Shown here one piece after another: positions 1-64,000 of a stretch of 64,000 bases of DNA; the first letter of the stretch is position 1, and each line of letters starts with the position of its first letter. The stretch comes from Octopus vulgaris (taxonomy: Eukaryota), in contig OX597823.1 in the NCBI GenBank assembly GCA_951406725.2, positions 49,600,001 to 49,664,000 on the forward strand, read 5' to 3'. The notes below the pieces were generated by a model that searched no databases, was not told where the DNA came from, and was given only the letters and a program-made list of their open reading frames with translations. The translations under genes were made by a program, and so were the position numbers.

Positions 1-268
1 ACATAAATTCCAATTGACAAGAGTTTATTTTAATTCACCTAATACAGTTTCTTCAGGCTTTGTCAACATGTTGTGTATTTTTAAGAGATTCTTTTGCAAA
101 ACTTTATAAACAATAAATCTGAAGATTTGTGGAAAGTCAATCATCCTTATTTAGCTGTTTTAAAAAAAGGTTTGATGCACTTTTAAAAGAAAAACAGTGT
201 TATAATAAGCACTGTATAGATCTAAGACTTAGGGTGCTAAAACTACTGATAATACAGGCATAAGTTCA

Positions 269-482
269 GGTGGCAAGCTGGCAGAATCATTAGCATGCTG
301 GGCAAAATGCTTAGCAGCTTTTCATATCTTTATGTTCGGAGTTCAAATTCCATCAAGGTTGATTTTGCATTTCATCTCTTCAGAATTGATGAAATAAGTA
401 CCATTTAAGGACAAGAGTCAATGTAGTCAACTTACCTGCTCCCTAGGAATTTGCTGGCCTTGTGCCAAATATTTAAAACCAA
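269..482 (+). mobile_element. SINE family A
   Basis: Homology to the head and core of 18343-18571. Confidence 0.8.
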
Positions 483-839
483 AGAAATGCAGGTTCTACT
501 CATTCAAAATTGAGAAATTAGCCAAAGAAGGGAATCTATCTGCAAAACTAAAATTGTTCCAAACAAACCACTTTTCTCACACAAGAATAAAAAAATGGCA
601 ATAAAACTATTTTCCCCTTTATTGCAGAGCAAATTTGGAATTGTTGTAAAGTTCTCTTTGTTCATTTATAAAGTTATTATCTGAGCACAATATTGTTATT
701 CATCGTTCATTATAACAAGAACCTCTGAGTTAAATGGTTAAAACCTTTCTAGTACAGTCATCAGTGTAAATATAACATTATTCCTTGAATTTACAACCTA
801 CTCGTATGAACTGTTTTGTTTTAAAATAGATCCTGTCAA

Positions 840-1043
840 AGGCAGTGAGCTGGCTGAATCATTAACACACCGAGAAAAATACTTAGCAGCATTTTGTCTG
901 TTTTTATGTCCTGAGTTCAAATTCTTTGCTTTTTATCCTTTTAGGGGCTGATAAAGTAAGTACCTGTTGAGCACTGGGATTGATATAATCAACTTATTCA
1001 ACTTCCACAAAATTTCAGGCCAGTTCCTATAGTAGAAAGTAAT
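840..1043 (+). mobile_element. SINE family A
   Basis: Homology to 269-482. Confidence 0.8.
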
Positions 1044-1845
1044 ATAGTTTCTGTCCTGATAGAATTGCTTAATTATTACATTACCTTATGGTGATATAAG
1101 AATGCCTGTTTCAGTCATTTGCTGGCAGCCAGGTTGGGTCACCACCTTTGAGAGTTCAGTTGATCACACTGACCCCAGTTCTTATTAGAGTGTCACAACT
1201 ATTTTATCAAACAGTTAAGCACACACCCACACACACACACACACACACACATACAAACAAACCCCATACATACACACACACACACAATAGGTTTCTGAAG
1301 TGTTTCCAGCTACCAAATTCTTCTCACAAAGCATCAATCTACACAAGAATACAGTAAAAGCAGTTACCCCAATACAGTTGTGAACCAAAATTTATAACAT
1401 CTCAGTCATTTGTGCACATACATCATATACTAGTGTCTGCCATCAAGGAATTTTTTTTGTCATAATAAATTTTACATCAGAATATTATAAAAGAACGATA
1501 TATCAGAAGTATGCAGCATTATTCTACACACCATAAAGTATCTTTGACCAGTAGACATTCTGTGTACATATGTCATCACCAAACTAAAGCAGCAGTCATA
1601 TTTACTACCACCACCACCACCACCACCATTGCAATAACTACAGGAATCACATACCAAAAACACATCTACAACACCACACTATACTTACTACATTCACCTT
1701 TCCAAGATATATAAAGAAAAAAATTAAAATGGATCTTAATCAGAATTTCCAACAGTGAGTTTCAGTTGTTTGATGAGCTGAACTACCTACTCATCGAATT
1801 AGCATGATAGTGGCTGAGTACTCCACAGATATGTGTACTCTAAAC

Positions 1846-1988
1846 CAGTGGCATATGGTGGTTATTGTATTAGGTGTGCTGCCACACCCAATGCCACGAA
1901 ATTTCAAGGAAGGGTATAACAAAAGTTTTCTATTAAAATTTGTGATTAAATTTGTGCAGACCTAGCACACCCAGAATATACACCCTTG
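1846..1988. mobile_element. Short MITE with imperfect 8-bp target duplication
   Basis: Ends CAGTGGCATAT / ATACACCCTTG. Flanks CTCTAAAC and CTCTAACT. Confidence 0.55.
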
Positions 1989-2001
1989 CTCTAACTCTTA
2001 A

Positions 2002-2208
2002 ACTTTTGGTATTTAAACCAACCATATCCAGCATAAATTTTCTACCTGTTTTATGTTCAAACTGGCCAGGTCTAGCCACTCACACCTACCCAATTCTGAA
2101 AATAAGCAATAATATTGTTAAAATCTTGAAGCTACAAGATAACGCATGATTAATTTTTTAAAATGTGAATAAATTAGCATTGCATTTGACAGAGTAATCA
2201 GAATGCTA
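2002..2208 (-). mobile_element. piggyBac-type MITE, family 1 (one end eroded)
   Basis: Internal homology to 33495-33715. Confidence 0.75.
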
Positions 2209-2539
2209 CTCAGCCAAACTTTTGTATTACATGGACAATCAATCCAGCAGGCTTCCATACAGTTTCTATCAACCTAATTTCACTCACAAGGCTTTAGTTG
2301 AACTCATACTATTGTAAAGAAAACCTTGCTCAAGAAACTATAATGTGCAATCAAACTTGGGACTTTGTGACTGTGAAGTAAACTTCTTAACTGTTTGGCC
2401 AAACTGCATCTACTCCTCTGAGATAAAGATGATAACCACAGCACCAGTTGTAGTTTTGTGCTGTGTTTCTGTATTTTATAAACCAAAGGATAACTGCTCT
2501 TCATTCTTCTTAATCACCTCCACTTCAATCCTAATCAGA

Positions 2540-2811
2540 TTCTCCTGTTGTTTTTTTATCTTTTACTTGTTTCAGATGTTTGACTGTGACCATGCTGCAG
2601 CAATACCTTGCAGAATTTTTAGTTGAATGAATTGATTCCAGTACTTTTTTTTTTAAGTCTGGTACTAATTCTATCAGTCTCTTTTGAAGAAATACTAAGT
2701 TACAGGGAAGTAAACATACCAACATTGGTTGTCAAGCAATGGTTAAGGGCAAACACAGTCACAAAAACATTCACACATAGACAAATGTATATATTTATAC
2801 ATATATTTATA

Positions 2812-2856
<45 letters not shown>

Positions 2857-2857
2857 G

Positions 2858-2900
<43 letters not shown>

Positions 2901-3055
2901 GATGGGCAGTTTCAGTCTACTAAATCCACTTACAAGGTTTTGGTCAGTCCAAGGCTATAGCAGAAGACACTCACCCAAGATGCACACAATGGGACTGAGC
3001 CAAGCACCATGTGATTGGGAAGAAAACTTCTTACCACACAGCTATGCCTGCACCT
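2540..3055 (-). mobile_element. SINE family B
   Basis: Reverse-complement homology to 5792-6222 with internal (TA)n. Confidence 0.78.
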
Positions 3056-4027
3056 AGATGTCAAAATGGTCAACCCTAGACTCTCTTTTAATAGGTGAAC
3101 ACAGATTATTATCTTCTGAGTTGTATCCAGTTAGATAGTGCAGGGCAGAGTATGCAGTATGGTTTTGCAAGCCTTGTATATTTAGTATGGTTTGGCCTTG
3201 GTTATGCCTCCAAATTTGATTGGTTGCCTCTTTGTCACAGATCATTTTCATCAGAGAAAATTATGGTTATTCCACAATATCTCTAATTTAATCAGTCTTC
3301 TGCCTGAAGAAATTTCTGATCAAGAGAACGTAATGCCATCTCATTTGCTGTAACTTACAAAACCACAATTTACCAAGTTAGTTAGTTGCCTATTCCTCTT
3401 AATAGCAGTCTGAAAGATATTTTAATTATCTTAATTAGAAAAATGAATAATCCAAAACTGGTTTGTTTCTCATCTTTTGACATGTATGGAATATTGATGA
3501 GATTAAACTATTTGTATTATTTGTCTTCCTTTTCTCCCAACCTGTCAGGAGATTTAATTTGTGAACTCAGCTATGTAAGTTATATAAACAGAAAACCAAC
3601 TAGACCAGAACAAATGCTGCTTGAATAGTTCTATAAAAATTCTCATAGTTATTGTGAGTTAAACTCACTACAAACAGACTACGTAATCATGTTTTGATTT
3701 ACGCAAAGAACAGGTAATACTAATGCCTATGAAAAGGCATTTATATCACAACATCAATTCTGTTCAGTTGTGCAAATCTAAAACTTCATATTATATTAAA
3801 GTAAATATAGAAATCATTATGATAACAAAGTAAAGAAATTTTCTGTAATTCTTTGCATTGTTGATGTGGAATGGTAGAGTAGTGAATATTTTGTTATCAT
3901 GCAGCTAAAGCAGAGGTGGCTCTGCCATTGCCTTATGAGCATTTCAGCTCAGAGCGGTTCTCTTTTGACCCCAACATGAGAGTTTCTGCTCAGTACTGCT
4001 TGTGAGAAAAACTAATCAATTGTATTA

Positions 4028-4340
4028 TGTCATCATCATCATCATAATTTAAAGTTTTTTTCTCCATGCTGGCAAGGGTTGGATGGTTCAACATTAACCA
4101 ACAAGTCAGAAGGCTGTGCTGAGCCCCAGTGTCTGCTTTGATATGGTTTCTACAGTTGGCTGTACTTTCTGATGTCAACTACCTCATCTCACAGTGTGTA
4201 CTGAGTACTTTTGCATGCAACCACTACTAGTGAGGTCACCAAGTACCCACAAGACAAGATTCTTCAACTGAATGGAGTATGGTATTGAAGGATAATAAAG
4301 TATGATAGTAGAACAGATGCAGGTATCTTACTGAAGAGGT
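4028..4340 (-). mobile_element. RTE-tailed non-autonomous element, diverged
   Basis: (CAT)n followed by TTTCTCCATGCTGGCAAGGGTTGGA. Confidence 0.65.
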
Positions 4341-4454
4341 GAATATGTACTATATGAAACCACTCTGAAGTGATCTGATAGCCTATTTATTCTATCAAAT
4401 ACAATAAATAGGATGTTGTGCATTTGTCAATGCTTTAAAAATTTTCGTTAAATC

Positions 4455-4773
4455 GCTACCTTTGGGCAAGTGTCTTCTACTATAGCCTCAGGCCGACCAA
4501 AGACTTGTGAGTGGATTTGGTAGAGAAACTGAAAGAAGTCTGTCATATATATAAGTGTGTGTGTGTGTGTTTGTCACCCCACCATTGCTTGACAGCTGAT
4601 GCTGGTGAGTTTATGTCCCCGTACCTTAGCGGCTCAGCAAAAGAGACTGATAGAATAAGTACTAGGCTTACAGACAATTAGTCCAAGGGTCGATTTCTTC
4701 AACTAAAACCCTTTAAGGCAGTGCTCCAGTATGGCCATGGTCAAATGACTGAAACAAGTAAAAGAATAAAAGA
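4455..4773 (+). mobile_element. SINE family B, 5' truncated
   Basis: Homology to 5792-6222. Confidence 0.8.
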
Positions 4774-5074
4774 ACTCTTTCTTAAGTCTATAAGCAAAGT
4801 AGACAAAATACCAACAAGTTTCAATTATACATTGTACAACAACAAATAATCCACTACATGATCTCTTGACCAACTAGAAACACTAGCAATTACACCCTAC
4901 TTTCTTGAATGAGGTAAGACACATTGAACAATCATGGTTGGAAGGCTTTTCATTATATATCTGATTGATCAGAACTGAAGAATTGTTCATTGAGTCACTC
5001 AGCTTGTACAATAGATTCATATAATATATTATATATCATAGATTACTCCCCCACAACCACCACCACTCTTAGTC

Positions 5075-5592
5075 TAGAAGTTCCTGTCTTGCAAGGTACT
5101 TGGTGATCCAATCAATACTGGTCCACATAAGAAAACACTGGTGGTGCCAAATAAAATGCACTGGTGCTGGTGCCACATAAAATGCACTAGTGTTTGGTGC
5201 CATGTAAAAAGCACTGGTGCTAGTACCACATAAAAAATACTGGTGTTGGTGCCATGTGAAAAAAAACACTGGTGCTGGTACCACATAAAAAGCACTGGTG
5301 TTGGTGCTATGTAAAAAGCACTGGTACTGGTACCACATAAAAAATAATTGTGATGATGCCAAGTAAAAAACACTGATAATAGTATCATGTAAAAAGCAAT
5401 GGTGGTGGTGCCACGTATAAAGCGCCCAGTACACTCTGTAAAGTGGTTGGCATTAGGAAGAGCATCCAGCTGTAGAAACCGTGCCAAAAAAAGACTACGG
5501 AACCTGGTGTGGCTTCTGGTCTTGCCAGCTCCTGTCACACTGTCAAACCTATGTCAGCATGGAAAAATGGATGCTAAATGATGATGATGATG
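5075..5592 (+). mobile_element. RTE-tailed non-autonomous element with about 11-12 minisatellite units
   Basis: AAAAGCACTGGTGYTGGTRCCAYRT units at 5130-5420 and a (GAT)n tail. Confidence 0.8.
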
Positions 5593-5791
5593 AAAAAGAT
5601 CACCAAATGAGTCAACAGAGCTAATATGGACTATAATGATAATGTATTTGGACCAAGATATGGTGAAGTCTGGTGCATTGTAATGAGCAACTAACATGAA
5701 ACATTAAAGTAAAACCTATAGTCATGCTGGACATAGTCCCTGTTGAACTAATGTCGGGTTGATCGTTTCTCTTTTCTTCAGAATCCAAGTC

Positions 5792-5959
5792 AGGTGAGAA
5801 GCTTGCTTTCCAACCACATGGTTCTGGGTACAGTCCCACTGCATGGTACCTTGGGCAAATGCCTTCTATTATATAGCCTCAGGCTGCCCAAAGACTTGTG
5901 AGTGGATTTGGTAGACAGAAACTGAAAGCAGCCCATCATGTGTGTGTGTATGTGTGTTT

Positions 5960-6012
<53 letters not shown>

Positions 6013-6222
6013 TTTTCTACCACTGCTTGACAACCAGTGTTGGTGTGTCTTTGTCCTCATAACTTAGAGGTTTAACAAAAGAGACTGATAGAATAATTAC
6101 CAGTATTAAAAAAAAACAAACTAAGTACTGGAGTTGATCTATCTGTCTAAAAATTCTTCAAGGTGGTGTCCCAGCATGGCCATACTCTAATGATTGAAAC
6201 ATGCAAAACAAAAAAGAAAAGA
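5792..6222 (+). mobile_element. SINE family B (tRNA-like head, internal (GT)n/(TA)n, CR1-like 3' tail)
   Basis: CCAACCACATGGTT...CAGTCCCACTG, GTGAGTGGATTTGGTAGA, microsatellite, CCAGCATGGCC...TGAAAC tail. Confidence 0.82.
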
Positions 6223-6279
6223 TAAATCAATTTCTTAGTGTCATGGTATCTATAAATTAACTCTTCTGCAAATCATATT

Positions 6280-6484
6280 AGTTTCAAATTTTGGCACAAG
6301 GCCAGCAATTTCGGGGATGGGAGTAAGTCAATTATATTGAGCCAAGTACTCAACTAGTACTTATTTTATCAATTCCGAAAGGATGTAGGGTGAAGTTGAC
6401 CTTAGGGAAATTTGAGCTTAGAACATAAAGACAGACAAAATACCACTAAACATCTTGCCCGGTATGATAACAATTCTACCAGCA
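6280..6484 (-). mobile_element. SINE family A
   Basis: Reverse-complement homology. Abuts the RTE tail. Confidence 0.78.
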
Positions 6485-6489
6485 CACCA

Positions 6490-7935
6490 CCATCATCATC
6501 ATCATCATCATCGTCGTTTAGCGTCCGTTTTCCATGCTAGCATGGGTTGGACGGTTCTACTGGGGTCTGTGAAGCCAGAAGGCTTCATCAGGCCCAGTCA
6601 AATCTGGCAGTGTTTCTACGGCTGGATGCCCTTCCTAACGCCAACCACTCCGTGAGTGTAGTGGGTGCTTTTTGCGTGCCACCCGCACAGGTGCCAGACA
6701 GAGCTGGCAAACGGCCACGAACGGATGGTGCTTTTTATGTGCCACCGGCACAAGGGCCAGGCGAGGCTGGCAACGGACACGAAACGGGGCGGTGCTGGCA
6801 ACGGTCGCGAAACGGTAAGGTTCTCTTACATGCCACCGGCACTGGTAACACATCTGCAATTTCCATTGATCGATTTCCATTCTGATCCTTACTTGCCTCA
6901 ACGGGTCTTCACAAGTAGAGTTTCGACATGCCACCGGCACTGGTAACACATCTGCAATTTCCATTGATCGATTTTCATTCTGATCCTCACTTGCCTCAAC
7001 GGGTCTTCACAAGTAGAGTTTCGACATGCCGCCGGCACTGGTAACACATCTGCAATTTCCATTGATCGATTTCGATTCTGATCCTCACTTGCCTCAACAG
7101 GTCTTCACAAGTAGAGTTTTGTGTCCCAAGAAGGGAAGGTATGCATACGTAGGCTGGCTCCATCCCAAGTAGAAGGCCACGGGTTATGGACTCATTTGTC
7201 CTGCCGGGTCTTCTCGCGCACAGCACACTTCCAGAGGACTCGGTCTCTAGTCATTTCCTCAGTGAGACCTAAAGTTCGAAGGTCGTGCTTCACCACCTCG
7301 TCCCAGGTTTTCCTGGGTCTGCCTCTTCCACAGGTTCCCTCAACCGCTAGGGTGTGGCACTTTTTCACACAACTATCTTCATCCATTCTCGCCACATGAC
7401 CATACCAGCGCAATCGTCTCTCTTGCACACCACAACTGATGCTTCTTAGGTCCAGCTTTTCTCTCAAGGTACTTACACTCTGTCGATTATGAACACTGAC
7501 ATTACACATCCATTGGAGCATACTGGCTTCATTTCTTGCGAGCTTACGCATATCCTCAGCAGTCACGGCCCATGTTTCACTGCCATGTAGCATGGCTGTT
7601 CGTACACACGCATCATACAGTCTGCCTTTCACTCTGTGCGAGAGGCCTTTTGTCACCAGCAGAGGTAAGAGCTCTCTGAGCTTTGCCCAAGCTATTCTTA
7701 CTCTAGCAGTTACACTTTCAGCACACCCACCCCCGCTACTGACTTGGTCACCTAGGTAACGGAAACTATCAACTATTTCTAGTTTTTCTCCCTGGAAAGT
7801 GACGGAAGTTGGTCTCAGAGCATTTTCAGTGTTTATTGTTCCTGAGCATCTGCCACATACAAAAACCATCTTCCTAGTTAGCCTTCCTTTGACATTGCTG
7901 CACCTCTTATGTGTCCATAGCTTACACTTGGTGCA
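6490..7935 (-). mobile_element. 5'-truncated RTE-clade LINE (RT C-terminal part, 3' UTR, (ATG)n tail)
   Basis: ORF 7192-7869 with FRYLG, MLHGSETW, RRLRWYGHV and RGRPRKTW motifs. 3' UTR ends in (ATG)n. CATCATCAT at both junctions. Confidence 0.92.
6828..7119. repeat. Three tandem 98-bp units inside the RTE 3' UTR
   Basis: ACATGCC...GTAGAGTTT units start at 6828, 6926 and 7024 and are nearly identical. Confidence 0.95.
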
Positions 7936-8277
7936 TCATCATCTGCAAATCATATTAGCATATTGTAGAGGTCAATATTATCAAGTTTGAGAGGAATCAA
8001 AAAAAAAACTAGAAACAAAACTACTGAATAATAAGCAGTAAGTAAAATAAATGTTTACAAATATCAGATCATTGTGCATGTATAAAGATTTACTTAGAAT
8101 GATATTTTAAATCCACCATATTTTCTGCATTCTTCCATCAGTATGCATAAATATTCTATTTCTTGATAAGTCATACAAGTATTAATGAATCTGAATTAAT
8201 TATGGATTCTAAAAAGCTTAGAATTATAATTCAAGTCAACAGAATGATGCAACAATAATTTAAAATCTTTTTGCAGA

Positions 8278-8638
8278 TCACTGCAATGCAGGGGTACCTT
8301 GAAGAATTTTTTACTTAAATAAATCAACACCAGTAATTATTATTTTTTTTAAAGCCTGGCACTTATTCTATCGGGCTCTTTGTGCCAAACTGTTAAGTTA
8401 TGGGGACATAAAAAGCCAACAGCAGTTGTCAAGTGGTGGTGAGGGACAAACAGATACAAACACATACACATATATACAGTGGGCTTCTTTCAGTTTCCAT
8501 CTAGTAAATCTTCTCACAAGGCTTAGGTCGGCCTGAAGGTATAGTAGAAGGCACTTGCATAAGGTGCACTCAGTGGGACTAAACCCAGAACAATGTGTTT
8601 GGGAAGCAAACTTCTTACCACATAGCCACACCTGCACC
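8278..8638 (-). mobile_element. SINE family B
   Basis: Reverse-complement homology. Confidence 0.78.
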
Positions 8639-9270
8639 TAATATCGTCAACTAAGATAATAATGACCACTCAGACTGCTTTAAATGTGGAATTATTAAAA
8701 CAAACAATGAATGTAACCTTGAAAGGTCACTAAAATGTATTAAGACAAAACGCTTGAAAGAATAAGTTATGTGTAGGCAACAGATTTCACAAAAGTGCCA
8801 AAGACTCAAAGAATGGCTTGTCTCAGTAGACAGAGGGCCAGTAAAAAATCAGGCCCACAAAACATAGACTGGGAGCTCTGGTGGATTGACAAAAATGCCA
8901 TAGGTTCAGGAACAGGTGGTGCAAGAATGTGCAAGCACCTCCCATAAAAATTTGGTGGGAGAAATAAAAACAATTTACACATCCTCTTAAAAAACTGGTT
9001 TTGCACCTCCTAAGCAAATTTTGTTCATGCATTTATGAATGAAGCAGAACTGTGGAGCTTCCCATGACCACCTCACAGAATTTGTTCACCAAGACAAGCT
9101 ACATCATCCACTTACAGGGGCAAGGAGCTTACTCATGCTGTCTTCTGCTTTTTATACATCTCTATATCTTTGAGGTTTTAGTCATGAATTCTGAATAGTC
9201 ATAATCTAAAATCTATTGTTTATTTACTGCTTAGATATCTCATTGGAAGTAGTAAATAAGTTTCTTTTAA

Positions 9271-9491
9271 TCCTTTAGCATTTAGATTATTTTGTCAAAT
9301 GTAATACTTATTTACCCATATTGGTTTGAATTAAACATGCATTATCTTATAACTTTGAGATTTCGACGATGTGCTTATTTACTTTTAGAATGACATTGTA
9401 GGGTAGGTGTGAGAGGCCAAATCTGGCTGGTTTTCAAAATAAAACAGGTGGAATATTTCGACCAGATATGACCAGTTTAAATGCTAAATGG
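9271..9491 (+). mobile_element. piggyBac-type MITE, family 1
   Basis: TTAA flanks and CCTTTAGCAT / ATGCTAAATGG ends. Homologous copies elsewhere in the window. Confidence 0.85.
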
Positions 9492-9504
9492 TTAAATGAA
9501 TAAC

Positions 9505-9754
9505 CAGTGGTTATCAACTGGAGTCCATATGACCGTTGGAGGTCCATGTAAGATTTTGTTGTTAAAATTTATGTGCAATAAATTTGTTATACTTCTACAG
9601 TACACATAATATTTCAGCAGTTTTTGTACAATTCCTAATATTTAACCATAAAAATATGCAAGGATTTTTTAAAGCATTAACTGGCTATGGAGGTTCACCT
9701 GAGTGAAATAGGAATCAGAAGGAGTCCATAGGTAAAAATAGTTGAGAATGACTG
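9505..9754 (+). mobile_element. hAT-like MITE
   Basis: TIRs CAGTGGTTATCAAC / GTTGAGAATGACTG. Related copies at 10936-11190 and about 48268-48500. Confidence 0.75.
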
Positions 9755-10111
9755 GCCTAAACTCTGAGTAGATTTAGTAGATGAAAACTGAAAGAAGCCC
9801 ACTGCATATATGTGTGTGTATGTGTTTGTATCAGTGTTTGTTCCTTCCACTACCACTTGACAAATGGTGTTGGCTTTTTTATGTCACCATAACCTAACAG
9901 CTTAGCACAAAGAGACCGATAGAATAAGTCCCAGGTTTTACAAATAATAATAAATACTGGTGTTGATTCATTCAACTAAAAATGGAAGCTACTGGCTAGT
10001 GTTTAAAGGGCTTGAATAAAGTTTAGAGGACTCAGTGTAAATATTACTTATCTTGTCACCCAGCTATAGACTGTGATTTTAAAATACAATGTATAATAAA
10101 TGTAAGGTTGC

Positions 10112-10325
10112 AAGGCAATGAGCTTGCAGAATTGTTAGCATGTTAAGCAGTGTTTGACAGCAGTTCATGTTTTTATGTTCTGAGTTCAAATTCCGCCAAG
10201 GTTGACTTTGCCTTTCATCTTTTCATTCTCAATAAAATAAGTATCAGTTGAGCACTGGAGTTGATGTAATTGACTTACCCCAACCTCCTTAATTTCAGGC
10301 TTTGTGCCAAAATTTGAAACCAATA
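10112..10325 (+). mobile_element. SINE family A
   Basis: GAGTTCAAATTCCGCC B-box and core. Confidence 0.8.
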
Positions 10326-10935
10326 TACATAGGGTTGACTTTAAGTTTTTGATATTAAACCTAAACAAAGCAAGAGTTCTGAAAATGCAGTAACCAAGAG
10401 ATTAGTTATTCATAAGTGAATTTGTGTTATATAAATCAAGTATGGAAATGAAAAGCATTTATGTCTTCACAAAAACTATTACAATTGACATTAATTTTGT
10501 TATGGAACCAATAATAGTTATCATCTTTTATTCATTCTTAATTAGTTATAATCATTCTTTCCTAATTATTCTGAAAGAAAAGTATGACATAGATAACATG
10601 ATGACTTCCTTTGCGGTGTAAAAGTTATGAGCTCTATTTAGGAACCTACTATTCACGTTAAAAATATAGAGTTTCTCTTTCCTTCTAAAAGGGTGAGCAT
10701 ACAAGATGCCTGAATGAAGTGTGATGTTGTGTATTTGTGAAATATGAGCCCAGAAATCAGAGCATTTCCAGTGACTTATTATTATCATATGTTATGTTGA
10801 ATGTTAACTACTCAATAGGTTGAGTTCATGTCAAAATCTGATAGAATATCAATATTTTGAGATGGTATTCTAAGTAAAGACAGATGAGAATCTAGGAATG
10901 GAGACATCCTTAAAATGAATGACAAAGTTTTAGGC

Positions 10936-11190
10936 CAGTCATTCTCAACTATTTTTACCTATGGACCTCTTTTGATTTCTATTTCACTCAGGTGAATCCT
11001 CATAGCCAGTTGATGCTTTAAAAAAATCCTAGCATATTTTTATGGTTAAATATTATTAGGAAATGTACAAAAAACTATTAAAATATTACGTGAATTGTAG
11101 AAGTTTAAGCAATTCATTGCACATAAATTCTAAAAACAAAATCTTATATGGATCTCCAAGAGTCATATGGACTCCATTTGAGAACCGTTG
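10936..11190 (-). mobile_element. hAT-like MITE, inverted copy of 9505-9754
   Basis: Reverse-complement homology over the whole length. Confidence 0.8.
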
Positions 11191-11195
11191 GTCTC

Positions 11196-11505
11196 ATTAT
11201 CATCATCATCAATATTTAACATCCATTTTCCATTCTGGCATGAGTAAGATGGCTTGACAAGAACTGGCAAGGTCAGAGGCCACACCAGGTCTCATAATAT
11301 GTTTTGGTTTGGTTTCTATAGCTGGATACCCTTCTTAATGCCAGCCACTTTACAGAGTGTACTGGGTGCTTTTTATGTGGAACCATCACCAGTGATTTTT
11401 ATCTGGCACCAGTACCAGTTCCATTTTATGTGGCACCAGCACATACACCAATGGTTTTTTATGTAGCACCTTGGTTTTAGGATCTCAATTTTGTTGTGGT
11501 GGATG
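11196..11505 (-). mobile_element. RTE-tailed non-autonomous element
   Basis: Reverse complement of the 5075-5592 type. Confidence 0.7.
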
Positions 11506-12724
11506 GATCTTAAACAAATTCTTTGGACTGGAAGAGGCAAACCAAGAAATTTTAAATAAGTTAGGCCAGAGCTATGAATATTGAAACTGACTGTTGAGAA
11601 GAGAAATTGATGCTGTATTAAAACATATTCTAATTGAGTCTATAACTGTTGGCATTAGTAACAATTATAATATGGAAAAACAGTGATCGCTTTCCAGTGC
11701 AGAAACTGGTGATGGAAATGGTAGGATATGCAGCATTCCCCTATCTTTTCAACTCATGGAGAGGCAGGTAACATGCAGCATCTTGTCTCACCTTTCCAAT
11801 ATGAACCTCTCAGTCCTTAGTATAACTTTAGTTACTGACTCCTATTTCTATTACTACAAGAAACATTCCTGTTATGCCATCCTGATTGTAAAACGGCCAT
11901 GTCTAGTTAGTTAATGAAACCCTATATTACAGGGTATAACTTCATGATAGAGTTTTCAATTCTGAAAATAGAAAGAATAGGCAAACTAGTTATCAAAACA
12001 AAGTTTCCCTTTCATTCATATGAGTGTAAACAAAATTATGAATACCTTTGGTATTAAGTACCAATCATGTGAAGCACACAGTACCACTGTTGCAGTGATA
12101 GTGCTAAACATCAGTACTATGAAGCACAAATTGTTGTTTAGACCTAGAAATTTAGATTGAGGAAATCTAAGACCAAAAGCATTCCAACAGTGACCATCTT
12201 GTGTTTTAAGGATTATCTAGAATTACATTACCCATGTTGTGTCTTGTTTATAATTATGGGGGCTGATTTGGCAGCTATTTCTAGCAGTTGACTGACCACA
12301 CCTAGACTGCTTCATTTGCTTAATCAAGCACTAATGGTCTTATGTGCTACAGATAAGGAACAGAATACCTTTATGTTGTAAATAACTAGCTGCAACTCCA
12401 AAGATTATTACAGTTAATGAGATATTACATTTGTGTCAATGTTAATCAAACATGAGTTAAAGAAAATACATAAGTTGACCTTGTACATGAAGAAAACTGA
12501 ACCAATAATATAACACATGATATCCACGTTATATCATTTCCTTTAGAAAGTCAATACAATGATTTTCTACAACATCTATTTACTTCCATTAAAAACAAAT
12601 TAGTAGTTGGAATTAAAGAACTAAAAGACTTGTGACTACTGCCCACAATAAAAACTTCAAAAACGAGATACATTCTATCTCATGGGAATTGGTTTGTTTT
12701 ATTTTGTTTTTCGTTGTTATCTGA

Positions 12725-12955
12725 TGTTTGATAGACTTCTGTTTGTCAAATATTTACTGAACTTCTGTTCATCTAACGTTTACAGAACTTCTGATCACAT
12801 AATGCTTGCAATAAGTCTCGTTCATCTAATGTTTGCTAGACATCTGTTCATGTAATATTTGCTTGACATCTGTAAATACTTTTTTGCTAGTCTTCTGTTC
12901 ATCTGTCTGCAGGACTTCTGTTGACATATGTTTGCAAAACTTCTCTTCATCTAAA
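12725..12955. repeat. Degenerate 26-bp minisatellite, about 9 units
   Basis: ACTTCTGTTCATCTAATGTTTGC-like units at 12735, 12761, 12787, 12840, 12866, 12891, 12914 and 12939. Confidence 0.8.
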
Positions 12956-13634
12956 ACCATTTATCATCTCTGTAGGTCAAAAAATATCTTGTTGCAAATG
13001 CTTAGTACCAAGTCAGTGCTGACTGAGAAAAGCTATGATCAAAAGTATTATAGCTGTCACCATTTCATCTCTTTGAAGACATTGCATATAGATATACCTT
13101 CCCTACCATTTTGCAGATGGTAGAGTGTGATTTAAGAGAGGATTGGCTGTAAGTTTTAGTATAATAAACTATAATGTAGAGGCATTTCTGTTATAATAAC
13201 ATGAATATATGAAATTAGGCTTCTGATTTTTATACAGAACTTTGCAAACTGGCTATATCTTTGACAGTGATGTACTGAATGACAAAAATTTTCAAATAAA
13301 TTGAAATTTGCCTTTTAGAGACAGAAAATAAAACCTAGAAACAGTTTTTAGCAAGTGGGCAGATAATTTCAATAATTTCATTCTTGATTTCACAGAATAT
13401 TGAGGGAGATAATTTGATCTTTGTAAGCCAGCAGTTTTGGCTATATTCCAGTTTTATGAGACCTCTTCAGTAAAGCATAGTTTTCTGAAGAACAGAAACT
13501 TGTTTCAAGTAGAAAAAGGATATAAAGAATTATGATACATTTTTGCTCTACAAAATTTTTTTGAATAAATCAAATGTATCCATTTTGCAATTTCATTTTT
13601 TGTATTTTTCTTTTTTATTGTATTCATACACAGA

Positions 13635-13785
13635 TCCAGTAATGGCCACGTGTTTAAGGAGTTTGTGTTGCAACCACACAATTGCAGGTTTCATCCCACT
13701 ACATGTCATCTTGAGCTTCTACAATTACCACTAGTTGATTAATATCTTGTGAGTGAAAATGGGCGATAGAAATGTGTATATGTAC

Positions 13786-13821
<36 letters not shown>

Positions 13822-14012
13822 ATGCACATGTGTATGCATGGATGTTTGTATCGTCACGTTAACACTGTCTGTAGAAACACTTCACATTAGCACTGATTGT
13901 GATTGTGTGTGTTTCATAACTTAATGGTACCACAAGTATACTTCACTATGGCAGCACTCCAGAAAAGTTGCAGTCCAATGAATGAAACAAACAAAAGAGT
14001 AGAAAAGTAAAT
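13635..14012 (+). mobile_element. SINE family B, diverged
   Basis: Degenerate head, (GT)n and tail. Confidence 0.6.
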
Positions 14013-14215
14013 AAAGAACATTAATATGAATGAGTAAGTTTATGCATAAACATTGCATATTATTTGCATGTCATTACAAGTCTAATCAGCTATTATTCTC
14101 ACACCACATAGACTTATTTTTTTATTGCACACTGATGGGAGCCTATTTGAGCACAACTATCCAAGGATACTATTGTTCACAAGGGCACACAATTTATATA
14201 TATATATATATATAT

Positions 14216-14850
14216 ACAATAAATTCAGGGTGAATACTTGATAAGTGTAAGCACCTGTATATGCCAGCTAGTAGCAGAGGTGATACAGTAGGGACGGATT
14301 TTCGAAGTCCAATGATACCCTACATACCTATTTGATTATGAAGATTTACAAACATACTTTCTCAGTGAAACTCAATACACTCACCATTATAGATAATACC
14401 AAATGTACATTTTTGGATTTTTCATAATGTGATGTAAGTCTTTGGTATAGCAATTGCATGTGGCTGAAGAGAGCTTTAAACCATCTGTTATGCCGATTAT
14501 ACATTGATGTAAGAATAGGTTGTTTTATAAAGCTTGAAACACATAGCAAAATTTAGAAATAGCAGTTAAAACTAGCTATTTCACTACCGTAAGAAAATCT
14601 AGCTGTTTCACTACCATAAGAAAATCTTCCAGACAACCCATGCAGGTAAAGAGAAAAAATAGCAAATCCACCCAGCTTTGATTAACTGTATACGCGTTTC
14701 AGAGTTAGAGAGATGTGAAAAATGTAAAATCATATTTCCACTCTATCATTCTCCTCTTCAGTACAGTAATTCAAGATTTTAAATTTGAGAGCACTGCAAA
14801 AATTAAACATACTTATCTGACCAGGCGACATCAGACAACATACATCTAAT
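14216..14850 (-). mobile_element. Hammerhead-bearing cassette, probable Penelope-like solo pLTR
   Basis: Bounded by (TA)n on both sides. Contains the minus-strand hammerhead and an internal 27-bp tandem duplication at about 14573-14627. Confidence 0.55.
14685..14767 (-). ncRNA. Type I hammerhead ribozyme motif, intact core
   Basis: Minus strand reads ACTGTA CTGAAGA GGAG...CTCT GAAA CGCG TA TACAGT. Stem I ACTGTA/TACAGT, stem II closed by G.U, palindromic stem III ACGCGT, GUA triplet with cut between 14691 and 14690. Confidence 0.85.
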
Positions 14851-14876
14851 ATATATGTATATATATACTATAAGCC

Positions 14877-16500
14877 ATAGATGAGGTGGATGCAAACTGC
14901 TGGTCCTGATGGTTTCCCCAGCAATCCTCCTCAAATAGTGTAAGCGTGCCCTGGCAAAACCCCTCTAGATTCTCTTCCAGAGCTTTCTTGCAAATGGCAA
15001 ACTGGCAAGCAAGCTGAAAGAGGGAATAATATGCCCAATTCAGAAAGGGGGAAGCAGAGCAGATGTTAAAAACTATAGGCCTATCTCTCTGACTTCACAC
15101 ATCAGCAAAGTCATGGAACGGATAGTCAGAGGAAAACTAATTGCATTCCTTGAAGAAAATAACTTGCTGAGTGCTACACAGCATGGCTTTCGACCAGGTA
15201 GGAGCTGCCTGACCCAGCTCTTACAACATTATGACTAGATGTTGAGGTAGCTACTCAACAACTCAAATGTGAACGTAATATACCTTGATTGTGCAAAAGC
15301 TTTTGACAAGGTGGATCATGGTATGATATGCCACAAACTGCATGATCTCGGCATTGCTGGAAAACTTGGAGAGTGGTTACATGACTTTCTGAAAGATAGG
15401 AGTCAGGCAGTAGTGGCCACTGAAGCCACCTCTATAAACACACAAATAGTGAGCGGTGTTCCACAGGGCACTGTTTTGGGACCACTGCTTTTTATAATGG
15501 CCCTCTCAGATATACCCTCAAGTGCCTGGATAGTCACCCTTGCAAGCTATGCAGATGATACGAAAGTCTCACAGAAAATACAGAATCCCAGCAATGTTGC
15601 ACACCTGCAGCAGGAGTTGGACTCAATTTACAGATAGGCTGAGGATAATAATATGCAGTTTAATGCTGAAAAATTCCAAGCCCTGTGCTACCAACATCCA
15701 AAACTGAATATGAAACTTACAGGGTACACCAGTCCACAGGGATTTTCAATCCCAGAGCCTAAATCAGTGAGGAACCTGGGTATTGACATGAGTGATGATA
15801 CTACTTTCCAAGTGCACATTACCAAGATAGTGACAAAGTGTAGATGACTGGCTAGATGGATCCTAAGAATATTCAGAACCAGAGATAAGGAAACAATGAT
15901 GGTCCTCTGGTGGACATTCGTCCTCAGCCACCTGGATTACTGCTCAAAGGTATGATCACCCACCAGTGTGAAATTAACAGCGGACCTTGAAGCAATCCAG
16001 AGAAGATTCACAAAGAAGATCGTCTCTTTGCAACAGCTCAGCTACTGGGAAAGGTTGAAACAGCTAAGACTCTACTCCCGGGAGAGAAGATGGGAGAGGT
16101 ATGCAGTAATATATATCTGGAAGATCCTGGAAGTGCCAAATTTTGGCATTGAAAGCTACACCAATGCCAGAACGGGACGACACTGCAGAGTGCCAAAGAT
16201 CCCAGCAATGTCATTGCGCTTCAGGACCAGCTACTGCAACAGCCTGGATTTCAGGGGCCCACAGCTTTTTAATATTCTCCTAAAAGCCTGATGAACCTGC
16301 ACAAAGTAGATGTAGGGGTTTTTAAATCAAAGCTGGACCTCTTCCTGTCGAGAGTCCCAGGTGAACCTACCTCATGGCAAGAGGTGTAAATGAGGTTAGC
16401 TACATCAAACTCCATTCTTCACTAAGTGCCACATATTAGAGGAGGCTCTCAGTAATAATAGTGTAGCAAAACGGCAGTGCATCAGCTGAAACTAGAGAGA
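14877..16500 (+). mobile_element. Decayed CR1-like LINE (RT and 3' end)
   Basis: GPDG, NYRPISLTS, QHGFRPGRSC, YLDCAKAFDKVDH, SGVPQGTVLGPLLF, YADD and ERLKQLRLYS motifs across broken ORFs 15269-16291. Confidence 0.93.
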
Positions 16501-16518
16501 AAAAAAAATATATATGTA

Positions 16519-16568
<50 letters not shown>

Positions 16569-16672
16569 ATATTTCGGAATGGTCATATTGCCAGTTTAGC
16601 CAATAAAATCTTGCACAACAAATATTTAAACGTATATATATATATATATATATATATACGTATATATATATT

Positions 16673-16736
<64 letters not shown>

Positions 16737-16752
16737 TATGTATATATATATA

Positions 16753-16811
16753 CATCATCATCATCATCATCATCGTTTAGCGTCCGTTTTCCATGCTAGC
16801 ATGGGTTGGAC
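16753..16811 (-). mobile_element. Extreme 5'-truncated RTE 3' stub
   Basis: (CAT)n followed by CGTTTAGCGTCCGTTTTCCATGCTAGCATGGGTTGGAC, identical to the 3' end of the RTE copy at about 6515-6552. Confidence 0.9.
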
Positions 16812-16833
16812 TACATATATATTTATATACATA

Positions 16834-16966
16834 TATACACACAAATTAGTTAAGCTTATATATAATTCAATTTATGTATAGATTTAATATTTAACTCATT
16901 TATAGAATTAACTAAAGTTTCTATTATTACTAAATATATAATAAGTTTAACTAATTTGTGTGTATA
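16834..16966. repeat. 26-bp inverted repeat at start of AT-rich insert
   Basis: TATACACACAAATTAGTTAAGCTTAT (16834-16859) versus ATAAGTTTAACTAATTTGTGTGTATA (16941-16966), one mismatch. Confidence 0.85.
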
Positions 16967-17174
16967 GATTTGACCCATTTTCTATTTTTAATTCTTGTAG
17001 TTATAGTTTGTAGTAGTATTATGTATATGAGTTAGCATGAAGTTTTTTAGTATATATTACATAATTAGAATAAGCTTAAACTTAGATGTTTATCAAATAG
17101 GAATATAATTAAATAATTTAATGGATATAAATTAAATTATAGTATTTTAGCTTCACTTAATGTATATTATGTAT

Positions 17175-17423
<249 letters not shown>

Positions 17424-17484
17424 TAAAACAGTAAGATAACAAAAGAAAGAAAGAGACCTCAATATTATGTAAATAGAGGAAATT

Positions 17485-17694
17485 TATCTATAAAATAATA
17501 TGTTACATTACTCGATAGTCAAGATAAAACTCTGAGTTTCAGATGCCGAAGTGGGAATCCATAACGCCATCTCTTCGGTTATCAGGGGAAATAGCCAGAT
17601 AACCGAAGAGATGGCATTGTGGATTCCCACTTCGGCATCTGAAACTCAGAGTTTTATCTTGACTATCGAGTAATGTAACATATTATTTTATAGA

Positions 17695-17696
<2 letters not shown>
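17485..17696. repeat. Near-perfect long hairpin (99-bp arms, 14-nt loop)
   Basis: 17485-17583 is the reverse complement of 17598-17696 with only two differences (17562/17619 and 17565/17616). Confidence 0.97.
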
Positions 17697-17744
<48 letters not shown>

Positions 17745-17911
17745 AAAGTAAAAAAAAATACAAACTGGGACAAGAACGTGAAACATTTAGAAGACGACAC
17801 AAAAAACACGGATGGGACATTCGAAGCCCTCAATCATCAGTCAAGAACCGGATCATCTTCGCAATTTTGGCTGATTAATCTTGAGATTATTTTATATATA
17901 TATATATATAT

Positions 17912-18571
<660 letters not shown>

Positions 18572-18592
18572 CTATATTTATATATATATATA

Positions 18593-19290
18593 TTGTTTTA
18601 AATATTTAGTTTTAATTACTTGTATTTTAATTTTGCAGTAATGATATACTATAGTTTGTTATTTTTTCTTCTATAAGCTATAATATATTTTCATGGATAA
18701 AATAAATATTTCTATCTATTTATTCTAGTTTTATTTACACCACGTTTTTAATTAGATAAATTTATTATAAACACTATTTCCTACATATTAAGTTTAATGA
18801 TTTAGTTAACAGAATATATTCAATAAGATATTTCATGTTTTTATTTTAAGACATATTGCTGAATTTTTGGGGTTATTTATTGTAAAATTACGTATTTTTA
18901 TATATATTTATATTTTCTTATAAGATAATATACTTACATTTATTTTATTATTTTATTGTTTTTATCTTAGACCTGATGAGTAACTATATTTAAATTGAAT
19001 TGATTTTATTGTTATCAATTTGTAAATATAGCCACGAAACACATGTAGTCTATTTACTAATTATATACTATTTATTTATTATTTCATACATTATTTAGTT
19101 CTAGGTAAATGTTTTATCGTGGTTTAATTTTTTTTCTATATGGTATGATTTAAGTATATCATTGTTGAATTGCTACATAGTGGTTCTTCTCTAGTTTATA
19201 TACATGTATTATATATTGTGAAATTTGATTTAGTATTACTAAATTGAATTTTTCCCTGTAAGCTTGAAATCATATTCCATAATATTATTA
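18593..19290 (+). mobile_element. Very AT-rich hammerhead-bearing cassette, probable Penelope-like solo pLTR/3' UTR
   Basis: Discrete non-coding block bounded by TA-rich microsatellites and containing the 18968-19052 hammerhead. Boundaries approximate. Confidence 0.55.
18968..19052 (+). ncRNA. Type I hammerhead ribozyme motif, intact core
   Basis: Stem I TAGAC/GTCTA. Core CTGATGA 18973-18979. Long stem II: GT/AC, 2x2 mismatch, CTATATTTA/TAAATATAG. GAAA 19036-19039. Stem III AC-ACAT-GT. GUA triplet, predicted cut after 19047. Confidence 0.88.
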
Positions 19291-19477
19291 TTATTATTAT
19301 ACATATTTATACATATACATACACATATATATATATATATATACACACACATATATATATATGCACACACACACACACATATATATATATATACATATAT
19401 ATGTATATACACACACACATATATATATATACACACTGCCATTGTATGTATGTATATATATATGTTTTTCAATTTAA

Positions 19478-20730
19478 AATTTTTCAGCTGCAAAGCTGCA
19501 GTCATTGACTGAGCAATTCCATTATTTGGAACCTCCTCTAATATGTGGCATTTTGTCAATGAGTGAGTTTGATGCTGCTGCTCTTATCTTTGTTTCCTGC
19601 CTTGAGGTAGGCTTGTCTGGAACCTGTAACAGGACGAGATCCAATTTTGTTTTAAAGACACTTACATCCACACCATGCAGGTCTCTCAGGCATTTTGGAA
19701 GAATATTAAAGAGCTGTGGGCCCTTGAAGCCCAAGCTGTTGCAGTATCTGGTCCTGTATTTTGATGGCGATGCTAGGATCTTTGGCTATATGCAGTGGCG
19801 CCCCGTTCTTCAGTTTGAATAACTTTCAATGCCAAAGATTGAAGGAATCTAGGATTTTCTAGATGTATATCATTGCATATCTCTCCTGCCTTCATTCCAG
19901 AGAGAAGAGTTTTAATTCTTTCAGTCTTCCCCAGTAGCTGATGTGTTGCATTGAGAAGATCTTCTTAGTGTAGCTTCGTTGGATTTCTTTGAGTTCCGCC
20001 GTGGATTTTTTATTGTGTGGTGACCATAGTTGGGAGCAATAGTCTAAGCGGCTTAGCACGTATGTCCCCCAAAAGATCATCAATGTCTCCTTTTCTCTTG
20101 TTTTGAAAGTTCAGAGGGTCCATCTAGCCAGCTGTCTGCATTTTATTACCAAATTGGTAATAAGCACTTGGAAAGATGCATCATTGCTTATGTCAATGCC
20201 CAGGTCATGCACTGACTTTAATTCAGGGATTTCAATTCCTCTAGGGCCAGTGTATCCTGTCTGCAAGTTATTTAGCTTTGTATGTTGGCAGCATATGGCC
20301 TGCAATCTTCCTGCATTAAACTGCATATTGTTGTCCTCAGCCCACCTGTATATTGCGTCCAACTCCTGTTGCGGATGTGCAATATTTCCAGGATTTTGTA
20401 TTGTCAGAGAGACTTTTGTGTCATCTGCACAGCTAGCAAGGGTAGCTATCTGAGCAGCCAAGGACATGTCTGAGAGGGCCACTATGAACAGCAGTGGGCC
20501 CAAAACAGTGCCCTGTGGAACACCACTTACTATTTGCATTTCCTTAGAGGTTGCTCCGTTGGCCACTACTGCGTGATGTCTATCCTTTAGAAAGCTGTGC
20601 AGCCATTCTCCAAGTTTTCCGCATATGCTGAGATCATGCAGTTTGTGACATATCATACGATGGTCAAATTTGTCAAAGGCTTTTGTAAAGACGAGATATA
20701 TTACACCTACACTTGAGTCATTAAGCAGCT
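19478..20730 (-). mobile_element. Second decayed CR1-like LINE copy, inverted relative to 14877-16500
   Basis: ORFs 20111-20656 (SGVPQGTVLGPLLF, CADD), 19892-20083 and 19522-19734 are homologous to the first copy. Confidence 0.92.
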
Positions 20731-20855
20731 GTATATATATATATGTATATAGATATAAATGTATATATATATTTCTTTTTTTATTTCATCTGGTTTCAGC
20801 TCATGAGCTGTGGCCATGCTATATGTATATATATAGATATATATGTATATATATA

Positions 20856-22107
20856 TATTGGGTTGGCAACTAACATTTATTGCGTTTTTAAATTTTGCTT
20901 TTTTTTTTTTTTTTTTGAGAATTCTATTTTTGAATCATTTTGGAATGTAATGTGTATTTTTCTAGTTAATTTTAAACTTTTGTTTATTAAAATGGAATGT
21001 CAAGTTAAGAAAAACGAGCATTTTCGACACCTCCTTTTTGTTTTTAATCAAGGTTCTAAGGCCGCAAGAGCTGCTCATGACATTTGTCCTGTGTATAGAG
21101 AGCATGCCATAGCTGAAAGAACCACTTGTAATTGGTAAGCAAAGTTCAAAAATGGAAATTTTGACCTCAAAGACGCACCTCATTCTGGACATCCAGTTGA
21201 CTTTGATGAAGAGCAATTAAACCAACTTTTGGACAAAAATTCCTGCCAAATTACAAGGGAACTGGCAGAGAAAATGGAATGCTCCCACAATGCTATAGAG
21301 AAGCATCTTCACTCGATGGGAGAGGTTCAGAAGTATGGAGCATGAGTTCCGCATACTTTAAGTGACAACAACAAAAATCAACAAGCCACAATCTCCACTG
21401 GTTTGCTTGCTCGTCACCACTCAACTCATGGACACAAGCAATGATTTCTTTACCAAATCATTACTGACGATGGAAAATGGTGCCTATACATTAATATGAA
21501 GCAGCATAAGGAATGGCTTAGCCCTTGTAAACAAGCAACACCGTGCATGAAACAAGTTCTTCATCCGTGTAAAACGATGTTGTCCGTATGGTAGGGCTGG
21601 GAAGGGATTATCCATTATGAATTGCTTGAACGGAACCAAGCAGTCAACGTGGAACACTATGTTCAACAGATGGAATGACTCAACATGGCTATTCAAGAGA
21701 AAAGACCTAATCTGCAACATGGAGTTCTTCTTCTGCATGACAACACCCACCCTCATATCGCCAATATGACCAAGGAAGTCATTCAAACGCATGGCTGGTA
21801 AGTGTTGCTACACCTGCCGTACTCTCCTGATTTGGCACCAACGGATTTCCACCTCTTCGATCTCTTTCAAATGCTATGCATGGAGTTTCGTTCAATCCTG
21901 ATGCAGAATTGAGAGTTTGGTTGGATCAATTTTTCGAGTTGAAATCGGGTGCTTTCTACCAACAAGGTTTTGAAAAACCTTGTTGAATGTTGGGAAGAAG
22001 TTGTAAACAACAAAAGTGAATACATTATTGATTAATTAGTTACTTTTTATTAAACGTTTTAAAAAATAAAAATTTAAAAGACTGGTGGGAACTTAGTTAC
22101 CAACACA
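20856..22107 (+). mobile_element. Near full-length dead mariner (Tc1/mariner DD34D) transposon
   Basis: Left end TATTGGGTTGGCAACTAA within (TA)n. Degenerate right TIR TTAGTTACCAACACA. About 1.25 kb, enclosing a transposase pseudogene. Confidence 0.9.
20992..22035 (+). pseudogene. Mariner transposase pseudogene
   Basis: MECQVKKNEHFRHLL...*VPHTL (WVPHEL)...IITDDGKW (TGDEKW)...LLLHDN...YSPDLAPTDFHLF...YIID*. Several in-frame stops and late frameshifts. Confidence 0.92.
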
Positions 22108-22557
22108 CCCCACATAGGCTTTCCCCACCTCCCCACAACATCACACCACACTACACTACACCATTACACATCACATATACATACACACATCCAGACCACC
22201 AGCCCTCTTTCACATGCACATACATACTCTCTTATGCACACATGCACCTTCATGTTGGGGCAAGGTCACTTGACCCTGTTATCTCCCCTACTATCCCTCT
22301 AGCGTCTAACGTCTGACCTCTAACGTTTGACCTCCGATCTCTGACTTCTCCTGAAATCAGAACGCCATGTTCAATCGTTAGCCCCTACACGCAATTTTTT
22401 TCTCTCCTTATTTCTTTTCTGTGTATCTTTCTGTCGAAGAGCGTAGGCTCGAAACGTAAAAGACTTGTTTTATTTCTATTCCTGAGCGCCATACTAATAC
22501 TTTGTTTGTTTGTACCCCACCTGCCTTCGTCTTTTGTTTATTTTCATAAACCTTCCC

Positions 22558-22560
<3 letters not shown>
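22108..22560 (+). mobile_element. Penelope-like element 3' UTR/pLTR fragment
   Basis: C/A-rich tract, hammerhead-like motif, and a terminus homologous (reverse complement) to 63428-63533, which lies downstream of a GIY-YIG coding end. Ends in (TA)n. Confidence 0.7.
22426..22463 (+). ncRNA. Atypical minimal hammerhead-like motif in Penelope-like 3' end
   Basis: TCTTT CTGTCGA A GAGC-GTAG-GCTC GAAA C GTA AAAGA. Stems I and II are perfect, core has A6 replaced by U plus an extra A, and stem III is reduced to the palindrome ACGT. Confidence 0.6.
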
Positions 22561-22593
<33 letters not shown>

Positions 22594-22616
22594 TGTATAT
22601 GTATATATACATATCC

Positions 22617-23120
22617 AGGCAATCCAATGAAGTAATACAAAGAAGATAGCCTCTATGCAGCATACAACCTACTGGGAAAGACTCAATTCATTAAGGCGTA
22701 GGTGAGAAAGATATGCCATAATATACATCTTGAAGATCCTGGAAGCACTTGCCCCAAACTTTGGCATCGAGAGTTACACAAATACTAGAACTGGGCTCCA
22801 CTGCATTGTGCCAAGGACTCCAAAGATTTAGGACAAGATGCTGCAATAGCCTGGGCTTCAATATCCTCCCCAACGACCTGAGAGACCTGCATGGGGTGGA
22901 TGTAGGTGTCTTCAAAATAAAGCTGGACCTATTACTGTCAAGTGTCCCAGATGAACCAACATTGCAGCAGGAGGTGCAGATGAGGGCAGCTGCATCAAAT
23001 TCCCTCAAGCACCAAATGTCAATTCCTAAAAAGCATTTGTGAAGTAAAATTATGTAGCAACACCAAATGGCAGTGCTCTAGCATGGCCACAGCTCATAAG
23101 CTGAAACTAGATATAAAAAA
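22617..23120 (+). mobile_element. Third CR1-like LINE 3' fragment
   Basis: ORF 22749-23042 FNILPNDLRDLHGVDVGVFKIKLD matches the C-terminus of the other copies. 3' tail GCATGGCCACAGCTCATAAGCTGAAACTAG. Confidence 0.88.
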
Positions 23121-23157
23121 ATGTAAATATGTATATACACATATCCATATACATATT

Positions 23158-23190
<33 letters not shown>

Positions 23191-23389
23191 GTATGTATAT
23201 ATCTATCTCTATATATATGTGTGTGTGTGAGTGGACAAACAAAAGGGCACTCAACCAGTTTACTGGTTGTTATATATATGTGTATATATATTTATATATA
23301 TATATATATATATATATTTGTCTACATATGTGTGTGTGCATATATTTATATATATATATGTATGTGTGTGTGTATGTTGTGTGAGTGTG

Positions 23390-24050
23390 TGGCAGTTGTG
23401 TTGGTACAATAAGCACTAAGAGCACATGGTATTTAGTCTCTCTGAAATACTCGAGAGGATCTCTTGAAGTTGCAGATATTTCTTGCTACTTAGCTGACCA
23501 AATTAGAAATGTTGGTGGATGCTTTGAAATTATTCTTTCTAGAATAAGAATAGGATGCAGGAATTTCAGCGAAGTATTGTTTCTCTGTCAGAGTGGAAGG
23601 CGAATTGTATGATGCTTGTGTATGACTGGCTATACTCCATGATAGTGAGATATGGGCTCTGAATATAGGGAACATGTGTAGACTGGAGAGGAATGAGGGT
23701 AGTAAACTCTGTTGGATGTGCAACATCACTGTAGATGAACAGCAAAGTATAACTGCGTTGAGAGAAAAGTTGGGCATAAGAAGAATTAATTGTGGCATGC
23801 AGGGGGAGAGACTACATTGGTTAGGACATGTGATGTGCATGAATGAAGATAGCTGTATAAGGAAGAGCCAATCACAGAAGGTGGATGGTACCTGTGGGAG
23901 AGGCAGACCCAGGAAGACATGAGATGAACTGGTGAGGACCAATCTTAGGATGTTATGTCCATTGGAGGAAATGACAATGGACCAAGATGTCTGGTGCTAT
24001 GAGGTTCTAGAGAAGACCTGCCCATGTCAGCATAACTGAGTGCTAGAAGT
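23390..24050 (+). mobile_element. Old diverged RTE LINE 3' fragment
   Basis: ORF 23674-23922 LREKLGIRRINCGMQGERLHWLGHV...RGRPRKT is homologous to 7192-7869. Confidence 0.85.
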
Positions 24051-24419
24051 ATTGTGTCCCACCCACACATAACAATAAAATTTTCACATACCCTGTAACA
24101 GAGCGGTTCGGCAAAAAGAGACCGATAGAATAAGTACTAGGCTTACAAAGAATAAGTCCTGGGATCGATTTCTTCAATGACTAAAGGTGGTGCTCCAGCA
24201 TGGCTGCAGTCAAATGACTGAAAGAAGTAAAAGAAAAGAATACCCAATCCCTAGAATCTAAACTGTATCTCCTCTCCCAAACTGCATCGTTTCTCTTCCT
24301 CACATTTCCTCTGCATACACTATTATTTTCTCCCATTCTCCATCTTTGCCCTCACTGCCTTACTCACTTTATTGCTGCTTTCCCCATCCCCCTCTTTATA
24401 CCCAGATTCTCACCAGTCA

Positions 24420-25153
24420 CTGCAATCCCCACCCCCGCTCTCTACTTTCACCTTCTTGGTAATACCTGGTCACATATATTATGTCCCCATACATTGAGGG
24501 CATGCCCTGGGAATTGATACCATTTATCTCTCTCTTCCTATCTCTACCATCCCATCTACTCTCATTCCTTATGACTATACCCTGGCACTTCACAATCATC
24601 TCTCTTTCTGTCTCCCACACTCTCTCTTTCTTCTGGCTGGGTACCCATGTATCTCCTCTATAGCATGTGTCTCTGTCCTCTTTCTTGTTACCACTCTCTC
24701 CCTCTCTCTTGGCCAGGTAACCATGTACCTCCTCTATAGCAAGACACCTGTTTATGTTTCTCTGTCACACTCTAACCTTTCATCATCTGATACAAAATCA
24801 CCTCCTCAAATGTCCTGTCCCAAAATTCCTTGTCTTGCAAGTTACTTGGTGACCCTAACAGTGCTGGTGCCATGTAAAAAGCACCCAGTTCTCACTGTGA
24901 AGTGGTTGGCATTTGGAAGGGCATACAGCTGTAAAACCCATGCCAAAACTGACCTCGCTTGTGCTGGTGCCACCTAAAAAGCACTCAGTCCACTTTACGG
25001 GGTGGTTGGTGTTTGGAAGGGCATCCAGCAATAAAAGCCATGACAAAACAGACACAATAGCATGGTGTAGTCTTCTACCTGGCTAGCTCCTGTAAAACTG
25101 CCCAGCGCATACCAGCATGGAAGATGGATGTTAAATGATGATGATGATGATGA
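24420..25153 (+). mobile_element. RTE-tailed non-autonomous element with pyrimidine-rich 5' part
   Basis: Duplicated AAGCAC...GTGGTTGG...GGAAGGGCAT module and a (GAT)n tail. Confidence 0.7.
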
Positions 25154-26264
25154 AATGTATGTGTGTGTGTGTGTGTAAATGTATTAAATGTCACACAGAC
25201 AGAAAACTAACTGTCCTAACTTGTTATTTTAAAAATAAACAGATGTCAGCAAAATAAACAAATATTCTTTTCTGAAATGTTACTCAAAACAATGAACTGT
25301 GTCTAAACCTGTAACCTTGCTTTTATATATAGTGTATGTATAAACATATACATTTGTCAAAAAGTCTTAGTAAGGAAGAGACTACATGACTTTAGTAAAG
25401 TTACACAGTTGCTTAAGATGCTTAGAATAAAATAGCTGTAGCAACCACTGATGATAGTTATTCTTTTACTAGCTTTCAGTTACAGAGTGGTAACCATTTA
25501 AGGGCTATTTTAGTCAATTAAATCCACCCAATACTTTGTCTAGTATTTATTCTACCAACATTATCACTCACTAAGTAGGTAGGTGTATTAAATAAACTCG
25601 GAAGAGACTTGTTTTATTTATAGCAAAGTGCTGGCATGTTTTTAGCTTTTTTAATTGAGGGGTCTGGAGGAAGAGGCAGTAGCTATGGCCTTTGGAGGCA
25701 CTCTTAAACCAGTGAGTCTAATGCTATTAATGTTGCTTTTGAGCCATTGTAAGTCAATAAACAGTGAGAAACACATGAACAAGGAGGGAATTCTCACAGC
25801 TATGAGATAATGCATGATTAATTTGAAACAATGTGAATAAATAAGCATTACATTTGACATAGCAATCTAAATACTAAAGGGTTAAATCATACATAGTATT
25901 AAGCACCCACTTAACTACTAAGTATTCATGCAGCAGATGTCCCTAGGTAAATGATAATTGAGTACTCAGAAAACAAAAGCCAAGACAAATGAAGCTATAC
26001 CCTGATAAGATAAGAAATCACCTGATTATGGGTCATAGTTCAAATATGCTGCAGTTTTTATTGTGTTTCTCAGCAAAATACTTGATTGCACATAGCTTCA
26101 GTTCACCAAGCTGCTGCAAATAGGTACCAAAATCATCTAGGAACCTTCAACCTCAGACACGTGACCATCCCTAATCTTGGTCTACTATGTCATGAGATCC
26201 AAATTCTAGTTTTCATCATGAGCTGCATACAATGGCTTTAGTTCAGAAGTCTACTGTACATTAA

Positions 26265-26463
26265 CTCTTTAGCATTCAGATTCCTGTCAAATGTAACACC
26301 ATTTTGAATTTAATATACATTATCTTGTAGCTTCAAAATTTCTATGATATGGTTATTTTTAGAATGACACTGTAGGATAGGTGTGAGAGGCTGGACCTGG
26401 CCAGTTTGAACATAAAACAGGTAGAATATTCGGGCAGATATGGCTGGTCAAAATGCTAAAGGG
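26265..26463 (+). mobile_element. piggyBac-type MITE, family 1
   Basis: TTAA-CTCTTTAGCAT ... ATGCTAAAGGG-TTAA. A partial inverted copy lies at about 25795-25885. Confidence 0.85.
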
Positions 26464-26694
26464 TTAACCCCATTCATGCAATGACATACGCCACCAGATG
26501 AATGATAGTTGTTTGTGAAGGGTTCCTAGAACAGTATGTAAACCTCAAACAAGTTTCTTCACTCATACCAATACATCTACAAACATCAAATGGAAAATTT
26601 AGGCATACTAAACTGAAAATAATAGAGCAACATTTGTGAAAAGTTATGGATTTTATGTACTCAATGGATGAAAAGCTTAATGTGAAACTTGAAA

Positions 26695-26902
26695 GGATGG
26701 CAAGCTGGTAGAATCGTTAGCATGCCAGGCGAAATGCTTAGGTATTTCGTCTGCCACTACGTTCTGAGTTCAAATTCAGCACTGCCTTTCATCCTTTCGG
26801 GGTCAATTAAATAAGTACCAGTTACACACTGGGGTCAATGTAATCGACTTAATATCTTTGTTTGTCCCCTCTATGTTTAGCCCCTTGTGGGCAATAAAGA
26901 AA
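26695..26902 (+). mobile_element. SINE family A
   Basis: Same head, core and AGCCCCTTGTGGG tail as 18343-18571. Confidence 0.82.
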
Positions 26903-26987
26903 TATAATGTGAAACTTGGTCATTGAATATATAGAGACACACTGATACATATTTAGTTAAAATGACTGAAGCATATATTAAATAGTA

Positions 26988-27370
26988 TGGGCAGAGGTGT
27001 GACTGCGTGGTAAAAAGTTTGCCTCCCAACCACATAGATCTGGGCTCAGTCCCACTGTGTAACATCCTTGGCAAATAATTTCTGCTAAAGCCTAGGGCTG
27101 ACCTAGTAAATTTGTTAGACAGAAACTGAAAGAAGCTTGTCAGGTATGTATGTAAACGTCTTTATTTGTCCTCCACCATTGCTTAACAACTGGTGCTGGT
27201 GTGTTTACATCCCTGTAGCTTAGCAGTTAAGCAAAAGAGAACAAACAGAATAAATATCAAGCTTAAAAGACAAAATAAGTACTGGGGTCAATACATTTAA
27301 TGGGAATTCTATAAAGTGGTGCCCCAACATGGCTGCAGTCTAATGAGTGAAACGAACAAAGGATAAAACA
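26988..27370 (+). mobile_element. SINE family B
   Basis: Full head-to-tail homology. Confidence 0.8.
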
Positions 27371-27924
27371 GAAAAAGTTATTCACCTAAACTTCTTTCTA
27401 ATCCTCTTTAGTAACCACCAACATAGAGATAGGATTATCATTGCCACATGAAGAAGATTATTCGAAAGATTTCGGATTAAAAAATATTTTGCAACTACGA
27501 TTCAGCATCACTTCTAAGAAACACAAAAGGTAGAACCAAGATAGGAGTAGTCATCTTGATTCTGCACACAAAAATATCAAAATAGCATTCTTCAGAGAAA
27601 TTTCCGACTAGAAATGAAAACTGAAATTAGAAAAATAAATATAAAATCACAGAAACTCAATTTCAATATTTATTTTTCAACTTGACATTTCAAATATAAC
27701 GAAATAATTAAATGAAACCACGAAATTATTCTATATTCATTGGTCACAAAGACATAAGTCCACAGTAATTAGAAGCCACCTGAAAACAAATGAAATACTT
27801 TTGCTATTTAGTTAGAATTTCAAACAAAAACAAGCATCTTATGTGGAATCGTGAATTATGACATTTTCTTTTATAAAGATCATATTAAAATACAAAAACA
27901 AATTATAGTAATCACTTAACACAT

Positions 27925-28723
27925 GCATATGTACACAAGTACATACAAACACATATACATGTATATACATACATATATATAGATAGATGTGTTTATATAT
28001 TTTGCATATATATACATGTACGTGTGCATGTATATATAAATATATATATACACATATATATATATGCATACTTACAAATATTAATATACATAGATATTTA
28101 CATATATATATATATATGCATACATATATATGCATACTTACAAATATTAATATACATAGATATTTACATATATATATATATATATGCATACATATATAAG
28201 TATATATGTATATATAAGTATATATGTACATATAAATATATATAAGTATATATGTATATAAATATATATATATGTATGTATATATATATACATATATATA
28301 TATATATACATATATATACATGTATATATATATATACATGTATATATATATATACATGTATATATATATACATGTATGTATATATACATATAGACATGTA
28401 TATATATATACATGTATGTATATATATATATATATACATATATACCTACATATTTATATACATATATACATACATATATACACACATGTATGAATATGTA
28501 CATATATATGTACAAACATATATATATACGTATGCACATATATGTATTTATATGTACATACATATGTATACATATATAAACACACACATATATATGTATA
28601 TATATATATATATATATACATATGTAAACACACACATATACAAACGTGCACAAACATATACATATGTGTATATATACATATATATATATATACATATTTA
28701 GATATATATGTATAAGTAGAGGC

Positions 28724-28754
<31 letters not shown>

Positions 28755-29013
28755 TAAATACATAGGTACACACATATATAGATACATATATATACACATA
28801 TATATATATATTCACATATATATACATACATATACATATAGATATATTCACATATATATACATATACACATAGATATATATATATACATGCACATATATA
28901 TATATATACACACATATCTGTACATATATACATGTATGTATACATTTACACATGTGTACATATAGACATTTATATATACATATACAAATATATGTATATA
29001 TATACATGCATAC

Positions 29014-29052
<39 letters not shown>

Positions 29053-29129
29053 CATGTGTATATATATATATACATGTGTACATATATATATACATGTGTA
29101 CATATATATATACATGTGTACATATATAT

Positions 29130-29160
<31 letters not shown>

Positions 29161-29164
29161 CACA
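27925..29164. repeat. Compound (TA)/(CA)/(TG) microsatellite, about 1.2 kb
   Basis: Directly visible. Higher-order units such as TACATGTGTACATATATA. Confidence 0.95.
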
Positions 29165-29761
29165 TCCTATGATGGCTGCCTCTTATGTGTTTAAATGTAC
29201 ACTGTATTTATATGAATAATATAAGTCTATTGACTAAATTTTGTTACACACTAGGCCACTGGTAGTAGAAATTTCTAATATTTCTTATTACCCTTGATAT
29301 TATTAATTATTGATAACTTTTTCTGGATAATTTTCAAATTGAGGGGCCGGCATGTTTATTTACTACCGACAAGGAGCTGCGCTTGCAAAGTAGATTTGAA
29401 AAATTAGAATGTATATACTGGATTGCCATGTGCATATATGTTTAATCTAGGTGAACCTGCTGAAGAAGACTCTGCCTAGCAAATTATTTTATTTGCTAAA
29501 ATAAGTCTGAAACCATGGTCCAGGATTTATGTAGTAGATGTTATTCATTCCCTTCAAAGTTTTATCCCTAATGGTGGCTTGGAATTTAACTGTTCTTTCT
29601 GGCATGCAAGGAGTCCTATGATGGAGGCCTCTTATGTGTTTAAATGTACACTGTATTTATATGAATAATATACAGTTTATTGACTAAATTTTTTTTACAT
29701 GCTAGGCCACTGGTAGTAGAAATTTCTAACATTTCTTATTACCCTTGATATTATTAATTAT
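29165..29761 (+). mobile_element. Terminally redundant hammerhead-bearing non-coding element (retrozyme-like or Penelope pLTR-derived)
   Basis: About 146-bp direct repeat at 29165-29310 and 29614-29761 (period 449) flanking a single hammerhead. Both ends abut TA-rich microsatellite. No ORF. Confidence 0.75.
29456..29524 (+). ncRNA. Type I hammerhead ribozyme motif, minimal PLE/retrozyme type, intact core
   Basis: Stem I CCTG/CAGG. Core CTGAAGA 29460-29466. Stem II AGACT/AGTCT extended by TAGCAAAT/ATTTGCTA. GAAA 29509-29512. Palindromic stem III ACCATGGT. GUC triplet, predicted cut after 29520. Confidence 0.88.
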
Positions 29762-30438
29762 GTATATATATATATATATATGTATATACATACATGTTTA
29801 CATATATATGGACATATACACATGTACATATATATGCGTATACATGTGTATATGTATATATATATATATATACATACGTGTACATATATATATGTTTGTG
29901 TTTGTATACACATATGCATGTGTGTGTGTGTGTGTGTGACATATATCAATGATTGTACAATACAGACACTAAATTGTTTTCTTTTTTACCAAGGAAACCA
30001 ATACAATTCTAAAATTAAAGTAGAGCATTAAGAAAATACATAAAAAAACAAATAATGAAACAAAATAATCTGAAATTAATAAGTTGAAATAAATTTATCG
30101 AGATGCTTGCTTGACTTGCACAATTCTCACGGAATTTTACCATTCTCACAGTAATACACAATAAAATGCAAATTGTCCTTTTATAAATTCAGAGTATCCA
30201 ACAAAATATTTTTCACATTTGTAACAGCTCTGTTGTTAGCTGAGTATTATTTATGGATTATAAAGAACAAGTGTTTTCTTTATTATTATATATTATATAT
30301 GTGTGTGTGTGTGTGTGTGTGCATGTGTGTGTTTGTATGCGTAATTCAAGTGCGTGAAAAATGCTCACTGCTGGAGAGTTTATTATCAAACGGGTGGCAG
30401 AAAATAATTTTGTTCAACTTTTTAAATGAATTATTTCA

Positions 30439-30470
<32 letters not shown>

Positions 30471-33400
30471 TTTTGTTTTTTCTCTCTTTAAATTTCATTT
30501 TGAGCTTTCAGCTTTTTGGAAGAGATTGGCTTAGCATTTGATAGTTCCTGTATAACTTTTACCAAACATGGCCTCTTTTCTTTCTCCTCTTGCTAGTATG
30601 CTAAGAAGCGAAGCAAAATGAAAGGAGACACCAAAAATAGGATGTTTGTTTCCTAAAAGTGATGAACTAGAGAAAAATATTAAATGACCTTTTATTAGGT
30701 CAATATTAGAATTTCTTCAACATTTTCTAAAGAGTTCTATTGGGAATTGTTTAAGCTAAGTAAGCAGTATCTGCACCTTACTATTAGTGCACCAAAAAGC
30801 TTCAGGCTCGAGATATTTGTAACTATGTAAGGAATTCCATAGAATAATCTGCCAGTGTCCAATAAAAGAACAAAGGAATCATTGAAGCAACAACATATAA
30901 AGACTATGGAAAAGTTCTGCACAATCTCAGATGATTTGTTTAACCTCATTGAGTTTTTTTTTTTTTTGTTATTTCTAAATATTTTTTCCATGCCATAACT
31001 CATACAATTACTCACACACACACACCTCTATATGTGGCTGAAAACACATGAAACAAAATGTAAATTTGATTTCACATTTAAAGTTTCAAATTACAATTAG
31101 ATTTACTGTTTTAAATTACTATTACATCACCCATCAGTTATAACGAAATAAGGCGTTGGGGATTTTTATACTTTTCCATTTTAATTTGACCATTTAACTT
31201 GCAAATAGAATAACCATTTGCTAGAGATATGTGCAGAAATATAAAAAGGTAACTTTTTTGTTAATCATGAAATCATTATATCTTTATTAAATTTCTAAAA
31301 ATTCATGATATTTACAAATGTATCTAATTTTGATAATATCCAACATAACTATTAGCTTATTTTAATAATAATTAAATTGTAAATACATGTTACAATAATA
31401 TGTTCCACATAAAAAACTATATCCATGATGACATACAAAAAATAATTACTAGACACCCAAATATAATTTTGCTATAAAATATATTTTCCTTAGCCAATGT
31501 TGCCATCAGCATAATTATAATTCTAAAGTAGTACAAATGAATATATGAAGCTCTGAACAATGTGGATGTTCACAATTATGAACACATTATATAATATAGA
31601 CACAATTTCTTCTTTGTTGTCAATGCTTCCTTTACATGGAGATCACAATGGTAATGAGCAGGGCAGGCTTCTTTCAATGTTTCCATCCTTTTATTTGAAT
31701 ATTCTTTCTATTTGGCTATACACCACCTTTTTTTACAATGTTCCACAAGCAATGAGTTCACATCAAGGGATATATATATATATATATATATGGTCATACA
31801 TATACAATATCATTCTCACGTAAAATAGCATTGTTTAAGAAGTAACTGATTGGATGATAAAGACGGAAAAAAAAAAGACACCTGACATGTATGAAGAGTT
31901 AATTTTTCAATGAAATTATATCCAAGAACTGAAGATTAAACTGCAATTCTGTAAAGCACTTTTTACCTGCCTGAACAGTCAGATGTTTGTAAAGACAAAA
32001 TAATAATAATAAAATAAGTAATACTGTCCACACAAAAATATATCTGAAGACAAATACGTTCCATATTACACATTATTACTATTAAAATATGAGGATATAC
32101 ACTACATCCAGTTCTAATATCACATATTTTAAAAAATTTTCGATTTTTGTTATTTTTCTTTGCTGAATTAGCAAATTTGAAACTGCCAATAAGAAAAGTT
32201 ATAATGAGCAAATGACAGAAGAGACAAATATCAAGCTGCTGACAGAACAATTAAGATATAGGGAGCAAACAGGGAAACAATTTGTTTTTTGTCTTTTGTT
32301 AAATATATTTCAGGATTGTTATAAATATGGAAGGGGAGAGGGGCTTCAGAAGTAAATTTTAATTAACCATTTACAGATTTTGTTAAATAAATTGTTTGAA
32401 GACTAACAAGTCTCCACAGATTTTGACAAATTGATGTGATTTGAAGAGTTTGTAGAGGGTAAAGGATAAAATGAAGGAGAAACTTTGTGGTTTCAATGAA
32501 GCATTTTCTTGACTCTCAAATTATTCTTGTGAAAAGGTATCAATTTGGCACATTAAAAATAATAGAAACAAAAGGAGTGCCCAAGTTGATTAATTGTGTT
32601 TCCATTTCAATAGCTCATTCATATATAAATATAAAATAAACTACAAAATGCTCCAGCATGCCAGAAAAGAGAAACTTTTAATAATTCAGGTTTCAACAAA
32701 TAAACAAAATACATAAAAAGACACTATCAATAAATAAATGTTGAGTTGTCCATGGCAAAATTAAGATACTTTTTCTTCTCTTTCATTTTTGTTTACTAAT
32801 GCCTAATTGATACAGATAAATATAAATTCCATAATTAGTTATAATGGTAGTTAATTAGTGATGTATTCACACCAAGAAACATACACACATGCACTTGTGT
32901 GGTTAAATAGTGACCAAAGCATTTACATCAATTAACGAGTCTTTCATTTAATCTAATTCTTCTTGAAAAGAAACCAGGATTTATTACACAGCCTATATAA
33001 AAGTTAACATTTCCACTGATAAAATCACAGATACAAGAGTGACATAATTTTAAGCATTCAAATTTCTTATCAGATAAATAATATTTAAAACAATATAAAA
33101 TTTATTTCTAATTATGTAAAAAACAAATATATATATCAAAGGAAGAAATAACAGTGTCTAAATAAATAAGCATTATTATTATTATTATCATTTTATATAA
33201 GCATGCATTAATGATATTTCACATCTGGAGAGATTGTGAGTAAATCTTATCTAAAAAGTATGGTGTTCTTTAAAACTTTATATTGGCTGGTTATTGTATT
33301 CCCTTTAAGAACCTAATACAAGTTACATGAGTTAAAGAAACTTATAGTAAAAAGTAGGTAAACATTTTTAACAAATATGTTGACTGAAATACCATGTGCA

Positions 33401-33494
33401 TCATTCTGATATTCAAAAACATATTCAAAGAAAACTGAAAATACAGAAGTAACAATAAAGGAAACCTGTGTACATATATCATAATCTGCATTAA

Positions 33495-33715
33495 TCCTTT
33501 AGCATTTAAACAGGCCATATTTAGCCAAAATATTCAACCTGTTTTTATGTCTAAACTGGCTAGATCTAGATTCTTACATTTATCCTATAATGTTATTCCA
33601 AAAATAAACAATCACATCATCAAAATTTCAAAACTATGAGGTAATGAGTGATTAACTGAAAGCAATGTGAATAAATAAGCATTATATTTGACAGAGTAAT
33701 CTCAATACTAAAGGA
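33495..33715 (-). mobile_element. piggyBac-type MITE, family 1
   Basis: TTAA-TCCTTTAG ... CTAAAGGA-TTAA, reverse complement of 9271-9491. Confidence 0.85.
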
Positions 33716-35969
33716 TTAAATGAGAACTAATTAAAAAGATAATTAAAAAGGTGACTGTCACCAATTTGAAATGTTAGAAAACAAATTCTTAAATGAAAAC
33801 TTATGTGCCTTAGTAAATGAACAGAAATGAAAGTTATCAAGTAACCAAATTCAAAAATGACCTCCTTAAATCTGAAGACATAGTTTTTCAAGAATTCTGA
33901 GCAGTTCTGTTGAGGCTAATAATAGAAATGCTCTCATCTTTGATAAAGAAGGTGAGGATTTCAGCTATTGGCTATTTTTAAAATACACTTTCAGCAAGGA
34001 AATATTTCCCAGCAACTTTAATTATAAAACAAGTTTGAAGCTTGTTTTTCATTATTAAAAAAAACAAAAAACTACTACAATAACTGTTTCATTAAAATAA
34101 AATGTTATTTAGTCTTATTTGTAAAGAACTCATTTATATAAGAGAAGAGACCAATTTGTTTTACATGATGTATATATATATACATATATATAGCTAGGTC
34201 TGAAAATCTAGACGATAAAAGTGTAATTATATAATTTGGTAGGAGTGCTTAGGTTGTAAAGTAACGAATATCAAAACTGGTTGACTTAGAAATCAGCAAT
34301 AGTCATCAGTTTTATCTGTAGCATAAATACAATTTCAAATAAATAACTGCAGATAACAGGCAATATTCCAAAACCTACAAAAAATATAGAATGATGCTGC
34401 TGCTTTTTTAGAATGGACTGACTATCTTGCAAACTATTACCAGTTATGTCTCACATTTCATTAAAAAAATTTTTTTAATGCTTTCAAACATTAAATATGA
34501 CACCCAAAGTTCATGAATTGATAAATAAGCTAGTGAAAAACAGTGATACTTCCATCATCAACATCTTAGAAGGCAGATCTTTGTTTAACTATTTCATGAA
34601 GGTATTTCTAACAAGTAGGCTATGACTTACTACTAATTTTCAATATTATCAACATTTTGGAGGTGCTCAGCAAAATATCTACTGCTTTATATACTGGTAT
34701 ATATTGATCCTGACCAACTAAAATATCACAATACTATTCATGTTGCAATGATATTTTGATAGATATTTAAATCTAAATATGAATATTGTAACATGGGGCT
34801 GTCTGAGATATTAGGATGGTTAAACCATGACAATGGAATTAACTTTTGATAAAGTATGCCAGTCATAAAGTAATTAATCCTGAGACTCCATCAGTGCCAT
34901 AGATTATGTTAAGTTATCAAAAGTATATTTAATGACTGGACATGTAAAAAACTTAAATAAGATCAAAGATGCAGTGAATGACTAATCACTTTTCCATTTC
35001 CAATAGGTACATGAACAACTCTGGACAACCTCAGTGAAAGTAATGTCTCACATGATATCTTGCAAAAAAAAAAAAAAAAAAAAAAAAAGAACAAAATGGA
35101 AAAAGGAAAAACAAGTAAATACAGAGTAATGTACATTTGTTGTAGGGAAAACAAACTGTTTAAGAATTAAACAATTTTGAGATATCTATATGATAAATAA
35201 TTTAAGTGAGTGAAAGAATATTTAATGCTTAAAACATTAAAAAGCTACTGATAAACATCACAGCTAATACCAATACAGAGGCCAACAGGGTGAATAGCAA
35301 CATACATATATAAATAATATGTATATACTCCAGAGAATTCCACAACTGAACTAAAACAAACATTGATCATCAGTTTATATATTTCACACTAGTAAAATTC
35401 TCTAAAATAAACCAAAATTAAACCTCAAATAAAAAAGAATTTGAGGCACAGAGCAATAGCAGAAATTTCTGAAAATCTGGCAAAAGATAGAGGTAGGGGA
35501 TCACAACCAGTTGTAATAAATTCATTCTGGAATTTTAAGTTCCTTTTCAGTCTTAACGTATTTAAAATATGGGGGTCTGTATTTTTAAATACTTTGCCCA
35601 ATTTTCCTTTTAAAGCATTATAAATTCAAATTAATAAGGAATTAGTCAATCAATTAAAGACTTAGTAATTGTAGCCTGATACCAGTATTCTATGTGAGGT
35701 ACAAAAAGAAACAAAAATTGCTATTAATAATCAATAAATAGGTAACACCTAGCTGTAAAGTTATTGCATGTGGTGGAAAAGTTACTGCTGTACAGAGTGA
35801 TGGAAGTGAATAATTCTTCTGTTTCATAAGATTCAGCTAATATTGTCCCATGGTGAAAGTGCGTTCTAAAGTGGTATTTCTATACCTAGAAGGATAACTT
35901 ATGAGGGCTTGAAAATTAAGAGCAGCTTTAATGTACAAGAACCATCACACAGGAATGGCAAATTAATAT

Positions 35970-36326
35970 CTTTTATCTCCTACTTGTTTCAGTCATTGGA
36001 CTGCAACCATGCTGGGGCACTGCCTTGAAGAAGTTTTAGTCAATCAAATCAGACCCAGTTGTTATTTTTCTTTTTAAAGCCTGGTACTTATTCTATCAAT
36101 CTCTTTTGCCAACTGCAAAATAACAGATGGAAATACTCCAACACAAAGACACACACATACATAGAGTTATGATGGGCTTCTTTCAATTTCTGTCCACCAA
36201 ATCTACTCTCAAGGCTTTGGTCAGACTGAGGCTATAGTACAAGACACTTGTTCAACGTGCCATGCAGTGAAACTGAACCCACAACCATGTGGTTGGGAAG
36301 CAAGCATCTTACCACACAGCCACGCA
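35970..36326 (-). mobile_element. SINE family B
   Basis: Reverse-complement homology. Confidence 0.8.
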
Positions 36327-37013
36327 TCTATCAATATTTTTTTACCCTGAAACAGGTTGGACAGACCTACATATTTGAATTTTAGCTTTTAAATTAGTTG
36401 TAATAAATACATTTACATCTAATTGATCATCTTGATTCTAACTACACAATCTCAAAGTAGAAAGTAGTTTTCAGGTATGTTAAATGAATTGAATAAAAAC
36501 AAAAATATGTACCTTGCTTATGATCACAACACAGCATCACTATCAGACTTTGAACTCATAACACTGGGTAAGTAGTTCAACAATTATATTAATCTCACAG
36601 CCACTGTTTCTTAATAAATTTATGGCAAATCAAAATTAAAAGAAAATACCTTATCCTCATATTAAAATATTTCACTATAGTTACAAAAAGGTGTCATCTA
36701 AGGAGAAAAAAGAAAAAGAAAAAACTAACGAAATATTTTCTAATTTGAGTAGGTTTTTGCATAGAAACAAAAATCAAACTAACTGCTGATGAAAATATAT
36801 GTTTTTTATTTTTTATTGACATGAATAATTTTAAAATTTAAATATAGGAATAAAAACTGAAATATAGGTGGATAAAGATAGCTCATTTTAGTTTAACATT
36901 TCATGTATAAATTGTATCCCTTGCAGGGCATACACATTAGACTCCATCAAACAGGTTTTCTTCTTCATAGCTTTCATATCAAAGACAACATATAGCATTC
37001 ATTATACAGACAT

Positions 37014-37055
<42 letters not shown>

Positions 37056-37872
37056 AGAAAGAGACAGACAGACAAAGAGAGAGACTGGAAAACATTTTAT
37101 TGACACTCTCAACATAACTTGTTCACATAAACTCAACCAAATTGACTATCTATGTGGCACTTATTTGGATCAGAATTACAGCATATTTGAACCAAGTGTA
37201 CATAATACTGGAGCATTGGTCTTATATTAAAGAGTGACTTTTTGTTATAAAGTGGACAAATACAAAGATATCCAGTTGTTTCAGCCCAGTTTTGACATTA
37301 ATGGCTGATCAGCATCCAGCGTATCATCCCTCATGAAAACACTGTCCAAAGATATAGGTCTTAGAAATAATATAGTGACTATTTTTAAACAGCAATAAAG
37401 AGGGTGATTTGAAAGATATTTGGGGCTGCTACATTCATCAGATTAAGCGACTTTTAGAATTCTTTGGTGGCCGTGTGTGTATATATATATACACACACAC
37501 ACATATATTGATATATATATATATACACAGACATATATATAAATATACACACACACACATATACATATATATACATACATACACACAAAATCAAATCAAA
37601 CACACATACAGTGTATGTGTGTGTGTTGTTAGTTCATGGGACAGCTGCATTTGAGCCATAAGAGAACATGTTCTTAACAAGCCCGGTATTACTTTCTGGT
37701 ATTTTTAACACCAGGCACATTGAGAATATGTTCTTTTACACCAAAAACACAGCCAACGCCTGAACTAACAAGACACACACTTTGTTGTGTATGCATGTTT
37801 GATTTTGCTTACATACTTCAAGTTGCTTCTTATTCTTATTTGATATATATATACACACATACACACAGAGGT

Positions 37873-38224
37873 ATCTTTTACTGTTTCAGTTATTAGACTG
37901 TGGGCATGCTGGGATACCACCATTAAGAATTTTAGTTGAATGCACCAACCCCACTGGTACTTATTCTATTGATCTATTTTGCCAAACTGCCAAATTACAG
38001 GGATGTAAACACAATACTGGTTGTTAAATGGTGGTGGACAAACACAGATATATATATATATGCACACACACATTACAGGCTTCTTTCAGTTTCTGTCCAC
38101 AAAATTCACTCACAAGACTTTGATCAGCCTGAGGCTATAGTAGAAGACACTTGCCCAAGGTACCATGCAGTTATATTGAACCTGGAATCATATTGTTGGG
38201 AAGCAAACTTCTTACCACACAGCC

Positions 38225-38225
<1 letters not shown>
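37873..38225 (-). mobile_element. SINE family B
   Basis: Reverse-complement homology. Confidence 0.78.
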
Positions 38226-38260
<35 letters not shown>

Positions 38261-39511
38261 GCACAAACATACACACATATATAGATGTACAAACACATAT
38301 ATATACACATAGAAAATAATCACAATTGTATCATTCAAAAGATGTACACAAAATCGACAGTTTGTGTGATCAAACACTGAACTTTCACTGATATAGTCCA
38401 CCAAGCTGTAGACAGGTACAACTAGGAAGTATTTTGCTACCACTGTAAACAATAGAAAAAGCATAGAATATTTGTAAAATTACCTTTACATTGCTAAACT
38501 TACTATTCCTCCCATGGATCTGGAGAAGTTAGTGAAAAACCATCCTAATAAATTATTCTTTGAATCACCTATGTCAATGTTAAACCTTCAGTGGTGGCTC
38601 AACTACCAGGTAAGAAAAGATTAGCTTTATATTATGTGTGTGTGTCCACTACATGTAAGCAATAATTACAACTATTTATCATTAGAAATAGGTTTTTAAA
38701 ATCTAAGAGAATTTCAATTTGGCAGCATATAGCAAAAACAAAAATATGTTGCCTAGGAGTACAAGACTGCTTGTATAGTATATGAATTCATTCTCTAGGA
38801 GCAAGAAGTAAGCTTATTGTATCCACTGGGCACTGCACATTCTAAAAAGTAATTAATATGACAAAAACAGAAAAGAAAAAAAAATTACTAGAATGAAATA
38901 ATTGAAGAAAAAAAAACAAAAAACAAAAAAACAGGAAGTTTTATTCAAATAATTTTAATGAAATGAAACAACTCCCTGAAAATTGCTTCATTTTGATGTG
39001 TTTTTTTTTTTATATTAAAGACTAAATAAGTCTCAATTATTTACTGGCAGGTAGCTCTATACAGCCACATAGTATCACAGTTAAAGAACCTAACATTTAT
39101 TGTAACCAAAGTCAAGGCTCAACTTTTTGTCTATGCAACATGTTATAAAAAAAAAATTAAACAAAAAAAAATAATAATAAATTGCTGTAGACAGACAATC
39201 AATGACTTCAAAATCAGCTGAACATTCTTCACAGAAACATAGCATGCAAGATTTAATAAGGTTCTTGCTTTTTATATTCTTTTTTGGAGGGGGTGGGTCT
39301 TTTTGTTTTCATATCTGTAAGCATGATACTGATCATGATACACAAACACAGTAACAGTCCTTACACATGGCAAAATGTGCCATAAAGTTCTCTTTTAAAT
39401 TTTTTCTTTGTTTCTTTTTCCTTGTTCTGTTAATCTTATAGATTAATTTAATCTACTTTTTGTCATATGACAGAAAATAAAATGATAAAAGGACATATTT
39501 TTCTCTTTCTC

Positions 39512-39557
<46 letters not shown>

Positions 39558-41073
39558 TGAAATTGAACAAAGTTACAATAACCACTGTCTGTTTACAAGT
39601 TGATTTCACAAATCATTGAAATACATATTTATTTTCTTGAAGTTGACATTTCTACGATGATTCTGATAGAAATCAGTAGAAATTCATCACAAGACTTTCT
39701 TCGGAATTTCATTTCATGGAAAGTAAACATATTTGTATCAATTTTAACTGTAATAAATTAATAAATAAAATTTTAATATATAACAAAAATAACAAATTCT
39801 TTTAATTTTAGTTACTTTAGAAAAGAAAAATCTAAAAATTACTAAAATTGAACTGAAATTAATCTTGAAACTTTAAACCTTATTCACAGATTATCCTCAG
39901 AGATTACACAGTGCCAGGAATATTTTACAAAGAAATTAGTTACAATGCACAAATATATATATTTATCATTATTTTTACCATCATTACCTTCTCTAATATC
40001 ACTTCAAAGTCAGATAAGTTCTCCAAAACATTGTTTTATTTAAATATTATAGGACAGAAAAATTTTCAAAATGTCCTTCTTTTGCCCTTTAAAATTCGAA
40101 ATAAATTTGTAAAAGTTTTATTTAGCTTATATTTAGCTTATTTTCTCACTGACCTCATGGTGTCATTTTTGGCTTTTTTAAAAATTTTAATAAGCTCTAT
40201 CATCCTACAAGCAACAAACATTTTGTTTCTGTTTATTTTCGCTACATTAGTGCTAAACTAATTTCTGTTGGATAATTTCCAGCTTTTATCCATCATAAGG
40301 ATTAAAAAGAATCAAGTGAATTAACAAAAAAAAAAATAATAAAAATAAAAAAAAAATCATATTTTCTGAAAATAGTACATGAGATTAGTACCAAGGTAAA
40401 GGTCATCATTTTTTTTTTCAAACCATCCATCACAGTCCAGTTGTAGTCCCTTTCGGCAATATGACGCAAGTTAAAATTGAAAATAAAAATACAGTAAAAC
40501 TTGCCAGCATAAAATAGCCATCATTAATATAATTTCTCTCTCTTTTTTTTAATACATAGCAATAAAGATATTTAAAATATATATAACTTGTGAAGTAGAC
40601 TATGAACATTCAACATATCACAATAGAAAGTATTAAATTTTTAACAAAGCAAAATGAAAACAACTGCAGCAGTACATGGCAATAAAGAAAGGGTTCTTTA
40701 ACATGGTATTATAAACACATACAAAGATATATATGTGCTGGCATCTAAACCATTATATTTTCTCCAATATCTATCACATTTGGGGTATCTTTTTTTTAAT
40801 TTTTACTCTTAAGTCAATTTCACAGAATATGAGAGTGCAAAAAAGAAATCTTTTAACGTTGACCTAGTATGAAGTAAACATATACACAAGTACATAGGAC
40901 ACATACACATATACATATGATACATTCATATTAAACATGTATACAGACATGTTTACATACAGGGTACTCACACATACAAATGTGTGTGTGAAATTGTGTG
41001 TGTACATGCAAACGTGAGTGAAAACAAGAGTGAAAAAGAACACTCCAAATCGAAGTTAGAGTATTATATCTTC

Positions 41074-41119
41074 TATCTTGTGACTTCAAGTTTCAAGTCT
41101 TCCATCTTCAGACAAAATA
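41074..41119 (-). ncRNA. Candidate isolated type I hammerhead with weak stem II
   Basis: Minus strand TATTTTGT CTGAAGA TGGAAGACTT GAAA CTTGAAG TC ACAAGATA. 8-bp stem I, intact core, 3-bp stem III, GUC triplet. Stem II is marginal. Confidence 0.4.
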
Positions 41120-42522
41120 TGAAGTTAATCTATATTGTCTGATGATTGGTGGCATAAAACTTTAAGTAATGAAATGTGAAATATCAGCTAAAGTAAATAT
41201 GAAATATATATATATCAAAAGAGAAAGAAGAGAGGAGAGATGGAGGGATAGAGAAGGATAAGAGGAGAAAAAAATTGTTTCTTTAACACATGCACACACA
41301 TATAAACACACACTCAAATAAAACTCTCTTTGGTAGTTGAAAGCAAGAGCTGTTCATGTTTCATTTCCTGAAACTTTTGATTGATATAATTGTAAATAAA
41401 TAGAAACATCATCAAATTTGAAACAAATTGGAAAATGAGAAACCAGTTGCTGCAATATTCTCATTGCAGATGTTTGTAATTGCTTTCAAAACAAAATTCT
41501 AATTTAGGAACACAAAAGTCTGGGATTTTTTTTTCTTTTTCCAAGAGTTCTACAGTTCTTTTCTCAATGGAATATAATAAAGCTATAAAAACAAGTTACA
41601 ATGTTTGAAGTTGGCCCAAAAAGAATTCTTTTCCAGCAAAATATCACTATGACTGCTTCACTCACTATTGTGATTCTATTTAAAAATAATTTTAAAACAA
41701 TCACTTTTTCCTCAGGCACAAAACTATGTTTTACGCTTTGTAGGAAGGGAAATAGATATAGATGATGGAACTGACTCCCATAATTTTATGGGTACTTATT
41801 TTATCCATTGAAGAATAAATGATAGATGAAAACTTCTGTCTGGCAGAATTTAAACTCAAAACAGTCAGGTACTGAAATAAATACCATAAAACTTTTTTTA
41901 ATACCAGTGTTTTCAAAGTCTCAATCATTTTCCCCTTCTTAGATAACATATGTTTTACAATATTTCTGGTTTTCATTAGTATTCCAAAACTATCTAGTCA
42001 GAATGCTGGCCAGAAACAGTTTAGCTCTAATTAACTGATCTATCATCCAAAATGTCAATCACAAATATTTACCATGTGTCATGAATGGCTTAAAGAAATA
42101 AAAATTCAAATCTAAGTCACAAACAGGAATTTTGTAACCAATTCCACCATCAAATTGTTTTTTTTCTTTTTTAATGTTTACTTAAAAATATCATTTTGTA
42201 AAATAGCTAACTCTGCTTTTATATATGATGAGGAATCTACAAAAATTCATTTATTTAGAAAATGCCAAAGCAGAGTATATGTTCTGGCATTAGACTCAAA
42301 ATTAAATAGTCATAAAAATACCCTGCTTTCAATTATAATTTTACATATCTTAAATAGATTTTAAAATCTAAAAAGTGCATTTATCATAAAAATCATTTGT
42401 TTAACTTGCCTTTTACTCTTCAATCTTAAGATCTTAAACTCTACTAAAACAATTCTCAAACCTATCTTTTCCAATGGTCAGAAATTGAATGCAGGACCAA
42501 GATTAAAGTTGGTAACAGAACT

Positions 42523-42572
<50 letters not shown>

Positions 42573-44157
42573 GAAATAATACATAAAATGGAGAAGTAAT
42601 AATAAAACTTAGTTTTGAGCTATAAAGCAAAAATTTAAGTTTAAAAACCATTAAATTAAAAATCTGCTTTAAATTGACAAGAGAAAATAGTTGCTAAGCA
42701 GAATAGCATATAAAGCAGCAGTTATTGATAGCATAACTGCTATAGAACTTTCAATTTAACTGCTTGGAGAGTTTTTCTGAAATTCATAATCAGCTTAGAA
42801 ATATATTTTATATTTTAGGAATAAACAAAAACACAATACAACTATGAAAAAAAAAAAATGAAAATAATGCAAAAATATCTTCTAAATATTCTTTTTCAAA
42901 TACCTCTAAGGGTTAAATAATTATTGGAATGTATGGAGACAAACAAACACACATACATGTACTAAAATATTAACTCAAAATAGACTCCTTAATCTTGAAT
43001 ATAAGTATATTAAGGAAATTAACTTTTTAGTGGTTGTCATGGTGACAGAAGACCTGGCACCTTCCTTAATCTCTGCTACTGAATGCTGTTAGTAAAAAAC
43101 AGCAAAAGCAAAAGAACTCCAAGCAGCACCAAGACAATAATAACCTAACTCTGACCAAATAGCCTCCACTTTTGTTTACCGCCGCCAGCGGCTAAATATG
43201 CATGTCTCCAGAATTAGAAAATATTTTACTTTTTTTTTCTTTGCGGCAGGAAGGGAGGGGGAGGGGGATTATATATCAGGGAGTGCTGTAGAAAGTAAAA
43301 AGGAAAAAAAAAAAAAAGACTACCACTCATTACACACTTATGAACCAAACATGATAGAAAAATGTCTGTTTGTTTTAGTTCATCTGAACTTCAGGATATA
43401 GAGAAGACAGTCTTAAGCTGGTTTTGTTTGTTTGTTTTTTTTTTATTCATTTAATCCTTTTCTTTTTCCTTTTTCTTCTAGATGTTTTAGTCCTGAAAGA
43501 CTTGTTGTAACATAATTTTGGTATTAATAAATTCATTTTGATTGAGTTTTTTTTTTATATATATATATATATTATTTTCAATGCCCAAATAATAAAAAAT
43601 CTCATATAATCATATCGATAACAACTGATTTTAACAAAAAAAAAAGAAAGAAAAAGAAACAACAAAATGTAATGCCTTTTCTTCTTCTCATTTCAGTTTT
43701 CTGCTTTTTGTTTTTTCTTTGGAAGAGATAATCAGAAATTAAGTGTACAATATAATAAGGGATTGGAACCAGTTAACAAAGTAAGATTATAGGTACGAAA
43801 TTCTGTGAAACATTTCTAGAATTTCTAAAGAATATTTAAACAAAAAGAAAAAAAATGTAAAGAAAAAATATATAGAAACTATTGTGTGTATGCTTTCAGA
43901 TGGTTTTTCTTTTCTCTCTGTAGCGTAGCTAGAATTAGCTAACAGTCTGGACTTGCCTTTAAAACAGCTTGGAAACAACTGTTGTATCAGCTGTATCTTC
44001 TTTCTGGAAAATAGGAAAAAAAGAAAATGGAAATAAAAAGTAAAGTGAATATGAAACAAAAGAAAGTGAAATAGTCATGACAATTATTAATTCAAATCAG
44101 TAAATAAAAAGAGGAGTGTTAAAGACAAAAAAATGATCAGCATGAAGTGTGTGTGTG

Positions 44158-44200
<43 letters not shown>

Positions 44201-44205
<5 letters not shown>

Positions 44206-44503
44206 ATGATCACGTGACCGACCAGACCATCAGATGTTGCTACACATTGCTGGTCACAATGCATTCGCATTGTTTTAGCCTTCGAATGACGCCACCCCAC
44301 TGGCTAAGCAAGCAGGCCAACAGAAGAGTGAGAGAAAGAGTGGTGAAAGAGTACAGCAGGGATCACCACCTCCTGCCGGAGCCTTGTGGAGCTTTTAGAT
44401 GTTTTTGCTCAATAAACACACACAATGCCCGGTCTGGGAATCGAAACCGCGATCCTACGACTGCGAGTCCACTGCCCTAACCACTGGGCCATTGCGCCTC
44501 TAC
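44201..44503 (-). mobile_element. SINE family C, inserted in (TA)n
   Basis: Close homology to 17912-18208. Confidence 0.88.
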
Positions 44504-44516
44504 ATATATATATATA

Positions 44517-45368
44517 CTAGCTGATAATTCCTGGTAAAGCGGGGGGCTTATCCCTTGGTTCCATTTTCATAATTGTTTCGCTAATCCAATAACAACAATA
44601 CAAAGTAAGTAGCCCTTCAAACGGTTTTTGTACATTTACACAAAATACCAAAATGTCTTACACTGTCTTGTTTTTAGGAATTCTCAATAAGTTATGAATA
44701 CCTAAATTGTGAAGTCAGTTATGAAATAACATGAAATTTGTTACCCGATAGTAAGAATTCAAATAAAGTAGCCCCAAAAAGGGCTTTAATGCATTCCCAG
44801 AGTATATAGAACTTATGAGGAAATACTAAAATCCTGAAGCATGTTACGTAATAACAGGCTAATCAGCAATAAGTTAATAACAATTCTAAGTAAATAACTC
44901 TGAAAAGGGCTATCGTGCGTTCCCAGAGAATATTACCCTCAGCGTAATAATAAGTCACTAACCGAAATAAGTGGATCTATTGTTTAGAAAAATACTATTT
45001 ACTTGTTTAAATCTTGTACTGGATAAATTATGGTAATAGATTTAACAGTTCAAATACTGAGAAATAAGCATGCTCAATTTGATTTATACCAAATGATTTA
45101 GGAAAATGAATGGGTTATTTCCCTTGGCTGCTAAAATCTGGGTGAATGGGTTATTTCCCTTAGCTGTTAAAAATGAAATATATAAGTATTCCTTCCAGGT
45201 GACCTATTATTGATTTTTTTTTAACAATCTGAGTATGTTACGAGGTTTCCAGACATGAGTTCTACTCAATTGTCAAGTTTCATCAAAATCAACAACACGA
45301 TGTAGGAGGAGTTAGCTAACAACTCTACAAACATAAACACAAACAGAATTTACCACGTATGTAGCAGA
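44517..45368 (-). mobile_element. Non-autonomous Helitron-like element
   Basis: On the minus strand it starts A|TC and ends CTAG|T, with a degenerate GC-rich hairpin remnant just inside the 3' end. Internal diverged subrepeats near 44602, 44761 and 44887, and a duplicated AATGGGTTATTTCCCTT. Confidence 0.7.
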
Positions 45369-45743
45369 TGTATAAATGTATATATATGTGTGTATATATG
45401 TATATATACATATGCATAAATATATATATATATGTATATATGTTTGTATATATGTGTGCATATATGTATATATATATGTGTGTATATGTATATATATGTG
45501 TGTGTATATATATAAAAGTGTATATGTATGTGTGTATATATATGTATGTGTGTGTATATATATAAAAGTGTATATGTATGTGTGTATATATATATATATA
45601 TGTGCATATATAAGTATGTATATCGAAGTCTATATATATGTGTATATATCTGTATACACGTATGTATATATACGTATGTATATATATACGTATATATATA
45701 TATATGTACAAATATATGTATATAAATATATATATATGTATGT

Positions 45744-45791
<48 letters not shown>

Positions 45792-45800
45792 ATATATGTA
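45369..45800. repeat. Compound (TA)/(TG) microsatellite
   Basis: Directly visible. Confidence 0.95.
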
Positions 45801-46334
45801 CAACCAAAACGTCCCCCATCCAATGGACATTGCTGAGTTGTCAAACATTTAAACCAAACTTTCTCAAAACAACTTGTCTGACCGTCCCATAGGCCTCCCC
45901 TTTGAGAAACACTGATTTAACCTAAATTTGAGACACCAGCAAGAAGAAATAAAGATAGACTTTTTTTCTATTCCAAAGAAAAACGATTTTATTCGCACAA
46001 ATATGCAACCGAAGAGTTTAAAGTACCAGTAATGATAAGGCTGTTGACTGGAAGAACACAAACATGGTTTAAACAGTAAGCTTGGCAGGAAAGAAATGTG
46101 CCTTTAAGCAGTACAAAAACAATAAAAAAATGGAAGGTGCAGTTATGTACAGGTTGACGGAAGAAAAGCAAGACAAAAACGATGTATGCAAATGGGTTAG
46201 CTGGAGGTAAACCTAGATAGAAAAGCATGAGGAATTTATGAGAACGTACCTGGGACAATAATAAGTTTATCTGATAAAACATGTAGGAAATCAACTTGGG
46301 ACGATTTTTGATGAAAAGCAACAACCTAGGGAAC

Positions 46335-47664
46335 TAAGTAACAGAGGGACCAGCTATCCGAGGTGACGGTACCTTGGTAGATAAAGCAATTAAGAGTATA
46401 AAGACAGGGAAAGCCCCCAGCCCATCAGGAATTACTGCAGAGATGCTCAAAATATCTGGCAGTGTCAGCTGTAGCCTAGTCACCAGTATAGTTAACCAGC
46501 TGATACATGAAGGAGTCATACCCAATGACTGGTGTAGCAGCATAATAGTCAACTGCTACAAAAGTAAAGGTGATGCTTTAGATACAAATAATCACAGAGG
46601 TATCAAGTTGTTGGATCAGATAATGAAGGTCTCAGAGAGGGTCATAGCCCAACTAATTAGGGATAGAGTCAGTTTAGATGAAATGCAGTTTGGGTTCGTG
46701 AGAGGGAAAAGCACCACCGACGCTATATTTCTGGTAAGACAGCTGCAGGAGAAATACCCAGCCAAAGATAAACCTCTGTACCTGGCTTTCATTGACATGG
46801 AGAAAGCCTTTGACAGGGTGCCCTGATCCCTTATATGGTGGTCAAAAAGGAAACTAGGGATAGATGAATGGTTAGTGAAAGCTGTGAAAGTCATGTATAG
46901 GGATGCTGTGAGTAAGGTGAGGGTTGGCAACAAGTACAGTGAAGAATCCCAGGTAGATGTAGGAGTCCACCAAGGTTCAGTCCTTAGCCCCCTCCTATTT
47001 ATCATAGTCCTCCAGGCAATAACAGAGGAATTCAAGACAGGATGCCCCTGGGAGCTCCTCTAATTCCTCTAATTGCTGAGTGACTATCCGAACCAGAGAA
47101 GAAGCTTCAAGTGTGGAAACAGGGATAAGAATAGAAAAGCCTTAGAATCAACCAAGCTAAAACCAAAGTCCTAATAAGCAGGAAGGCAGGCAAACCACAA
47201 ATTCCTTCAGGTAGATGGCTCTGCTCGATCTGTAGGATGTACCCAGTGTAAACTATGGACACATGAGAGGTGCAGCAATATCAAAGGAAGGCTTACTGGG
47301 AAGATAGTTTTTGTATGTGGCAGATGCTCAGGAGCAATAAACACTGAAAATGTGCAGAGAACAACGTCCGCCACATTACAGGGAAAAAAACTAGAAGCAG
47401 TTGATAACTTCCGTTACCTAGGTGACCAAGTCAGTAGTGTGGGAGAGGGTGCTGAAAGTGTAGCTGCTACAATAAGAATAGCCTGGGCAAAGTTCAGAGA
47501 GCTCTTACCTCTACTGATGACAAAGGGTCTCATGCTCAGAGTAACAGGTAGACTGTATGATGCATGTGTACGAACAGCCATGCTACATGGCAGTGAAACA
47601 TGGACCGTGACAGCTGAGAACATGCGTAAGCTCATAAGGAATGAGGCCAGTATGCTCCGATGGA

Positions 47665-47667
<3 letters not shown>
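46335..47667 (+). mobile_element. Decayed RTE-clade LINE reverse transcriptase fragment, same family as 6490-7935
   Basis: ORFs 46374-46826 (RGIKLL, QFGF, FIDMEKAFDRVP), 46875-47063 (GVHQGSVLSPLLF) and 47352 onward (FRYLG, HGSETW). Contains stops and frameshifts. Cut by (TA)n at about 47667. Confidence 0.93.
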
Positions 47668-47715
<48 letters not shown>

Positions 47716-48267
47716 CATGTATATACATGTCTGTTGAATACCAGATGTCCCTAATGCCAATAGACAAAGGAGATCTTCCGACTTTCAATCTGTATCAGAA
47801 ATGTTACCCATACAATTGAGAAAGTGACTCAATTTAATTTTGTTCCTTTGAGGCATCACAAAATTTTGAAAAGAAACCTTTTTGTTTAAGAAGCAGCGAA
47901 ATACAAATGAAGCTAAAAAGTATGGCACATAATAAAAAAAAGGATGTTGTTTAGCCTCAGTCAGCTCTGAATGTATCCCTATACTTAGAGGCATACCAGT
48001 GAAGACCATCCATCCTTTATTAATTTATATCAGGGACTCCTGTTATCTAATATATTTTTTCTTATCAGGTGTGATTTGAGAGAAATTTGGTTGCTCTTGA
48101 TAGGTCAAATGATACCCTAGAGATTTGCCTTAATTATGACATTGTTATCATAAAATGCTAACATCCATGATAAAACATGAGCATATTAAAACAGGCTGGT
48201 TGATACTAAAGGGGATAATTGTCTTTGTAGATCTGTCAGCATCGCTGCTCTCAAGAAACTCAAAATG

Positions 48268-48500
48268 AGTGATTCTCAACCATCTTTTGCCTATGAACTT
48301 TTTTGATTCCTATTTTATTCTGATGTGCCACCACCACCACCACCACCACCGTGTTAACAAAAATTTATACTTTTATAGTTAGATATTATTAGGGATTGTA
48401 TAAATATTGTTAAAATATATTTTTGCATTGTAGAAGTATAACTAATTTATTGCTCATAAACTTTAACGATGAAATCTTAAATGGACCCCGGTTGAGAACT
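48268..48500 (-). mobile_element. hAT-like MITE, diverged copy
   Basis: AGTGATTCTCAAC ... GGTTGAGAAC ends and internal homology to 10936-11190. Confidence 0.65.
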
Positions 48501-49799
48501 TAAAAATGATAGCTCCCGACAGAGTCCCTAGAGCCCTCTAGGCTCATCTTCAATTCCTGCTTTCAGTGTCCACTCAGAACGTAACTAACAGAAACAACTT
48601 CATTGGCATTATTCTTATTTAGAATCAAGTAAGTCATCACATTTGGATGTAGCATTACTGAATCATTTTTTTTTAGCGTTTATCATTTACTAGTTTCAGT
48701 CATTAGACTGTGGCCATGCTGGGACACCACCTTGAAATGTTTTTAGTCAATCGAATCAACTAAAAAATTATTTAGCTCACCATGAAAAGTTGAATAACTT
48801 ATTACAATAGTGGACATGACAAATAAGAACAAGAACTAAGAATAACATAAACCATAAAGATCAAGTAATACATACAACAGCAACACACACGCACAACACT
48901 TGGAGTAGCACCTTGCAGATACTCTGACAGTCATATCACTTGCAAGTGACCTCTCATAATATTGTCTAGACTAAAAGAGATACCAAACTATCAATTCTGG
49001 GTACAATAATACAATATATAACTCATCAGTTCTATATTATTTCTGTTGGTGAAGTGTGGCTAGAATTGAAAGTTTCAAATATCACCTAACAAGACTGCTC
49101 ATAATGAGAATAGTTTCTGTATGTAGAGTTAATTACTGTAAGCTATGTTAAATTGATTGACATCAAATGCTGTTGCTAGCTTGGCATTATTAAAACTGTA
49201 GCAGAGAGAATGGAAACAATATTTGAAATGTCTTGCTTGAAGAAACCTGACAGAATTCTTTACTCTAACAAGTGTAGTAACTTATTGTTAATTTAAGATT
49301 GATGGCTATTGTATATAATGTTTACTATCTCTTCTTATGAATTTATTTACGATAATGTATTGGAGGAAAAACAATTTAGCATTAGACAGCTTGAAATAAT
49401 CATTCTAATTCCTTGTTGATCACATGACAGGAAGAAGATACATCTAGACATAGAGATGTCCTCAAGAATGTAGGTGAAAGAGATGAAGTATGATAAGAAA
49501 ATACTAGTAAAACTGAGCCAACTAATTTTATTTGACTGTTTGCCCAATGTGCATTTGCTTTTCCATGCTGGCTGGGTTGGATGAAGACTCAGCAAGGCAG
49601 TATTTTATGGATGGACATGCTTACCATCACCAACTTCTGCCTGTATTTCAAGTAAGGAAGTTTTCATTCCACTGGTTGACATAAATCAAAAACAAAGAGT
49701 CACGCAATGTTTTGTTTACAGGGGATGTAAGCATGGCATTGCTGTTTTTCCTACAAAAACTTTTGGAATGTAAATACTCTTATACACGCATATAAATAC

Positions 49800-50105
49800 A
49801 TGTGAAGGCACATGACCTAATGGCTAGGATATTGCACTCACAATCATTAGATCATGGGTTCAATTCCTGGGCTGGGCAGTGCATTGTGTTCTTGAGCAAA
49901 ACACTTCATTTTACATTGTCCCAGTTCATTCAGCTGTAAGTGGGTAACCCTGGGATGGAATAGCCTTCCATTCAGGCAAACATGTTGGCCTGCTTGCCTA
50001 GTCAGCAGGTTGGTATCATTTGAAAGCTAAAACAATGCGAAGTGCATTGTAACCAGCAATGTATAACAATATCTGATAGTTTGGTTGATGCCATGATACT
50101 GTGAT
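49800..50105 (+). mobile_element. SINE family C relative, older copy
   Basis: tRNA-like head GGGTTCAATTCC and the shared tail GCTAAAACAATGCGAA...CAGCAATGTA. Confidence 0.7.
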
Positions 50106-51659
50106 AAACAAACTCACACATACACTTGGCAAGGGATGTTTTACACAGTTTCTGTCAATCAGTTTCACTAACAAGGCATTGTCAACCCAAGTCTATGTAG
50201 TGGAATAGAACTCAAAACTATGTGGCTATGAAACAAAACTCCTTATCAACACAGCCACATCTATGTCTCAATAAAAGATGATAATTACTTAGAGACATAA
50301 GTTTTATCAAGCTGAGAGGCAGAAGAATACTGCTACATGAAAAATGATAAACAGCAAATAAAACCACCAACAACAACAACAATAAAAGCATGACTATCGG
50401 GATAACATTTCTTATGAAGAGTGATGCTGTTTTAGCTTGCATTTTTTAGCTAGAACTGCTTTAAATTCATGCTTTCTGACTAATTAAAGTGGTTTTGTAA
50501 AATGATATCCTATTAGATATTTCCATTAAGTCTGCCAGTGCATCTCGCATAAATGTTTTCTGAGAGAGCAAATTAACTTTGGATGAGTTTAAAGCATGGC
50601 CAGCCTGCTACAAGTGAACACAGGTGTAGTCAGTTAATAAATCTGATGCAATCTATCTAAAGATCCAGCAATCAGCTTTCCCAAGGAACAACTTTGTAAC
50701 AATGCTTAGTGTGTCATTCACTTCTCAGCATTAAACAATTCTTGAAGAACTATTGCTACACACATAGAAACACAGATATATATATATATATGGCATATCA
50801 GGCTATTAAAGTTTACACACCACGCTATCTGCACGCCATGACCTAGAATAATTAGGCTACTTCAAGTCTTGCTTTAAATTTAGAGAGAGAACACTAGTTT
50901 CTTTATTTGGCATAGGAACGAATTTGGTATGTTTCTGTGAGTCAGAAAGGTTACTAATTAGTAATGGACAGCTGAGCAGGAGTCATAAAATAACCCAGTA
51001 GTTGACAAAGAGGGTAAACATTTATGGGGAAGAAATTGAAAACAAATTCAAACAATTGTTGATACAATACTGACTGTGGGGGTCATAATGGAAACAATCT
51101 AGGAAAATATAGACAACCATATTATTTCAGTAGTAGAGCTGCTAGAAATAGCAACTAAATTTCCCTCAGATTTCATCCTACTTTCTTATAAAAATGAAGG
51201 CAACATTTGAAAATGTTGAATAATAAGATTGACAAACATGACTGAAACAACTTTGAGCAAAGGCCAGCTTGACCTGGGGTTAAACAATAACAATATAAAT
51301 TTTTGCAGATCTTTGGAGAATCCATATAAATTAGTATTCATATATTTGGGCCCATGATGTGATGAGAGAGAGAGAGAGAGGGCGGAGAATCATTTATTAC
51401 AGAGAATGTAGGCTGAAACTGAACATACAGAGATTTAATATAAAGATGGTACAACCTACGGCTTAGCAGACTGGTGACTATGGTATTTCACTAATGTTGA
51501 AAAGACTCCATTCAAAAGTTGATCACTTTAGTACAAATTAAACTTGTCATGACTTTAAGCAGCCTGACAAGGTGTTATATAAATCTTTGTATTAACAGGT
51601 AAATGTCCATATTCTACAGCATTAAAAAAAATATAGCACTAACTTCAGGAAAATCTAAT

Positions 51660-53371
51660 TTTCCTGGCCAAAGCTGAGAAGTTTAAGGCTAGCTGTTGGG
51701 AAACTTTTGTATGCAACTTACTTCGTTCCAGTAACTTTGTAAGGTTTTATTTACTCAGAACAAAAGCAGGATTTGTAAGATTTTTTACTTGGAACAAAAA
51801 CAACCCTTACAAAATATATTCAGTGTAAGACATTCTTCCATCTAAACTCAGTGAACCACTCAAAGACTCTGTAGTGGTTATATATAGTCAGTAAAAGGTG
51901 TTGCTGTGGCTGCATGTATGTTATTACAATAGTTCATAAAGAGATGAAGAATAAATTCAAGACCTGTGTATTTACTACATAAAAATATATTTTATTTACT
52001 GATCGATGATGATACACAGAATCAAAATGTAGAATCTAGTTGAATGAAGTAATCTATGCAAAGTTCAGAGACAGAAAATGTAGCAATAACAGGTAAGTGG
52101 TGGTTTTCAATCATGTGGTGTAGAGAAATAGATGGACATATCAATGACGTGAATGGCTCTCTAATCTAATCAACTAAGAAACAAAGAGCAGGGTTAGCAA
52201 GCTGTTTTTACTAATGGAACACTAGAGATTCTAGAAACTTCCAAGAGAAATTCCAAGCTTCTTGAATAATTAAGCATCACGTCTCATGACACAGATGCTT
52301 CAAGAAACTTAGAAAAGGGAGGTTATGCTATAATCTTTCTTGCGAGGGAGATCATTCAACTATTTAGCTACGTAGACCACTACAACTCTCACATTTGTAA
52401 ACATTTGAATTATTATAATGATTTTGCATTCATTTTTCTATTCTTGCATGGCTTAGATGTGTCTTTGTTAGCACATCTTGCTACTTGTAATAGTCCTTTA
52501 TTGTTTCCTTCATGGGGCTCAGCATTTCTTTCCAAGTCTTTCACTTTCATAAGTCCATTCCATATGGATTGCTTAGTCCTTCTTAAAGCACCTGTTTTCT
52601 CTTTCCCCCACTACCCATTACATATCCATACCAGCACACCACTCCTCCTTACACAAAACACCTAATTCCTTTTATACCCAGTTTTTCTCTCAGCTCGTTA
52701 TTAATGCTCAATTGTTCTTGTACACTAGCATTACTCATCCAGGGTAGCATGCTTCCCCTATTTCTTTTTCAACTTTGCACATTCTCTATATTCAGCAACC
52801 ATGTTTCACTACTAAACAGTATTATATTAATACTAAAACACTGTACAATCTGGCCATCGATCAAGGAGAGAATACCTATGTTGCCAAAAGAGTTAGTAGC
52901 TCCCTACTATACTTACAGATACACACCTCCATAGCTAATTATATCAACAAGAGAACTTAAGCTGTGAAATACTTCTAGGGACCATGAAATATTGAAAGGA
53001 ATTCATTTAATGAGTACTCTTACTGCTAACTACTAAAGGCACTAATGTGGTTATATCATCCATCTCTAACTTACTCATGCAATCACAGCTTTCATTGGGT
53101 AGATGTACTGTAGGTAATTTCTATTAATTTTTTTTCTGTATACTAAAAGCAACCATTTCCTAGATGGCAGGAGGATCCAGACTTCTTACTTTCTACCTAA
53201 AACTTTCGTCTGAGCTGAATTTACTTTTTGACCTCTTATTTCTAGGTTTCACTTCCATGTTTGGAAATTTTCCTTCAGGTCTTCAAATAGAATAAGCTAT
53301 TGGAACAAAATAAGTTGCATACAGACGTTTCCCAACAGCTTGCCTTACACTTCTCAGCTATGGCCAGGAAA
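51660..53371. repeat. Long-range inverted repeat, 77-bp arms about 1.56 kb apart
   Basis: 51660-51736 versus the reverse complement of 53295-53371: ungapped, 9 mismatches by eye. Confidence 0.93.
52420..52990 (-). mobile_element. Ancient RTE LINE 3' fragment
   Basis: Minus strand gives RNRGSMLPWMSNASV...LREKLGIKGIRC, a degenerate match to the RTE C-terminal region above. Confidence 0.6.
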
Positions 53372-53497
53372 CTGAATAAGAGAGGGTGGAGGACTGAACC
53401 CTGACGGCAGCCTTTCAGCAAGTTAGTTTCTCACTAAACTCATTAATGATACTCAACTTATTGAAGATATTTCTGCATATATATTGCATTTCATTAA

Positions 53498-53715
53498 CCC
53501 TTTCGTTACCAACCTGGCTGAAACCGGCTCTGGATCTGAGTACAAATGTCTTGTTTTCATAAGTTTTGAATTAAAATCTTCCACCAAACCTTAGTCACAA
53601 TTTATGTTCCTAACAGTAGCTAAATGATAACTGTTATTTTACTAAATTCTTTGTTATATTTAAAGTAATTGAAAGAAACACAGAGCATCTCAAAATAAAT
53701 ACAGTAACAAAAGGG
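53498..53715. mobile_element. piggyBac-type MITE, family 2
   Basis: TTAA target duplication on both sides. TIRs CCCTTTCGTTAC / GTAACAAAAGGG. Confidence 0.9.
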
Positions 53716-54065
53716 TTAATAAGATTTTAAGTACAAACTTCTGTAGTTGTCTCACAAGGAAGAGTGTCAATGACATCCCATTCTGCTACAAACTTAAACA
53801 GTATCATATGTAAGGTAATACTCTATATGATCAATTGTGCTATAACTCCTTCTGTTACTTTCATCCCTTGGTCAATCAATCTAATGTCTCTGTAGCTGTT
53901 TCTTTCAAGAGCATTTCATTTGCCCTAGTAGTAATTGATGATACTGCTTCTAAGCTAGTCACGGAGTATGGCATCTGCATGTACTAGTTGATTGATGTAA
54001 TATCAAAATAAGTACCATGAGTACCAGTTTGTACACATGTCCTTCATCAGTAATGTGTATGTATG

Positions 54066-54100
<35 letters not shown>

Positions 54101-55934
54101 ACAAACTTATATTCTACTCCTCTAAATTCTCTTTATAAGGTATCGGTCAATTTAAAGTTATAGGGTGTATGTGCCCAAAGTACTGTGCAATGAAACTGAA
54201 CTCAGAACCACACGATTGTGAAGCAAACTTCTTAACCACACACCCATGCCTATGCATGTGTGTATAATCATTAATAATCCATATATCATTACATCAGTAG
54301 CTACTAAGCTAGGTAGAAAGTACAGCAGTAAGTCAATGAACTAAGTCTGTGGCCCACTTAATTCCTATTGGGCACTGTTTTACATATATCACTCACTCCT
54401 GGGAAATACACAAACACTATGACCTTGCAAAGCCTTGCTTTATATACATGCATAATTCAATGACTATGTGAGACATATTATATCAATTAGTCAGATATAT
54501 TATAAGACATTAAGAGAGGAGGATGGGTTGCAAACCCAATATTCAGTAAAAATTTGCAAAGGGTCTCTCTTTTTAATATACCAGCACCCCAAGAAAAGAC
54601 TATTTAATTTGAGTTTCTCACTTATATAATTTGATATTATATAATTGACACTACCTTTTATCTTTTACATGCTTCAGTCATTAAACTGTGGCCATGCTGG
54701 GGCACCACCCTTCAATTTTTAGTCAAATGGTTGTTAATTATTTAAAATTTATTTAAAAAATACTAATTTTAAGCATAAATAACCTACAAGGAAGTCTATG
54801 TAGCCATTTAATTTGTAAGAAACAGCACCTAAATCTTCCTCTAATCACACCCTACAGTCCTTTTAACAAGGATACTATGGATAATGTAGTCTCCACAGTT
54901 TGAAAAGAGAAAACAGATGAAAACTGGAACACTGTCGATCCTACGCCTGTTGGTTCAAGGCTGATCTGGTGTTAAGCAACAACATAATAATAATAATAAC
55001 CCTGATGCAATACCAGACATTGGCTCTCATGGCTTCTTATCTTAACTGACTGGAAGTATTATCATGTACATATTTTGCCTTGGTGTTAAAGAAGGGTTAC
55101 AGCAAGTATCCTACTCAATACCATGTATTTGCTTGTCAGTTGATTGATCTTAACCAGTTGAGGCTAACAATATGTGCATCTCTGATCATGAGCAGAAATA
55201 GTTGGGGAGGATCATAGCCATATGTTGAGAAGAATTTTTGGGGGTTTGAATTATTTAACTCAGGAAACATGGGTGTTTCATTCAACATCCTTAAACAATC
55301 CTTATTTTGACCAGGATGGGCTACTCGACCTGAAGAAAATTCTAACTGGGCTCCACCTGCAAGGTCATGTGCTGTTTAGCTTGATACGAAATCACCATGT
55401 TGTACACATATGGTTGTGATGTATGTGTCTGATGTACCCTTATCAGACAGGTAGTCATGATGGGTATACCAGGCTTCATATATTTGTACCCCAGTTTCAC
55501 TTTGATGGCATGTGGTATTATTATTAGTAATAATAATGGTTTTAAATTTTGGCAGAAGGCCAGGAATTTTGGAGAAGGGGTTCAGTTGATTACATTGACC
55601 ACAATATTCAATATACTGAAAAAGAAGGGACATAAGCCAAGCATACAAAGGTTAAAAAAAGATGGTGGGGAGGATGATAGAGATATCGCCTTCATGATAC
55701 AAGAAGGCCTCCAGGGATAATCGAGGAACCCTTCTGTCTGAGATTTCCCTGAAACCCCAAGAGCAAGTGCCCTCTCCAATTCCTTCTCTCTGACTCACAG
55801 GTCTATACGTAGAGAGGTACCATCCACCCTTGCCATTTTCGTAAATTTCATTCACCTTTCAATAAACTCACTAGAAGACAGTACTTCCCTCTCCACTCTC
55901 ACTTTCCTTTTCAAGTGAAACTTGATGAAGTCAA

Positions 55935-56135
55935 TGGAGGCAAAATGTATTCCTGTAGACAGATGGATAGAGGAAATAAGCATAAAACATAGTTTAGTGT
56001 ATCTCCAGAAAATAGTGTTGCAATGGACAGCTAGGATACTTAGGAAGGCTTTTGGCATCTAAGGTTACTTGTTGTTAAGAATTTTTCTTTTCCAATAATT
56101 TAATCTGTTGTGCATATGTGAAATAATAATAATAA
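55935..56135 (+). mobile_element. Possible 3' end of an R4/Dong-type restriction-endonuclease LINE
   Basis: Plus strand reads LQKIVLQWTARILRKAFGI* (stop 56060-56062), resembling the LQKxxLLGTARILR terminus. (TAA)n downstream. Confidence 0.5.
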
Positions 56136-59100
56136 AACTGTCATGAAAATCATCATTTGGTTGTAACTTTTGTTCTGCTGCTTCACAAAGTGATTTTGAT
56201 TTTATTTAAGAGATTAATAGAGAAAATGATTTAGTCTAGTTATCTTGCTATTTATGGGCGTAGGTAGAATCTTTAATTACCACAAAAGATTGATCTCATT
56301 TATTCACCCAGTTTCATATATATATATATATAGATAAGTATGTAGATGTATAGACATGTATCTCTTTCTCTCTCTCCCTGTGTGTATGTGTGTATATATA
56401 TATATATATATAAATGCATGTGTGTGTTGATGTTTTCAATATTTCTGATAGACAATATTTATGGTGAGAAAAGTTCCGTGTTAAGTTGCAGATGAAGGCA
56501 AATAAAAGTAGCAATTTCCACAGTAGACCTATTTCTGACAGACACATCAAGAAAGGTGGTACAATTCAATTTGAATTGGTGGAATATGTTTAGTAAGAAA
56601 ATGGAACACATGGCTCTAGTTTGATAGAAAGTGAAAGACAAGGGAGAAAGAGATAGACAAGCAGTTTGTCAGTTTCTTTTAAGAGATAGAAGTCTCTAAT
56701 CTTAGCAATTGCAGAGGTGCGTGTGTGTGTGTACGTATATGTGTATATGTTCCTAAACTATTTAGGAACAATGGTTTACGGATTCTAAAGACAGAGCAGA
56801 ATATAAACATTTCATTTCTTTATTTCATGCATTGCATCCAAAACTGTATTATTTGATGTGTATTACCTTTGTTTTTATATATTATCTTTAGATAAGTTGT
56901 AATTTGAGAGAGATTTGGCTGTTGCTCCTAGCAGAGAGTAACCATGTGGTGGCTGAGATTCCATTATTGGCTTATTCAAAGTAAAATAGCATCTGTGGTT
57001 GGTAATTTCAGGAAGGTTAAATGCAAAGTAGTACACGTACTGCCACAAATAATCAGAATAGACTTTTCAGTGTTTCTGGATAATTTGTTGACTTAAATAA
57101 TAAGAGAATACATAGCGCATTGTGTGTGGTGGAGAATATCATGGTGTGGATAGTAATAATGAAAGCAATCATCAGAAGGTCTAATGGGAACATCATTGTG
57201 GTTATTAGGTGTCAGAGTAATTGATCAGAGCTGCAAGTTGTTAAAGGACAGGTTAAATAGATTTCGAAAAGTTGGAAAGAAGATCATGGATCTAAAGTTG
57301 AAATTATCAAGATCAAATTGTAGAGAGTGGTAAATGGTTTAACCTCCATACTAGTTAAGTTGGGAGTAGAGTGAGCAAAGCCAACAGGAGTGTTACATGC
57401 TTTGAAGAATAGCTGTGCAAATAATGCAACAACGCCTTCTTGTTATTGAATTTGTACAGAACAGATCAATTTCTATAAGACAAAACAGCAAACTATACAA
57501 AGTATAATTAATATTTCCTGTAATTACTGAAGGCTATAAACCAGTTATAAATCAAACAAAGAATTCCAGTGTGATATACTTTTGAGATGAATTACACATC
57601 TTATAGGATTTTAAGTATTAAGAGAAAAACATATTAATAAAAGTATGCAGTGTGAAATTTCAATTAGAAAATAAAACTGTTCGATATCAATTGAAAAAGA
57701 TAACATGGATGCCATTTGTAAACTAAGTTAAAAACTAAGATAAATTCCTAATTATAGCTAGATTACATACTTGTCTTAGATATTTAATGTTAATATATTT
57801 TACTCTCCCAACATTTATTTAGCTCTCTCGAAGCAGTGGAAAATGGTTTCTATCAAGATCAATGTGAACATGTCTCTTGTTATATATATTCTGCTACAAG
57901 AAGATAATATATATTAAAAAAAAAAAAGTTATTTTTCCCATTATATAAAGTTAACCTTCAAGAGTTTGTATGTAAATGTGAGGTAGTACCAAAATGAAGC
58001 TAGTAAAACTATAAAACCATGTCCAATATAAAAATAGTTAAACTTTCAGAGAAACAGAGACATACAAACAGACCAACAGATGGAGAGAGACATAGGAGGT
58101 AAACAGATAGACAAACACATAAACAGACGGATAGGCAGGCCAATGGAGAATTAAGAAGGATGGACAGAGAGAGAGAGAGGAAGTGTAAAAATTGAAAATT
58201 AGTAAAGATTCAAAATGTGTATAAAGTTAATAGAATAATTTAGTGACAACAAATTAACATGTATTAGTGAATTTACACAAAACTAACATTATTAAAGACT
58301 GCTCTCTTAACACTAAAGATGTTGCAACCATAGCTATTTAACTAGGTTATCACCAACATTTCTTTCGGCAATTATTATTATCAAAATAATCAGTTTCTTG
58401 TGAGAAAGAAAGAAAGGAAGAACTAACAAGAAAGAAAGAAAGAAGGAAATAACTTGTCCACAACTCATTAAGATTGCTGTTAAATGAAGGAAAACTGTAT
58501 CAGAGCATCTAATAATGTTTTGGTTTTACATTAACATCCAGCCTCTCATTACAAATTTATATTGCTAGAAGCATAGGCAGTTTTACACTTTTAATTTTAT
58601 AATCAATTAAACAGTGATTTAAAAGTTTCATGATAAACTAACATTTTTTGTTTTTGGATGATGAAGAATGAAAAAGAAAAAAAAAAGAAAAAACACAAAA
58701 AGAAAATGTTGCCCCTTGACAGATTTTGATTAAAACCCAAACTGACAAAGATGGATATCTGATTGCACATATACTAGTAAACAAACTAATCAAAGAAGCA
58801 ATTTCAAAGTATATTTTTAACTTAGATAAAGAGGTTGATGAAAAAGAAAAGGAGAGAGAGAGAGAGAAGGAAACTAATAAAATAGCAGTGTTGTCTATTT
58901 TATGTATATATGTGCATGCATGCATGTGTGGTGTGTATGCATGATTGTGCTTTATTTAACTGTTTACAGGAAATATTTATATAAAAAAAAACCTACGAAA
59001 TTAAAATGGATATTTTACAGTATCTTGTAAATAAATGAAGCTTAAAGATATCTTTCTTTTTACACGCACACAATATACACACAAACACCGTATGCACACA

Positions 59101-59419
59101 AAAAAGGATACACACAAACAATCCATAAACACACAGAAACAACACAAATACAAAACACACACATATACACAAATACAAAATACACACACACATACAAGCA
59201 CACACACACACACACATACATACCCACCACGACACTATCTAACTGATACTTCATTGCACCACACCAAAATATTTTCTCCAGTCTAACAATACTTATTAAT
59301 AGTCAGTCTATAGGTGCTGATACACCTAAATCTATCTCTCTTTACTAAGATTTCACTCTTGATTTCTACAACATACAGCTTCATTAACTTTCTTATCATA
59401 CTGCAATTATTAAGTAAAA

Positions 59420-60323
59420 ATAAGCTATCATACTCTAATCTCTTGGTTCCACTCACCCTCTCAGCTGACGAGTCCTTTTCTTGTCTTGCAAGGTCACAGG
59501 TGTTGGGGCCCATGTAAAAGAAAAGCATCTGTGCTGGTGTCACATGAAAAGCATCTGTGCTGGTGTTACGTATAAAGGACCTGTGCTGGTGCCACACATA
59601 AAGCACCTGTGCTGGTGCCACATATTAAGCACCTGTACTGGTACTGCATATTAAGCACCTGTGCTGGTTCCACATATAAAGCACCTGAGCTGGTATCACA
59701 TATAAAGCACCTGTGCTGGTGCCACTTATAAAACACCAGTGCTGGTTCCACATATAAAGCACCTGAGCTGGTATCATGTATAAAGCACCTGTGCTGGTGC
59801 CACATATAAAACACTAGTGCTGGTACCACATATAAAGCACCTGTGCTGGCACCACATATAAAGCACCTATGCTGGTGCCATACATAAAGCACCTGTGCTG
59901 GTGCCACATATAAATCACCAGTGCTGGCACCACATATAAAGCACCAGCACTGGTGTCACATTAAAAAGCACCAGTGCTTGTACTATGCAAAAAGCACCTG
60001 TGCTGGTACCATGTATAGAGCACCTGTGCTGGTGCCACATAAAAAAGTACTAGTGATAATACTATGCAAAAAGCACTGGTGCTGCTGTCACATAAAACAC
60101 CCATGCTGGTGCCATGTATAAAGCACCAGTGCTGTTGGACAATAAAAAGCGCCCAGTATATTCTGTAAAGTGGTTGATGTTAGGAAGGGCATCCAACCAT
60201 AGAAACCATGTCAAAACAGACAACTAGAACCTGGTGCAGCTCTGTGGCTTGCCAAATCCTGTCAAACTGTCCAACCCATACCAGCATGGAAATAGACATT
60301 AAATGACGATGATGATGATGATG
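59420..60323 (+). mobile_element. RTE-tailed non-autonomous element with expanded internal minisatellite
   Basis: Ends CCAACCCATACCAGCATGGAAA...(GAT)n like the RTE 3' end. Internal 26-bp array. Confidence 0.8.
59520..60150 (+). repeat. 26-bp tandem array, about 24 units
   Basis: Consensus TAAAGCACCTGTGCTGGTGCCACATA. Period 26 measured at 59581, 59607 and 59633. No spacers. Confidence 0.95.
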
Positions 60324-60511
60324 AACTAGTAAAATGACGTGTATGTTTGGTAAACATTTTGAGAGATGACACAATCTGTATTCACAGTCACTGCCTCATG
60401 ATGGCTAAACATTAACACAAAATGAGTTAATCATCATCAGTTAATTAATACACATGACTCTCACAGAATGGAGTCACAACTGATTCAGTCACTGAGATAT
60501 GAAAATGATTC

Positions 60512-60695
60512 TTTTACCCTTTTCTTTTAATAGTTTTAATCAGACTGTGGCCATGCTGGAGCATCACCTTGAAAAGTTTTTAGTCGAGTGAATTGACACC
60601 AGTATTTGTTTGTTTTTAAGCCTGGTACTTATTCTATCAGTCTCTTTTGCTGAACTGTTAAATTACTGGGACATCACAGTCACAAAGACACACAC

Positions 60696-60744
<49 letters not shown>

Positions 60745-60914
60745 CATATATATAATGGGTTTCTGTCAGTTTTCATCTACCAAACTCACTCACAAGGCTT
60801 TGGTCGGCTTGAGGCTATAGTACAAGGCACTTGCCCAAGGCACCATGCAGTAGGAGCAAACTCAGAACCATGTGGTTAGGAATCAAGCTTCTTACCACAC
60901 AGCCATGCCTGTAC
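60512..60914 (-). mobile_element. SINE family B
   Basis: Reverse-complement homology, internal (TA)n. Confidence 0.8.
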
Positions 60915-61846
60915 CTATTGGCTATGATTCACAGACATTCACTTCCATCTCCCTTCCTCTTTCAATAATCTTCATTCTCCTGAACCTCTTCATTACATAC
61001 TGTGCTGTCCTAAGAAATGTGCACAATGGGCAGTTGACCGGGGTCCTCAGGGCCAATTCTAATCTATGTATTGCTGTCAATAAATACTACAACACCCAAG
61101 GCACTCTTTTGCCTGGGGGCCTATATACTATTGCAAAGGCAATCTTGGTTACATACATTTTCCATCAAAGCCCACAAGACCCATTTGACTTCTTTTGTCA
61201 TAATTACTGTATTCCCACCCTCTAGGCTCTCATACTAGACACATCACCCAGAATTCTCTCTCCACACAAGATGTGCATCCTTGAGAAATCCTACCCCCAC
61301 CCACCTGGTCGCCTGCCACCACTACTGCAGCTTACATTTCTTTTGTGCAGACAAGAGCCTCAATGATTTCATGCTCAGTATCAATCTCGTTCAATACAGA
61401 ACAGTAAGGACTGCAAAAACTAACATTAGACACTTCAATACTGAAGGTGATAGTGGAGAAGAAGGAGGAAGAGATGAAGCAGAAGAAGAAAGAAGCAAGA
61501 GAAGAAGAAGAAGATCATCATTATCATTATTATTAAAATGTCCACTTTTCCATGATTGCAAAGGTCCTAAGAATTTTTTGGGGTAAGGTAGATTTTCTAA
61601 AGCCTGATGGTCTTCCTGTCACTAAACCTCAGCTGTTTCCATGCCAGCTAATATTTCCCCAAGTTCTTCAAATGGCTAGAAATGTTGTCACAAAAGGTTA
61701 CAAACGACACCACTTGTATGATGGTGATATTTGTTTACAACTAGCATCAATGTCGAGATGCACACATACACACACATGCATGTGTGTGTTTATACATATA
61801 TGTTTGGGTGTGTCTGTATATGTGTGTGTATGTGTATATGCGAGTG

Positions 61847-61892
<46 letters not shown>

Positions 61893-62360
61893 GGCACAGA
61901 TATTGCTATGTGGTAAGAAGTTTTAAGCACATGCCTGGCAGTGTGGTAAGAAGCTTACTTCTCAACCACATAGTTCTTGGCTCAGTCCCACTGCAAAGCA
62001 GCTTGCGCAAGTGTCTTCTACTATAACCTTGGGCTGACCTAAGCCTTGTGAGTGGATTTTATAGCTGGAAACTGAAAGAAGCCCATTGTGTATATATATA
62101 TATATATTATGTATATGCATGTGCATTTGTATCTATGTGTGTGAGTCTTGGTGTCTGTATTTTTTCACTCATCACCACTTGACAGCCAGCGTTGGTGTGC
62201 TTATATCTTGTAACTTTGCAGTTTGGCAAAAGAAGCCAATAGAATAAGTACCAGGCTTAAAAATTAAGTTCTGCGGTCAATTTGTTCAACTAAAACCCTT
62301 CACGACAGTGCTCCAGCATGGTAGCAGTTAATTCACTGTAACAAGTTGAAGAATGAAAGA
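61893..62360 (+). mobile_element. SINE family B with duplicated head
   Basis: TGTGGTAAGAAG occurs twice at the start, followed by a full body and tail. Confidence 0.8.
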
Positions 62361-62375
62361 ATGTATCTCTCTCTC

Positions 62376-62377
<2 letters not shown>

Positions 62378-62426
<49 letters not shown>

Positions 62427-62811
62427 TACATATATACATACAAACATACATGCATATATATACATACATATATATATATATACATACATACATATATATA
62501 TACATACATACATATATATATACATACATACATATATATATACATACATACATATATATATACATACATACATATATACATACATACATACATATATACA
62601 TACATACATATATACATACATACATATATATATACATACATATATATATACATACATACATATATATATACATACATATATATATACATACATATATATA
62701 TACATACATATATATATACATACATATATATATACATACATATATATATACATACATATATATATACATACATATATATATACATACATATATATATACA
62801 TACATATATAT

Positions 62812-62858
<47 letters not shown>

Positions 62859-63112
62859 TGCATACATATATACTTACATACACATATATACATATATATA
62901 TATACACATATATATACATATATATACATACTATATGCATACATATATACTTACATACACATATATACATACATACATATATACATATATACACATATAT
63001 ATACATGCATATAAACATTATACATAAATATATATATATATATATAACATATATACACAAATATATATATATACACATAACATATATACACAAATACATA
63101 TACATACATATT
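62378..63112. repeat. Compound TA/TACA microsatellite with 16- and 20-bp higher-order units
   Basis: Repeats of TACATACATATATATA and TACATACATACATATATATA. Confidence 0.95.
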
Positions 63113-63273
63113 TCTTATATTCTTTTACTCTTTTACTTGTTTCAGTCATTTGATAACACTGGTGGTGTGGAGAGGGGAGGCCAGTATGCATGGGCGACTG
63201 CTGGTCTTCCATAAACAACCTTGCTTGGACTTGTACCTGGGAGGGTAACTTTCCAGGTGCAATCCCATGGTCA

Positions 63274-63308
<35 letters not shown>

Positions 63309-63427
63309 TTATACATATATACATATACACATTTATACATATATACATATACACATTTATATATACATATACACATAAACATATATATACACATACATAT
63401 ATATATATACATATATATGTATATACA

Positions 63428-63811
63428 TAGTGAGAATTTACAAAAAAAACAAAAAACGAAGACGGGTGTGTAAACAACAAACAGATGTATTAGTTTAATG
63501 CTTGGGAAGTGAGAAACTCTTTTACATTTTGAGATGATGGTGTAGGTGCTGGGAAGTGGTCAGTGCTAGTATGTGCAGGGTGGTGTGATGTGGTGTCGTA
63601 TGGTGGTGTTGGGGTGTGGGGGAAGAAGGGTGTGGTCTAAGGGATGAGGTAGGGTGGGATTTTCAGAGATGGTGAGGTTGGAATGTGTAGGGGTGAGGTA
63701 ACGAGGGAGGGGTGATGATGAAGGGAGAAGGTGGGTAAGAGTGAAGAGAGGAAGTAGATGCCAGAGCAAGAGGAGAGGTGGGTGGGAGGACGTAGGAGTG
63801 AGAGTGAGTAG
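63428..63811 (-). mobile_element. Penelope-like element 3' UTR with half of a decayed hammerhead
   Basis: Follows the GIY-YIG stop and is pyrimidine/CA-rich on the minus strand. CTCAAAATGTAAAAGAG is a CpG-decayed version of CTCGAAACGTAAAAGAC at 22448-22464. Ends in TA microsatellite. Confidence 0.7.
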
Positions 63812-64000
63812 TTAGCTGAAGAGGGGAGGCGAGTTGAGCCCATATGGTGCAAAGGGATGAAGAGAGAAGATTAATCTCTGCTCATGGTGAAGATAGGTGT
63901 CCAGATGGCCCCTGTGCAAGGACAATCTGAACACAGAAAGGTGTTGTAAAGAGTGACCAGTAGAGCGGAATTGACGCGAGACCAGGGTGTCGTCACCAAG
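63812..64000 (-). pseudogene. C-terminus of Penelope-like GIY-YIG endonuclease, running off the window edge
   Basis: Hand translation of the minus strand: LGDDTLVSRQFRSTGHSLQHLSVFRLSLHRGHLDTYLHHEQRLIFSLHPFAPYGLNSPPLFS*. Matches the PLE pattern VSxHF...H...ExxxIxxLxxxxPxGLN. Not in the ORF track. Confidence 0.8.

Follow-up and report, generated by a model that had tools for sequence, protein, structure and literature searches.

The stretch of octopus DNA considered here contains, within extremely AT-rich sequence, a string of letters with every core nucleotide of a hammerhead ribozyme. This raises three related questions: whether the motif is genuine, what kind of element carries it, and whether this copy is still likely to cut RNA. 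The original prediction singled it out as the best local candidate for retained activity. Below, we address these questions using the whole 64-kb stretch of Octopus vulgaris DNA that was analysed (the window), the contigs of public sequencing runs, and published accounts of comparable elements.

A long-armed type I hammerhead and its neighbors

The motif (hereafter H1) lies at 18968..19052 on the plus strand, as do all of its parts, with a predicted cut at 19047/19048 behind the triplet GUA; these features and the canonical core, as first proposed, were verified by the sequence and by descriptor scans. It has three helices with the open ends in helix I, which is the type I layout. Stem I is made of five Watson-Crick pairs between 18968-18972 and 19048-19052, and is followed by the core box CUGAUGA (C3-A9; 18973..18979) with no additional base ahead of G10.1. 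The latter (18980) pairs with C11.1 (19035) to close a long stem II of 56 nt and about 20 predicted pairs (18980..19035). Next come GAAA (19036-19039) and a stem III of just 2 bp, which includes the pair C15.2 (19040)-G16.2 (19045) and carries the tetraloop ACAU, followed by U16.1 (19046) and A17 (19047), such that the segment from GAAA to A17 spans 19036..19047. All 13 of the 13 core letters (C3-U4-G5-A6-N7-G8-A9, G12-A13-A14, A15.1-U16.1 and H17) were present in the descriptor scans, and the ACAU loop of stem III forms no palindrome in the catalytic register. The unusual length of stem II was borne out, with the 56-nt arm folding at -10.9 kcal/mol, for a z of -3.1 relative to 300 mononucleotide shuffles, but the stem is imperfect beside the core, where two pairs give way to two A-C mismatches forming a 2x2 A-C loop.

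Could such a motif arise by chance in AT-rich DNA? Two results might be read in this way. First, Rfam at gathering level returned no hammerhead match, nor a match of any other kind, in the whole 64-kb window; even with the threshold relaxed to E = 10, 18900-19120 yielded three chance matches and no hammerhead. Second, the unconstrained fold of 18950-19070 does not adopt the hammerhead fold and has a z of only -0.60, with 47 of 200 shuffles being equally good. Against these stand the descriptor scans: when the 698-nt block around H1 was shuffled 20,000 times with dinucleotides preserved, only 5 shuffles matched a loose hammerhead descriptor, and a strict descriptor found three matches in the 64-kb window compared to a mean of 0.02 (maximum 1) in 100 local shuffles. 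As H1 passes these descriptor tests, its missing Rfam match is most likely a limit of the models owing to the long stem II. Further, the letters of the repeat family to which H1 belongs improve both stem II and the stem III palindrome, and two unrelated motifs in the window display the same build with entirely different yet paired stems (both are described below). A chance origin, to which we attach next to no credence, is ruled out by the repeat-family data, and H1 is a genuine type I hammerhead motif.

Constraining H1 to the hammerhead fold costs 2 kcal/mol relative to the minimum in the 85-mer and 5 kcal/mol once 40-nt flanks are added, and the fully constrained fold accounts for 0.6% and 0.01% of the respective ensembles. 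These ensemble figures were kept out of any ranking of activity, since the two unrelated motifs (H2 and H3) fare no better, with shares equal to or below those of H1 in the same folding model, and since this model leaves out the non-canonical contacts of the hammerhead core.

H2 (29456..29524, plus strand) is a long-arm type I hammerhead of an unrelated family, with a 42-nt stem II, a perfect 8-nt palindrome, the triplet GUC and a 5-bp proximal stem II. It belongs to a 449-bp unit that sits between microsatellites at 29165-29761 (plus strand) and has a 148-nt terminal direct repeat (29165-29310 and 29614-29761; 94% identity), an arrangement whose sequence suggests a retrozyme-like insertion of about 1.3 units. 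Past the 5-bp base of its stem II there is an internal loop, the 3' side of which, we presume, resembles the canonical loop 2, and its stem I continues beyond a bulge. H3 (14685..14767, minus strand) is again a long-arm type I hammerhead of an unrelated family, with a 54-nt stem II, a 6-bp stem I and a 6-nt palindrome; its proximal stem II of 4 bp has a G-U closing pair and leads into a 3x3 internal loop, and a strong splice-acceptor-like tract is found 34 nt upstream of it. The position taken by G10.1-C11.1 in H1 is occupied by A-U in H2 and G-U in H3. All three combine a fully paired stem I and a palindrome, each of its own sequence, with a long stem II that is interrupted, and alignment scores among the three carriers are inside the shuffle range, i.e., no homology among them was detected.

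A relaxed scan gave four further matches with core mismatches, of which one, H4 (22426..22463, plus strand), was retained. This is an ordinary minimal Penelope-type hammerhead with a 4-bp stem II, an extra base after A9 and a change of A6 to U; a (TA)n tract begins 100 bp further on, and the 3' part of the segment at 22426-22560 (plus strand) is matched at 70% on the minus strand at 63442-63533. The remaining three, at 32396, 36725 and 17840, were rejected, having imperfect palindromes and no supporting context. All four retained motifs, H1 to H4, lie 100-474 bp ahead of a TA or ATT tract.

The carrier block and its family

The block around H1 (18593-19290, 698 nt) is composed of 18.7% G+C and 49.6% T, and had been described as a roughly 700-bp piece that looks like low-complexity DNA. 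The appearance is real, but the block is in fact a copy of a dispersed repeat family and not low-complexity filler. Parts of 18593-19290 are contained in 20 of the 24 listed sequencing runs, which bear four organism labels and come from ten studies, and none of the 24 contains half of the block's words. Four runs were aligned to 18540-19320 at 80% likeness, using contigs and not raw reads. In three of these (X1, X2 and X4, from three labelled organisms) contigs cover all 29 bins of this region, which provides the motif with homologous copies. The listed contig pieces from these runs measure 130-302 letters and each has 13-40 differing letters; hence, they represent other copies of the family and not the H1 locus itself.

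By contig cover, the carrier is a T-rich, non-coding, dispersed repeat of about 690 bp at 18594..19283 (plus strand), with both ends being approximate. The left end, near 18594, adjoins a (TA)n-rich flank (18575..18593, with no strand assigned), whereas the right end, near 19283, lies in (ATT)n; the 3'-terminal part (19188..19283, plus strand) ends in this (ATT)n followed by (TA)n/(CA)n. The setting is therefore that of an insertion into microsatellites, which is a weak indication here, as the window is full of them. Immediately to the left of the carrier is a short repeat (18345-18574) with five further copies in the window. Across the six frames of the block, the longest open frame has 37 codons and there is no coding remnant. 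Likewise, the 64-kb window holds no second copy of the block, and no terminal repeat or partial tandem or inverted arrangement of it, although solo ends occur frequently in elements of the Penelope type.

The cover over the block is strikingly uneven. Summed contig depth, which is a rough proxy and not a copy number, is 4.0-8.4 times as high at the ribozyme as in the 5' part of the block, with the same shape in all three runs. In the 3'-terminal part it lies far above that of the ribozyme, reaching 17-46 times the ribozyme depth in bins 19215-19268 in the three runs, a value that might be inflated by a 15-pair AU-rich hairpin (about 19221-19253) drawing unrelated short contigs. This rise from 5' to 3' fits the pattern expected if copying begins at a fixed 3' end and tends to stop early. 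As for the last 100 bp (19188-19283), their 17-46-fold depth raises the possibility that they are an end common to a much larger family.

Several other leads on the block were tried and set aside. Joints from about 18594 to 19280, considered as empty-site alleles, were dropped because they rest on 20-21 low-complexity letters, and metagenome matches to a 3'-end 21-mer (8 loci) have alignments of only 22-47 letters and are attributable to chance. A metagenome scan with the ribozyme pattern and a search of viral contigs for the block each gave zero matches.

Probable origin and predicted activity of the H1 copy

The other copies allow H1 to be compared with the family majority. Of 125 difference rows, 40 are listed, and in 28 of these the differing letter is the majority one in each of the three non-RNA runs; thus, the H1 copy is at least 4% diverged from the family majority. 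The 40 of 125 rows listed include no core position, which suggests that the core is conserved across the family. Among the same 40 rows, four majority differences fall inside the ribozyme, at 18982, 19009, 19023 and 19043. At 18982, the family has a G in 91-99% of depth that pairs with C19033 to form the third stem II pair, whereas the H1 copy has an A. At 19043, the family has a G in 79-86% of depth that renders 19039-19046 a perfect palindrome; here, again, the H1 copy has an A, which looks like the outcome of CpG decay. The family letters are represented by 36-68 distinct contigs per run at 18982 and by 54-62 at 19043. The differences at 19009 and 19023 are in or next to the loops of the distal stem II arm. 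At 18969, about one third of the family depth has a G, which retains a G-U pair in stem I.

In the folding model, the closed stem II has -10.1 kcal/mol in the H1 copy and -13.6 in the family form, and the probability of the G10.1-C11.1 pair rises from 0.57 in the H1 copy to 0.93-0.96 with a G at 18982. The in-register stem III duplex has 6 of 8 pairs and -1.2 kcal/mol in the H1 copy compared to 8 of 8 and -10.3 with the family letter, and the best duplex available to the H1 copy (-5.2 kcal/mol) is out of register. A counter-result is that the family letter at 19043, when introduced alone, cuts the probability of the G10.1-C11.1 pair in the monomer to 0.08. Since both family letters improve the predicted fold, we see good evidence that the hammerhead structure was under selection in the parent element. 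The same cannot be read from the intact core at the H1 locus, as a 13-letter core would survive by chance, without selection, with a probability of 0.45-0.59 at 4-6% divergence, i.e., in about half of all neutral copies.

We place a probability of roughly 70% on the following reading: the octopus repeat in which H1 resides, dispersed and non-coding, is likely a 5'-truncated Penelope-like pseudo-LTR, and this particular copy is likely a neutrally decaying relic that is predicted to be a weak cutter. Penelope-like elements are reported to bear type I hammerheads in their terminal repeats, with most of the genomic motifs being single and probably derived from truncated elements; their helix III is short and palindromic, and of the constructs tested the monomer remained uncut while dimers were cut weakly (PMC4209133). 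The consensus given in that work runs from U-rich sequence through a short helix I (3-6 bp), CUGANGAH, a helix II closed by G-C, and GAAAN-palindrome-NUH to AU-rich sequence (PMC4209133); H1 conforms to it apart from the length of helix II and the additional base. Both 5'-truncation and the targeting of microsatellites are described as Penelope traits (10.1101/2021.04.23.441226), and 31 recently active families of Penelope-like elements are reported from O. vulgaris in an account whose main text is silent on ribozymes (PMC13282606).

By analogy with these published elements, the parent would have given rise to a tandem transcript bearing two ribozymes, whose short palindromic stems III would pair with each other. 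The dimer would then cut after GUA to free a unit-length RNA, which the Penelope reverse transcriptase/endonuclease would copy from its 3' end into TA-rich microsatellites. Copying would mostly stop early, leaving solo ends such as the H1 block. Directly observed at this locus are the motif and its microsatellite flanks, the family with its cover rising from 5' to 3', and the letters at which the copy departs from the family majority. In keeping with a Penelope pseudo-LTR, the family majority combines the type I layout with a short palindromic helix III (the H1 copy has one central mismatch), and the family is dispersed and, by the depth gradient in three runs, 5'-truncated with a fixed 3' end. 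The Penelope enzyme and the cleavage as a dimer are inferred by analogy. Three features speak against this reading: H1 lacks the extra base that follows A9 in the minimal consensus, its stem II far exceeds in length that of all 56 listed examples, and a remnant of a Penelope reverse transcriptase (RT) or a GIY-YIG domain is absent from both the block and the 150 frames scanned in the window, where RT pieces sit in other repeats. The low activity attributed to the H1 copy is suggested by its two departures from the family and by the window offering no further copy as a dimer partner; published Penelope hammerheads are poor cutters even as dimers (PMC4209133), and eight of nine Xenopus dimers tested gave no product (10.64898/2026.07.22.740005). 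On the other side, a monomer could still be active despite the change at 19043, given the 2-bp helix III with its tetraloop.

This last point leads to the main rival reading, namely that the family is a non-autonomous retrozyme with a circular-RNA intermediate, a borrowed Penelope enzyme and a monomer-active ribozyme, such that the H1 copy may still cut. We consider it unlikely, albeit the most serious of the alternatives, and the difference between it and the Penelope reading is mostly one of name; retrozymes are themselves reported to derive from pseudo-LTRs (10.64898/2026.07.22.740005). What keeps it viable is helix III: the combination of 2 bp and a tetraloop is the monomer-competent form in invertebrates, permitting monomer cleavage in their canonical type I motifs (PMC7761336, PMC7229834). 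The 690 bp without a coding frame would suit a retrozyme, as would the 1.3-unit layout of the neighboring H2 and the reported range of retrozyme units of 51-972 bp, many of them from pseudo-LTRs (10.64898/2026.07.22.740005). However, the H1 locus shows neither a tandem copy nor a terminal repeat in the 64-kb window, and the depth gradient better matches truncation from a fixed 3' end than permuted circles. As to structure, neither a stem II loop at 4-5 bp from the core of the family form nor a bulged extension of stem I is seen, so that a canonical loop 1-loop 2 contact is not apparent from the secondary structure.

A rather different possibility, raised in the original prediction, is that H1 has been kept active and cuts any plus-strand host transcript, be it an intron or a long non-coding RNA, that runs across it. 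Such cutting could only be in cis. It would be in line with the intact stem I and the full set of 13 core letters, and with H1 being the sole long-arm motif in the window with G10.1-C11.1; however, an intact core is no more than what about half of neutral copies would have, and H1 carries two structural changes relative to the family. Moreover, a Pfam scan of 150 of the 170 non-microsatellite frames of at least 60 aa in the window found no host gene domain and no GIY-YIG domain, although short exons would escape it. We regard this reading as very improbable. The ranking of H1 as the best candidate is fair with respect to its G10.1-C11.1 pair; as a claim of retained activity it is not supported, with H1 departing from its family at the core-proximal stem II pair and at the center of the stem III palindrome, having no second copy in the window for a dimer, and possessing a core that would be expected to be intact in 45-59% of cases under neutrality. 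H2, for its part, has a perfect palindrome, a GUC triplet and a 5-bp proximal stem II.

With regard to transcripts, none of the runs listed as containing part of the block is labelled as RNA. Run X13, which is guessed to be RNA, has contigs over the ribozyme, and two of those listed bridge the cut site. These were not accepted as evidence of expression or cleavage, as they have 9 and 16 differing letters and therefore represent other copies, and as contigs cannot show RNA ends. A signal of A-to-I editing was similarly discarded: A-to-G differences are found at 14 of 72 places in X13 compared to 11-12 of 87-93 elsewhere, which yields nothing citable. A splice-acceptor-like pyrimidine tract with its AG overlaps stem I of H1 (18969-18970) and recalls the precedent of a Penelope intron end in Drosophila virilis (PMC4209133). 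This is a weak lead, as a third of the family depth is without that A.

Relation to known hammerhead systems

The closest known system is that of the Penelope pseudo-LTR hammerheads in which the palindromic helix III is small (Cervera and De la Pena 2014, PMC4209133), exemplified by the Saccoglossus kowalevskii (2), Marsupenaeus japonicus and Aedes aegypti rows in Fig. S3 of that paper. H1 shares with them the type I layout, the CUGANGA/GAAA/UH core, the G10.1-C11.1 pair, the short helix I, the U-rich 5' flank and the occurrence as a single dispersed copy near the 3' end, and in its family form also the palindromic 15-16 region. It differs most in stem II, which has 56 nt and about 20 pairs, whereas none of the 56 motifs listed there exceeds about 8 bp, and thus falls outside the published Penelope descriptor, which provides for a stem II of 3-7 bp and a loop of 3-10 nt (PMC4209133). 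It further differs in having no extra base after A9, and its link to a Penelope RT frame is putative.

The metazoan non-LTR retrozymes (Cervera and de la Pena 2020, PMC7229834; Li, Clavereau and Pollet 2026, 10.64898/2026.07.22.740005) are comparable in being non-coding units with a type I hammerhead and a 2-bp helix III with a tetraloop, and in having dispersed monomers. Unlike them, the H1 block has no tandem repeat and no evident loop 1-loop 2 contact, and its unit exceeds the 150-300 bp of the classic retrozyme form. A cephalopod has already yielded type I hammerheads, with 235 matches to Rfam Hammerhead_1 reported in the giant squid genome (PMC6962438); in contrast to these, H1 scores under no Rfam hammerhead model. 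Among viruses, type I motifs termed long are described as having a stem II of 6-8 bp (PMC13725137). A literature search, which was mostly of open-access texts and without some supplements that possibly list such motifs, found nothing on octopus or long-arm Penelope hammerheads.

The H1 copy itself is of little import: it is a single, worn copy in a repeat family, and motifs of this sort number in the thousands in animal genomes. An extended stem II is known to be tolerated, so a long-arm variant is not surprising in itself; the notable point is its recurrence in three unrelated families within 64 kb. Among the four hammerheads of the window, three have a stem II of 42-56 nt and are missed by the standard models, which implies that the counts of octopus ribozymes probably fall short. 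With a descriptor for long arms, the ends of otherwise unclassified AT-rich repeats could be flagged, and if the structure of the arm were conserved across families, it would offer a testable handle on the role of hammerheads in Penelope-like elements. A much more speculative proposal, which we think improbable, is that long-arm type I hammerheads form a large class in octopus genomes that has escaped cataloguing, comprising several unrelated Penelope-type families unseen by Rfam and the published descriptor, in which the long AU-rich stem II would be a functional module. A-to-I editing is abundant in coleoid cephalopods. In the boldest form of the proposal, the long arm would be an editing substrate, with editing closing the core-adjacent A-C mismatches and the host thereby tuning the folding of the ribozyme.

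The window as a whole is AT-rich animal DNA in which (TA)n tracts and pieces of repeats abound. Among named sequences, the nearest relatives of an RT-associated fragment at 7195-7935 come from Octopus vulgaris (90% identity over 43% of the query) and O. bimaculoides (65-70%). Pfam identified RVT_1 pieces at 14969-15634, 20114-20785 and 46338-47060, a PHD-like piece, and a Mos1-type HTH at 20725-21135 that is a remnant of a mariner-like transposase. Decayed copies of a single RT-bearing retroelement at 15249-16456 (plus strand), 19521-20730 (minus strand) and 22621-23021 bracket the H1 block, the first two of these being inverted relative to each other and about 75% identical. Two arrays of a related 26-bp tandem repeat occur 54 kb apart, at 5124-5426 and 59470-60157. 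Finally, a 300-bp repeat is found at 17900-18203 and 44189-44500 (90% identical), with a partial third copy at 49983-50085, and terminates at a (TA)n tract.
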